Positions 1-64,000 of a stretch of 64,000 nt of DNA are shown in pieces. Position 1 is the stretch's first letter. Every line of letters starts with the position of its first letter. Below the pieces are notes generated by a model. It was not told the DNA's origin and searched no databases. It saw nothing but the letters and a program-made list of their open reading frames with translations. Location: the NCBI GenBank assembly GCA_964036045.1, contig OZ038378.1:30318001-30382000 (forward strand), read 5' to 3'. This DNA is from Eutreptiella sp. 'Long Island Sound 2002'. Lineage: Eukaryota; Protista; Euglenida. A program made the translations under genes and the position numbers.

Positions 1-3000
1 AGAGTGCTTTGGTGTCCTCTGATTCGGATCCTGACCCTCCCCTCGACCCTACCGTGGATTCCGACCCTGATGATGACTGTTGTGCAACATGCTGAGACCA
101 CAGCGGGCTCGAGCACATGCCTTCCATCGCCAATCCATTTGCCACCTCATTCCCCTGCACGTTGACATGTGCTGGGACATGCTCCCACCTGACTTCTCTT
201 CCTGGCGTCGCCATTTCCTGGAGCAGCATTTCCCAAACGGGAACGTGGACCTGCAGCTTACCAGACGTGGTTGTCCATCCCTTTGACTTCCAGTGTTGGG
301 CCCTGCCAGTCGCTCCCAGTTGTAGGTACTGTGAGTCGGTGAGGATTGCCAGTTTTGGCACCCATAACCCCTGTACGGCTTCTAGTGCTGCCCAAAGCTC
401 CGCTCCGTTGTGTGTTTGCCTGTGGCGTGTAGGTACGTAGCCGCAGAAACGCACCTCTGGTCCTTGCTCATCTTCCGCTGCGAATACGCCAAAGCCCCCG
501 GCCCTGGGTATGTCCTTGTGGCCCAGTCGTTTTGATGACCCGTCCGTGTACACAATCCTGTAACCCTTTGCAACCAGTTCTGCAATCAGATCTTGCACTC
601 CTTGTAGCACTCCCGGGCCTGCGTGCCTCGGGCGCTTCGGGCGTGTTTCTGTTTCCCTATGCCAACTGTGTTTGTCGGCTGTGCGCTCTTGCGTGAAGCA
701 CTCCGTGTGTGTTTGCCACCATGCACTCAATCCCCCATGTAGTCGTACTTCCCCTTGTCGCGGCTGCACTCCGGTATCTCGAAGTTGCTCCAGTGACTGC
801 TGGAAGCCTCTCCGCTGCTCCCTGCGCTCTCCTGAGTAAAACCCCACCCATTCACACAGCTCCCTAAGCCAGGTTGTTAGGTACGATATGAACACCGGCG
901 ATGCTCCTGCTTTGACTTCGCATCGGTATCGCCAGTGGGCACTTCTTGCCGACCACGTTGCCCAGCCTTGATTCGTGTTCAGGCAACCACTCCTGGTGGC
1001 CGGACTCCATCATGTCTCGGACTGCAGACTTCCCGTTCCCAGTTTCCACCGGGCCATAGTAGTGCTGTATCACCGCCGCCGCCGCTCTAAATATGGGGCA
1101 CTCGGCCATCGCGTGCTTGACCGTCTCCTTTTGAGAGCACACCGGGCACGTGACCGTGCCCGACCTCTTGTAGACTCTTGCATGCACAGTCAGTTTGTGC
1201 CACAGCACTTTTTGCGCAAAGTCCCGAACCCTCGGCGGTAGCTGAGCTTGTGCCCATTGCTCCCGTACCTCCGGTGTTTGTGGGTCGCCTACCCCCGGCT
1301 GAGAAGCGTAGAACTGAGGGAGCCATGCCCTGGTCCAGTTTTGGGCGTGGACTGCGGGGGTATCAAACCCCCCTTGTGACGGGAGTCGTCCGCCATGATT
1401 GTATATCCCTTTCCATGTTCGAGACAGTGCATTCAACAGCCTCACGTCCTCCAAGGATTGCAATTGACCCCACGTCAGCACTCCCTGCCGGATCATTTTC
1501 GTGTTGTAGTAGGAGTAGTTGAACTCATTTCGGAAGTACACATAGTGCCACAGTGGCAGATGGTCCCGGTTTGCCAGGGTGGCCGCTTGTGGGGCCACCC
1601 GTTGGATATGTGAGTGTGCCTTTGCCGACCATCCCAAGAACGTCAGCTCCGCCGTCCGGGCCATGCCCAACTGGATATATGGGAGGTTGTCTTTGGATGG
1701 TGTGAACCCGATGGTTGTCGCCCATGCATAGAAGGTCTCCACTGCCTTGTCGGGATACTTGTGAGGCTCTCCCAAGAGGCCGACGAACGGAGCCGCTGCC
1801 TGGTGCATGAGAAACAGCTCTGGCTCCGGCAGTGCCAGTCCCCCTTGCGTTCTTGGCCGTGAGAGGATTGGCAGAGTGATTCCCCAACTGTTGGTGCCCA
1901 TGGTCACGTGGTACACCGGCTTCAGCTGCCTGATCACTGAGATTGGGGCATAGTATGCCTTGGATACCCAGGCCACAACTGGCACCATCCATGATGTCAG
2001 CATGAAAGCACGTTCGTCCATCGACAACTGCAGCGTGGATACCACCCGTGCACAACGAAAGGCCTCTTGCAGTGCTGGTGCAAAAGCCTGCTCTACTGTC
2101 AGCCCCCATCCTTGGTCATCCTGGTGGTGCCGTATATTCCCCAAGCGTACACCCTGATACTTGACGAAGTTTTTGACGTCCACCCCAATGTCCCGAAAGC
2201 ACCTCGCCCACTCCATTCCCCCACAGGTGCGAACTATCGCCGCCGTTTTATTCAGGTTGACCTTCAGCCTAGGAAACTGTCCAAAGCAGGACACCACTTC
2301 CCATACCCTCCCCAGCAGCTGTGGGTTGGCCCGTGCGTCCAAGAAGATGATGAGGTCATCCGCATACATCATGATAGTCAGCCCTGGACCCAGGTCTTGT
2401 AGCGGGAAAATCACAAAAGATGCCACCAGGGAGAACAGTGCCGGGGAGAGTGGGTCTCCCTGGCGCGTTCCTGCACGCGGATGGTGGTAGACCCCTGGAG
2501 AATATCCCTTACCAACTGAGTACAGTTACGGTGCACGTAAAAGATGCAGTATCAGTCGGATGTACAGGAACGGTATGCACATTAGACCCAATGCCGCCGA
2601 CACCATCTCGTGAGACATCGTGGGGAACGCATTTCTGAAGTCCATTGACAACGCCTCTCCTTCACGTAAGCCATCCCAGAGAGCCCGTGACCCATAGACA
2701 TGCTCGAGGATACGTCTGTGACGAAGGAAACCCGTTTGCTGTGACGGGATGCAGTGGAGAAGTACATCCTCCAGCTGGATCAGGAGAATGTTGGTGAGCC
2801 ACTTCTGCCGTGTCGTTTGCAGCGCAATTGGTCGGAGAGAATTTGGCGTTTGCATCGCCTTTGTCTTGGGGATCATTGTCACCACGCCCGAAGTCCATGT
2901 CTCCGGCATGGTACCCGCGTCGAGGAAGCGTTTTAGTTACTCATACATTTGCGGCTCGAAAATTTCTGAGAACCTCTTGAAGAATTTTGCCGAGAAGCCC

Positions 3001-4564
3001 TCCAGTCCACGGGAGCTGTTGCTGTTCAACCTCTTGAGGCCTTCATGTACTATGTCCAGGGAAAGCTGCTTGAACAGGAGTCGACCTGCCTTGCACAGCC
3101 GTTGTTCCACTCCTAACGCCTTCAGATAGGCCATACATTCTTCCTCCGTGGCTCCCGTTGGGGTGAACACTTGATCCCAAAGTTCCACCAGCTCTTTGGC
3201 CACCGCCTTTGCTCCGCGTATTGCTGTGCCTCCCCGTGACACCAGCTGCTGAATTTTCTTTCGCTTATGCGGCTCCCGCATTAGCCGGCACAACTCGTTT
3301 CTTCGCGTTCTCATATCCCCTGACGTTTCCCCCGACGTGATCACCCCTTTGAGCTTGGAGAGTGTTTTCATGCCCGTTCTGTCACGCTGCGCCTTTTCAT
3401 ATACCCCAACAAGGAGGGTGTAGGCCGTTGCCGCTTGTGTCGCTGCAATTCCCAGTGATGAAAGAAATTGATAGACCGGTGTGACGGAGTCCCTTGTGGG
3501 GCCACGTAGGAGCCGTAGGGCTTGTAGTTCAACTGACTGTTTTTTGTTTTTGTGTTCCCTTTGGTAGCTGACCGCCTTCGTATGGATGCAGCCCAGTGCA
3601 TCTTCCTACCATTGGTCTCCCGTCGAGGTGATAGACTTGAGAGAGATCTCCAGATCTTCCATTGCCTCAGAGTCTTGGAGGATGGCCTCTGGGCAGTAGA
3701 ATGTAGGGATTGTGTCCTCCGTTTCGAAGGATGGGGATGTGAATTGAGCCGGGATTGCCTTGTGGTCCGAGTTGGCAGCAAACATGGGGTACACGCTGGG
3801 CGCCAAGCTCAACAAATCAGGCGTCGTGTGTATGCGGTCAATACGGCGTAATCTCTGCGGATCGAGCCGCTCTCCTTCTCGAGGGTAGCCGTATGTGAAG
3901 CCCGTTGGGCACGATGAATCTTTGTCCTTGATATCCGTCAGAGTTGGACAATGTATGTCCACCCAAACGTCCTGCAGACCCGCTCTCGGCAAGGCTGTAA
4001 CCTCCTGTTCTCGGGCATGTAAAGACGTGTCATGCTCAAACTTTGGGGCCACAAAGGCGTCCCGGTGTTTCACCACTAGACTATTGTGATTAGCACATAA
4101 AATGAGGTTCGGTTCATGTAACTCCTTGGCGATGTCTTTCCATTGTGACTGTCGTCGCGTGTGCTTGTGATGGAAGTGGGCCACCACTAAAGTGATCTCC
4201 AGTGGACCACTCGACAGTGAGGCTTTCAGCGCCCTGGAAGACAAGAACTTCATTGACTGTACGTCCACTTGGATGTTTTCCACGCCAATGCCACTCCTCC
4301 CCGTCCTTCTTCATGAAGTGGTCCGTCCAGGCCATACCCGTACTTTGATAAGCATTTCATGCCCGCTTGACGATCCTCCACTGTGACGAAGTGCGGCTCT
4401 TGGATGGCGAAGAAATCAACCTCTAGGGACCGAAGCAGTGACCCTAGGGCCACTATGCGTGTTTGCTTACACTTTCTCATGGTTATTTTCGTTTGAAATC
4501 CATTGATATTTTGGGACAATACTCTGAGCGTGCTGCTTAGAGGGATGCTTGATGCAGACGTCAT
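1..4564 (-). pseudogene. LINE ORF2 polyprotein: APE endonuclease (~3700-4564), reverse transcriptase (~2140-3010), zf-RVT-type finger (~1095-1230), RNase H (~125-560)
   Basis: Frameshifts near 4280 and ~985. In-frame stops at 3606, 2937 and 2526. After the ~985 shift the frame stays open to the window edge and encodes the RNase H. Confidence 0.93.
125..560 (-). pseudogene. RNase HI domain at the ORF2 C-terminus (not in the supplied ORF track)
   Basis: Manual translation: RIVYTDGSS...AGGFGVF...QTHNGAELWAALEAV...ILTDSQYL...HWKSKGWTTTSG...VWEMLL...WEHVPAHVNVQGNEVANGLA. The D, E, D and H motifs are present; the last Asp appears as Asn. Confidence 0.92.
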
Positions 4565-6225
4565 CGTGCTACTCCATTGGACGACGAAGCCTCATCCTCC
4601 TTCAAGTCCCGCTTGTGTTTGAGGGAGCTAATGACCTTGTCGACTTGGTCGTCCAACTCCATGGCCTTGGCCATTTCACCTGCCGTGATTAGGCCTTGCC
4701 TGCGTGTCTTTATGTCATCTCTGTTCCTGGGCCGGTCCGTGACACGCTTTTTTCGCGCCTCATAGTCCGCCTCGGAGATCACAAACATTGGAGGCATACC
4801 AGAATCCGACAGGTAGACTTTCCCAATCAGCTGTGACACACTTTCCCCGGTCAGCCGCCATGTGGCCGTGCGCATCTCCCCAACACTCCACCTGACACGG
4901 TCCGCGATATACCGGCACCGTACCGAAGGAGCAAGGGCCTCAGTCAGATCCGAGAGATACCACCAAGGTGCCACATCCAAGATGTACACTGTGCCCACCA
5001 GTTCCTTCTTCCACGTCGAGGGGACAGTGGGGTTGGAGATGATGTCTCTGTTGAGGAACTGTCCTGTCTTCAGGTCCTTGAAGACAGCCCCGATGGCAGG
5101 CACGAGTTCACGGTACCTTGTCTTCAACAGCGAGTGCCTGGTTTTTGCGAGACCCAGCAGTAGTTTACTGGGGCCCAACACATGGATTTTCACTGGCGAT
5201 TGCGCTTGCAAGACGCCCGGGATCGTCCAAAACATTGCGAGAATTGAGGCATACAGCATGGGGGACCATGTTTCCTTGTGTGTCTTCTTTATCCAGATCT
5301 CATAGACAGCAGACATGTTTGTCAAGTTGGCCCCACGATACCATTCCACTGGCTGGATCTGGAACCTTGGCTTGGATCCGAATTGTGATACCACGGTATT
5401 CACTTGTTCCTCATCCAGTTCTGTGAAGAACAGCTTCGAGTTCCGTGGGTCTGTTCCCGGAAAAAAATGGACTTCATCAGACTTCAAACCGATAGACCCC
5501 AACAGCCCGTTGATCAGGTCATTGTGGACCTGGATGGCGTACGGGGTATCCCGCACATCTAGTTCATGGAACACCACCTTGTCAACCTCTGCCCCAGGTG
5601 TCATAAGCCGCAGGACCTTGTACGTTGGGGGCGGCGACAGGTTCCTGGAGCCCCTTGTGCTACTCGCGATCCAGACATCAAATCAACCATGTGTGCGTAT
5701 GTGCATGAGAGACCTCTCTGCCATTTGCAGCTTGTCGCACCCGAATGGCAAGTTGGAGTTGAGAGCGAGTGCCCGATTGAGAAACGATGGCTTGTCATCA
5801 TCGTCGCTGACAGGTTCAAGCAGGATGGCAACAAAGCGGCCCAACATGGGCAGATCAGCAAGCAGCCTCTTAATTGCATTTTGAATTTTTGCATACTCAG
5901 TCATTTCCCCAAGGAGCACAACGTTGGGGCAACTGCCGTAAAGGACGGCAGCTAGTTTTTCGGACGAGTCGCAGTCCTTGAAGAGGTCGTACGACAGGGA
6001 GGCAGCCTCTGGAACTCCACTCTTCAGCACCACTTCGTCCTCGATGATGTAATCTGCATCATCGATGGCTGCCAAACACGCCAATTGACCGGCATCAGCA
6101 GGGACGATGACCTCCTCACCTGGCGTGGCCAGACGGGCCTGGGTGTCCCGGACACCCATGCGGTCAGGGGACAGGGAGGTGACGTCGGCGGCAGTTTGTC
6201 AAGGCCCAGCGGCCCGGGCAAGCAT
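4561..6225 (-). pseudogene. LINE ORF1 (about 555 codons, two internal TGA stops; possible RRM-like segment)
   Basis: ATG 6225, the 5683..6159 ORF and the 4561..5604 ORF share one frame, broken only by TGA at 6199-6201 and 5683-5685. The ORF1 stop overlaps the ORF2 start (ATGA at 4561-4564). TVYILDVAPWWYLSDLTEAL resembles an RRM start (weak). Confidence 0.8.
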
Positions 6226-6239
6226 GGACAAAAAGACAC

Positions 6240-6265
6240 CGAAAAAAAATAGACACTCAGAAAGT
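6240..6265 (-). other. Genomic copy of the 26-nt euglenid spliced-leader (SL) exon at the LINE 5' terminus
   Basis: Reverse complement of 6240-6265 is ACTTTCTGAGTGTCTATTTTTTTTCG, identical to the Euglena gracilis SL exon as I recall it. It is followed by 14 nt and then the ORF1 ATG at 6225. Confidence 0.9.
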
Positions 6266-7239
6266 GCGGGGGGGGGGGGGGGGCAGTGGAGGAGGTTAGT
6301 GGTGGGGTAGACGTTTTCAAACCCCTAACTTCAACTTCCCCGCCCCCGTGCTGCGACATGACCCCTAAGAGGGAGTCAACCGTTTTGGAGCGGGGATAAG
6401 GCGGACGGCCCTCAGCTCGGGGGGGCAGCCGCAACTGGTGCCACACATCCGTCGTCCCCCTTCTGGCGGAGAGGACCCGGATGTGGATGAGGGTGGGGAA
6501 GGGGTCCAAACCTTTTGCCCACTCCACCACCTCCCCCACTAGCAGGGGCCCCGTGTATGTGGCCTCCTGCGGCGTGTGCGGGCGACGGTAAGGGCCAGGA
6601 AGTGGGCGTGGGTGTCAGCGGCTCCGTCCATAAGGCTACCATGTTGCGAGAGAGCCAAATGCAAGAGAAATGAGAGCTGCATAGGGCAACAAAAGCATGG
6701 AAAGGAGCGGAACTTGAAAAACGTTGGACATATTCGCGCGATTGTAGCGCGATATTGGAATGAATGGAAATTACATGCGAATGCAACTGATACATGCGAC
6801 CGAGACGTGCAAATATGCACGCAAATTTAACTTTTTTTTGCGAATCCAAGCGATAACAGCTACCACTCGGGCTACATTTTGCGTGCCTTCAATCTTCTTT
6901 AATGTTTGGCGAAGTAAGCACGGCAAACGGGCAAACGGGCACGGAATAACGGGCAAAACGGGCCAAAAGTCAGCGATGTGCGCATGTTCATTCAGGAGTG
7001 CGGTTCGCAAAGGCTACATGGGCGAGTATGGGGCGGGACTAGTGGGAGTGGGTGTCGGCAACGGGATCCAGCAAGGAACCCAGCCCAGACAAGTGTTGCG
7101 ACATGTCAGAAACAAAGCTCTGTTGCACGGGGTAAACACGTGTGACATGAATGTGAGATTTGTGCTAAATTCGTGCCAAAATCGTGCAAAATTCGTACTA
7201 AATGCACTTTCGTCTAAATCGTGTGAATGATCTCCGAAT

Positions 7240-7560
7240 GTGTGTGAAAGTGATTAGGACAGCACGGGGTGCATCGTCTTCGTGATGAAGGCCATCCTAT
7301 GTGCAGTGGTGTTGGCCACGGCCCGTCAGCGTGCACAGCAATCCAGCCAGCTGCACGCGTTTTCCTGGTGGCCCCAAACCGTGGCGGATGAATAGAGCCC
7401 GCGCATATTGGAGCCGGGCAAATGTTGCGGGGCAACATTCCCCATACATGACGGTGTAGGTCGCATCATGCAGTACGAGTGAAGTAGCACTCCAGCGTTA
7501 CACGGCGGTGAGGCGGGGACTACCACTCTAGGACACCGTACGCATACGCTTGCTTGATGG
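7240..7560 (-). mobile_element. Possible decayed non-LTR fragment (post-RT region)
   Basis: Stop-interrupted frame KRMRTVS*SGSPRL...DATYTVMYGNVAPQHLP...VWGH...RAVANTTAHRMAFITKTMHP resembles LINE thumb/linker sequence. No diagnostic motif. Confidence 0.3.
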
Positions 7561-7701
7561 CGAGGGGGGGGGGGGATTGGCATTCTGAGAGAGTACCTGG
7601 AAGTGGGCGGCAAAGGGGCGGAGGAGGGAGCTGTGTGAACCCACATAGTACTTGTCCGAAAGCGCCGCGTCGTACGCGGTGTGGAGGCTAAACCCTAGGT
7701 A

Positions 7702-9508
7702 CACGCCAGACCCAATTTGGTTCTAGCCTAGATGGCGCTAAAAGGCTAGAACGAAAAAAAGAGGGGGTTACCCCCACCTGTGGGGGTCAAGGGTGGGAGA
7801 TATGAGGGATCCAACTTGGATTCCCTTATCCGTACTTGGGGGCCTAGGGCTTGCTTTTCACAATTTCAGCGTTTTGACCTGAAAACGGAATGGAAAAGGT
7901 TTTGTTGTAGCGACGTTCTAGCGACGGTCTAGCGCCGCTCCCTAGAACGGCGCTAGAACATCTAGTCTAGAACGAAACTAGAACAAAAACATTGAAAAAT
8001 TTCAGCAAGCTAAAGACACCAATGTGTGTGTGGGAGGGGTTCCATGATACACACACATGGAAACGAACATAGTGGGCGCATGTATATGCCTATGTGCCCC
8101 CCCCCCCCCCCCACACACACAATTTGGCATAGAAACAACACACAACATACGATGTTGATGGGAAGCGTGGAGCAAGACACCGACCACAAGCACCGCACAA
8201 ACACCCCCTGAGTGTCGAGCTATCAGCCCCCCCCCCCCCCCCGCTTTCCATGCTGTGGTTTGGGGTGTGGGGCTACGGTGCTTGTTGTGCTTAAGGTTAG
8301 GGCGGGTATCCATTACCTTTTTGCAGGTGTGCTTTTGTTTTTTGAAACGGTTGACTTCATAATTGCAGTAAGAAGTGCGTACACAGTGACACCAAGAGGT
8401 AGGTGTGTTACTCCTTCCCTCCTCACCGCCATGTGTGTCTGTGGTTTGGGGTTGTGTACTGTACTGCTGTACTGTCAGGAGCTGTGCTTTGTGGGTCAGT
8501 GGTATGCTTTGTCCCCCCGCCTCCCAGGTTATGGGACCGCCCCCCCTTTGTTTGCACCGGTACCTGGCTTGTTGGTTGGTTGGCTGTTGGTTTTCGGGTT
8601 GCTTGGTTGGTTGTTGGGTTGGTTGGTTGGTTGTTGGACAGGTGAGTTTGGCTGGTTGGTTGGTTGGTTGGTTGGTTGCGTGGTTGGTTGGTTGTTTGCT
8701 AGTTGCTGGGGTGTATGTGTGTTTGTGCACAGGTGCTGTAGCATTGTATGTGGTGTTGGGTTGGGTGTTTGTGTGTGTGTGTGTTGCCTGGACAGGTGCT
8801 GTGTGGTGTTGTTGCACAGTGTGTCTGTGTGTAAGCATGCCTGTGCAACCATTGCAAGGGTCTCTGCGGTGTTTTGCACATTTCATTTTGGCCTTATTCC
8901 AGGTTTTCAAACGCTCCCCTCAGCCCCTCAAAGCTGGGATTTTCTCGCGAGGTGTTCTAGCGGCGTTCTAACGCCGTTCTAGCGGTGCCGCTTGCTTCAC
9001 TCGCTAGGACGTCGCTAGAACACCCCGCTAGAACGCTGCTAGAACAGCGGAATGAAATCTGCACAACCCCCCCAAAGACCCTTGCAATGGTTGCACAGGC
9101 ATGCTTACACAGAGACGGATTGTGAAACAACACCACAGAGCATGTGTCCAGGCAACACACACACATACACCCCAGCAACTAGCCATCAACCAGCCAACCA
9201 CGCAACCAACCAACCAACCAACCAACCAACCAGCGAAACTCGGCTGTCCAACAACCAACCAACCAACCCAACAACCAACCAAGCAACCCGAAAACCAACA
9301 GCCAACCAACCAACAAGCCAGGTACCAGTGCAGACAGAGTGGGGGGGGATTCCATAACCTGCGAGGAGGGGGGACAAAGCATACTACTTACCCACACAGC
9401 ACAGTGCATAACCCAGCCGGGCGGGGGGGGGGGGGGAGCAAGGGAGGAACGATGGTGGGAAGGGGGGACCTGTACACTAGACAACCCCACACCACAGATA
9501 GGCGGAGG
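7702..9508. mobile_element. Fold-back non-autonomous DNA element, copy 1 (right end truncated; opposite orientation to copy 2)
   Basis: Starts gTA|CACGCCAGA. Arrays of GCTAGAAC/GTTCTAGC at 7710-7985 and 8950-9050. Arms ~8000-8950 and ~9050-9508 are inverted and contain (AACC)n and (AC)n tracts. Homologous to the reverse complement of 41122-43379. Confidence 0.85.
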
Positions 9509-9519
9509 ACCATACCTTG

Positions 9520-11450
9520 TCAAGGGGGCAGAGGCATAGGAGGGTAGGGGCAAGGGCTCCTCAAAGAATGGGAAGCACACTGTAGCGGGGAGGGCTTACA
9601 TTGAAGGCTCGGAAGACAGTACCGGCCGCATCAAGGGCACACAGGAGGGTCACGGACTAGTCACGCAGAAGGTAGAAGGCGAACAACCGGGTCCGCCACT
9701 CGTCATCCCTCGGGTTTGCTAGGCACGAATGTCAAACCAAGCGCGGAGAATGACAGCCCCGAGTGGGGCGGCCAACACTGTGCCACCGCCGGCGTCCTGT
9801 GCACGGAGGGTACCATCACTGAAGAGTATGAGGTGGGTGTGGGTGGTATGGGCGCGGAGACCAACATAAATGTGGATCTTGAGATTCACAATCAGGGGGT
9901 CTGGCACGACCATCAAATGGACGCGCAACAAGGATGCGCCGAGGGATACCCGTTGGCGCTCACCCCCGGGGCTGTGCTCTTTTGCCACAAATGTGGCAGA
10001 CGCCGATGCCGTGGGGCCGCGGGAGCACGCTGTTTGTGTGTAAGTGACAAGCAGATGAGGAGCGGCGCGGAAATTCATATCGGAACTCCGGAGCCGCCAT
10101 TGACCCTGGGAAGAGCGATCACGACCCGTGACGTTAAGCATGGCAGGCTCAGCACATGGCGGTTCGGAGCCGGCACCTGAAAGGCAAAGGATTTTGCATG
10201 CTGGAAGTCGAAGGCAACACCAGAGGCAATGTAATTGTACTAGGCGAGGACGTACGCCCATAGGGAGCGGAGGGCCAACCCTCGGATAACAACGGCAGAC
10301 TACATGCGGGCATGGAGGCAGGTGGTTTCACCGATCATGTTGGCGAACACGGGCGGGACGGACAGATCTGCTGCGAGGGGGATGATGACAACTTGAGGGC
10401 ACACCATGGAAGTGGGGCATTCGCGGTGACAGACATGGCTGTGCGCCGTTGGATGGCTCTTGAGTGGGCGTTAAAGCGGAAGGACTTCAATGTGTCGACG
10501 TGGACCAGGCCTCCCTTAGCGACGATGGCTGCGGCTTCGAGGCGTGTGACTACTTCAACTGCGGAAAGGGTGGGCCACATCAGCCAGAAGTCATCGGAGA
10601 AGCTGCTGTTGTTGACCGGGAGGCCTGCTGGACTCGGCGGTTTCCGAATATCGGGGGCTAAGGGCAGGCAATCCCCCCCTCCGTCCAGCTTGCCGACTTC
10701 GTAAGCGTCGCCTGAGATGTTGTCGCCCTGGCTGCACCAATGACGTATGGCTCTACGTAGCCATCTTCGGTGAGGGGGCACAGGCGGAGTCGGGCAAAGT
10801 ATTGCACGGCCCACGGCCTAAAGTCCGAGCGGATGTGCACAAGTTGGTGCAGGGCGGCCGCATCTTCCTGCTGCTACCGGAGTAACGCATCGGCGGAGTC
10901 CCGATCATTGACGGCTACGGACCAGTGCTACTGTACTCCGGCGGCCACTGTTGGACGCTGAGCGCCGTGAAGGTAAGGCACATGTTTGCACACTTTGCGA
11001 AGACGTATGGGGGGTAGGAGCTTGAGGCCTCTAGGGATGGCACCAGGATGTTCTGGGCTGCTTGGGGCTCAACACGCACCACCGGGGAGGTGAGGGTCAC
11101 CGGACGATGGGAATGGAACGAGTGGGACAAAGATTTCTGTTTGTCGAGTCCCATCCTGGCGGAATCAAGGGAGAGGCGGTTAGCACTGGTGTTCACGAGG
11201 TGCCATTGGGGCTGGACACTGTGGACACCACCATGGGTGCGGTGGTAGAGAAGGAATTCCGGGTATTGGTCGAGGGCAGCGAATACGGATCCCTGAGTAG
11301 TGGCCTATTGCAATACAGGATCATTGCGCATGAATAGGCCTGCCATGAGTGGGCGGGTGAAGAGATCTCACTGGATCTCATTGGTCGAGGCCCTAGTGCA
11401 GCATGTGCCTGAGAAGGGGTGCTGGGATGCGCGCTATCTGCTCCAATCCC
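9520..11450 (-). mobile_element. Heavily decayed non-LTR retrotransposon (RT plus probable RNase H)
   Basis: RPVTLTSPVVR (domain 1/2), QGDNISGDAY (~10725), SSFSDDFWL...GGLVHVDTLKSF (~10595; YADD-like domain 5-6) and ILFSDG...AGGG (~9815; RNase H-like), in order across frameshifts. Confidence 0.65.
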
Positions 11451-13697
11451 AGGGCGAGGGGGGGGGGGGGATAGGGCACGCCATGACATCTCTGGGGGTT
11501 TGGCTAACCCTTGAAGGGACAAAACCGGCAAGGCCCGACATCCCTGCCAAACTTTAGGGGACAATACAATGGCATGACGTAACACCCCTGGGGATTCGGT
11601 CAACCCCTCGTGGGACCAAATGAGCTGGGCACAACAACCTTGGGGGTTTGCCTAACCCCTCTTGGAACAACACGATGATAGGACAGAGCAGCGTTGGGTC
11701 TCAAGGGACGGAATCAACTGGGCGCAACACAACATAGCCACCCTAGCCCTTGCGAGCACAGTGAGGAAGCACGGCATGCGCAAGGGGAGGGAGGGGGCTG
11801 CTGGGGGAGTTTGATTTCCGCAAGAAAAAGGACACACACACACACACACACACACATAAACACATAGCTCACAACCAAAAACATCACAATACACCAACCA
11901 ACCAATCCACTGATCCACCTACACACCCACCACAGATACCAGCACACAGCCGGAAGGTGAAGGTCAACATACCTGCAGATGGTTTAAGTACTCTTCATAC
12001 TTGTTATATGCGACGAAGGAAGCACATATAACACATATAAAGAACCTGCAAAAAGAAAAGGGCATACCCTTCCTAACCTCAACCGCTAGGGGAAGGGGAG
12101 GATAGAGGAAGGAGGAAGGAGGAACGGGTGTGGGAGGGGATGGGTGTGTAGAGGTGCCTTCACCCACGTCTTTGTATGTGTGGGGTGTGTGTGGGCGGGA
12201 GCCAAACCTGGTGAGCCAAGCAAACCACTGACCAACCAAGTGACTATGCTAGCCACTTACGAATGCACCAACACACCAACCACACTACCGCACAAAACGA
12301 GAGGGGAGGGGGCTTGTTGGATGTACTAAAACAGAAAATTTGCAATTTGTTGGAACCAACATGTTCTGGCAATAATTCAAACAATTGGCTTGAACGCCAC
12401 CGGACCATCGCCGGAACAACTTACTAGAACTCAACTAGAACAAAGGTTGCCAAAAGTCTGAAACCCATACATGTAGTGGGGGCAACCTCTAGCCCCCAAC
12501 AACAGATGTATAGGCACCAAACAACAAGAGTTGGCTGTAGGCGCATTCACAGGGGGAAAAAATAGCAGGACTGAAGTTTTCCCAACTTGGGAGCAGGATA
12601 CGTTCATACAAACCAAGAACAGTTGCCACTGTGGAGCATAATTGACCATAGCCGTACTGGAGATTCCCGTATCCCAAGCGATATGCGCATGGGTACGCAA
12701 ATAGCAAAAAGAAACACTAGGCACAGCAACGGGACACACTAGCGGAAAAAAAGCATATGTCCCAACCTTGGATAAATCGTGGAAATATTGATGTGGACAG
12801 GCAAAAAGAGCCACTGACAAAGATAGGTGACAAAAGTTTAGAATGCAATGACCTAGTGGAGGTTGGCCCTAGCCCCACATATCATTCAAGCAAGGCCCGA
12901 ATGACAAAAAGAAGCCGCTAACACGCTAAACAGGCAAGAAATAGTCAGAAAAGATCATTTGCACGTTTCGGAAATTATGGATTGTGTCTGTTTCATAGGC
13001 ACAGTGATCTATATAGATTAAACACAGATGCCAACATTTTGAAGTGCATACTCCCGGGGTAAGCTACCTTTGAACCTACATAGCATTTGTCGTGGCACCA
13101 ACTAGTAAAAAGAAGCGCGAGGCACAACAACCATACACAAGTGAAGCAGGAAAACCCAAATGTCACCCATGGAAAGTCATAGAACCATGACTTTGCACCA
13201 AGAATACCAACAGTGTTGAAGACGGGTGTCAAAAATTCAAAATGCATGCACCTAGTGGAAGTTGACCCTGATCCCACCGACGTGCAGCACACGATGTTGT
13301 TTCCCATGTTTGTTCTGCTCCCATGCCTTCCTTGGAGTCCATACCCCGTCTGCAGCCCCCTTCCTTAGCTCCACAACATGGCCGTGCCCGTCAACAACGA
13401 TATGCCGGGCATGTTGACCACCCTGTTGAGGGCAACATGAAACGTGCATGTTGTTGTGTACCATGCCATGCGTGCATGCCTGTGAATATGTGCATCATTT
13501 GTGCATTATAGCATGTCACGTGTTCATCGTGTATGCATCATTTCTGCATCATACCATGCCATCGCCGCGAGTGGCCTTTGCTAGGGGCTAGGAGCTAGGG
13601 ACTAGGTCTCAGGTTTGGGCGTTCGCTTGGGGCAAGGGGCTATGCAATCGCACACGGTGCGGGATTGTACATCATGTGTGCATCATGTGTGTGTCAC

Positions 13698-15924
13698 CCC
13701 TTGGTAGAGGTTTGAACATAACGGTTGTTCCGGCGAGAACATTCCAAATGGCAGCAATTTTGGTCCGGAACATTTCCTACCGGAACACCACCGGAGCAAT
13801 CAGAAGGGACCAAATAACCTCGGGATCGCCATAATTTTAGAACCTTGCAAATGATGTTTTCGGTCCTTTTCTTGCGTGTTGAGCGTGTACGGGGCTTGTC
13901 GGTGTCGTTACGCATGCAAGTATAGAAACACCCATTGCAGTACTTGCCCCAGGTGTTGGCACCTTAGTTCACAAAGGCCTCAAGGCGTCCATGGGCACTT
14001 TGTATGGTCTCCTTTTTCTTGCCACCACCCCGGGCAGTGTGCTTGTCAAAGGCCGGCTTTGGGAACCTCTTCATGCTCTCAACGATGTCGTTGGAGAACA
14101 TTGCCATGCCGAAAGGCTATATGTCTTAGAACAAGTGGTCTGCATCCTCCTCCAAAAAACGGAGCGATGTTCATGCAACGTGGCCTAGTTCAGCGCGTGA
14201 GTTGCTTGATCACCGTGGGCAAGCCGGTCATTGGCCAACCGTTCGATGTTTGCAATTTGTAGCCGCCCAAGTGCCATGCAGCAATGTAAAATGCACATGC
14301 AACCCTGCATCGCGCGATGACCACCACCGGGCCCACCGAGCAGCACGCTGCTTTAAGGGACGGCTTACCTAACAAGACGGCTTTGCACTCCTCATGATCC
14401 GACTTGGTCATGCGGACCACATGTTTGCCCGGCCAAACGCGGCACTAAAGTCTCAAATGGCCTCATTGTCCAGCGACCCAACTTGTGGGGCCGGTGAAAT
14501 CCGAACGATGCAACACACGCAAGGGGAGTCGCCACACACCAAAACATCGGCCGGGTGATCACGGGGGTCGTAGACCACCCGTTTGGTGTCGACAACTAGC
14601 TAGATTGCTTGAAAAAACAAGGGCAAATCATTGGAACCTAATTGTTCCAATGGGCGTTCAAATAAATGGCCCAAACACCGTCGGAACAACACATTTGAAC
14701 ATCGCCGGAACAATTGTCGGTGCACAAGACGCGGCTCGATGTGGGCTTTCCAAATGGTAGCCAAGGTGGCCATTTTGCTTGTCCCCGTAGATGGTGAGCG
14801 TGATGACCCATACACATGCAAGAATGCATCCTAGAGGCCCATGTTGACGATGGAGATACTCCATTGGGACCACTCCCCACCAGCGCATGGATAGCCATCC
14901 AACCTGAAAACGAATGACAAGGGGACAGACCAATGAATCATGCGGCACACCGGGGGCTCGCTCGCATTGTAGTGCAGCCACGATGCCCACGTCCAGCTTG
15001 TGGCCTTCAGCTCGGATATGCTCACCGGGGGTTGCAGCTCTCGAGCAGGGCCACCAGCTCATGTCATCACTGCTAAAAAGCCCTCGTGCGGCGAATTGGG
15101 CGAGCAAGGAGCAACCCGGTAGCCGCCGTATACTTCAACTCACGGAGGGTGTACACCTCGGAAAGGGTACGCCATGCTGATTGGGGCGCACGTAGGTTGA
15201 AGATTAGCTCGCCACACTCATCTCGGGGAAGGACCTTGGAGGCGTACTTAGTGATTGCCTCTTGTTGCACCTCCCGAACACAACCACGTTGGGCCAAACA
15301 CCCGGCCACATCAAATTTGCGCCGAGCGTGTGGGGCGGAGACGGCCCATTCCGCTAGAAAGCTCCCAAACACGATGCCCGTCTTGAAGGGTTCCCGCACC
15401 CGCCAAATGCATGAGGTGGGCGGTTACTTCCTTGACTGCAGTCTGTTTCGCAGGCCTGGTGATCTATGAAAAATGAACCCGGACGACCATAACCCGAGTG
15501 GAAGTTTTCTTTGGACGGACGTAGCATTTGTACAAAGGAACAACACTAAAAAGTAGCACCAGACACGGCAAGAAGGCCGTAACTAGAAGGGTCATGCCTC
15601 ACCGTTGGAAATACATAGAATCATTGCGTTGAACATTAAATAACCGCCTTGTGCAAGACGGACGACAAAAGTTCGAAATGGGTACCACTAGGGTACAGTG
15701 GGACCAATGCCACACAACATGCTAGCAAGCCCCTAGTGACAAATGTAGGCCCTAGATACACTCAAGACGCAAAAAAAGGACCAATAGCATCATTTGCAAA
15801 CTTCGGAACTGATGTGGTGCTTGCAGCTTGTTCCGGTGGTGTTCCCGTAGGAAATGTTCCACACCAAAATGATTCCCACTTATTGTCACCGGAACAACAT
15901 TTATGTCCAAACTTGTAGCAAGGG
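13698..15924 (-). mobile_element. TIR DNA transposon (~110-bp diverged TIRs starting CCCTTG) with a decayed transposase
   Basis: 13698-~13810 (cccttggtagaggtttgaacata...ttgttccgg...ggaacatttcctaccggaacaccaccgga) is the reverse complement of ~15820-15924 with scattered mismatches. No TSD recognisable. Confidence 0.7.
13830..15510 (-). pseudogene. Decayed DDE transposase, Transib/RAG1-like by motif order
   Basis: Across frameshifts: ECGELIFNLRAPQSAWRTL...AATGLLLARPIRR; PLVIRFQ(x)DG (~14900); VLVCGDSP (~14530); FTLLHG (~14280); FFGGGCRPLV (~14140); FLYLHA*RH...NTQEKDRKH (~13915-13865). Confidence 0.5.
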
Positions 15925-16049
15925 CAAGGTCGAGGCTCTCTACAGTTTCATGGTCTCTTGTGGTGTGGCATTCCCCCATGGTTGTAGGACATCGTTGTCG
16001 GAAACGGTGAGCTTGTGCGTGCGATTGCTGCAGGGTTGGATCGGCAGAT

Positions 16050-17319
16050 TTGTGCACCCTTGGATGCTCACCAAATCATGAATCCACCGTCGTCGGTCAC
16101 GCTAAGCCGCCGCACGTTCTAACCTTGTCCGCAACTGCCTGCACAAACGCACTACTTGCTCTGACCGAAACTGATTTTCAGGATCCTGATTTTGAAGCCG
16201 TACCAGCTGCCGGAAGGACTGCTTCACCGAGCTCCCCAACAAACCCCCCTCTTCCAAGAACGCTGCTGCTCCTGACACCAAACGGTGCACTATGCTCTCC
16301 CGCACCAAAATATCCAGGTGCGTGCGGCCCACTTGCGGTTATCTCTGTCGCCACTTCTCCCCCACCCGGCTCACCGCTGCGTGGGCGGGCTCCCACAACT
16401 GTTCCACCTGCAGTGCGGAGTCCCGTATGTCCACCAAGACTGAGGGCTTTGCTTGCGATCCCTCCTGTCAAGACAGCATGTCCACCGAAAAACCATACCT
16501 GGGCGGCAGGCCAGGCTCCTCACGGGCCTGTCTAAACCACCACCGCCAAAGAATCGGATGAAATGCACACTATGTAAACTGAACGAACAAAACTCAAGAA
16601 CTCCGAGGAGAGGTGGACCCTGTCGATCCTCCTCTGCAAAGCGGGAAAGGGAAACCCGCTCACCGAATCATCGCGATGTTCCCCATGCAAATGCACCCAC
16701 ACATCGTCCACCGCCCAATCCGCCAACGCCAGCACCTCACGTTCCCTGGCTTTGACGGTTTCTCGGTAACTCCTTTGGAATGTCCGCTGAGTCCACACTT
16801 GGAACCATTATGCTGTTGTGGTCAATCAGCGTCAGCAATGGTTGCCCTGCCACATGCTGGGACTTCTCGTGCATGGTTTCCCATTGTTTCATGCGCGCCA
16901 CCGGTTCACATTCCATGTGGCCCACCAAGACCCGCAAGGACGCCCCGTCAGCATGACGTTGTAAAGCCATCAAGAGCCGCGGAGAGATTGTTTCCGATAG
17001 GTCTAGAGACCAGGACTCTGTTTTCCATACCAGAGCCGAAGACCCTCGGGCTGTACCCGCCTGAGGCGGCACCAGCATGTCGCAACCTTGTCGTTGCAGC
17101 CACCGGCGCTGACCCCGCACCACTGCCGAATCTTTAAAGTGGGTGTCCTGTAGCCCCGCCAGATCTACGTTGTGGCGCCAAAGGCATCGGAGGATTTGAT
17201 GTTTGCACTGCACGGAGGTGGCCTTCGCCGATGTCGATTGATGTTGTGACTCCGCTCTTGGTCGCGCAAACCAACCTTTCACATTCATGGTTGCAAAAGC
17301 CATCCTTCTTGACGGCCAT
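16050..17319 (-). mobile_element. LINE fragment: APE endonuclease plus start of linker
   Basis: FATMNVKG, LQDTH, LIDHNS, RRIDRVHL and SDS motifs. Similar to the APE at 3700-4564 (REREVLAL..DVWVHLH vs REQEVTAL..DVWVDIH). Confidence 0.85.
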
Positions 17320-20300
17320 TTAGTCAGCAGCTCGAAGGCTAACTGGGGTGAGAAATCGAAAAAGATTTAGCGGTGGCAATGAGAGCTCACAGAGCGAGCA
17401 AAAAAAAGACAGAACCAGACTAGATTCACACCACAATCAACCCCCCCAACTCACAACGAGACTAATATGCATCGGTCTCAGTCACCACATTGAGTTGGTA
17501 AACCATCTCACCTCTCAACAGAGCTCGTGCAAGCCCTTTTCTAACCTCAGTGGTGATTGCTTATGCCCCATGACACATTGAGTGTATGTCGGTTTTCTCC
17601 CTATCCTACGGAGGTGAGCTGACATCCGGGGAGGGCATAGGTGTGCAGAGGTTCCACATCTTGCCGCGTCCAGTTCCATGTTGACCGCCAAAAAAAAATA
17701 GAACTGGTGGATGATACACTACCGATTTGTGTCACCACAGATGCATGGGAAAATGCATGAAAAATGGAATCCACACATCATGAACACACAACACAAACAC
17801 ATGGCAAAAACATTACTTCAGGAGAGGTGTATGCCTTCCATGGACAGTGACAGTGAAAAGGACTCTCTGCATCGCTTCTTGAACCTGGACCACTTGACCC
17901 TGATTCCTGAAGATGCTCACCATGCTGTGCTGGAACAGCAGCGCTCTTCCGCAACGGCTTGCACAGTCCTTGATTGCAAGATAGTTGACAAGCAACAGTG
18001 AACGTGTTCGCCTTTTGAGGAGGGAATCCTCCACTGGATAGGTGGGTTGGAGATTTCAAAAAAACTTGCGAAAGGTGGGCAGCCTGGTCAGGAAACTTTT
18101 GTACAGCGTGAGAGTGGGCAGTTGCAGCACGATGATGCACACAGCCCCCTTTAACCACTGCACAGCCAGCTTTGATTTGGCAGGGGCTCCCAAGGTCCTG
18201 CCACATGGAGTGGAGATTGGGGGCAGGGGCGAAGGTGGCAATGTGGAGATGGAGAAAGGGAGGGAGGGAGGGAGGGAGGGAGGGAGGGAGGGAGGGAGGG
18301 GGTAAAAGAGGGAGTTGCTGAGAGATGAGGTACAACAGCGTTTCAAGGACGAAACTTGCTACTGGCACTGGCGCAGAGGTTGGGAAAACCAACAGATCAT
18401 GGATTGACACCCAGGGCATCATCATTCAGGGAGGGCATGCGTGGGAGATTGAGGGGTACTTCGCCCTCTCCTTGTGCAATGCCCAGCAATGTTTCATGTG
18501 AATGCCGCGCCTAGGGCCCAGTGGGTGGTTGTTCAATTCGTTGTTAGACAAGGCCAGGAAGTACATAGAAAACCCGAAAAAAGCGACGTTGTGGGGAAAC
18601 TGTGCGAATTTTCTCCGGCGCATTGTGCTGCACCTCCACACTGCTCACCTGCATAAAACACAGAAACAGCTCTCCACGGTGAAAATTGCAACGAACAGGC
18701 TCAAACAGGCCAAGAAGAGTGACAACAACAAGGTCACCAGTGGACTGCCGACTGGTCTTGTACACAATAAGAGGGGGAATCCTTGCACTGCGCACGCACT
18801 GTGCGCTACATTTACACTATGTTCCCCCCCGAAGAGCCCCCAGGCATGCCCCTTTGAAACACCCTTAGAATTTAGGCGACGCAAACTTGGCTGGAGGGGA
18901 CCTTGAGGGGGACCTTCCCGGTTCTTGTGGCAGTGGTGAAGGACTACGGGCCTTTGGGGGGGAACTTGACTGTGTGGGCGGCGGAGTTGGGGGGCAGTGA
19001 GGTGGCAAATCTGAACTTGGGATGGCAAAGGAGATGGACTCCTTCTTGCATTGCCGATTCACCACTCTCAACCATCTTGGTAGTATTGGAGGAGTCCATC
19101 TTCAGCCGTCCCAACCACCGTGGCAGGAGGAGGCCATTGGAACGGGTGTAGAACACCCTATCCCCAATACTGAGATCCATGGAGAAAGTGGGCCTGAGAA
19201 ATGAGGAGGGAAGTATGATGTCCTGTAGCAGGCACCCTGAAAGTGTATCACCATATCAATCAACCGAGAAAATGAGTAGATGTGGTGGAAATGAATAAAA
19301 AATGTGTGCAAAAAGGTAGAAATAGGTGAAACAGGGTGAACATCCAAAAATACCATTTCCCCAATGCATCAAAACCTACTACCAAAAAACAATGATGCCC
19401 AAAGTTCCACAAAGTATGGGTTTCTACTACGGCTAGACGCCAAAATAGTTGCACTGCGCATAAGGCGCCCCCAGAGGTATGTGCTGCAGATATCATTGCA
19501 TATGCACCACCTCTTCAGCGAATGCCCTCCAATTTCTTTTTTAGGTGGGGGATTCCGGACATGGCAAGCTGGCGAAGCCCGCTCACCAGAAGGCACTCGA
19601 GAAATCTCTCGGAATCAAGGATCAGAGCTGTCCGATGCTACGATTGTCCCACAAAGCGATGTGGTAGCGGACATGACACACAGTGAGGACAAGCTGATTC
19701 TGGTACCAGGAATTGCAGTGGGAACTGCCACGCCAGTAGGCATCCCAGTGTGCTTCTGGAGCACCAGAAAGATTGAAGGCTGAGTTAAAACAGCGGTGTG
19801 CCATGCACAGAGAAAGCAAAACCGAGGACATACCCTGCACCACACATTGCATTCCATAGGCCCCAAAAGAGCATCCAAATCACAATCTGCATGTCACAAT
19901 TGTGGTCTCATATGTCACTTTGATCACAAATGTGCCATTACATGGCAAAAGAATGTAGCATGGCAAAAAGCACTGCGCTACCGGGAGGTTGGTTTTTCGG
20001 CAAGGCGGTGGTTGTGCAGGTGGAGGGGGAGCGGGATGTTGTTCTGAGGGATATCTTAGCCTGCTGTGGGCCCTGTCGCTTCAACATATCGAATGTATTG
20101 AAAGAACTTTGTCCCAAGCTCAATGTCGTACTGCTGGTGCCTTAAAGGGTGAGGCCCAGATGGTCGCGTGCAGTGATCGCTTCGCGGAGGATCTCCAATG
20201 CCATGTGGGGTGGTTGACTCTGGTGGTGGGAGGGCTGCAGGGTATGTGTGTAGCGCGAGGAAGCGAAAAGCGTCTGCTCCAGGCGGGCCTGCCTTCACAC

Positions 20301-20352
20301 AGCCTGCACTGCATTCTCAGTTCTCAATTCATGGTGTCCCAGTCACTGGCCA
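16537..20352 (+). repeat. Local segmental duplication, copy A
   Basis: Near-identical to 24787-30249 once the 26580-28214 interruption is removed. Identical ORF translations in the track (e.g. 16737..17303 vs 24987..25553). Confidence 0.95.
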
Positions 20353-22242
20353 ATTCATAGTCACTGTGACTCACACTTGTACCCCACAGACGTTTGTGTC
20401 CCAACTGAAATGAGAATAGTATCAAGGTGCCACAGTATGCCCTTGGTGACGACTGCTTGGATGGAAGGGATGGTTTGTTTTTTGATTCGGCGGGGGAGAA
20501 ATCAATTCATCGTGCGCTGAAACAACCAGTAACAACATGCAGAACAGCGTCCACACACTTGCCTTGCATACCAGGCCTGCTTTCAGCAATTCCAGCAAAA
20601 CACAACCTGCAGACCGTGCAACTGTAAAAAACCTACATTGTCAGGAAGGCCCCAGCATGGGACCACCCCTTCTCTATGCTACACTGTTCGCCATCTGCAG
20701 CCTGCAGCCCATGCTGGCAATGCTGACTACATCAGTGCTGAATTGAAACTTGTACTACAGATACACAAACTTTCTGAGTGCCACTCATTGGGCCATGTCC
20801 AGTCTGTTCATCCGAGTCCCACCCTTGTCCAATGCATTCACCAGCCAGTCATCGGCGCAACAAGACCAATTGCATGTGGTGGACAGGTACAAGCCTTTGA
20901 GGGGAGGGGGGCATGTGCAACTAACGGAAATATTTTGCTCAGGCAGTGGTTGTTCGCATACTTTTCTCATTGTTGAACGCAACATAGTGTTCCACTGAGC
21001 ATTCGCATGTGCGAGCGCTTCGCCATTCAATGGTGGAGACACGCACATGCCCTCTTCTCCCGGCCAGGGCAAACTGAGTGTTCTGCATGATGGATAAACG
21101 CATGGCGTTGGACAAGAATGCACTTGTACCACGATACACCAATGCTATTGCCATGTACAACAACCAGAACCCCGGGACAACATCAAAATCCACCCCTTTG
21201 TTGGGTTTCATAATTTCAATCAAGAACTCAAGGTGACAGGTCCCTTGCCCACCCCCCCAGGGGAAAATCAAAGCTGAAAGCTAATTTGTTGGGGCCTTGC
21301 CGTGCAGTGCCATTGCCGAGACGTCGTGTCCATTTCGTACGAAATGACAGAATTCAAAGACCACAACTCCTCCGTACTCCCCGCCAACACCGTCCCTCTG
21401 ACCATTCAGGGTGCTCAACCACCCTCCAGAAATGCCGTTGACAAGAAGCCCATACCCAAAACCTTTGTGCCTGACCAGTTTTATAAAAATGTGGCACGTG
21501 GTTGCAGACTGCAAGCGCCGGACAAATGGTGGGAGACAATACTCTATCCACTAAACTCCCACAGAGGGGGCTTAAGCCTGGGAGGCAGTCTACTTTCCGA
21601 CAACACAAGTCCAAGCACACCAATGAGAAGCTCGAGAAAGCTGGCGAGTCAACACGAGACAGCATTGAAGAGGGTGTGTCCAGCAATTGGTGTTGGTTGC
21701 GAAATAGGCTCACTGATCAAGGTGTTTGGGGGGAGGGGGGGGGGCGTCCCCCCACTTGAATTCCTTGCACAGGAGTGAATGTTGCAGCAACCTGCGCACC
21801 CGGAGCTGAGCCTCTTCCGCTGCAGGGAGTCAGTCTCATGCGTTCACCCCCGTCGCGATGCTGCACCGGAAGGCAGGGAGGGGCAGAACAGGGTGGCTCT
21901 GACCCGCTCCTTCACCGACCCTTCTGCCGGTGGCAAGAGGCAAAACAAACGATTGGCGCCCTGGAGATGCCATGCGCTGTGGAAATTAGACAACTTCAAG
22001 CGGACCTACCGCTGGCATCAGTGGTACGTCCGCTACATCCAGTGTGATTGCATCACTGAATGTAGCTGGTTCCTACTCAGCTCTGGTTCTGACAAAAACA
22101 GATCCTACTAAGTACCAAGCGGCATGGGGCTAGTTCCTAAAATGAATGAATGAAAGTAATGAAATAAATTCCGAAGTGAAACTCGCTTCCCCAGCCGGAC
22201 ACCAGTCGCAGGTCTGACCAAGACTCAACGTATTCCTAGGCA

Positions 22243-23098
22243 GGGGGGGGGGGGGGGGGGAATTGCGGTCTTCCAAGCCTGAAAAAATTGCGGTAAAATT
22301 GCGGAAAATTGCGGTAAATTGCGGTAAAATTGTGGTAAAAATTGCGGTACGTTTCTTCCTGGTCCCCACACTCTATGCCAGCCATGAGCAGCAGTGGACC
22401 ACAAGATTTTTTGCAAAAAGGTTTTTTGACCAATTACGCACCGAATTGGCAATTTCAGCACATCGCATGCACAATGCACCAAAGCCTTCAGCACAAGCAT
22501 CTAGTCCAACCGTCCTTCCACGTCACCATTATAATGGGCCATGAAAGCCACACGACGGGCATTGTCGCTCATTGAATGCCTCTGGTCCGTGCCAGTATAT
22601 TTGCAAAATGAAATGCTGCCATTCCTCTTGAGCCCCAGGAATTGTATGCAGCTTTAGCGATGGGTAATCTGCCAAAGAATGCGAAAGGTCACAGAGAGCC
22701 TGCGTGGGTTCAGCACACGAAGCTCCTTAAAGAATTGCACTTGATCGGCCTCCTTTTCCATGCCGTTGATGAGTGCAGTGTGCAAACGCTTCACTGCTTC
22801 TCGAAGGAGACATCGGAAACCATCAGAATTGGCAGATTGCTGAAGTGCAAACTCAAGCCAAGGGGAAAATTTTGTTAACTCAGGGCGGACAAGATCTGCG
22901 CGAAACTTCAAAATGGAGCGCCACTCCAGGACAGATGAGAACACAGAAACGCACAGTGTGCCTAGTGACAGCAAAGAGAGAGAGATTTTTCCTCAGGGGA
23001 AAATTGAAATTTTTGAATAGAGGCATTGCTGAAAAATTGCGAAAAATGGCGGTAAATTGCGGTAAATTGCGGACCTCAATCCCCCCCCCCCCCCCCTA
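22243..23098 (-). mobile_element. Internally deleted hAT-like element
   Basis: Poly-G/poly-C TIRs (G-run aattgcggtc vs reverse complement G-run attgaggtcc). Subterminal AATTGCGGTAA arrays at both ends. Flanking CCTAGGCA/GCTAGGCA (7 of 8 match). Internal fragments ...FFKELRVLNPRRL and CACDVLKLPIRCVIGQKTF resemble the hAT C-terminal (LDPR and dimerisation) motifs. Confidence 0.55.
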
Positions 23099-23613
23099 GC
23101 TAGGCAAACGGTAACTGATAATAAGCACACGCCGGCACACGATGACACGGAGCAAACCACATGAGCGTGTGCCCGAGGGAAGCCTTTTTGCCACCATGTC
23201 CTGTGGTGGCAAGACCGTGGACACATACGGCATCATGGCGAACGTCTTCAAGCCACTTCGCCCCAGGGTATTGCATCGCAATCCAGAATTGCCTCCTAGC
23301 GTGCGGCAAGGTGGTGATCCAACGGCTGAGCTGGTGCCCGACCAAGTCTCCATCAGACAACTGGTGTGCTCTAACAATGCGAGAATCTTTCGACCCCAAA
23401 AAAAAAATTGGCGAAGAAATCCCAACAAATTGGCGGAACAAACCGGCGGACTGATTTTTCAGAAAAACAGCTTCCCAGTGACCTCGATCTTGGTCCCAGG
23501 CCCCAAATGCACCTTCCTTTTGGTTGCTGTGTAGCCAGAGTCATGAGGAAACCCAAAATGTCTCTCGATTGTCAAAAAATGCTTTTCATCCCTCGGTTTG
23601 TACATGGTCCTTG

Positions 23614-23930
23614 AGAGGGCGCTGAAATGCACCGTGCGCTGCACCGCGCGCGTCAGAGTATGCAACACTTTAGTGCAATGTGCACCCTTTCGGAGGGTAG
23701 GCAGGGACGCGGAGAAAATACATTGAAATGGGAAACTTTTGTGCATGCATCATCACCACTTCCCCCCAGATAATGCCCCCAAAGCGTGTTTTAGCCATAC
23801 ACACCAATAGCATCACCCAACCATTGCATACAGTGCACACTGGCCACATTTCAGCAACTTTTAGTGTGAGCATACATTGTATGTGCCAGGCTGACGTTGC
23901 ACCGCGCGCACCGCGCGGTCAGCACCCTCT
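23614..23930. mobile_element. Possible MITE
   Basis: 12-bp inverted ends AGAGGGCGCTGA / TCAGCACCCTCT with internal GCACCGCGCGC repeats at both ends. No TSD seen. Confidence 0.35.
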
Positions 23931-24802
23931 GAGCAGTGGTATGCCAGCTGCGGTCATTGCTCTAGTCGCATATGCACTCAGTTAGCAGGCTAAGAGTGTT
24001 GGTTCAGTTCCCACTGTAACAAATTTTGTCACCTGTCCTGAGGTAGTCAATCTGATGAGAAAATTGGTTTTCTATGCGCAAACAAAGCCTGCCTGAAGAA
24101 GACAAATGCACACAGGCTGCCCATTGCAACATCACTGGCCTTGGAGTGGTCAATTTGATGGGAATTGCTTTTTCATGCACAAACAAAGGTACCACAAGAA
24201 GTCAAATGCACACAGGAAGCCCATATAAAAGGGCATAAATTATCCAGTGTCCCAGAGTAAATGATGCACATCTTAGAGTGACATCTTCTGCCAGTGAAGC
24301 ACGAGTCAGGCGTCCCAGAATCCCAGAAACCCCAACAAATCAGCAGAACGAATCAGCAAAATCCCAGAAACGCGACGAATCGGCAGAGCTAATCTGCAAA
24401 ATTCAGAAACCCAAGAAATCGGCAGAACAACCTGGTCGAATTTGGTCGTCGATTTGGGGGGCTTGATCTTTGTGTTTCTTGATGCGCCAATAAAAAAGAT
24501 TTTCAGCTCATCTTGGGGGCAAAACACTGAAAACAACTGGAACAACAGATTTTGTTGTTCGGAACAGGGGGATGATTGTGCACGCCGTGAAAAGAAACTA
24601 GCAGCAAAGCAATGCCTTATTGAGGCCCAACAGCCATGTCATTGGAGTGCAATCACAGTCGTATACCGAAGAGAGGGGCAAAAACTGGCAGCAGACAATC
24701 CGCATCCCTGAAATACCATCCCCAGCCCCGAATCACAGGAAAACTTTGAGCTGCACAACCAACGAGAAAAATAAATTTCACAAATTCCACCACCGCCAAA
24801 GA

Positions 24803-25569
24803 ATCGGATGAAATGCACACTATGTAAACTGAACGAACAAAACTCAAGAACTCCGAGGAGAGGTGGACCCTGTCGATCCTCCTCTGCAAAGCGGGAAAGG
24901 GAAACCCGCTCACCGAATCATCGCGATGTTCCCCATGCAAATGCACCCACACATCGTCCACCGCCCAATCCGCCAACGCCAGCACCTCACGTTCCCTGGC
25001 TTTGACGGTTTCTCGGTAACTCCTTTGGAATGTCCGCTGAGTCCACACTTGGAACCATTATGCTGTTGTGGTCAATCAGCGTCAGCAATGGTTGCCCTGC
25101 CACATGCTGGGACTTCTCGTGCATGGTTTCCCATTGTTTCATGCGCGCCACCGGTTCACATTCCATGTGGCCCACCAAGACCCGCAAGGACGCCCCGTCA
25201 GCATGACGTTGTAAAGCCATCAAGAGCCGCGGAGAGATTGTTTCCGATAGGTCTAGAGACCAGGACTCTGTTTTCCATACCAGAGCCGAAGACCCTCGGG
25301 CTGTACCCGCCTGAGGCGGCACCAGCATGTCGCAACCTTGTCGTTGCAGCCACCGGCGCTGACCCCGCACCACTGCCGAATCTTTAAAGTGGGTGTCCTG
25401 TAGCCCCGCCAGATCTACGTTGTGGCGCCAAAGGCATCGGAGGATTTGATGTTTGCACTGCACGGAGGTGGCCTTCGCCGATGTCGATTGATGTTGTGAC
25501 TCCGCTCTTGGTCGCGCAAACCAACCTTTCACATTCATGGTTGCAAAAGCCATCCTTCTTGACGGCCAT
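24803..25569 (-). mobile_element. Duplicated copy of the LINE APE fragment
   Basis: Same translation as 16553-17319, truncated at the duplication boundary. Confidence 0.85.
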
Positions 25570-26579
25570 TTAGTCAGCAGCTCGAAGGCTAACTGGGGTG
25601 AGAAATCGAAAAAGATTTAGCGGTGGCAATGAGAGCTCACAGAGCGAGCAAAAAAAAGACAGAACCAGACTAGATTCACACCACAATCAACCCCCCCAAC
25701 TCACAACGAGACTAATATGCATCGGTCTCAGTCACCACATTGAGTTGGTAAACCATCTCACCTCTCAACAGAGCTCGTGCAAGCCCTTTTCTAACCTCAG
25801 TGGTGATTGCTTATGCCCCATGACACATTGAGTGTATGTCGGTTTTCTCCCTATCCTACGGAGGTGAGCTGACATCCGGGGAGGGCATAGGTGTGCAGAG
25901 GTTCCACATCTTGCCGCGTCCAGTTCCATGTTGACCGCCAAAAAAAAATAGAACTGGTGGATGATACACTACCGATTTGTGTCACCACAGATGCATGGGA
26001 AAATGCATGAAAAATGGAATCCACACATCATGAACACACAACACAAACACATGGCAAAAACATTACTTCAGGAGAGGTGTATGCCTTCCATGGACAGTGA
26101 CAGTGAAAAGGACTCTCTGCATCGCTTCTTGAACCTGGACCACTTGACCCTGATTCCTGAAGATGCTCACCATGCTGTGCTGGAACAGCAGCGCTCTTCC
26201 GCAACGGCTTGCACAGTCCTTGATTGCAAGATAGTTGACAAGCAACAGTGAACGTGTTCGCCTTTTGAGGAGGGAATCCTCCACTGGATAGGTGGGTTGG
26301 AGATTTCAAAAAAACTTGCGAAAGGTGGGCAGCCTGGTCAGGAAACTTTTGTACAGCGTGAGAGTGGGCAGTTGCAGCACGATGATGCACACAACCCCCT
26401 TTAACCACTGCACAGCCAGCTTTGATTTGGCAGGGGCTCCCAAGGTCCTGCCACATGGAGTGGAGATTGGGGGCAGGGGCGAAGGTGGCAATGTGGAGAT
26501 GGAGAAAGGGAGGGAGGGAGGGAGGGAGGGAGGGAGGGAGGGAGGGAGGGGGTAAAAGAGGGAGTTGCTGAGAGATGAG

Positions 26580-27757
26580 TCGGCAAAGTGGCTACCTCAC
26601 CCCTGCCGTATCGGGGATCCCCACCGCTTCAGAGCGGGGGGCAGAATCAGAAGTGGCCCACAAGTGGGCAAAGTGGCTACCTCACCCCTGCCGTATCGGG
26701 GATCCCCACCGCTTCAGAGCGGGGGGCAGAATCAGAAGTGGCCCACAAGTGGGCGAAATGGCTACCTCACCCCTGCCGTATCGGGGATCCCCACCGCTTC
26801 AGAGCGGGGGGCAGAATCAGAAGTGGCCCACAAGTGGGCAAAGTGGCTACCTCACCCCTGCCGTATCGGGGATCCCCACCGCTTCAGAGCGGGGGGCAGA
26901 ATCAGAAGTGGCCCACAAGTGGGCAAAGTGGCTACCTCACCCCTGCCGTATCGGGGATCCCCACCGCTTCAGAGCGGGGGGCAGAATCAGAAGTGGCCCA
27001 CAAGTGGGCGAAATGGCTACCTCACCCCTGCCGTATCGGGGATCCCCACCGCTTCAGAGCGGGGGGCAGAATCAGAAGTGGCCCACAAGTGGGCAAAGTG
27101 GCTACCTCACCCCTGCCGTATCGGGGATCCCCACCGCTTCAGAGCGGGGGGCAGAATCAGAAGTGGCCCACAAGTGGGCAAAGTGGCTACCTCACCCCTG
27201 CCGTATCGGGGATCCCCACCGCTTCAGAGCGGGGGGCAGAATCAGAAGTGGCCCACAAGTGGGCGAAATGGCTACCTCACCCCTGCCGTATCGGGGATCC
27301 CCACCGCTTCAGAGCGGGGGGCAGAATCAGAAGTGGCCCACAAGTGGGCAAAGTGGCTACCTCACCCCTGCCGTATCGGGGATCCCCACCGCTTCAGAGC
27401 GGGGGGCAGAATCAGAAGTGGCCCACAAGTGGGCAAAGTGGCTACCTCACCCCTGCCGTATCGGGGATCCCCACCGCTTCAGAGCGGGGGGCAGAATCAG
27501 AAGTGGCCCACAAGTGGGCAAAGTGGCTACCTCACCCCTGCCGTATCGGGGATCCCCACCGCTTCAGAGCGGGGGGCAGAATCAGAAGTGGCCCACAAGT
27601 GGGCAAAGTGGCTACCTCACCCCTGCCGTATCGGGGATCCCCACCGCTTCAGAGCGGGGGGCAGAATCAGAAGTGGCCCACAAGTGGGCAAAGTGGCTAC
27701 CTCACCCCTGCCGTATCGGGGATCCCCACCGCTTCAGAGCGGGGGGCAAAATCAGAA
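26580..27757 (+). repeat. Tandem satellite, 85-bp unit, about 13.9 copies, with a partial 255-bp higher-order period
   Basis: AAGTGGCTAC recurs at 26586, 26671 and onward every 85 bp. The variant GGGCGAAATG occurs at 26751, 27006 and 27261 only. Confidence 0.97.
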
Positions 27758-28019
27758 AAAAAGGCTTTTTTCTACTAATTTTTTTACTGAGTAAAAAAAA
27801 AATTTTTTTTTCCACTCAGTTTTTTACCGAGTAAAAAAAATTTTTTTTTTCTACTCAGTTTTTTACTGAGTAAAAAAAAAAATTTTTTTTTCTACTCAGT
27901 TTCGCAACTGAGTAGAAACCCCACTTACTGAGTAAAAAAAAATTTTTTTACTCAGTTTGAAACTGAGTAAAAAAAAAATTTTTAAGAAAAAAATTTTTTT
28001 TACTCAGTTTTACCACGGA
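27758..28019. repeat. AT-rich block of alternating ACTGAGT / ACTCAGT inverted motifs separated by A-tract/T-tract spacers
   Basis: Repeated ttactgagt-A(n)-T(n)-(ct)actcagt units read directly from the sequence. Confidence 0.9.
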
Positions 28020-30247
28020 CCCTTTAACCACTGCACAGCCAGCTTTGATTTGGCAGGGGCTCCCAAGGTCCTGCCACATGGAGTGGAGATTGGGGGCAGG
28101 GGCGAAGGTGGCAATGTGGAGATGGAGAAAGGGAGGGAGGGAGGGAGGGAGGGAGGGAGGGAGGGAGGGAGGGAGGGAGGGAGGGGGTAAAAGAGGGAGT
28201 TGCTGAGAGATGAGGTACAACAGCGTTTCAAGGACGAAACTTGCTACTGGCACTGGCGCAGAGGTTGGGAAAACCAACAGATCATGGAGTGACACCCAGG
28301 GCATCATCATTCAGGGAGGGCATGCGTGGGAGATTGAGGGGTACTTCGCCCTCTCCTTGTGCAATGCCCAGCAATGTTTCATGTGAATGCCGCGCCTAGG
28401 GCCCAGTGGGTGATTGTTCAATTCGTTGTTAGACAAGGCCAGGAAGTACATAGAAAACCCGAAAAAAGCGACGTTGTGGGGAAACTGTGCGAATTTTCTC
28501 CGGCGCATTGTGCTGCACCTCCACACTGCTCACCTGCATAAAACACAGAAACAGCTCTCCACGGTGAAAATTGCAACGAACAGGCTCAAACAGGCCAAGA
28601 AGAGTGACAACAACAAGGTCACCAGTGGACTGCCGACTGGTCTTGTACACAATAAGAGGGGAATCTTTTCACTGCGCACGCACTGTGCGCTACTTTTAGA
28701 CTATGTTCCCCCCTGAAGAGCCCCCAGGCATGCCCCTTTGAAACACCCTTAGAATTTAGGCGACGCAAACTTGGCTGGAGGGGACCTTGAGGGGGACCTT
28801 CCCGGTTCTTGTGGCAGTGGTGAAGGACTACGGGCCTTTGGGGGGGAACTTGACTGTGTGGGCGGCGGAGTTGGGGGGCAGTGAGGTGGCAAATCTGAAC
28901 TTGGGATGGCAAAGGAGATGGACTCCTTCTTGCATTGCCGATTCACCACTCTCAACCATCTTGGTAGTATTGGAGGAGTCCATCTTCAGCCGTCCCAACC
29001 ACCGTGGCAGGAGGAGGCCATTGGAACGGGTGTAGAACACCCTATCCCCAATACTGAGATCCATGGAGAAAGTGGGCCTGAGAAATGAGGAGGGAAGTAT
29101 GATGTCCTGTAGCAGGCACCCTGAAAGTGTATCACCATATCAATCAACCGAGAAAATGAGTAGATGTGGTGGAAATGAATAAAAAATGTGTGCAAAAAGG
29201 TAGAAATAGGTGAAACAGGGTGAACATCCAAAAATACCATTTCCCCAATGCATCAAAACCTACTACCAAAAAACAATGATGCCCAAAGTTCCACAAAGTA
29301 TGGGTTTCTACTACGGCTAGACGCCAAAATAGTTGCACTGCGCATAAGGCGCCCCCAGAGGTATGTGCTGCAGATATCATTGCATATGCACCACCTCTTC
29401 AGCGAATGCCCTCCAATTTCTTTTTTAGGTGGGGGATTCCGGACATGGCAAGCTGGCGAAGCCCGCTCACCAGAAGGCACTCGAGAAATCTCTCGGAATC
29501 AAGGATCAGAGCTGTCCGATGCTACGATTGTCCCACAAAGCGATGTGGTAGCGGACATGACACACAGTGAGGACAAGCTGATTCTGGTACCAGGAATTGC
29601 AGTGGGAACTGCCACGCCACTAGGCATCCCAGTGTGCTTCTGGAGCACCAGAAAGATTGAAGGCTGAGTTAAAACAGCGGTGTGCCATGCACAGAGAACC
29701 GAGCAGAGAACAGCAAAACCGAGGACATACCCTGCACCACACATTGCATTCCATAGGCCCCAAAAGAGCATCCAAATCACAATCTGCATGTCACAATTGT
29801 GGTCTCATATGTCACTTTGATCACAAATGTGCCATTACATGGCAAAAGAATGTAGCATGGCAAAAAGCACTGCGCTACCGGGAGGTTGGTTTTTCGGCAA
29901 GGCGGTGGTTGTGCAGGTGGAGGGGGAGCGGGATGTTGTTCTGAGGGATATCTTAGCCTGCTGTGGGCCCTGTCGCTTCAACATATCGAATGTATTGAAA
30001 GAACTTTGTCCCAAGCTCAATGTCGTACTGCTGGTGCCTTAAAGGGTGAGGCCCAGATGGTCGCGTGCAGTGATCGCTTCGCGGAGGATCTCCAATGCCA
30101 TGTGGGGTGGTTGACTCTGGTGGTGGGAGGGCTGCAGGGTATGTGTGTAGCGCGAGGAAGCGAAAAGCGTCTGCTCCAGGCGGGCCTGCCTTCACACAGC
30201 CTGCACTGCATTCTCAGTTCTCAATTCATGGTGTCCCAGTCACTGGC

Positions 30248-30490
30248 CAGGAATTGCAGTGGGAACTGCCATGCCAGTAGGCATCCCAGTGTGCTACTGG
30301 AGCACCAGAAAGATTGAAGGCTGAGTTAAAACAGCGGTGTGCCATGCACAGAGAAAGCAAAACCGAGGACATACCCTGCACCACACATTGCATTCCATAG
30401 GCCCCAAAAGAGCATCCAAGTCACAATCTGCAATTGTCAATTCATATTTGTGGTCTCATATGTCACTTTGATCACAAATGTGCCCTTATA
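30248..30490 (+). repeat. Third, more diverged copy of the 19706-19950 segment at the right duplication junction
   Basis: caggaattgcagtgggaactgcc...cacaaatgtgcc is present at 19706, 29590 and 30248. Confidence 0.85.
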
Positions 30491-31499
30491 TGGCAAAAAG
30501 CACTGTTGGCACCAGCACTCTGCGACGCGCTCCAGGGGCCCTCTGGTACGGTAGCAGTGGCCCTCCCCCTGCTGGCGGCAGGGTTTGCAGAGGTTGCGAA
30601 AACAACCCCTCGTGTTATAATTCGACTGGTAACAACAAACCAAAGCATGGGCACGGTCTGCCGAACAACAGATGGCGTGGGACCGCTCATATTCAATGGT
30701 GACGCGGAGGGTAGGTTCAATGCTTCGACTAGATGCATGGGGGTGGTGGCAGACTTTCAGTGCCCGCCCCCCCCCCCCCCTGAATAGTACCTTCCTGCGC
30801 TTGACAGCATCCTCACACCCCCAGGGGAACATACCCAAAGTGACGCCCCCCCCCTCAGGGGGAACACAAGGGATGCGTGACACAAAGCACCTGGAAACTG
30901 AATGAAGAGCTGCACATGTTTAACAGGGGCCACTGGAATGGGCTCTCCATCTGCATGGCGTGACTGCAGGCTTGGCTGCCACCTGGCCAGCAGGTTTAGC
31001 TGCACTCTTGGTGGAGGGTTTGGCACAAGGTTTGGCAGCTTTGGGAGCAGGTTTGGCAGGGGGAACCCCTATGGCAAGCACTTTGCCTCAGGAACATCAC
31101 ACGTGAAATACAATTTCCCATTGGTGGAAACACTTGCCAGTCCCCATACACCCCACGCACTCTTTGCCACACACTCAGTGTCTGATGCACTGTCACTCTC
31201 TTCTTCAACACCACTTGGCAAACCACTATCAACAGATGTCAACGATGACACATCAGAATCTGTGTCATCCTGTGAGGCAGGGAGTCAGCACCACGCCCTG
31301 AGGGGCCAGAATCTTGGCAAGCACAACACTGCCTCCTGAATGTTGGAAATCGACAACGGCACCAGGCAAGTACATGTCAATATGATTGACATCAATGGCT
31401 GAAATTGCGAAAAACTAAGCTCTGCGTGATACAGGGTAGAGTGTAGTGCCTTGGATGCAAGAAACCTAAATTACACAGCAAGGCACCAATAATACCACC

Positions 31500-32560
31500 T
31501 TATCTCACAGGGTGAGCGAGCTCCTCGTGGTGGAGGTGTGGTCGGGTGTGGGAGGGGGGTGGGGAGTAGGGCAAGGTCTGGGGCGCCAGGACGTTGTGTT
31601 GGGTCTTCCCCTCGGGGGGCGGGAGGGTGTTAGACCTCGCTGGTGTCGTGCCTCCCCTATGCTGGCGAATATGTCCCCTGGGCTCGTCGGGTGGGGGTGG
31701 GCGGGCTGTCCGTCCCATGTGGCCGGGAACCTGGCGGTGTTCGTGGGGTGTATCCTCGCTGGGCGTTGCGGTGTGGGGTGTGGGTGTGGGTCTGCTGGAC
31801 AAAGAGGGTGCTTTTGGTGTCCTCCGCTGCCTGTGCGCTTATAGGGGTGGGGTAGGTCCAGATCCCCTATGTGTGTATGCCGTGTGGCTCTTGTGCCACT
31901 GCCCTCTGGGGTTGGAGAGTGTGGTGGGTGCGGGTGGCCTTGTGTTCTTGGAGGAGGTCCCCGTGGCTGTCCTCCCATCTTTGCTGCCAGGTTTCCATCT
32001 GGTCGTTGGCGTGGTAGGCCATGACCACCACTTTCCACGGTGTGGGGGACGACCGCCACATGGTGGTGTGGCGGGCAGGGGCGTATGTGGATGGCGCAGG
32101 CGGGTGTTGCTGATATGGGGTTGCCGTGTGAGGGGGTGAGGATGGCGTCTCCACTGTCTGGTGGGCATACCAGGACCAAGGTACCCTCATACCCCAACCG
32201 GAAGCCCCCCCCCCCCCCCTGACCCCAATACCACCGCCCTAGCCTAGGCAGCAAAGGGGGCAGCCACACAAGTAGGGGCACCAGAGGGGTGGAAACCCAA
32301 GTACCTAGTGGAGACAAAAGTCCGCCAACATGCACAGTGGTGCCGGTCGGTGGGGAGTGCCCATGTGTCCTCGGGCGTCGAGATCCAATGTAGGCGTATG
32401 GTGTGCAGACCCGGGGTGATCTTGTCCCACCGCAGGGTGCCGTTGTGGACCTTCCATTCCCTTGGCAAGTCTCGTTGACTGTTCCTGGCAGGGGTGGTCC
32501 TGTGTTGTGGAGGGAGCTGCATGTCAGTGACCAGCAACCACACAGGAAAAGCTCAATATC
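31500..32560 (-). mobile_element. Decayed non-LTR remnant (end of RT and thumb)
   Basis: LRWDKITPGLHTIRLHW...VSTRYLGFHP (~32300; KYLG-type domain 7), followed by WKVVVMAYHANDQMETWQQRW. Confidence 0.45.
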
Positions 32561-32947
32561 CAACCTTCCACGGTCTGTGAGATTCATACGTGGTTACCCT
32601 TTTTGCTTGTGGGATGCAGAGGATTGGGGACACACACTGCTGAAAATCTGAGTGGTGGGTGGCGGCTGTGGTGTGGTTGCACTTGCCCCCCAACGCTTTG
32701 GCATATAGCCCATTTCTTCCACCTCAGCACAAACGAAGCAACATTCTTGAACTCAATGTTTTGTGCATGTGAACCTGTGAGGTTGTATGTGAGGGTCCGT
32801 ATGCTCCCAATGTATAAACACCCGTGATTTGCACAACGAACAAGTGTGACTCCAAAAGTGCATGGGGTCACACTATCCCCCCCACCCCTTGAATAGTAGC
32901 CGCCCTTGAATAGTGACCAGGGGAGCGAGGGAACCGTCACTTTCCGT

Positions 32948-32972
32948 TTATTATTATTATTATTATTATTAT
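32948..32972 (-). repeat. (TAA)n microsatellite, possible retroposon 3' tail
   Basis: About 8 ATT units read directly. Confidence 0.8.
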
Positions 32973-33883
32973 CATTGAACACATGTACTGACATGCCATG
33001 GGCATTTGCCAGGTCAGGCCGGTGCACACACAGCAACTGACACAGCACAATGTGGCAGGATGGGGTAAAGGCTGGGAGCAGGGGGTACAGTCGTTATGCA
33101 AGCAAAGCCATTCTGCCCACACTCGGGTGCCAAGCGGTTTGGGTTTTGTTGGCCTGGCACATCTGATGGCCATACAGAGCAGAGCGCCCTCATCGGAAGG
33201 GAAGGGAAGACTCATGTGGCGATGTATGTTTGAGCTGGGCCACGTGGTCTCGGTGTAATGCATGATACATGTCGGGGTGGGGGCCTTCATTCCTACGCCA
33301 CCTTCTAGCTGTTCTCTGAAGCTGCAGAGTGCAGAAGAAGGCGGTGGGAGGAAGTAGGGCGAAGGTCGGGGGGGAGGGGGGCTGCGGCCGAAGTTTTGCC
33401 AGTGAAAGCCACCAGAAGCGGAGTAGGTTGTGGTGCAGTATAAATACAGTGAGTATGTGGGACTGCTGTTGCTTCATCTCATGTAACATGCGATAAGAAA
33501 TGAACAATCAGATGTGCTATAGGCATGAGATGTACATAAGGCACAGGTGACTGCCTGTGTCTCTTCCTGCTACCAATGTTGTTCATAGCAATCTCTGACA
33601 TTCGAACTGTTGCAGTGGAATCATGATTGCGTCCAACATTTGCGGTTGTCGATCTGTCAGCTATTGCTGTGCTTGCATTCCGGTGTTGGGGTGTGGGCGC
33701 ACGTGGCCTGCCTGCCCCATTGGCGCAGGTGTTTCCTTGCCGACGCTCTGAGCGGTCCCTGAACTTGCAACGCCTGCGTCCCCTTGCACTTGGGGCGACG
33801 GTCTGCTATCTGTGGCATGCCCTCTGTGGCCCGGTCTCTGAATCCGGCAGTCTGTGGCCGGGTCTCTGTGACTTGCCTCGATG

Positions 33884-34471
33884 CTAATGTCGGGTGGCTC
33901 GTAGCCCTTTGCTCAGCGGAGCGCACTGTGAAGAGAGGAGCTGCAGGAGGGCGGGGGGGACGGGCTTCTGCAGCGTTGCATGTCTGGGAGGGGAGGGGCT
34001 TGGGGCCACCATCCCAGGCCCTTCCCTTGTGACTGTGGGTCTCAAAACCCCCGTGAGCACCATCCGCACAATGCTCACCAGGCGGTTGATGTGCAACACC
34101 ATCATGAGGCGCGAGGCAATGGTGCACTGGACAGAGACTGATGCGGACAGCTGCACCTGCCGGGACTCACACCTGAGCCGGGGGCTGTACCTGGCGGCCA
34201 GGACCTCCTGCCATTTGACGCAGTGCTGCCCCTCACACGGACCATCGCCGTTGTAGACGTAGAACCCCGTGTTCGTGAAGGCAAACCCGTTGCGCGCGCC
34301 CCCCAACCACGTGTCATCGTACAGGCAAACTATGGTGTCCTCCAGAGGGACGCACGCGGACCGCCGGATGGCCCGCAGCTTCCGTTTGGGGATCTTGGGA
34401 TGGACCCAAAGGCCATTGGTGCGATGAAAGGGCCGCATTGTGTCCGTGATCGCCTTCTCCAGGCGAGCGAC
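33884..34471 (-). CDS. Probable host-gene exon encoding an unassigned domain of the type IPxxKL...LYDDTxxGxAxxGFxxT; 3' end of the exon uncertain
   Basis: Stop-free, protein-like HPKIPKRKLRAIRRSACVPLEDTIVCLYDDTWLGGARNGFAFTNTGFYVY. It is preceded in phase 0 by an acceptor-like cacagctttCAG at 34472-34483. The upstream part of ORF 33884..34996 looks less protein-like. Confidence 0.55.
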   Translation of the reverse strand, partial: VARLEKAITDTMRPFHRTNGLWVHPKIPKRKLRAIRRSACVPLEDTIVCLYDDTWLGGARNGFAFTNTGFYVYNGDGPCEGQHCVKWQEVLAARYSPRLRCESRQVQLSASVSVQCTIASRLMMVLHINRLVSIVRMVLTGVLRPTVTREGPGMVAPSPSPPRHATLQKPVPPALLQLLSSQCAPLSKGLRATRH

Positions 34472-36534
34472 CTGAAAGCTGTGGAGCACGCAGCTGTTGA
34501 ACCAGAGAGTGGGCGAAGGCTGCATGTCCGGCTGGTTGGCGTCTGACTCCCATATGTCGCCCAGTGCGACTTCCAAAGGGGAGCAACACGGCTCACTGGA
34601 AGGGGGGAGGTCGGACTGGCACACCGATTTCTGTGTACTGCAATGGACGGAGCTGGAGGGGGCACGCAGCAAGCGCAGTGGCATGGTGACCAGACAGCCT
34701 GTAGTAGACACATGTGAAACACTCAGTGGAGGTTCTGCATGCAGGGTGCACAGGCTTTGGCATAGGTATGTGTGGACAATCCCCGAGGGGACGGCCTCTC
34801 TGCCCTGCAGCTCAACCGGTAAGCTTGTGGCCTCTGTTTTGGTCAGTAAATGCAGAAAAGCATGGTGTGGAGCCCAATGAGAGAGCGGAGACAGCGGGAG
34901 TGGGGTTTCCTCTAGCATATTGGCCATCTGTGTGGAATGCATAGATCCTACAGCCGCCATAACTTGCACCACAGCCATGAAAGCATAATTCTGCAAAGAG
35001 AGAAAATTCTGCTAAAAAGCACTGTTTCAGAAGGGGGCAGTCTTTACGCACAGTTGTGGTCAGTGGCCAAACCTGGATGTCCCTGCTAGGACACTTCAAG
35101 CTGATGTTCATCAAGTTCAGAGGTATCAGACATTGTGAACTCATCTTCACAGCCTTCATGATGTGGGGGGCGGATGAAGCGCCACATACTTAGCTACTGT
35201 GTACCACGGTGTCACGGGCATGGCGGGGGGAGGGGGTTTAAGTCATTTTCTTGGTGTGTATGGCCTCACCAAGGGCTTATACCAACTAAAATGAAGGGTA
35301 TGACATGACTGCTTACGGACTTAGGGGCGTCAATGTGTACAGCCAAGCTCAATAGATGCCATGTGCGTGTTCGAGGGTCCATTTCTTGTTTCGCCGGATG
35401 GTTCACCGGACGGTTTTTTCGAAAACGGTGGGTCCAAAATTGTTCAAAAAATGAGATGGAGGCGTTTCAGAAAAAGGTGTTGTTCAGTGATGTTCAGAAT
35501 TATGATGTAGTGCTTGTTATGAGGAAATAATCAAATACCTTACATGTTAGACTTTGGCTGGATCCGGCTAAAGGTTGCATCGTGATAAAATGGAAGTGCG
35601 ATGTTCCTGGGTTCAATACAAGTAGAAGATTGTGGAGAAGTTGGGTGGTAAATGGTTTGAAGATTGTTCATTTGCCTACATAATGAGGTACATGGCGGAA
35701 AGGGATGGTTTCAATCATCTTCACTGAACCTAGAGTAAAACAGATATGAAAAACACCAACCAGATGTTTCGCCGGATCACGTGTAACGAAAACGGACCAC
35801 GCGTAATGAACATACAAAATTTGAGGACCATTTTTACTCCAAAAATTAATTGTCCTACCTGTTGCGAAGAGCGAGGTCCTCAAACCATAGCAACGACACA
35901 TGAAACGATTGTCCGACAATCCGGGTGTGTGATAGGGATGGCAAGAGGGTATACATGCCAATAGAAGGATGAAACTCCAGGTTGAGGTCATGCACTTCAT
36001 TTACTAGGTAAGCATATTTCGGTAGAAGCATTCGGCAAGCACATTCGGGTTCACAAACATCTTTCGCCATATCCAGCTATACTCAATTTCAAAGAAAATT
36101 TGGGAAATGGTTGGAAATAGAATTCCAAAAAAATCACAAAACAGGTTTTTATGTGGATCCGGCGCAAGTAGGCTAAAACTCCGGTGAAAGAAGAGGTCTA
36201 TTGCTGGCCGAGGTACCCCTAGGTGCATTTGCACATTGACATCCCCAAGACTGACCCCAACAAGACCAAAATTGACTAATTTTGTGTCACACCACCACAA
36301 CAGCTCATTGCTCCCATACACTGCCTTTCCTACCACAATGGTGAAGGAGGAGACACAAAACTGCCCCATTTGATATTCTACATTGCTGACACTGGCCATT
36401 TACAATGGAAAATGGCCATTTTTACGGCTTTAGGGTCCCGAAATAGTGATTCATACCCTAGTATTAGTCTTTCCTACCACTCAGTAGACCCCAACATCCT
36501 TGGGAAACTTTTTTTTGTTGAACTCCCCAACCTA

Positions 36535-36538
<4 letters not shown>

Positions 36539-36580
<42 letters not shown>
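36539..36580 (+). repeat. (GT)21 microsatellite
   Basis: Read directly. Confidence 0.95.
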
Positions 36581-36582
<2 letters not shown>

Positions 36583-36679
36583 CAATTGCCAAGTGCCCCA
36601 CCACGGGGGTGGTTTTTCACGCAATTAGTTCATGCCTTCTGCAGTCCTCTGGGAATTGTCCTGGCACCTTTTCATGTCA

Positions 36680-38190
36680 TTGATTTCTCTCCATGCCCTA
36701 GCCCTGCATGAAGACTAAGGTTGGTTCGTTGGTCAATGTACAGTGTCCTCGGCCACTTGTCCGGCTCGGGGTCCGGTATATCAAGGGGCGCATTGCGCAT
36801 CTCTCTCCGCATGTGCCGTATGTGTGCTTGCTTGTAGTTGTCTGTGCTGTCGTCCGACACCTGCACTACTGCCCGCCTCTTGATTCCCCCGCCCCTGGTC
36901 TGTTTTAGTTTGGTGGCCTCTGGATTGCTCTGTGGCATGTCCCTGACACGCCTCGCCTGTGCACCTTAGACAACGCCGCCCCCGCCTTTGCCAGGGCATC
37001 CGCCTCTTCATTATACACCAGTCTGTTGTGCCCGTGCACATGTATCGTCAAAATCGGTGTTGTTTTGGCCTAATTTATTTGATATATTTCCTCCCGCACG
37101 TCATGGTGTCGGACCGGCTTCTTGCCTTGCGCCATCCACCCCGTGCGCTTATAGTGGAAAAGATGTCCATGCACCACTTTGAAACACTATACAGGCACAG
37201 GGGGGTTGATGGTCGGTATCTGATTGACTGAATGCCCCCGCCATAGGCACTTTCAGCCCTTAGTCCCAATGTGATGCTCATCCGGTAATTAGGGCTGACC
37301 GGCGGCGCCGCTCACATGCAGCACAAATCACGGGGTCTATGTACACGCTGTATTCACCTGAGGTCCGGTCCTGTTCACCTGTAGCTGCGTAAAGGCATAC
37401 GTGTGTCTGTGTGAAGAGCACAAGGAAAAACTAACCTAGATGATACCCAGCTATTAGACGATCTTACCACAAGTACAACACATTTCAAGCCGTCGCATGG
37501 CGCATCGCAGCCCTCCCCGGGGTTCGAACCACCGTCTACGGGATGGGAGCATCGCTGCATGCCATTCAACTACGGGGACGATACTGGCTTCTATGCGGTA
37601 GGGGGTTGGGGATTCAAAAGGGTCGCCATTGGTGGGTGCCGTGGCAGTGATTGCCACCCGTCACGCCCTGTCTACAACCTCGAAGGGCAAAAGGGCAATC
37701 TGGGCTTTCACGTGTGGCATTGTCCTGCGTCTGTGTGTGTATGGTGTCTTCCGGTGGGTGCTGAGCCAATAGTTGAGTCACCGGGCTCGTGCCGTGATGG
37801 CACCGTTCCTCGGAATTTGGCAGCCGTTGCACGGCTGCCCTCACTGCTGAAACTTCCACTCTATTGTTCGTTTGGGCCCCTACCACCGGCTGACTTAAAT
37901 TGGGAAATTCTCCATGAGGTAAGTACACTCCAAATCCTGCTTGTCCTCGGATCTCGGATCCATCTATCCACGCATGGATCTGGGCATCCCCCAAGAAGTC
38001 GGGTACCGATTCCACGTCGGATCATTCCTCTAGGAACGCCTACCCCCTCGCCATATTTCGGTCCTCGTTGCCACTCGTGCACACGCCAGCGACCAATACT
38101 CATCGGAGTCCATTGGGCACTCGTCGTTGGCGTCCTGTGGCTGCTGTCGAGCGGCTGCCTCTTCTCCTTGGGATGTCATGTCCAGGTCCC
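36680..38190 (-). mobile_element. LINE 3' fragment with an RNase H split by a ~600-bp insertion
   Basis: N-half at ~37825-37980: IHAWIDGSEIRGQAGFGVY...AQTNNRVEVSAVRAA. C-half at ~36960-37200: LCLYSVSKWC, YKRTGWMAQGKKPVRHHDV, IHVHGHNRLVYNEEADALAKAGA. Confidence 0.85.
37505..37579 (-). other. tRNA-like sequence (tRNA-derived SINE head or tRNA pseudogene)
   Basis: A-box-like TAGTTGAATGG (37572-37562) and B-box GGTTCGAACCC (37530-37520) at tRNA spacing. Acceptor stem pairs only partially and no clean anticodon arm is seen. Confidence 0.6.
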
Positions 38191-38194
38191 TCCC

Positions 38195-38370
38195 GCGGGG
38201 CGAAATCAGAAGTGGCCCATAAATGGGCAAGGTGGCTACATCACCCCTGCCGCCTCGGGGATCCCCACCGCTTCAAAGCGGGGGGCAAAATCAGAACTGG
38301 CCCATAAATGGGCAAGGTGGCTACATCACCCTTGCCGCCTCGGGGATCCCCACCGCTTCAAAGCGGGGGC
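38195..38370 (+). repeat. Diverged 85-bp satellite units (about 2)
   Basis: aaatcagaagtggcccataaatgggcaaggtggctacatcacccctgccgcctcggggatccccaccgcttcaaagcgggggg, homologous to the 26.6-27.8-kb unit. Confidence 0.92.
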
Positions 38371-39256
38371 AGGGGGGGGGTAGAAAAAAAAATTCCTGGT
38401 ACCGGCGTACAGCTTTTTTTTCGGGGGGTACCCCCGGAGGGGGAGGGGGGTACGAAAAAAAAATTCGCGCGAAAATTTTTTCCGGACCCCAAAACCTGAA
38501 ATTTCCTTAAGTCTACCCCACGTGTTTGGGTTTGGAAGGTGCAAGGAGGGTATTTTTCAAAGTAACCATGCATATTTCAGCCGATATGGGTGGTATTTGT
38601 GTTTAAGGGCACAAAGACCCCCGGTCTGTTCCGGCTGCAATGCAGCGCCCCACCCTGGCCTCTTATCGGCAGGAAAGAGTCCCCAGATAAGGCAATACAC
38701 CCTATCTGGGGCGAGAAACTGAACCAGTAGCATTGAAGGACAAGGGTGATTGATGTCCATTCTGGCCGTTCTGCAGGTTGCCCAAGCCTACAGTGGACCC
38801 CACAATGTCATGTCCCCATTGCCTTCTCGCATGCTGGTTGATGACCGCCACGCCACAATGGCTTGCCAACAAAGATTGGTTCTCAATGAGGCTACGGTTT
38901 GTGTGTTGGTGTGTTAGTATGTCTCTGTATGTGTGTGAATGGTGCACATTGTCGCACTACGCCGTTCTTGCGCGCACATCGCCAAAAAAATTTTTCTCCT
39001 ATGGTTTTATATGACTACAAAAAACGTTTAGTTAAACGCGTGTTTATGGGTGCACCGCATGCACATCGTTTGTCCAGACCCCCCAACCGCAGCCCCATGT
39101 GCTACCAACCTTCATTGGCTTGCCAACGTTTCGCCCGCCAAACGGGGTGCCCACTCCCGTAAGGCCGTTTCGAGTCGTTTCGCGTTTCGAGTGGCATTAC
39201 GCGGTCACCCCATTGCCGGCCAACGCACCTTGTTGCCGGTTATCCCCAGCGGCCAC

Positions 39257-39437
39257 TTATCGCTTCTTTGGCTTCCCACCTTGGGAAGCTGCGGGTCGCT
39301 TCTGGCCTGTGTTGCCCGGAGCCTGCTGCTTTACCGGGGATTTCGCTTTTGTGTGCTTCTTCTTCTCCGGAATCTGCTTCTTCTTCCGCTTCTCGGCCTG
39401 CGTGTTGCTACTACTACTGCTCTGTTTGCTGCTGCTA

Positions 39438-39470
<33 letters not shown>

Positions 39471-39913
39471 CTGTTGTCGCTGCTTAGGCTGCTGCTGTTG
39501 CTGCTACTACTACTACTCTGACTGGTGTTGTCCTCGTCCTCGTCAGGGTCATAATCTGCATCATGTTGTTCCTGAGCTGCCATGACTGATGCTGCTGCTT
39601 TGTCTCCTGCCTTGAGGGCCTTCGCTGCTGCTGCTTGCTCCGCCACATTGTCTGCATTGGCGAAAATATCACGTTGCAACCTGGTCTCACCTTTCAATTT
39701 TTGCCGCTTCCCCTTCACGCGTGTCTTCTCGCGCTCTTTCTTCTTTGCAGCCAACTCTTTTCCCCAAGCAGTCATTCCTTTCTGCAGGATGGCCTTCTCC
39801 TCCTCGTCAACCTCCCATAGCGCCCGATGCTGCTGTGTGAAGGGGAAGTTCTTATGTGCGTCATCATGCAGCGAGATTCCCAGCGGCCACACCCGGGGAT
39901 GGATCGGACACAA
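39257..39913 (-). pseudogene. Coding-like fragment (Lys/Glu-rich coil, acidic, Ser-rich and Lys-rich tail) inside the Mutator-like element; function unknown
   Basis: 218-codon ORF with coherent composition (HRALWEVDEEEKAILQKGMTAWGKELAAKKKERE...). No clear start and no recognised domain. Confidence 0.4.
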
Positions 39914-39926
39914 TGCTCAATGTGGG

Positions 39927-40080
39927 TGGCAGCGTCCCGCGCCAGGGGCCCCTTGTCCGCGGGCTGACGTTTGCAGTTAACAAGTGTCCCCCGCTACTGG
40001 AGGTGGCAGCGTCCCGCGCCAGGGGCCCCTTGTCCGCGGGCTGACGATTGCATTTAACAGGTGTCCCCCGCTACTGGACA
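39927..40080 (+). repeat. Two tandem copies of a 78-bp unit
   Basis: ggcagcgtcccgcgccaggggccccttgtccgcgggctgacg...cccccgctactgga occurs twice in tandem. Confidence 0.9.
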
Positions 40081-40328
40081 GAAATCAATGGCGCCGTGCA
40101 AAAAAAAAAACCCACTTACTTTTATCTCACAAGTAGTTCATGTACCAACGTCCTACAATGTGGCAAAGTGAAGGTGGCATGCAAGTTCAAGTAGCACACA
40201 GTAAAGAGGTTCCTCCTGGCGAAAAAAAATTCCTACATGGGGTGCCGCCTTTTTTTTCGGGGGGTACCCCCGGAGGGGGGGGGGGTACGAAAAAAAATCC
40301 GCGCGAGTTTTTTTCCACCCCCCCCCCT

Positions 40329-40600
40329 GAGCGGGGGGCAAAATGAGAAGTGGCCCACAAGTGGGCAAGATGGCAACATCACCCCTGCCGCCTTGGGGAT
40401 CCCCACCGCTTCAAAGCGGGGGGCAAAATCAGAAGTGGCCCACAAGTGGGCAAGATGGCAACATCACCCTTGCCGCCTCGGGGATCCCCACCGCTTCAGA
40501 GCGGGGGGCAAAATCAGAAGTGTCCAAAAAAGGGCGGAAATGCAACGTCACCCTTGCATTATGGGGGGTCCCTAGCTAAGGGGACAAAATCAAACGTGGC
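40329..40600 (+). repeat. Diverged 85-bp satellite units (about 2 plus a degenerate third)
   Basis: Homology to the 85-bp unit, decaying after 40520. Confidence 0.9.
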
Positions 40601-40849
40601 TAAATTGGGGGCAAGGACAAAACTTTGGATGTGCAGTCCAAAAGAATACCACTAGAAAAAAATTCGCACACATGATGTGTCTGCGTCGAAAAACACCCTT
40701 AAAACCCACCCTCAGACCATTTTTAAAAAAGGGGGAGTTTTCAAAACCCCCCACGCTATCGGAATTCTCGGAAACCCCCCCCCCCCCCCTGGGCGCACCA
40801 ACTTGACGAACAAAAGGTGGAGCGGCTTTTGGTCACCCGCAAAGGACGT

Positions 40850-43800
40850 TCACACCCTGTCCAGTGGCTTCATGGCAAACCCGCGAACTTGAGGTAAAGG
40901 AGCCGTGTAACCATGGAAAAGAGTTGTCACTTCCTCTGCCGAAAGACCAGGCACGTCTTCAAGGTACAGATCCTGATGAGGGGGCTTCGCTGCGACGATC
41001 TCCCAGTGAAACTTGTTGTGGGCCGCATTGACCTCTTGTTGTAGCTCGTCGATGATGTCGATTGATTCTTGCCCGAGAACGTATGACCAACGTCAATTTG
41101 AGTCCTCCCCATCCCTAAGTACACGCTAGAACACCCAATGTTGTTCTAGCCCAAAACATCTAGACTAGATGTTCTAGAGTAGAATGGCTGTAGCCTAGAA
41201 CACAAATCGTTCTAGCCTGGAGTGGTAGAATAGGTAGAACATAAAAAAACAAATTATCACAGTGGGTCGGGGGGCGCATGACACACACACACTCATAGCA
41301 ACCAACACACTTGACGCATGCATACGCATATGCCCCCCCCCCCCCAGCATACATACAGTTTTGCAAAAGCATATGCACAACAGATCACACAACATACAAT
41401 GTCAAGGGTGGGGAGGGTGGGTAAGAGGCCAAACACAAGCTCCGCACAAACACCCCTTCAGTGTTGAGCTATCAGCCCCCCCCCCCTTCCATGTTGTGGT
41501 CTGGGTTGTTGGGCCCCTGCTTGTTGTGCTTAAGGTTAGGGAGGGTATCCGTTTCCTCTTTGCAGGTGTGCTGGTTTTTTTTGATTGGGGTGAAGAAGTG
41601 GGTGCACAATGACACCAAGAGGTAGGTGTGTTACTCCTTCCCTCCTCCCTGCCATGTGTGTCTATGGCATGGGGTTGCCTAGTGTAGAGGTCCCCCCTTC
41701 CCACCATCCCTCCTCCCTTGCCCCACCCCCCCCCCCCTTCGAGCTGGGTTATGCACTGTGTTGTGCGGGTCAGTGGTATGCTTTGTCCCCCCTCCTCCTA
41801 GGTTATGGAGTCCCCCCCACTCTGTGTGCACTAGTACATGCCTTGTTGGCTGGTTGGCTGTTGGTTTTCGGGTTGCTTGGTTGGTTGTTGCGTTGGTTGG
41901 TTGGTTGTTGGTTGATCGGTTCTGGCACAGCTGAGTTTGGCTGGTTGGTTCGTTGGTTGGTTGGTTCGTTGGTTGGTTGGTTGGTTGGTTGGTTCGTTGG
42001 TTGGTTCGTTGGTTGGTTTGTTGTTGGCTAGTTGCTGGGGTGCATGTGTGTGTATTGTCTGGACACATGCTGTGTGGTGTTGTTGCACAATGTGTCTCTG
42101 TGTAAGCATGCCTGTGCAGCCATTGCAAGGCTCTTTGGGGGGGTTGTACACATTTCACCTGGCGTTCTAGCGGCGTTCTAGCGAGGTGTTCTCGCGGCGT
42201 TCTAGGGAGCGAAGCGGCGCCGCTAGAACGCCGCTAGAACGCCAAAACGAAATGTGCACAACCCCCCCCCCCCCCAGGACCTTTGCAATCGCTGCACATA
42301 CATGCTTACACACAGACACAGTGTGCAACAAAACCACACAGCACGTGTCCAACAAACACACATACACCCCACCCAACACCATCTACAATGCTACAACACC
42401 TGTGCACACACCCCCGCAACTAGCCAACAAACAACGAACCATGCAACCAACCAACCAACCAACCACCCAGCCAAACTCAGCTATCCAAGAACCCATCCAC
42501 CAACAACCAACCAACGAACCCAACAACCAACCAAGCAACCCGAAAACCAACAGCCAACCAACCAACAAGCTAGGTACCAGTGCACACAGGGGGGGGGGGG
42601 GTTGCATAACCTGGGAGAACGGGGGACAAAGCATACCACTGACCAACATAGCACAGCTCCTGACACTACAGCAAAACACTAGGTAACCCCATACCACAAA
42701 CACACATGGCAGGGAGGAGGGAAGGAGTAACACATCTACCTCTTGGTGTCACCGTGTACCCACTTCTTCACCCCAATCAAAAAAACCAGCACATCTGCAA
42801 AGAGGAAATGGATACCCTCCCTTAAGCAAAACAAGCACGGGCCCCACAACCCAGACCACAACATGGAAAGGGGGGGGGGGCTGATAGCTCGACACTCAGG
42901 GGGTATTTGTGCGGTGCTTGTGCTCGACCTCTTGGCCCCCCCTCCCCCCCGTGACATCTTGTGCTGTGTGTTGTGTTGTGCATATGCCTATGCCAAAGTG
43001 TGTGGGGCGGGGGGGCACATATGCCTATGCATGCGTCAAGTGTGTTGGTTTTTATTCGTGTATGTGTATTACCCCTCCACCCCACCCCCACTTTGGTGTC
43101 CCTTAGATGCGACAAATGCATGAATGTTTTTGTTCTAGTTGTGTTCTAGGCTAGAACGTCGCTAGAACGAAATCATTTGCACTCCGAAATCAGGTGAAAA
43201 CACTGAAATTATGAAAAAACAAGCATGGGCCCCCGAGTACGGATAGGGGGGTCCAAGTTGAAACCCCCAAAGCCCCCCCCCCCCCCCACCTCCACGGGGA
43301 GGGGGTAACCACCTCTTTTTTTTCGTTCTAGCCACTCTAGCGGCGTCTAGGCTAGAACGAGATTGCGTCTTCTAGCGTGTACCAAGGGATGTGCCTCCAA
43401 CGGTGTGGTACCGTCTGCCCCCTTGACACGGTCGTCGTGCACGCCAGTAAGTAGTGGTGGTGGTAGAGAGGGGATGGTAATGGAGTCGTTGTTGTGCGTC
43501 ACCCATAGCCCAGCAGACGTTGTTCCTGACCCATGTTCACTCCATTGGTGAGGGAAGTCACTTCGGAGGGAGTACACGGGACTTGACAAACTTGCATCCT
43601 TCTCCATGGACAGGCAAAGGCGGTGCTGCAAAGGTCCTTGCCATGATGTGTTTTTCCGAGAGGCCCCTTGGGGGGCATCTGCTCGGAGGTCCAGGCACCC
43701 GTCGTCATCCAGGTTCTCGAGGTACATCGTCTCCTGGCAGCCATTCCCATCCACGGTAGCTTGGGCATACTCAAATAGGTGCTCCAGGTCTTCGCCACTG

Positions 43801-44047
43801 GGCCGTACCACCACCAGCTGCAGAGCTAGGTTCCCTTCGAGAATGTCGTGGAGGACGTCGCTGATCGCTTGGCGGTGAACGCGGGTAGCATCTTGACATC
43901 CCCCATGGCACCATTCGCATTGCACCTGCATACTCTCCTTTGCAAGGATGCATTGCGTGGGCATTTTGGCGGCATGGACCACCGCTGCTCCTGTCTTGGT
44001 CCCCACACTGCCAATCCACCCCTTGGCAAGGTTGTCCACTTTCGGCA
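40850..44047 (-). pseudogene. Unknown intronless ORF (MPKVDNLAKG...) split by fold-back element copy 2
   Basis: Removing 41122-43381 restores one frame: ...EAHPLV|LRDGEDSN*RWSYVLGQESIDIIDELQQEVN...FAMKPLDRV*, about 310 codons with one internal TGA. Confidence 0.6.
41122..43379. mobile_element. Fold-back non-autonomous DNA element, copy 2 (complete)
   Basis: TIR CACGCTAGAA...TTCTAGCGTG with a TA duplication in a gTAc context (41120-41121 and 43380-43381). CTAG arrays at both ends and at the centre (42160-42245). Arms ~41270-42170 and ~42240-43090 are inverted. Confidence 0.92.
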
Positions 44048-44999
44048 TTGCAAAGAGGACAAAGGTGCTAATACAAGACAGGGGCCATGGACAGGTTTCA
44101 AGACAGGGGGCTGTCCTTGGACAAGGGATGCAGAAAGGCTTCAAAACAGGCGGTTGTCGTAAGACAGGTGGCAGAAGACAGGGGGGCTGTTGTCGGATAG
44201 ACCCCCTATCTTGTGCAAAGATAGGGGCTACCGTGAAAAAAAAAGGTGGCCGAAACACAAGCGCACAACGCAACCACTTGTACATTCGGGCTAATTTCAC
44301 CTGCCTAAGCGCACAGAAACCCCAAGAACATGCACAGGTGCGGGGTATGGGGTGCCAAAAATGTGGTGCGACAGGGGGAGGCTATCGGCTTCATCCTGTC
44401 TGGCTACACCTCACATTGGGTGTTGCTAACATTAGGGCACAAAACTGCTTCCCAACACATGTCGCTCACGCGCACAACACGGAATTTTTTTTGGCACCTA
44501 AATACTTGGCACCATGCCAACCCTTGGTGAGAGTCATTCTTCTAATTTTGCTGGAAACATTGTCAGCAACAGGTCTAATCCTACTCCGCCTATCGGGAGC
44601 GTTGCTTCCGACATCGGAAGCATTTTCCCTGACCGATCGGTGGGGGCATTGCACCCAATTGTGGTCAGCAGTTTGCAACCACTCAGCGGAGCATTGCTTT
44701 AGACATCGGAAGCGTTTTTCGGTGCGCACGCCCGGTGTGAGGTGTGCACCATACCTAGGGACGAGCATACAATGACTCCCCAGCCCAGACACCTTATATC
44801 TATGTCCAAAAACGCCAAGTGCACCGCCCCACCAACCACCACCACCACCACCATCACCCATAAATAAAGTTCACTAATATACAATGCTCCGCCAATCCCC
44901 AAAGAGAAGCTGCCCCGGCTACCATGGCCAGCCGTGGCCAATCACATGGTGCCGATGCTGGACCCGACTCAGGAGCGCACGCTCCCCCCCCTCCCCCCT

Positions 45000-47900
45000 G
45001 CCCCCCTTCCGCCATAGCCTCTTCCCGCCCAGCCCGGTTAGTCCTCCCCACTCTGCATGTACAAACACAGACATGCACAACAAGACGAATGAGGTATGGC
45101 TTGGTCTTATGTTTCAAAGCATCTTCAGTGCTGATAGGGAAGAAGTCCCCCTCACCCGGTAAATGGGTTATGGGCGTTGAGCTAGATGCTGCATCAACAT
45201 CGACGACAACAGGGGCTAGCCACTAGGACAAGCTCCGCGTAGAGCGCGTGTGTCCCGCAGAACTTTTTCGCCAAGGCGGTGCCGGTGCGGCAGCCTCAGG
45301 GTCAAAATTGCTGGCTGTGACAGCATTGCTGGTTGCGTCACCATCCAAGGCATCACTCCCACTCCCACTCCAACTCCCACTCTCACTCCCAGTCTCACTC
45401 CCACTGTCACTGCCACTCGGGGAGTCCCCTATGTCCGACTGGGGATCCCCTACGGGCTCAGACGAATCCTCTGCATCAACTACAATGTGCCGATGCAGCT
45501 TCGCTGACCGCATTGGGAAAATGCGCCGCGCACTGCCATCTCCCTCGGGCACGTGCCCAGGCGGCACGTACTCTGTGGACGAGTCCACCTGCGACGGATG
45601 AGGAACAACCAACACCTGCTGGGCATTCTGTATAGTACACACCCTACCCTTTGTCTTTGCCCTTCTGTGTGCCTTGTCATCTGCACTACGCTGACGGTTG
45701 GGCACAAAAGAGCGCACCGAAACGTAGGAAACCCTGGGCCACCCTTATAGTACTTCTAAATGGAATGCCACCCACTCACGCCTACCACTACGTTCATACC
45801 TGCAGTGTCCGTAAATGCAGTACACATCATGTGCATCCACTTCACTCACAAGCTGCACTAGCACCGATTGGGTGTGCACGTTGCAAAGGACCGTAATGGT
45901 TGGCAGTGCCAATAATGGCCGCACAATGCGCTCCACAATGACACGCCACTCCGGCGATGCACTCAGAACACATTGTTCGAACACTAACGCCCGTCGGACA
46001 GGCTTCCAGAAGTGTACTTGCGACCGCCTGCTTTTGCGGGCCGGGAACTTAGTAGAAAACTCATGATTGAGTGTTTTCCTGATGCTATCTTCAGGGCAAG
46101 TGGTGGTTAGTATGGCAAACCTCTTGCCAAGACGCAAATCGCGCTCCCTTGCCTCATCGCTGTATTGGATGGGTACGCGTGCTTGGGAGAAGGCGTGGGT
46201 AAGGCCGTGCAAATAAAGTGTGGCTGTTGACCCACTCTCTGCATATTCCATGATCAAATGGATCGGGTATACATGGATTTTGCCCCACGCCTGCCATACC
46301 CCCGGGGGTGGGCCGAGATCTGAGGCATATAGCACGACTACCACATGGCAGAACGACAGAAACAACAGATGAAAAGGGAGCGGAAGGATGCAGCCTTATG
46401 CCACTAGCGCTGCAAATTCCCGCCCCCTCCGGCCAGTGAAAGAAACCCCGGTGCGAAATCGGCGTCGCACGAGGCTACAGTACTGTTTGCCGTCCTGCTA
46501 AACGTCCCCCAAATTGTACCCAGGCGCAACAACAAATATATATCGATGCATTGCACATCCATGATCTGCAGGGAGTATGCGCCCTACTGCCCCACAGTTA
46601 CGGCTTATGCATCCCTTTAAATTGTGGAGTATCGGCTGACTCACAAATGCTTGAGCCAAACCTACAACACCACTGAACATTCTGCCCACTACTTGGGGTG
46701 GGTGCGGGTCAGATTGGAAAAGCTCACGGACACCCTGATGCCGCTGCCACGGACACACAACACAACACCTTCCCCCACATTCCCACCACAAATGGTGGGG
46801 GTGCACCTGAACAATGACATCATGCGTGCAGCCCCCCCACTGCACCGGAAGACAAAACGGTGTCTTATGAAGCTTTGGCAGTCCAAAAGAAGGCTCCTTG
46901 GCACCAGCCATGATCTCGGCGTAAACTTTGTCATACGTCGTTCAGGGGAATCGTTTCTGCGCGGCAACAAGGGGTTCTCCTCCATCTAGTTGGTGGTTGC
47001 TGAGATCATGTGCTTGCACTTCCGATTGGTGATGGCAAAGCCGGGCGAGCCCTTGTTTTGCACCATCTTTGCCCAATCCTGCGGTTTGGTCCCAGCGGCA
47101 GTGACGATGGCTACAATCGCCGTGTACATGCAAACCCACCACTGTGTCTTTGCCCGGTCCGCGACTCTCACCACCTCCCATTCTTCATCAAACGCCAACA
47201 CCTCATCCAACATTCTTGAGGCTCCGGAATCCTAGATGTCGATGATGCAGATGTCCACATCCACTTCCGGTTCGCTCCGCCTGCCCTCCTTCTTGCATTA
47301 GTTCTTGACCGGGGCTTCTCACTCGCCCTTCTTGTCACAAGCACGGCAAAACCGTGCCGCACGCCCTCGCCGGTTGCACCCCACGATCTAGCCTTCGTGG
47401 GTAATTTGCTCACTCGCTCCCTGCGCTTTGGCTTCTTCGTCAGGGGTTGGGGCTTCCGCTTCTTCTGTTCCAATCTCACCCGAATCTTCTCATAGTATGA
47501 GAGCCTCTTTAGCACCTCCTTGTACTGGTTCCACATCGCATCCACGGGAGCTCTGGCCTTCTTTTCGGCTCCTGCAGACTTTCTCCCACCCCCATATGTT
47601 GCAACCAACTTGTCTTCGCCCCTTTGGATCTTGTCCGCCAAGTCTTGGCTTTGTTCTCTTGCCTGCATCACCGCACTGTGTGCCACCGGGTACGACGCCT
47701 TGCGCATGGGCTCCTAGGTATCTGCTGTCCGGGCAACTAGCTAATGCTGATGATGGAGGACAGCTCCGGCATATTTTTCCCGATGTTTGTCAACACCCGC
47801 GAGACGTTCAGCAGGTGGTGGCTGGCAGGTATGTTGATGCTCAAGGGAGACCGGAGTACACCGCGCCTTGTCTCCAATGAGAACAGGCCTCCAGGCGCAG

Positions 47901-48027
47901 GGCACTTATACTGCCAGCCCCGTTCCGCCTCAATTTTCTTTGCGTCGTCGGATGGGGCTACGGCTCCCGGCTTGGCCTCAGGTTTGACATTGCGAAAGAA
48001 GCACCCTAGTGGCAAAGCATGCTGCAA
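45000..48027 (-). pseudogene. Long decayed ORF (about 900-1000 codons if repaired); candidate transposase of uncertain superfamily
   Basis: ORFs 46498..46911, 45745..46365, 45223..45717 and 44854..45117 share one frame and are separated only by isolated stops. 46689..46985 and 46986..47213 abut in another frame. 47168..47707 and 47737..48027 join by frameshift. Confidence 0.45.
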
Positions 48028-48399
48028 TCTTTATACGGCTACGTTGGTGGACGGCTAGACTGCTTCACTGCTCTAGACACCAACACTAATGATCTCACGG
48101 CCTATGATGGGCACGGATCCACAAACTAGCCGCCGTCGCGAATAAATATTATAGAGTGCACGGTCACCAGACCTTGTGCATTACGAGGGGCGTGCGCATT
48201 GCGTAGGCGGCAGTGAAGACGGCATTATAGTAACAAATTTAATCCCTTGTGGTGTTCACCAACACGACTTGCCCTTGGCGTGTCAATTATGTGACAACAA
48301 AAATGAAAAAGCCATTATGACCCATAACCCCAAAGAGAAAGAACGAACCGCTGATTTTTGTGAACGGGAGCCGCTGCTGGTGCAGGTCGCAGTTGCAGT

Positions 48400-49158
48400 T
48401 TAAACGCCACTCCCCACAGATACCGACGTGCCTCGTTGTGGGTTCGCACTGACATAAAAAAACTGCCCTTTGGGGGTGCCAATCAAGCGGACATATTCAC
48501 CGGCGGCAACCCCACCTGTGCAAATCATACCGGAGTCTCCCTCATTCTGGGAGTTCCTGTGCTGTGGGGCCTCCTGTGCGGGTTGGGCTTGTCCCTCTCC
48601 CTCGGGTTGGGCTTGTCCCTCTCCCTCATTCACATCCACCCCATCCGGTCCCTCCTCGGCCACATCGGGCATATGCAAACAAACCATCTTAGCACGAGTC
48701 GGTGACAACACACCGGCAGCAGGTTGCCGGCAGAATGCGTCGTTAATCAACACCCGATATTCTTGGAAGTTTGCGGTCATGTACGAAAGTGGTGGAAATA
48801 GTGGCCGGTTGCCCAGAGCCACCTTTTTCGGAGGTTGGAAATAGGGGCTGTTGTTAAACCATTGAGCAAGCATCTCAGTGTCGTACTTCACAGTGGACAA
48901 GATGGCCTTGTTTTGGTTGGAGTAACGCATCGGGAAAAGCCAGTCACCGTAAATAGCCCGGTCTTTGTGCATAACTGCACCTGCAAGCTCCTCGAGGGGT
49001 ATGCGACCGGAAACGGACAAATGGCAAGGTTGCCCCCCGACCGTTTCATGTTTCGAGGGCGTGCAGTCACCGATGCAGGCCATGGTTGTAATATCTTTTA
49101 TGCTCAATCTTTTGCAAAGAAGGGTATAGAAGAGTGCGTTACGTGGATTTGACTGCAA
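48400..49158 (-). CDS. Intronless ORF of unknown function with an EGEGQAQP duplication; may continue upstream into 49139..49372 by frameshift
   Basis: 252 stop-free codons of protein-like composition. No motif recognised. Confidence 0.45.
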   Translation of the reverse strand: MQSNPRNALFYTLLCKRLSIKDITTMACIGDCTPSKHETVGGQPCHLSVSGRIPLEELAGAVMHKDRAIYGDWLFPMRYSNQNKAILSTVKYDTEMLAQWFNNSPYFQPPKKVALGNRPLFPPLSYMTANFQEYRVLINDAFCRQPAAGVLSPTRAKMVCLHMPDVAEEGPDGVDVNEGEGQAQPEGEGQAQPAQEAPQHRNSQNEGDSGMICTGGVAAGEYVRLIGTPKGQFFYVSANPQRGTSVSVGSGV

Positions 49159-49657
49159 TTGTGGGGGAAGACGCGTTCAAGAAGGTTTTGAACATGTTCG
49201 GTTGGATGTAACTTTGCTCACGATGCACAACGTAGTGCCGCGCGAGTATCCACTGCAACTGTGCCTGAATGACAGCACTGCTGGGAGCCTCCACATTAAC
49301 GGAGGCAGCATTGACCACAAAGCACACAATGACGTTTTCCTCACTTATTGCACCCGACAGCAATACAAACAACAGACCTACATGGTGCAGACAACGCGGA
49401 GTATTTCATAATGGGGTACAAGTATGGGGGGTGTCGCATTTGGCACGGCCCAGATATTGCTGCGCCACTACCCTACTATTTTGGGGTTCACATGGCCCAC
49501 ATTTCGAAAAGGACCCTACATCGTACTACAAAACATCACCCTTATTTTGTGAGGGGACAGTTAGGGAGAGGCAAAATACCGTGGCACACCTATGGGTGAC
49601 GGACATATGTTCGCCGGTGTTGGACGGGGTGGGTGCGAGCCCCTGGCTTTGGACGTG

Positions 49658-50260
49658 CTAAATACGGTTGCCAACGGTTGGGGAACCAAGGCTGTCCTTG
49701 GGGTCGACCGTTGGCTGCTTGGGGTTTGGCTTGGGGGCGTTTGGGAGGGGGTAACACACCACGAGCGTCATCATGCGCACGTCCGCCTTCTGAGACACAT
49801 GCCGCCTCACCGGGGCGAAGGCAGGCTTTGCATGTTTTCCCGTGCGGGGGGTGGTAGTGGACCGCATGGGGAGGAGCAAGGTACGGCGATGTTCAAGAAG
49901 TGCGCCCAGCGTGGGTTGGCTAGCTGTGGCCTCGAATTGTACTGCTACATCTGGTCCTGCTGGTTTTCCCCTAAGGGGTGCATGGGCTCGAGGGCAGTTG
50001 GGGTCTATGGCAAAGGCAATAGCTAATGCCCTTTCAAGGCTTGGCTCAATAAAATGGCTCCGGCTGACATGCTCTCCCCTGAGGTACAGCTGGAGTGATC
50101 CCCGGCACTGCATCGCAAATATGTAGCGCATAAGCCCCGTATCTACAAGGTCGCGCATTGAAGATGGTTCAACGGTGTTGAGGAGGTGTTCGGTCCGCGG
50201 GGAGATGGGATCTTGCGCACAATGGCTGGGAGGGGTCGGGGGGTCTAGGGGTACAACCAC
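49658..50260 (-). CDS. Hypothetical ORF, co-oriented with the 45-49-kb cluster
   Basis: 200 codons, partly protein-like (LMRYIFAMQCRGSLQLYLRGEHVSRSHFIEPSLERALAIAF). No motif recognised. Confidence 0.3.
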   Translation of the reverse strand: MVVPLDPPTPPSHCAQDPISPRTEHLLNTVEPSSMRDLVDTGLMRYIFAMQCRGSLQLYLRGEHVSRSHFIEPSLERALAIAFAIDPNCPRAHAPLRGKPAGPDVAVQFEATASQPTLGALLEHRRTLLLPMRSTTTPRTGKHAKPAFAPVRRHVSQKADVRMMTLVVCYPLPNAPKPNPKQPTVDPKDSLGSPTVGNRI

Positions 50261-53200
50261 AGGGAGTCAGGTATGTGGTGGGGGGCTGTTAACAGTGGGC
50301 TGTATGGGGTGTGTGGGGTGCGTGGGGCGGGAAGGCCACAAACCATCAGGAGCTGAAACAAATAGAAAATGTAACTACAGGGCTTGAATCCTGAAGTTTG
50401 GCGAAAGCGGTAGCAATTTTCACGTCACACATCAGTGAGGGGAGTGCAAAAAAAAAAAAAAAACTGGACAGCCGCTGCCAGCTGGGTGTGCGGTCTATGA
50501 TTAAAGGACATGGATGCAGGATGCCCTCCTCGGTGGTCCTGAATGGACGAGGACTGCACACACCCATTGGGTTAAAGGTCTGTGGACCTTGGAGCCTGAG
50601 GTTGGACCCTTGGTGAATAGGCCCACAAGCGACACCGAGGGCAAAATGCCTGGAAATGCAGCACACCACCCAGAACCATCAGCAACCGCCTGACCTATGG
50701 TACACGAGGCACGGCCATAAAATGCAGGGGGCACTGGTGGAATCCGAGCACTGCACGCTGCTTTTTGCGGCACCTCCGGTCTCACAGTCTCAGCAGTGCA
50801 TGCAATACAGTGTGGTCCTCCGGATCCTCACCTCGTGGGGCCTGGAGCCAGCGCAGCGGATACAGGGCGATATGATCTGCGACTTAGGGGATGCACCCCA
50901 ACAATTTGACGTGGCGGCAAAAGGCTTGTTTGGAGTGACTCCCAAAAGTAACCTCGGTCTTCAAAACTGTACTTCACCAACTGCAATGGTACGGGAACCT
51001 CTGTGGATTTTGTCCTTTGTACATGGCTGCTTCAGGGCTGCTTCTGGGTTGTTGCATGCACCGCTCCATGGTTCAGTTGCACTGGCGGTTTGGGCTTTTG
51101 TTGCCATCCTTTTGCCATAGCCTTCACATCTACAGGAAATTGTGTCGGAGTTATCTTATGCCAGTAAGGCATTGCTATGTCGCAACTGTGCTTCAACTGT
51201 GTCGTCTCAAAACATCTTTGCGGCAGGACCCAAACGAAATACCTCATTTGTTCAGTGCGGTCAACATTCCATCGCCTCACACATGCCCCGCAGCGTGAAA
51301 CAGGCACAGGAGCAAGCGCAGCCAACACCCTAACACCTGCACAAAAGCACACAACAGCCATATGCCACAGAAGCCTTTCCGCAGAGCATTGGATTCAGTG
51401 GTAAGAGCGGTTCTGTGGGTAACGTCTCAACCCCCCATGAGCGGTGCACCTGCGTCATAAGGTCGAGAATTGAACAACCAGTGCAAAGGATGACCGGAGG
51501 ACCATCAATAGTGTTGCACTGTACACCCTCTGTTTTGGTTTTGATTGGCAGCATGAGGTACAACGTCGGACATGATTTGGTGCACGCCATGTTCAGGGAT
51601 CGACCTCTAGCCTCATGCCACCGCACAGCAATTGGGAAAGTTTGCATTGATGGATCAATTTGGCATGTCCGATGCGCTGTGCCCTCGTGACATGCGTCTG
51701 CACTTCAGATCCATTGACAATGCATGTGTAGTTACTTGAGATTGAACGTTTGTGCAGGCGACCGCGCTTGGGACGTGTTTCCAGTTTTGTGCCCTTCATC
51801 ATGGACAAACTTGCACCACAGTTCAGCAGCTATCCAGGCAGGGGGGGTGGGGAGAAAGGCTCGGTGGGCGTGCCAGCTGGTACGGGCATGCAAACTGGTT
51901 TGGATTTTCAGGAGTGTCCACGTCGCTTGTACACAGACGGTGGGGAAAATATTGTTGGTATGCAAGAGTGGGGCTGTCGTCCCTCTGTTCACAGGTGCTG
52001 CTGCTGCCGCCCCTCGGCGTCCCTCCCAAGCCGGGGCCGGCCATGTGTCACACTCAGTCCTTCCCCATGACCCTGAGGTGTGGAGGGTGCTCACCACCAC
52101 TTTGGGGGGAACTTTTCGGGTCATGCGACTTGCTCCCCCAGTGGGCCAAAGCCATCTTGCAGGCGGGGGGGGGGGGGGGGGTGAATCAAAGGCGGAGTAG
52201 GTTTGGTGGCTGGTACTTCCGGCTTCATGCATTTGGGTGTGTGTTCTATGAAGACGTGCTGTGTGTGTGGTGCTGAGTATGTATTTGGAGGGGGGGAGTT
52301 CAAGTCAGTTCAGGTCACTTCTGGATCCCAATACCTGCGGCGTGAGCAGGGCGGTCAGGATCCAGGGGGGTGGGTCAAAAATACTTCCAGTTTTGGAGGC
52401 ATTTTGAATTGCCTGTTTCATTCCGAGCATTTTGAAGACACACAAGTCGGGGGGGAAAATCATCGGATGACTGCTGAAGTGGTGTGCGAGTATCGAGACT
52501 CACACGACTGCCAACCGTGTAAAGAAGCCGCCGTGCAGGCCCATTGGCAGCACTGCTGTCCCCCATTGGCGTAGGTTGGGGGCTCTGAAGGCGGCAATGA
52601 AGCAATGGATACTTCGCCACCGAATGCCCCCGTGTCACAGGGAGGCGTCTGGAGGCGGAGGGGCCTGGGGGGGGGGGGGGCACTACATGTCACCGCCTCC
52701 ACCCCAACAACCACAGAGTTAAACAGCATTGTTCACGGCTGTAGAGGGTCAGCGAGGATTGTGGACCTCTGCTCGAACCCGGGATAACGAGAATTGCAGA
52801 GGGTTACAGGGGTTGGAGAGGTCGTTTCCGCGGTGGAGATTAAATCACCTCGCAGAGGTTGTTAGATCAAAGCCACGCCGACCCGTATATAAGGGAAAAC
52901 GCCACATACCCCCCCTTTTGGGCCTTTTTGGGGCCATTGTGTACCCCACCTCAAGGGGTTGAATTGTTTGTTTAACCCCTTGTAAAATCATTATTTTGTC
53001 CAACAAACACATCACCCGATGGGTTTTTGGTCCAGACCCCCATAGAACCCCTCCACTTTTTTGAGCTTTTGAGGGAGGGAGGGGGGGGTCGTCAAAAATG
53101 TTGAAGAAATACCCCCCCCCCCCTTTTTGTGTCCGAAATCATGAATCTTTTGGTTTTTTTCTCAATTTTGAGCCGAAAAAGTGTTTTCGGGTCCCGACTC

Positions 53201-53450
53201 CATGGGGTTTGTACGGAGTGGGACGAGCGCTCATGCAGTTTTAGCCATTTTTGCTATGTTGGCGACCTTGGTGACCCCGTGTTACCGACTCTAAGGGATG
53301 CGAGTGGGGATGTTGTGATTGTACATGCCTACTAGGAGACGAAAGGACGCTTTTTGCAGTCTCTAGCCTTGCTGAGGGCCAGTCAAAACCCGTGCCAAAG
53401 ATACGAAATGACTGTTTCCACCAATAATGGCTTACATGAATGGATGGGAC

Positions 53451-53808
53451 GGTACACAACCTGCAGATGCAGTTTTTCACCCTGGGCAGCTCAAAAATCC
53501 AAGTTTCCGAAACTTATTTTTTTGGTATCGTGAACACACAAAATGACCATCCAAGGTATGTAAAGCATATTTTAGGCAATATCTATGTGTTTTTCACCTT
53601 ATTTGGGTATTGGGTGCGGGGGGGGGGGGGGGTCTCCCAAGGGATTGGTACACAACCTGCTGATGCAGTTTTTCACCTTGGACAGCTCAAAAATCCAAGT
53701 TTCCGAACCTTATTTTTTTTGATATTGTGATCAGCTAAAATGACCATCCAAGGTATGTAAAGCCCGTTTTAGGCTGTATTTATGTAGTTTTTACCCTTGT
53801 TTGGGTGC
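53451..53808 (+). repeat. Two diverged direct copies of a ~165-bp unit (offset 196 bp)
   Basis: ggtacacaacctgc.gatgcagtttttcacc...cagctcaaaaatccaagtttccgaa...aaaatgaccatccaaggtatgtaaagc at 53451 and 53647. Confidence 0.9.
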
Positions 53809-55657
53809 GTGTTGCTCGGGGTAGATTCTCTGCGAGGTGGACTTGCCGAAGGCAATAGAATTAAAAACGACTTGCGTATGTTCTGCAGGGTGCCGTGCGT
53901 GATGCATCATGATGATGACAACGAAGATGATGTCGTAAGTGCATGACGTTGCCGCATCAATGTCCTGGGGCTTCATACCGAGAACACCGCAATGAAGGGG
54001 AGACAATGAAGATGGCGTGACGAGGACACCCCCACGCAGGCAATGCAAGGGCAGTCTCGGATCTGCAAACTGGGGCTGTGTAGCCAGATGCAGCCCTCCT
54101 GAGGTCTCCTGAGGTGTGGCCATTGTTCTGCAAAAGCAACGGCAAGCCACTTTGGAGTACATATCAGCCCCAGTGGCACCGTGTGCCCCCTCATAGTACG
54201 ACCTCTTTTACAACATCGCGAATCATCACCGCAAAGGCTGAGGCTGTGATGGCGAAGATGCCGAACAGCACAAATATGCAAAACTGGTCGATTTGCTTTT
54301 GCGTGAGGTACTTGTACAACATTCTGTAAGCCTGCACAAAGAAATGCACAGCACCTACATATGGTCTGTCCCACAGGGATGAATACTGCTAAAATGAGTG
54401 GGGAGTGGGGCGGGAATAATCTGCAGACGAAGTCCCGGGCAAATGGTATCACAATCTGAAGTTTGTATCTGTGCGAACTTCTGTTTACATTGACATTGTT
54501 CAAACTACCACACAACTTAATGCCGCCTCAATTTGCTTTCAAAGACCTCATCGTGCTTGCACAGAGTGGTCACTTTCCTTACATAACTTCTCATCACGCC
54601 ATGCCGTGGTGTGATGAAAACTGATGTCAGGAAGCTGATTGCTCTGTGCGAGCATTGGTGATAAGCTGCCAGAACCATAAATTGGGGTTGGGGTGGGGTG
54701 GGGGGGCTTAGCCTGTCGAGGTGCACCAGCTGGGGTTTGAACCAGCACCCTTTCCATCACGAGTCCATGCACCACCTAGGTGCATCAACATCAACAGGAC
54801 TGAAGGTGGTCCTGATGCAAAGGCAAGATGTCCATTGGTGCTCTAGTGGCCATTTGACGAAAATGGCGGATATGGGACTCAAGGAGCATCCCAAATGTGG
54901 CAAGGAACAACGTGGCCAGAAAAGAGACATCAGCAGGATTGGACCCTTCTCTACAGCCACATGCAAAGGCATATCCCTCTCGCCCGACCATTTGTGGTAC
55001 ACCTTTTTGACTTTTCCCATCGATGCTTCCACGGCTTTGCTAAAAAGGGCCACCAAAGAGCGAATGAAGACCTATATACTCAGTGACCCTTGAGGAAGGC
55101 CCGGTTGCCTCCTTTGGGGAAGGGATGTTGGGTGTGTTTGTGTTGCTACATCAACAGCGGTCATGATCAAACCTCGACAAACGTCCTCAATCGCTAAGCG
55201 GTTATTTTGTGTAGCATACCGTTGCACCGCTGATTCATAGGGAATAACAAGAAAGAAGTATTATATAGTGAACGTGGTGGGCACACAGAAGCAACAAAAT
55301 GGACTACAATTGCTAGGACTCCTCTATTTGAGTGTACAAACAATGCACCTTAATTTTTTGCAATTCAACAGATTTTTGCGTCCTTGACGATCATTGGGCT
55401 ATAACTCAAATTTGGGGGCTGTCATTTTAGTGTTCCCCTAAATTTCGCACCCTTTGAAGCCTTAAGATTCTTGAAATTTGTTCTAAACGCTCCCGGGTCT
55501 GGAAGGGGCCTTTGTGGTTAGGGTTGTTGTACTATTAACAAGGGTCAATTGGCATTTTAAGGTCTCGGACACTCTTGCGAGCTATAAGGGAGAGGATTAG
55601 CGGGTTAGAGCCTCCATGCTGCCTGCCCGAGCCCACCCCTGCCCCCTAGGTGTAGTA

Positions 55658-56731
55658 CATAGGTCGACAAGCCGTGAAGACACGTGATGCACTACTCCCG
55701 CCCCGTCTTTTTTCATGTGGTGCATATGGGCAGTTGTTCGTCTCATTGCCCTCTTCCGGGAAGCAGCGGGAGCTCACATTCTCGATGGCAGAGCACTTAT
55801 CCTCCCTGAACACCGTCAAGCGGTGGCATTAGCATTAGACTTGGATCCACATGCCATTCCCCCATTAACCCCGTACAGCTCCGCAGTGTTTTCCCCCTCG
55901 GGTGTGGAGTTCCACACAGGCCGAGAGGGGCACGTCTTTGGCCAAGTATGCCACAGTGTTGTGCACTTTGTTCTTAAAACCATGGCGCACAAAGCCCGGA
56001 GTCTGACCGACCTCCTCATGGTCCTCGACACACTGGAGTTTCCCCTTTGAGTCTCGCCTTCCTTGAACGCTCACATACACACACACACCACTTACACATC
56101 ATGCTCCCCCTCTAAGCGGCCGTGGTTGCCACAGGGGTGACCTGTCATTTGCAGGACTGCGTCATGGTTACCAACGCTCTCCTGCCTGTGCCCATGCCCC
56201 CTCCCCCCCTCCCCGCAGTAGGTGGGCCCCTCAAGTGACAATTCATATAATGCCGCACCACCCACATCCCAACGAAGTAGAGTTCCTACAGGCCATGGTT
56301 GGGCCGGTGGTGCTCCTGACCCGGCCTTCAGATGTGCAGCCAGTTCGGAGCGCCTTGGGGCGCGACCTCAATGCCCTGGACATTTGTCACTATATGCTCC
56401 TGTGGGACTCTTCAATAGTCAGCACCTTTCCCCAACGCTCGCATTTTCAGTGAACTGACAACTCCCTTATGCCTTGTCTCTTTGCCCAAAGAGGGAGTTG
56501 GCCGATTTGTCTTGCAATGTCTTGCACCGCACCTCAGTGGGCCGACCGCCTGGCCGCAACCGACTGCACGCACGTCTCGCACTTAGGAAGGCATACACCC
56601 AGGCCGGTAGCTTGGCTGGGCACCCGCTAAGAAGGTGCCCTGCGCGCCTATCTCCCCAGAAGAGGCGAATCCGTTGGTCTGTAAGACCAAGTTCGGACAG
56701 GGAGGAATAGCTCAAAGCCCAAAGCCCAGGG
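55658..56731 (+). mobile_element. ~1.07-kb insertion flanked by a 15-bp direct repeat; possible 5'-truncated retroposon
   Basis: CCCCTAGGTGTAGTA at 55643-55657 and 56732-56746. Internal plus-strand coding-like fragments (55715..56050, 56235..56453, 56474..56710) lack diagnostic motifs. Confidence 0.4.
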
Positions 56732-56749
56732 CCCCTAGGTGTAGTAAGT

Positions 56750-57950
56750 GGGCGACACACCCGCCGTCCAGTCTGGTTGCTGTGTGAGTGCCCATTCTAT
56801 GGGAGCGCTTGCGAAGGCGCTGACCTCTGATGGGGGTGAGCTCCATTTTTGAGCCGTCTACAATGAAGTGCTTGTATTGGCGTACAAAATCATCGGGGTT
56901 AGGCTCCGGAGAGTTTGCATCTTTTGCCCATTACTAGGTCGAAGAAGTCATGCAAAATTTCATCCATGCGTGAAATACTGGATGTGGGCTCCCCCGTGTA
57001 GGGATCCTTTAGCATAACTAGGGGGCCTGATATTCATTTTTGATCCACTGGTGGACTCCTTTTGGGTGGTCCAACCAAGGTGTACCCATTTTCTTTCGCC
57101 ACTTGCCCAAGCGTTCTTGCTCCTGCTGTTTAGCATAACACCTGCCCAGCAACTGCACTGAGTCATATGAGGACATGGCATCTACAAGATTGGGTAATGG
57201 TCGCGGCATTCGGGCCTTGGGGTCTAGGGTGAGATAGGCAAGGTGCCGGAGGTTCGGGTCCCCCCGTACCAATTTTTTTTGCAAATGTCTGCACGCAGAA
57301 TCCGAATCCCATCGTATCTACAATGGAACTGCGCCCAGCTGTGATATGCCCCGCCTAGGTTTGCGTCCATCACAGTGACGTCCATGTTTGCCAATCGCAT
57401 TTTTGGCCCTACAAATGGCAGGCATCAACGATCCAAAAGCAGTTGCTTTTTTGAAAGCAGTCATGTGCAACGGGCACCGTGTTTCGTTGTTTTGTCGTGG
57501 CCCATGGATGTTTCCTTCAACATCTTGTCCCCGCCTGTCCCCCTGGCCAGGGTAGGGGGTGGCAAAAGGGAGGGGGGTTGCCGTGTCCTTGTTGAGTGAG
57601 TCACAGCTCACGGCCCGGCCCGTTTCCTCGGCCAGCCATGTCCAAGTTTCACAGAGCTTGTCCACGAAGGCCTTGGAAGCAATCATGTCATCCTGCTGCC
57701 CTTGGTGCGTGTACCCTAAGCTACATGCAGAATCATTGCGTGCATATCCGAATCCACAACGGGTGGGTCCCATGCCCCACCTTCAGTCAAACCGACCATA
57801 AGCCTGCACAATCCAACCATGAGAACATCGCCCTCGGAGACAACACTCATCACAGACCTACTAAAGACCTGGTGCTTTGGCCGAGGGCACAACAATGGAC
57901 AAAGGAACCAGCAATGGACAAAGGAACCAGGTACGGTGACCTTGATGGAA
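56750..57950 (-). mobile_element. Decayed LINE fragment (linker plus start of RT)
   Basis: ERLGKWRKKM...KGVHQWIKNEY, LKDPYTGEPTSSISRMDEILHDFF and ALPRMGTHTATRLDG (GxDG pre-RT motif, ~56770). Confidence 0.65.
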
Positions 57951-59759
57951 TAGGCGCTCGATTTTGAAGAATTTGCGACCCGAAATTTGGTGCGGTGTCA
58001 CAAGCAAGATTCAGGGGGCACTCACTATCAATGCAAGAAAGGGCATGCATTCTCAAGATCGCCCTATGCACTTTACAAAAACTGGTGAAATCAGGGACTT
58101 TGGGTGAGTGCGGCGCACACATGGCACGATACTTTTACAGTGGCTTTACTGGAATGGGTTGGGTTTTACCCCCTCCCAAAATGCCCCCAAAGGATAGCAA
58201 ACCCTTACCCGTGTAAACACCCCTTCTTCCCACAAGAATTGCACCAGCAAAGGGGCAACTCGCGATGAAATAATCTGCCGTGTGTAAGCAATCCATCCCC
58301 ATGTGTGGGGATGGAGGGACAAAGTGTGATAGTATGGCGGAAGATGTAGACACATGCCTCTAGCTGGAGGTTGGATGGTGACACAGGGTGAAAATATATA
58401 ACATGGCCCCTTGGGAGCAACCACCGCTCGAGTTTGGGGTCTGGGTAACCCGGTATCCGTGCTGAGTTGTTGAATTTTCCTACCCTTATCCTAATAGCAG
58501 GGGTTGCTTGGTTGGGATGGACAACTATATCTCCACGCCGCGTCAGGTGCTCCCCCTTTGCACCCCGCCTAAATGATCACTCAAGCGAATTCACTGGTAT
58601 CCTGGGTAGCACATCGCCCATTTGGCACGATATTGTGAGATCACTTGGAGCCCACGCACGCACACGCGAGCGCGTGCACACTGAAAGGAAGAATATTTCA
58701 TCATTGAACTTTCAAATTCCCTTTTGAACTTTGCTTCCTCCTTTCATCTATTCCAGGGACTCCTCCTTTCATCATTTCCAAAGGTGACATAGATTCTTCC
58801 TCCCCTTCTATTATGTGCACGGCACCCCAATTAATGTATCTTGGTACTGCTCCATCCATTTTCTTTGTTGAGATTGACTTTCAAACTGCTCAGCCGGTAC
58901 CTATTATACCTATTAGACCAAATGACCAATGGGCACTGGGTTCGTCCTTTGAAAAATACCCAGGGACAACCCCCAAAACAAGTGCACATGTAGTATGATG
59001 CGGAACTCACCCCACAGTGTGAATGTTTTTGCACGAGGCAAATGTTGTGCTACTCATGCTTCTGTATGATATGCACAATGGAGTACAAAGATAGCTATCA
59101 TGCCTGACTAGTGGACCCAAGACTTTCCGTGTGCAAATGAGTATAGCAAGATGAGTATAACAGTATGACCAAGCAGTCCATAACCAACAGTTCAGAGGGC
59201 TACTCTCTTAAAGTTCATTGAGCAAGGTGTGTTCGGATGAGAAATCAAGTTTGCCTAGGGGATAATCAAACTCCATCTCATCTTGGTGTTGCTAGATCCA
59301 GTGACTCTTCATAAGTTTTTCGTGAGAGCCCGCAGTGGGTTAGTGTTTGACACATTTCCAATGCACATAGTGTGAGGCGGGAAAGAGGTGTGGGTTTAGC
59401 GCACACTCTTTTCGGTGTAGTGGCTGGTGGTGGCGGGGATGGGTGTTACTGACACGTAGTGTGAAGGTACGAGGTATCCCCATGCAATATGCTCACCTTG
59501 TCACACCAAGCACCTGCGATCATCTTGACCCCTCCAAAACACCATCCCTGGCCAGGGAAAAAACTTATATAATGGTCCACCAAAGATGGAACGGCTAAAT
59601 TGGATGGTTCCGAAAATTGCGGAAACAAAGTAGCCGATTAAGATCCTGCACACTTTGCGTACAGGGGTTAGCGCAGAAGCCGGACGTGGTGGAACCACCG
59701 TGCCGCACCCCAAGCCTTACCCTTAGTGTACACGGTGCGAGAGAAGGACCCGCGCCAAG

Positions 59760-60650
59760 GGCTTAGGTGTCTTCACTGCTGGCTCTCCCGTGCCCCCCGT
59801 ATGGGCCGCCCGCTCCTCCCGGGGGCGCTGACGCGCCCCCCTGCTCCACATCCCTGGTCGTTGCCACCGTGGCCGTCCTAGTGAAACCTAAAGCGAAAAG
59901 GCCGCGCATGGCTGCCGGGCGGCGCTGCTCTTGCATGGACGACCTACCTGTCTTGCTTGCCCGTGACACCCTTGAGACCCCTCGTCCCCTCTTGGTCTTG
60001 CTGGGTGTGGAGAGCCCCGGAGACCCGTCCTACACTGCCCGCTTACCCGCGGTTGTTTGGCGGTGGTTCTGCGGGAGCTGTCTGTGGCCCCCCTTGCCCC
60101 CCCCCCCCCCTCCTGCGTGGGGCCACCAACTGGCGGCCCTATTGCGCTGCCCCCCCCCCCCCCCCCACCCCAGAGTGGAAGTCCGGCGTTCCCTGTGCGC
60201 GACTCGGCCACGGCGGTCGTGCCTTCCCCTGCCGACATCCGGTCGCCGGCGGGAGGGCCTGGGGCGGGTTATCTCTTGAGAGGGGGGGAGGGTGGGCTCT
60301 GTCGGTGCCCCCCCCCCCCCCCTTCCGCGTTCTCGGCCCCCTTGGAACGTTTTTGCTGGTGTTGCTCTTCTCTTGCCGGGCGGTGCTCTGCCGCCCTCTT
60401 CATGCCCGCGCTTGATCCCGGCCGGTTGCCGGGCTCCTGTGCTGATCGAGACGGCGACGCCGAAGGTGCCGATTGTGCGGCCGGGTCGCCTGGACTCTAC
60501 GGCCGCTGCAACCAACCGTGCATGCATGTGGCTGCTGACACCTGTTCCACCTAAGACAGCTTCCGCATGCCCGGTCGCATGGGCGGGAAGAAAATTGCTC
60601 TGCAGGGGGGGGGGGGGGGACATGAACGCCCATTTTCCAACCCCCCCCTC
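59760..60650 (+). mobile_element. GC-rich probable LINE 3' fragment related to the 3' end of the 61790-64000 element
   Basis: Shares aaaattgctctgc-G(n)-acatgaacgc (60591-60629) with the reverse complement of 61821-61854, plus weak upstream similarity. Confidence 0.35.
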
Positions 60651-60696
60651 CCTCCTTGGTCGCCGTGTCGGAACCATAGTTACCGAGTGCCAGCGG

Positions 60697-60770
60697 GGGT
60701 GGTACTTTTGTTTAAGGGTACGATGACCCCCGGTCACTTCCGGCTGCCATGCAGCGCCCCACCCAGGCCT
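60697..60770 (+). repeat. Dispersed ~75-bp repeat also found at 38588-38661
   Basis: gggtggta.tt.tgtttaaggg.ac.a.gacccccggtc..ttccggctgc.atgcagcgccccaccc.ggcct at both sites. Confidence 0.8.
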
Positions 60771-60797
60771 TACCGCGGCACCATGGAGATTGGCGTC

Positions 60798-61660
60798 TCA
60801 ATCAGAAGCCGACCCTGATGAGTCATCGGAATCAGAGCTTGAGCTATTGCTAGAATCAGAGCTGGAGTCATCGCTGGAATCAGAGGTGCCGTCCGAGGAG
60901 TCCGAGCTGCTGGAGGAGTTGGAACTAGAAGCAGAAGCGGAGGTAGCATCAGTGCAAGTCACAGAAGGAACATAATCTGCATCCGTACCACGTGATGGTG
61001 GTGCAGATACGTGGTCCTGCAAGCAATCAGGGCACAACCAGGGTCCATCAGGAATCTCAGACACATGCATACCTGCAGACAGCCTACGCTTCTGCAGCAA
61101 CATATTCTGTGCTGCGCTCACATCCCTGGCTGTAGCCAGATGAAAAAGTTCCACATCAGCAGTGTGCAAGAACGTGGCACTCACAATGGAATGCGCTGAA
61201 CGCACACCTGCTTCGCGCCAATTAAACGTTCTGCGCAAAAAACTGGTCCCAGTCATGTTACAGAGGATTGATTTCAGCACCCTCTTTGCTACAGCACTGG
61301 GAAATGCGCGCAGAAACTGATGCACGGGCAGAGCGCGCACCTTGGAGCGCACCACGCAACTCCCTGCTGTTCAGCAGCAACCTGTGAAACAGAAGTGAGG
61401 AGAGCAGCACGTGCCTCAGCTGTCTCAGGGGGTTGAAACCAGAAAACGGTTTGATTCCCCCCCCCAACGCACATGAAACGTTCTGCAACGTTCTTCAGGT
61501 GTAACGTCAGCCATTCACCCATGCGTGCTGATGAATTAAGGTGCCGGCTCTTTGGGGTTTTTTCTTTTCCCCTGTCTCCCAAGGCTGCCCCTGTTGGGAG
61601 GTGCATACACTTGAAAAAGAATGGTAAGTCAAGGCTACCGGTCCCCGGCCTCTAACAAAA
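60798..61660 (-). pseudogene. Candidate decayed tyrosine recombinase followed by a PHD-finger remnant and an Asp/Ser-rich tail
   Basis: LTILFQVYAPPNRG (~61630-61590), GTSFLRRTF and SATFLHTADV, then NMLL...GMH...EIPDGPWLCPDC (PHD second half). The first and last blocks are in the same frame with stops between them. Confidence 0.35.
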
Positions 61661-61789
61661 AAGGCCTACTATCCGCTCAACCATTAGCGGGGGTATCATG
61701 CCAGCCCACGGCACTCATTGTCGCCGGCAAATTTTCAAACAAACCTACAAAACTGCCCCTTGTTAAGGGGCCTGTTACGGACGTCCATT

Positions 61790-64000
61790 TCTCCAACCCC
61801 CCCCCCCCCTCCTTCGGCGCGCGTTCATGTCACCCCCCCCCGCAGAGCAATTTTCAGGTCGCCATGACGTACGAACCCCGGCCCTTGGGCGCCCCAGTCG
61901 CTCTAGGGTGGCCGATGTGGCCGTATCGGAAGCAATTGGCGACCCCTTGGCTTGTCGCCCTACAGCACTCGCACGAGGGTGCCCCATGACAGGGCACAAC
62001 CCGCCTGTGGACCCGTGCCCCTTGCCCAGCCCTCGCCTGCCACTAGCAACCACAGCCGCCCCCGGTGCTGGCGCCCGTTCCGCCTGGTCTCCCACGTCCC
62101 GCACATCGCGTGCCGGCGGGCACCGTGGTCCCCGCGGCGCCCGTTGATACGGCCAGAGCCCCCCCCCCCCCCCCCCGCGCCCGGCTGGGGATAGAACCCG
62201 CTGAGGAAATGCCGCCGGCGAGGCGTGAAGTGGCCGTTGTAGGCGCCGTTGAAACAAGGCGACACGGTGTGCGGCCAAGTGCTCCAGCTGCCGGGTCATT
62301 TGCCCCCGTGCCGCGAAGTAGGGAGAGCCCGCGATGCCTAGCTTGACTCTTACCCCTAGCGGAATGAGGGACTTGGAGTATGGGGCCTCGGCGGCCGGCA
62401 CTAGCTCCCCGGCCAGCATGTGAGGCTGAAGCGCCCGCACTGCCTACTGTAGTACGGCCGCACGCTCCTACAGTGGGAGCACCGCCATCTGCAGCAAGTG
62501 CTCAGGCCGCGCGGGCGGCGCTCTCCGCACCGTGAGCTCGAAATCCAAGGCGAGCTCGGCATACGTGACCTCACCCTCCGTCCACCGCAGGCACCTGGCC
62601 CATCGCAGGGCCGTAGGGCCGTAGGCATCGGCATACGCCCCACTACGTCCCCCCACGGGTAGGAGCGCCCCCTCCCTGGCTTGGGCGCGCCTGGGAAGAG
62701 CGGTCCCACTCTGGCCGCGTCAGGTTCCACCCGCTCGCAGCGCATGCGGAGGGCTAGCACCGCAAGCCCTAGGCCAAAACAAAGTCATCCACGGCCTCCA
62801 CCTCGACGCTGTCTATGCCCCAGCTAGGGGATAGGCACGCATTCCTCATGTAGGCCGGCCACTCGTGTAGGCGCCCCAGCGTTGGGAGGGCCGCAGACGT
62901 CAAGCGCACCCAGGGGAGCCACTCATTGCGCGCCGGCCACCGTTCCAGGCACCTGCCCAGGGCAGTAGGGGCAATCGAGCGATGGCCCCATCTATTGCCT
63001 GCCGCCATAAGGCCACGCAGGGTGGAGAGTTCAGTCTCGTCCTTGTACCGGTGGAGCCACGCCTTGCGAGCCCTGCGGTCAGGACCCGGCCAGTCCCCCG
63101 AAGGTGAGGGGACGCCTGGCCTCAAGCTGCAGAAGCGCGGCCCGCCTAAGGCTCTCCCGGACACGATGCCCCAAGAGCCCCGAGACCTCCGCCACCATGT
63201 CTAGGAGCTCATGCTGCCTAGGGACGGACCATCGCCACCAGCAGCCTTGTGGCGCCCACCCCGGGGCACGCGCCGCGCGCACAGCCCTCCTAGATGGCCA
63301 GATGGCCAGAGGAGGACTTGCGCCGCTCCTGGGACGGGCGCCACCCTCGCCAGCCAGACCAGCTTGTTGTACTTTGTTCGCATGACGGGCGAAGTCTGAT
63401 GGCCACGCGTCAAGAGGCAGTAGACCACCACCTTGGCCCTGCAAGGCCGCGTGGGGCCCCAGATGGCCCGCACCGTCCGGGTCTCTAGCTTGGCCAGGTC
63501 AACGTCAAAGACGTCGGCCAGCTCCACCCCGGGCAGCGCCACAACCATCCCTAGGGTCCTTGCCACAACCAACCTCCGGTGGTATGTGGCGAGTTGTGGT
63601 AGGCACGGAAGGACACTACCTCCCCTCTCCATCCAATGTCCACTAGGGGACGCGTTCCTCATTCGGGGTTCACCCGAACTCCGATGCAGAGGCGGCGGAA
63701 TTCATCCTCTATAGAGATGGGGGCGCCGAGCAGCCGCATGGGCCGCGCCTGCTCCCTGGCTCGGGCCCGTGTCGTAGATTTGCCCACGTTCACCTCCTGC
63801 CCTGTGAGCCTGAGCCACCGCTCGGTGACCGGGGCCAGGCGCTACAAGGCTTCTAGGGTGGGCGCTACCGCCTCAAGGTCATCCGCATAACCTCCCGCAG
63901 CAATTTTTGCCCTGCCGCGCCCTTGCGGGGCCAGGACTATGCCCCGGTGGCTAGCGTCATGCATGCGCTGCGGCGAAAGATCGGTGGTGGTCATCACCAC
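61790..64000 (-). mobile_element. Decayed GC-rich non-LTR retrotransposon (RT domains 5-7 and C-terminal region); 5' part lies beyond the window edge
   Basis: GGYADDLEAVAPTLEAL*RLAPVTERWLRLTGQEVNVGKS (YADD at 63878-63889), followed by ALPGVELADV...LETRTVRAIWGPTRPCRAK and LRGLMAAG...WPAYMRNACLSP. Confidence 0.85.

Follow-up and report, generated by a model that had tools for sequence, protein, structure and literature searches.

Features of the locus

The window, meaning the whole 64-kb stretch of DNA that was analysed, carries on its minus strand the larger part of a LINE copy headed by the spliced leader (SL). The copy is 8,395 nt long and runs past window base 1 by 2,130 nt, which places its 3' end outside the window as the preliminary description of this DNA had claimed. 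No other fragments of the same LINE family were found within the window. The features are listed here from the upstream flank to the 3' end of the element.

6268..6283 (-): 16 consecutive C (G16 on the + strand), bordering the duplicated target bases on their upstream side
6266..6267 (-): GC, the terminal non-C bases of the 5' target-site duplicate, C(n)GC
6240..6265 (-): SL, 26 nt, exact by sequence match, the 5' terminus of the inserted unit
6226..6239 (-): 14-nt leader GTGTCTTTTTGTCC, resembling SL bases 10-26; probable SL ancestry
6199..6225 (-): upstream ORF of eight codons and a stop (MLARAAGP-stop), opened by the ATG at 6225 and kept in nearly all copies
4561..6159 (-): ORF1, 532 codons in intact copies, without a known family; interrupted in the window copy by a stop at 5685-5683
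3606..4564 (-): APE-type endonuclease part of ORF2, in two frames in the window copy; Pfam match below cut-off
864..2909 (-): reverse transcriptase and zf-RVT zinc-binding region of ORF2, in pieces; Pfam
2..550 (-): RNase H domain of ORF2; E 4e-21
1..6265 (-): in-window portion of the LINE copy as a whole; the rest lies at G000:C1:30315871-30318000 and ends ...CCTCATGGCCC, without poly(A)

The exact euglenid SL exon that had been reported here is confirmed over 26 of 26 nt. The 26-mer ACTTTCTGAGTGTCTATTTTTTTTCG reads from 6265 to 6240 on the minus strand and is the sole match within the window even with up to three mismatches. None of 100 shuffled sequences matched the SL with three mismatches permitted. 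The same sequence is the invariant E. gracilis SL according to PMC6242988, and the SL-specific primer of PMC5654406 has two extra 5' bases, AC. The SL is not followed by an SL-RNA intron, and an Rfam scan of the whole 64-kb window returned no family at gathering score, hence no 5S rRNA, in agreement with the earlier statement that neither an intron nor a 5S array is present. A search of the 5' region against Rfam for ribozymes, HDV-like or other, and for SL-RNA families yielded chance-level matches only. Beyond the GC and the run of 16 C, the DNA upstream of the SL is unrelated.

The preliminary description had the SL abutting a 14-nt UTR and the ORF1 ATG. The 14 nt and the ATG at 6225 are as described, but this ATG opens the short upstream ORF and not ORF1. 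The true ORF1 start is at 6159, 66 nt past the upstream ATG, so the leader after the SL is 80 nt long. Its first 14 nt have GTGTCT and a T run in common with SL bases 10-26 and are probably the decayed relic of an earlier SL. The related families represented by L027 and L020 have clearer SL relics ahead of TCCATG.

Both main reading frames are damaged in the window copy, ORF1 by a stop at codon 159 and ORF2 by being scattered over several frames. ORF1 ends and ORF2 begins within a shared ATGA (4564-4561, minus strand), which suggests coupled termination and re-initiation. ORF1 had no Pfam, PDB or Atlas match, its relatives occur in Euglena assemblies only, and its AlphaFold model (mean pLDDT 35) was unusable. 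The endonuclease part of ORF2 matches the Pfam family Exo_endo_phos with an E-value of 8e-4 and 19.7 bits against a cut-off of 24.5, over profile positions 1-84 only. A PDB sequence search with this part gave no match. Its language-model look-alikes in the Atlas score 0.91-0.93 and are Exo_endo_phos and endonuclease-RT clusters; all ten best have Exo_endo_phos families in common. The sub-threshold match and the look-alikes together point to an APE-like enzyme N-terminal to the reverse transcriptase, as had been claimed. RVT_1 was found in the window pieces and reaches an E-value of 2e-24 in copy L092. The domains C-terminal to the reverse transcriptase are zf-RVT and RNase H, and no Pfam endonuclease domain was found there in the pieces scanned. 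The window element is best explained as a decayed copy of an autonomous non-LTR retrotransposon with ORF1, a probable APE endonuclease, a reverse transcriptase, a zinc-binding region and RNase H.

The SL at the 5' ends of the LINE family

With up to one mismatch allowed, the SL matches the 2.28-Gb genome at 4,728 places. About 350 of these carry the SL-leader junction of this LINE, the window copy among them, and about 1,360 have the SL-RNA intron downstream. Among the first 30 SL loci on the contig, those of neither kind stand at the front of other repeat families or, in at least one case, of a host-like gene. Statements about the whole family mostly rest on such pattern counts plus approximately 35 copies. 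The 5' ends of LINE copies were collected and inspected as had been proposed: 29 of 34 start with the whole SL, give or take one base, five are cut inside the SL or the leader, and none has other element-specific sequence upstream of the SL. The upstream flanks differ among the 34 copies read, two segmental duplicates excepted. In a second assembly, 258 ORF1 sequences fall into a single cluster at the 90% identity level, and its representative has the full 532 aa. The metagenome contigs scanned for the SL-leader junction gave no matches.

The preliminary description derived the junction from an SL-trans-spliced LINE RNA that was then fully reverse-transcribed. The SL does belong to the RNA that was reverse-transcribed, but it is no one-off capture: it forms the lasting 5' end of a family of about 350 copies. 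The SL has diverged by 2.6% and the body by 3.0%; these values are equal in effect and fit the rival models alike.

Some SL-headed loci are of other kinds. L009 (G000:C1:836637, minus strand) has the SL ahead of an open frame of 445 aa that encodes a C-type lectin domain (E 7e-8), and resembles a host-type gene whose trans-spliced mRNA was copied back into DNA. Two further abundant SL-headed repeat families begin SL+ATTGACCCTCAG... and SL+ATTGCCCCTTCAG... (loci L015, L016, L022, L023, L024, L029 and L030; and L017 and L019). These have long open frames, no Pfam matches and no upstream C run.

The roughly 1,360 SL-RNA genes form loose arrays with a spacing of kilobases to tens of kilobases, for example at G000:C3:164.04-164.72 Mb, C9:0-1.0 Mb and C1:0-0.46 Mb. 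The eight true SL-RNA loci that were read have a conserved upstream sequence common to all, and the two that were scanned both have a 5S rRNA gene about 500 nt upstream. An element that inserts site-specifically into SL-RNA genes, in the manner of SLACS, CZAR, CRE and NeSL, would also come to adjoin an SL, which would then be target DNA. However, the flanks of the LINE copies differ from one another and lack the conserved upstream sequence of SL genes, neither the SL intron nor the 5S gene is present, the whole SL lies inside the target-site duplication (see below), and the endonuclease is APE-like. No fusion of an SL-gene promoter with the SL and the LINE was found in the genome. The junction was thus checked for SL-gene repeats behind it, which the preliminary description had named as grounds for refuting its reading, and the unrelated flanks, the absent intron and 5S gene and the SL within the duplication refute insertion into SL genes, which is left with next to no probability.

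The SL could also have been joined to the LINE by a reverse transcriptase that jumps from the 5' end of the LINE RNA to an SL-bearing RNA (cf. U6/L1 chimeras), or by an assembly or cDNA artefact. Filler bases at some 5' junctions would suit such a chimera. Against it, a single invariant junction occurs in all of the approximately 350 copies, the exon part alone of the SL RNA is present, and the family is also found in the second assembly and in contigs of other runs. A chimeric or artefactual origin is accordingly very improbable.

Target-site duplications, 3' end and C run

The preliminary description proposed to look for a target-site duplication around the full element, including the 3' end beyond the window. 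Both ends were obtained for 12 copies, and in 10 of these pairs a direct repeat lies beside the termini, with the SL enclosed. The repeat starts directly after CATGG and ends at SL base 1 in seven of the 12 pairs, and is parted from the SL by 10-15 nt of filler in three (L089, L088, L032). In the remaining two copies (L050, L054) the termini match through C runs only. Examples of the non-C parts of the duplication are GGACGGC, ACACACA, AAAGGA and TATGGACCAT. The window copy has C(n)GC on both sides; its 3' duplicate, CCCCCGC, follows the last CATGG outside the window. The position of the SL inside the target-site duplication, and not as part of an SL-RNA gene, bears out the earlier proposal that the SL was on the LINE RNA that was reverse-transcribed.

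The 3' terminus of the LINE is CATGGCCC, without poly(A) or an A run. All 19 of the 3' ends examined read ...CCTCATGGCCC or a near variant and then pass into target DNA. A poly(A) or A-rich 3' tail is common to many, though not all, LINE clades. The 3'-terminal 90 nt fold no better than shuffled sequences (z 0.13). The 3' neighbour of the window LINE (G000:C1:30315001-30315870; L061 1-870) is an older relative, 74.6% identical to positions 5256-6124 of the element, and is 5'-truncated exactly at the insertion point of the window copy, which is its 5' junction.

Ten of the 12 paired copies have 11-17 consecutive C immediately before the 5' repeat. The 3' duplicate has 3-7 C only, fused with the element's own terminal C. 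In an 84-nt satellite, the C run is about 4-6 nt long in 14 empty units versus 15 C in the unit that hosts L041; therefore a short run of C appears to be what is targeted, and it gains about 10 C where the first nick is made. The extra C may come from the polymerase that fills in the duplication, if it slips or adds a tail. This repeat of about 84 nt (...GCTCTGAAGCGGTGGGGACCCCCTAGGCGG...) is a recurrent landing site: of about 36 LINE copies, three have inserted into its short C run or next to it; the loci are L033, L041/L079, L093, L076 and L099. Homopolymers of at least 10 nt in the 64-kb window comprise 31 C/G runs versus 7 A/T runs. Several of these C/G runs occupy the same place in diverged copies of other repeats and differ in length there (8227-8242 vs 41476-41486).

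Identical short stretches also occur upstream of the SL before different SL-headed elements, namely C(n)TTGCATAGT and CCCTTGCAAT-C16/17-GGGAGAC. The pairs L025/L094 and L095/L096 are unrelated loci with different SL-headed elements, and in each pair the short segment that separates the SL from the C run is identical. In L095 a C run with a short segment is stacked three times. These segments could be a recurrent target motif, carried-over parental flank or the trace of longer SL donors. The 3' ends of four copies with common upstream segments were absent from the places predicted for them.

Stacked SL relics and re-trans-splicing

Trans-splicing at the AG inside an encoded SL is expected to yield SL + TGTCTATTTTTTTTCG. 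The genome contains 92 exact tandem SL relics, most of which have this form and are cut just after the internal AG; a second class of stacked relics starts AGTGTC. Some sites have three-layer SL stacks, e.g. C1:55396076, C5:86359046 and C10:43091977. L010 (G000:C1:1042703-1042774, minus strand) is a head-to-tail stack at a C run in which the LINE 3' end ...CATGGCCCCC stands directly before a full SL. The full SL is followed by a near-full second SL with an extra AC, a truncated relic (AGTGTC...) as the third SL layer, and then another element.

The preliminary description suggested that the LINE recycles the SL, with host read-through of SL-headed copies and a new SL trans-spliced, possibly at the internal AG of the old one, in each generation. 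The tandem relics found genome-wide show the expected cut, the 14-nt leader resembles an old relic, the upstream C run would act as a pyrimidine tract, and a contig from an RNA library spans the flank-LINE junction of another copy (see below). Yet each round would add a 16-nt relic, and this LINE family has one exact double-SL copy among about 350. An SL joined at the next downstream AG, 126 nt from the start, was not found in the family either. No AG-free stretch of the element exceeds the 115 nt between SL base 10 and +126; given the low A content this is weakly significant, with 8.8% of shuffles likewise AG-free over it. Re-trans-splicing at the SL-internal AG as the main route is therefore not upheld and must be rated improbable in the extreme, though slightly less so than a chimeric origin. 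The 14-nt leader relic is likely to record one ancient round of re-trans-splicing and not the present route.

Source copies of the family

Another possibility is that a single master locus, or a small number of them, retains a true outron and an AG acceptor and has the SL added to its RNA afresh each time; all SL-headed copies would then be dead on arrival. This would be the simplest route to an exact SL junction. It would also agree with a comb-like tree, and trans-splicing of transposon RNAs has been reported for Hydra (PMC12220107). A master should have AG directly before the leader, but an exact 25-mer search of the genome found no such junction; it found 15 copies with TG and two with GG, which are expected from decay of the final CG of the SL. 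The single AG that a 19-mer search returned lies in a copy that is truncated at its 5' end and has lost 13 nt that the family retains. These searches covered the 2.28-Gb assembly, and a master that lies outside it or is changed at the 19 searched bases would escape them.

The tree and the reading frames also bear on the master loci. In a maximum-likelihood tree of 29 copies over 1.48 kb, made from the best matches to the window copy and not from a random sample, the end branches are 0.01-0.035 throughout and are not longer toward the base of the comb, as opposed to what master loci would leave. Root-to-tip distances range from 0.09 to 0.20 and no rooting renders the tree clock-like; therefore the backbone is not a single locus decaying at the neutral rate. 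Several sub-lineages are 4-8% apart in ORF1, each with young copies, which also speaks against one or a few masters. The ORF1 parts are open in the consensuses of three sub-lineages, and the codon differences between these are mostly synonymous (synonymous to non-synonymous 68:15, 85:16 and 46:3). The 80-nt leader differs at 2, 2 and 0 bases and is more conserved than the synonymous sites. Since change in ORF1 is mostly synonymous and the leader is nearly invariant, the lineages diverged as working elements with the SL-leader constrained. The SL thus appears to be a long-standing heritable front end, kept through the sub-lineages under purifying selection.

Retrotransposition is the only way for new source loci to arise, and its products are SL-headed; therefore the SL-headed copies are probably the propagating form, a reading held with moderate confidence. 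Master loci that acquire the SL anew are unlikely, although they have more in their favour than the other alternatives.

RNA contigs

The LINE is covered by contigs from three runs, which bear two organism labels between them, and depth in the SL bin is very high. Contigs also contain the unique flank at 6284-6500 without differences. No contig bridges the G16 at the flank-SL junction of the window copy because the homopolymer breaks contigs. The loose ends of contigs beyond the SL are diverse and rich in G runs, which matches the prediction from other copies. An estuary metatranscriptome (run X1), the one RNA library among the runs, contains SL-ended mRNA contigs, a 356-nt contig of a related LINE copy and a 194-nt contig that crosses the exact flank-LINE junction of copy L035/L036. 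The 485-Mb run is too small for such depth on a two-copy DNA locus in a 2.3-Gb genome, so the 194-nt contig makes read-through RNA across the L035/L036 junction likely.

Proposed mechanism

Trans-spliced RNAs get reverse-transcribed in euglenids, and this LINE family is a direct record of it. The best explanation, and a probable one, is that the RNA intermediate of the LINE has the host SL at its 5' end, that every full-length insertion starts with the SL inside the duplication, and that SL-headed copies serve as the sources of new ones. During integration, the endonuclease would nick a short G run and the G-ended primer would pair with the terminal CCC of the RNA. Reverse transcription would proceed to the first base of the SL, the top-strand cut would fall within about 10 nt on the downstream side of the C run, and the C run would grow by about 10 nt at the nick. 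The SL would then be a heritable front end of the element, and the SL-headed copies would themselves act as sources.

SL-headed DNA has CG and not AG before the leader; therefore a fresh SL could not be spliced there by the usual rule. Most simply, the SL on the next RNA would be copied from the DNA, which needs a 5' end at SL base 1. With the C that usually precedes it, the SL begins CA(+1)CTTT and so resembles an initiator. Initiation at the SL, using this initiator-like sequence and the conserved 80-nt leader, is favoured over repeated trans-splicing on these sequence features. A more specific and tentative suggestion, which is less likely to be right than the explanation as a whole, is that the SL and the 80-nt leader together act as an internal promoter or initiator that travels with the element and was borrowed from the SL-RNA gene system. 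RNA polymerase would then start at SL base 1 of every new copy. The upstream C run made by the element may contribute to it. If this is true, the LINE would be fully autonomous in a genome otherwise reliant on trans-splicing, and its RNA would pass for processed host mRNA.

Comparison with known systems

The literature searched contains no description of LINEs headed by an SL, from Euglena or from any other organism. The nearest parallel is in dinoflagellate retrogenes, where DinoSL relics stand before host genes (PMC5585692, PMC6050394; preprint 10.1101/783902). The preprint (10.1101/783902) finds that genes with DinoSL relics and genes encoding reverse transcriptase do not overlap in function, and it treats retrotransposition separately. 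In both cases a full SL is encoded in the DNA at the 5' end of an intron-less retro-copy, and tandem relics cut at the SL-internal AG occur in the present genome as well. Unlike the dinoflagellate host-gene relics, the SL here belongs to an autonomous LINE lineage that carries it singly and stably without poly(A), and this family lacks stacked relics apart from the one double-SL copy.

SLACS/CZAR/CRE and NeSL-1 are site-specific in SL-RNA genes and have a restriction-like endonuclease. They resemble the present case as retroelements beside SL sequence in a trans-splicing organism; however, this LINE is dispersed, is probably of the APE type and has the SL within its own duplication. L1Tc/ingi are euglenozoan elements with the APE-RT-RNase H layout that this LINE probably has as well, and in them the first bases solve the promoter problem. 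SNAP50 serves the transcription of SL-RNA genes. The Pr77 sequence of the trypanosomatid L1Tc is reported to bind TBP and SNAP50 (PMC1874656, PMC8190864). Pr77 is specific to its element and the L1Tc RNA is unspliced, whereas the first 26 bases of this LINE are the SL and are a candidate promoter only. In Hydra, transposon RNAs are reported to receive the host SL at the RNA level, and the passages that deal with the SL name no SL-headed genomic copies (PMC12220107), whereas the SL of this LINE is found in genomic copies.

Other features have counterparts among LINEs at large. R2 and LINEs of the stringent type are tail-less and their 3' end pairs with the nicked target, while jockey and I of Drosophila have internal promoters and start at base 1 of the element. 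This LINE resembles the former in having no poly(A) and in the proposed pairing of its 3' end, and the latter in its favoured start at base 1. To our knowledge, neither the lengthening of a C run on the 5' side nor a host SL as the first bases has been described in tail-less or internal-promoter LINEs.

Significance

The new elements of this work are the family census, the SL-enclosing duplications, the tail-less 3' end that would be primed at C, the lengthening of the C run and the evidence, drawn from selection, that SL-headed copies propagate. For the reverse transcription of trans-spliced RNA, the literature searched describes dinoflagellate host genes only. LINEs must rebuild their 5' end in every generation, and the solutions include internal promoters, ribozymes and insertion into transcribed genes. 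A host mRNA tag as the first 26 bases of a long-lived, selected LINE lineage is a further kind of solution to this problem. The LINE also offers a test system for the start sites of RNA polymerase II in Euglena, which are poorly known. In addition, the C-run data suggest that scars left by inserting LINEs of its kind may be a source of some of the very numerous C/G homopolymer runs in this 2.3-Gb genome.
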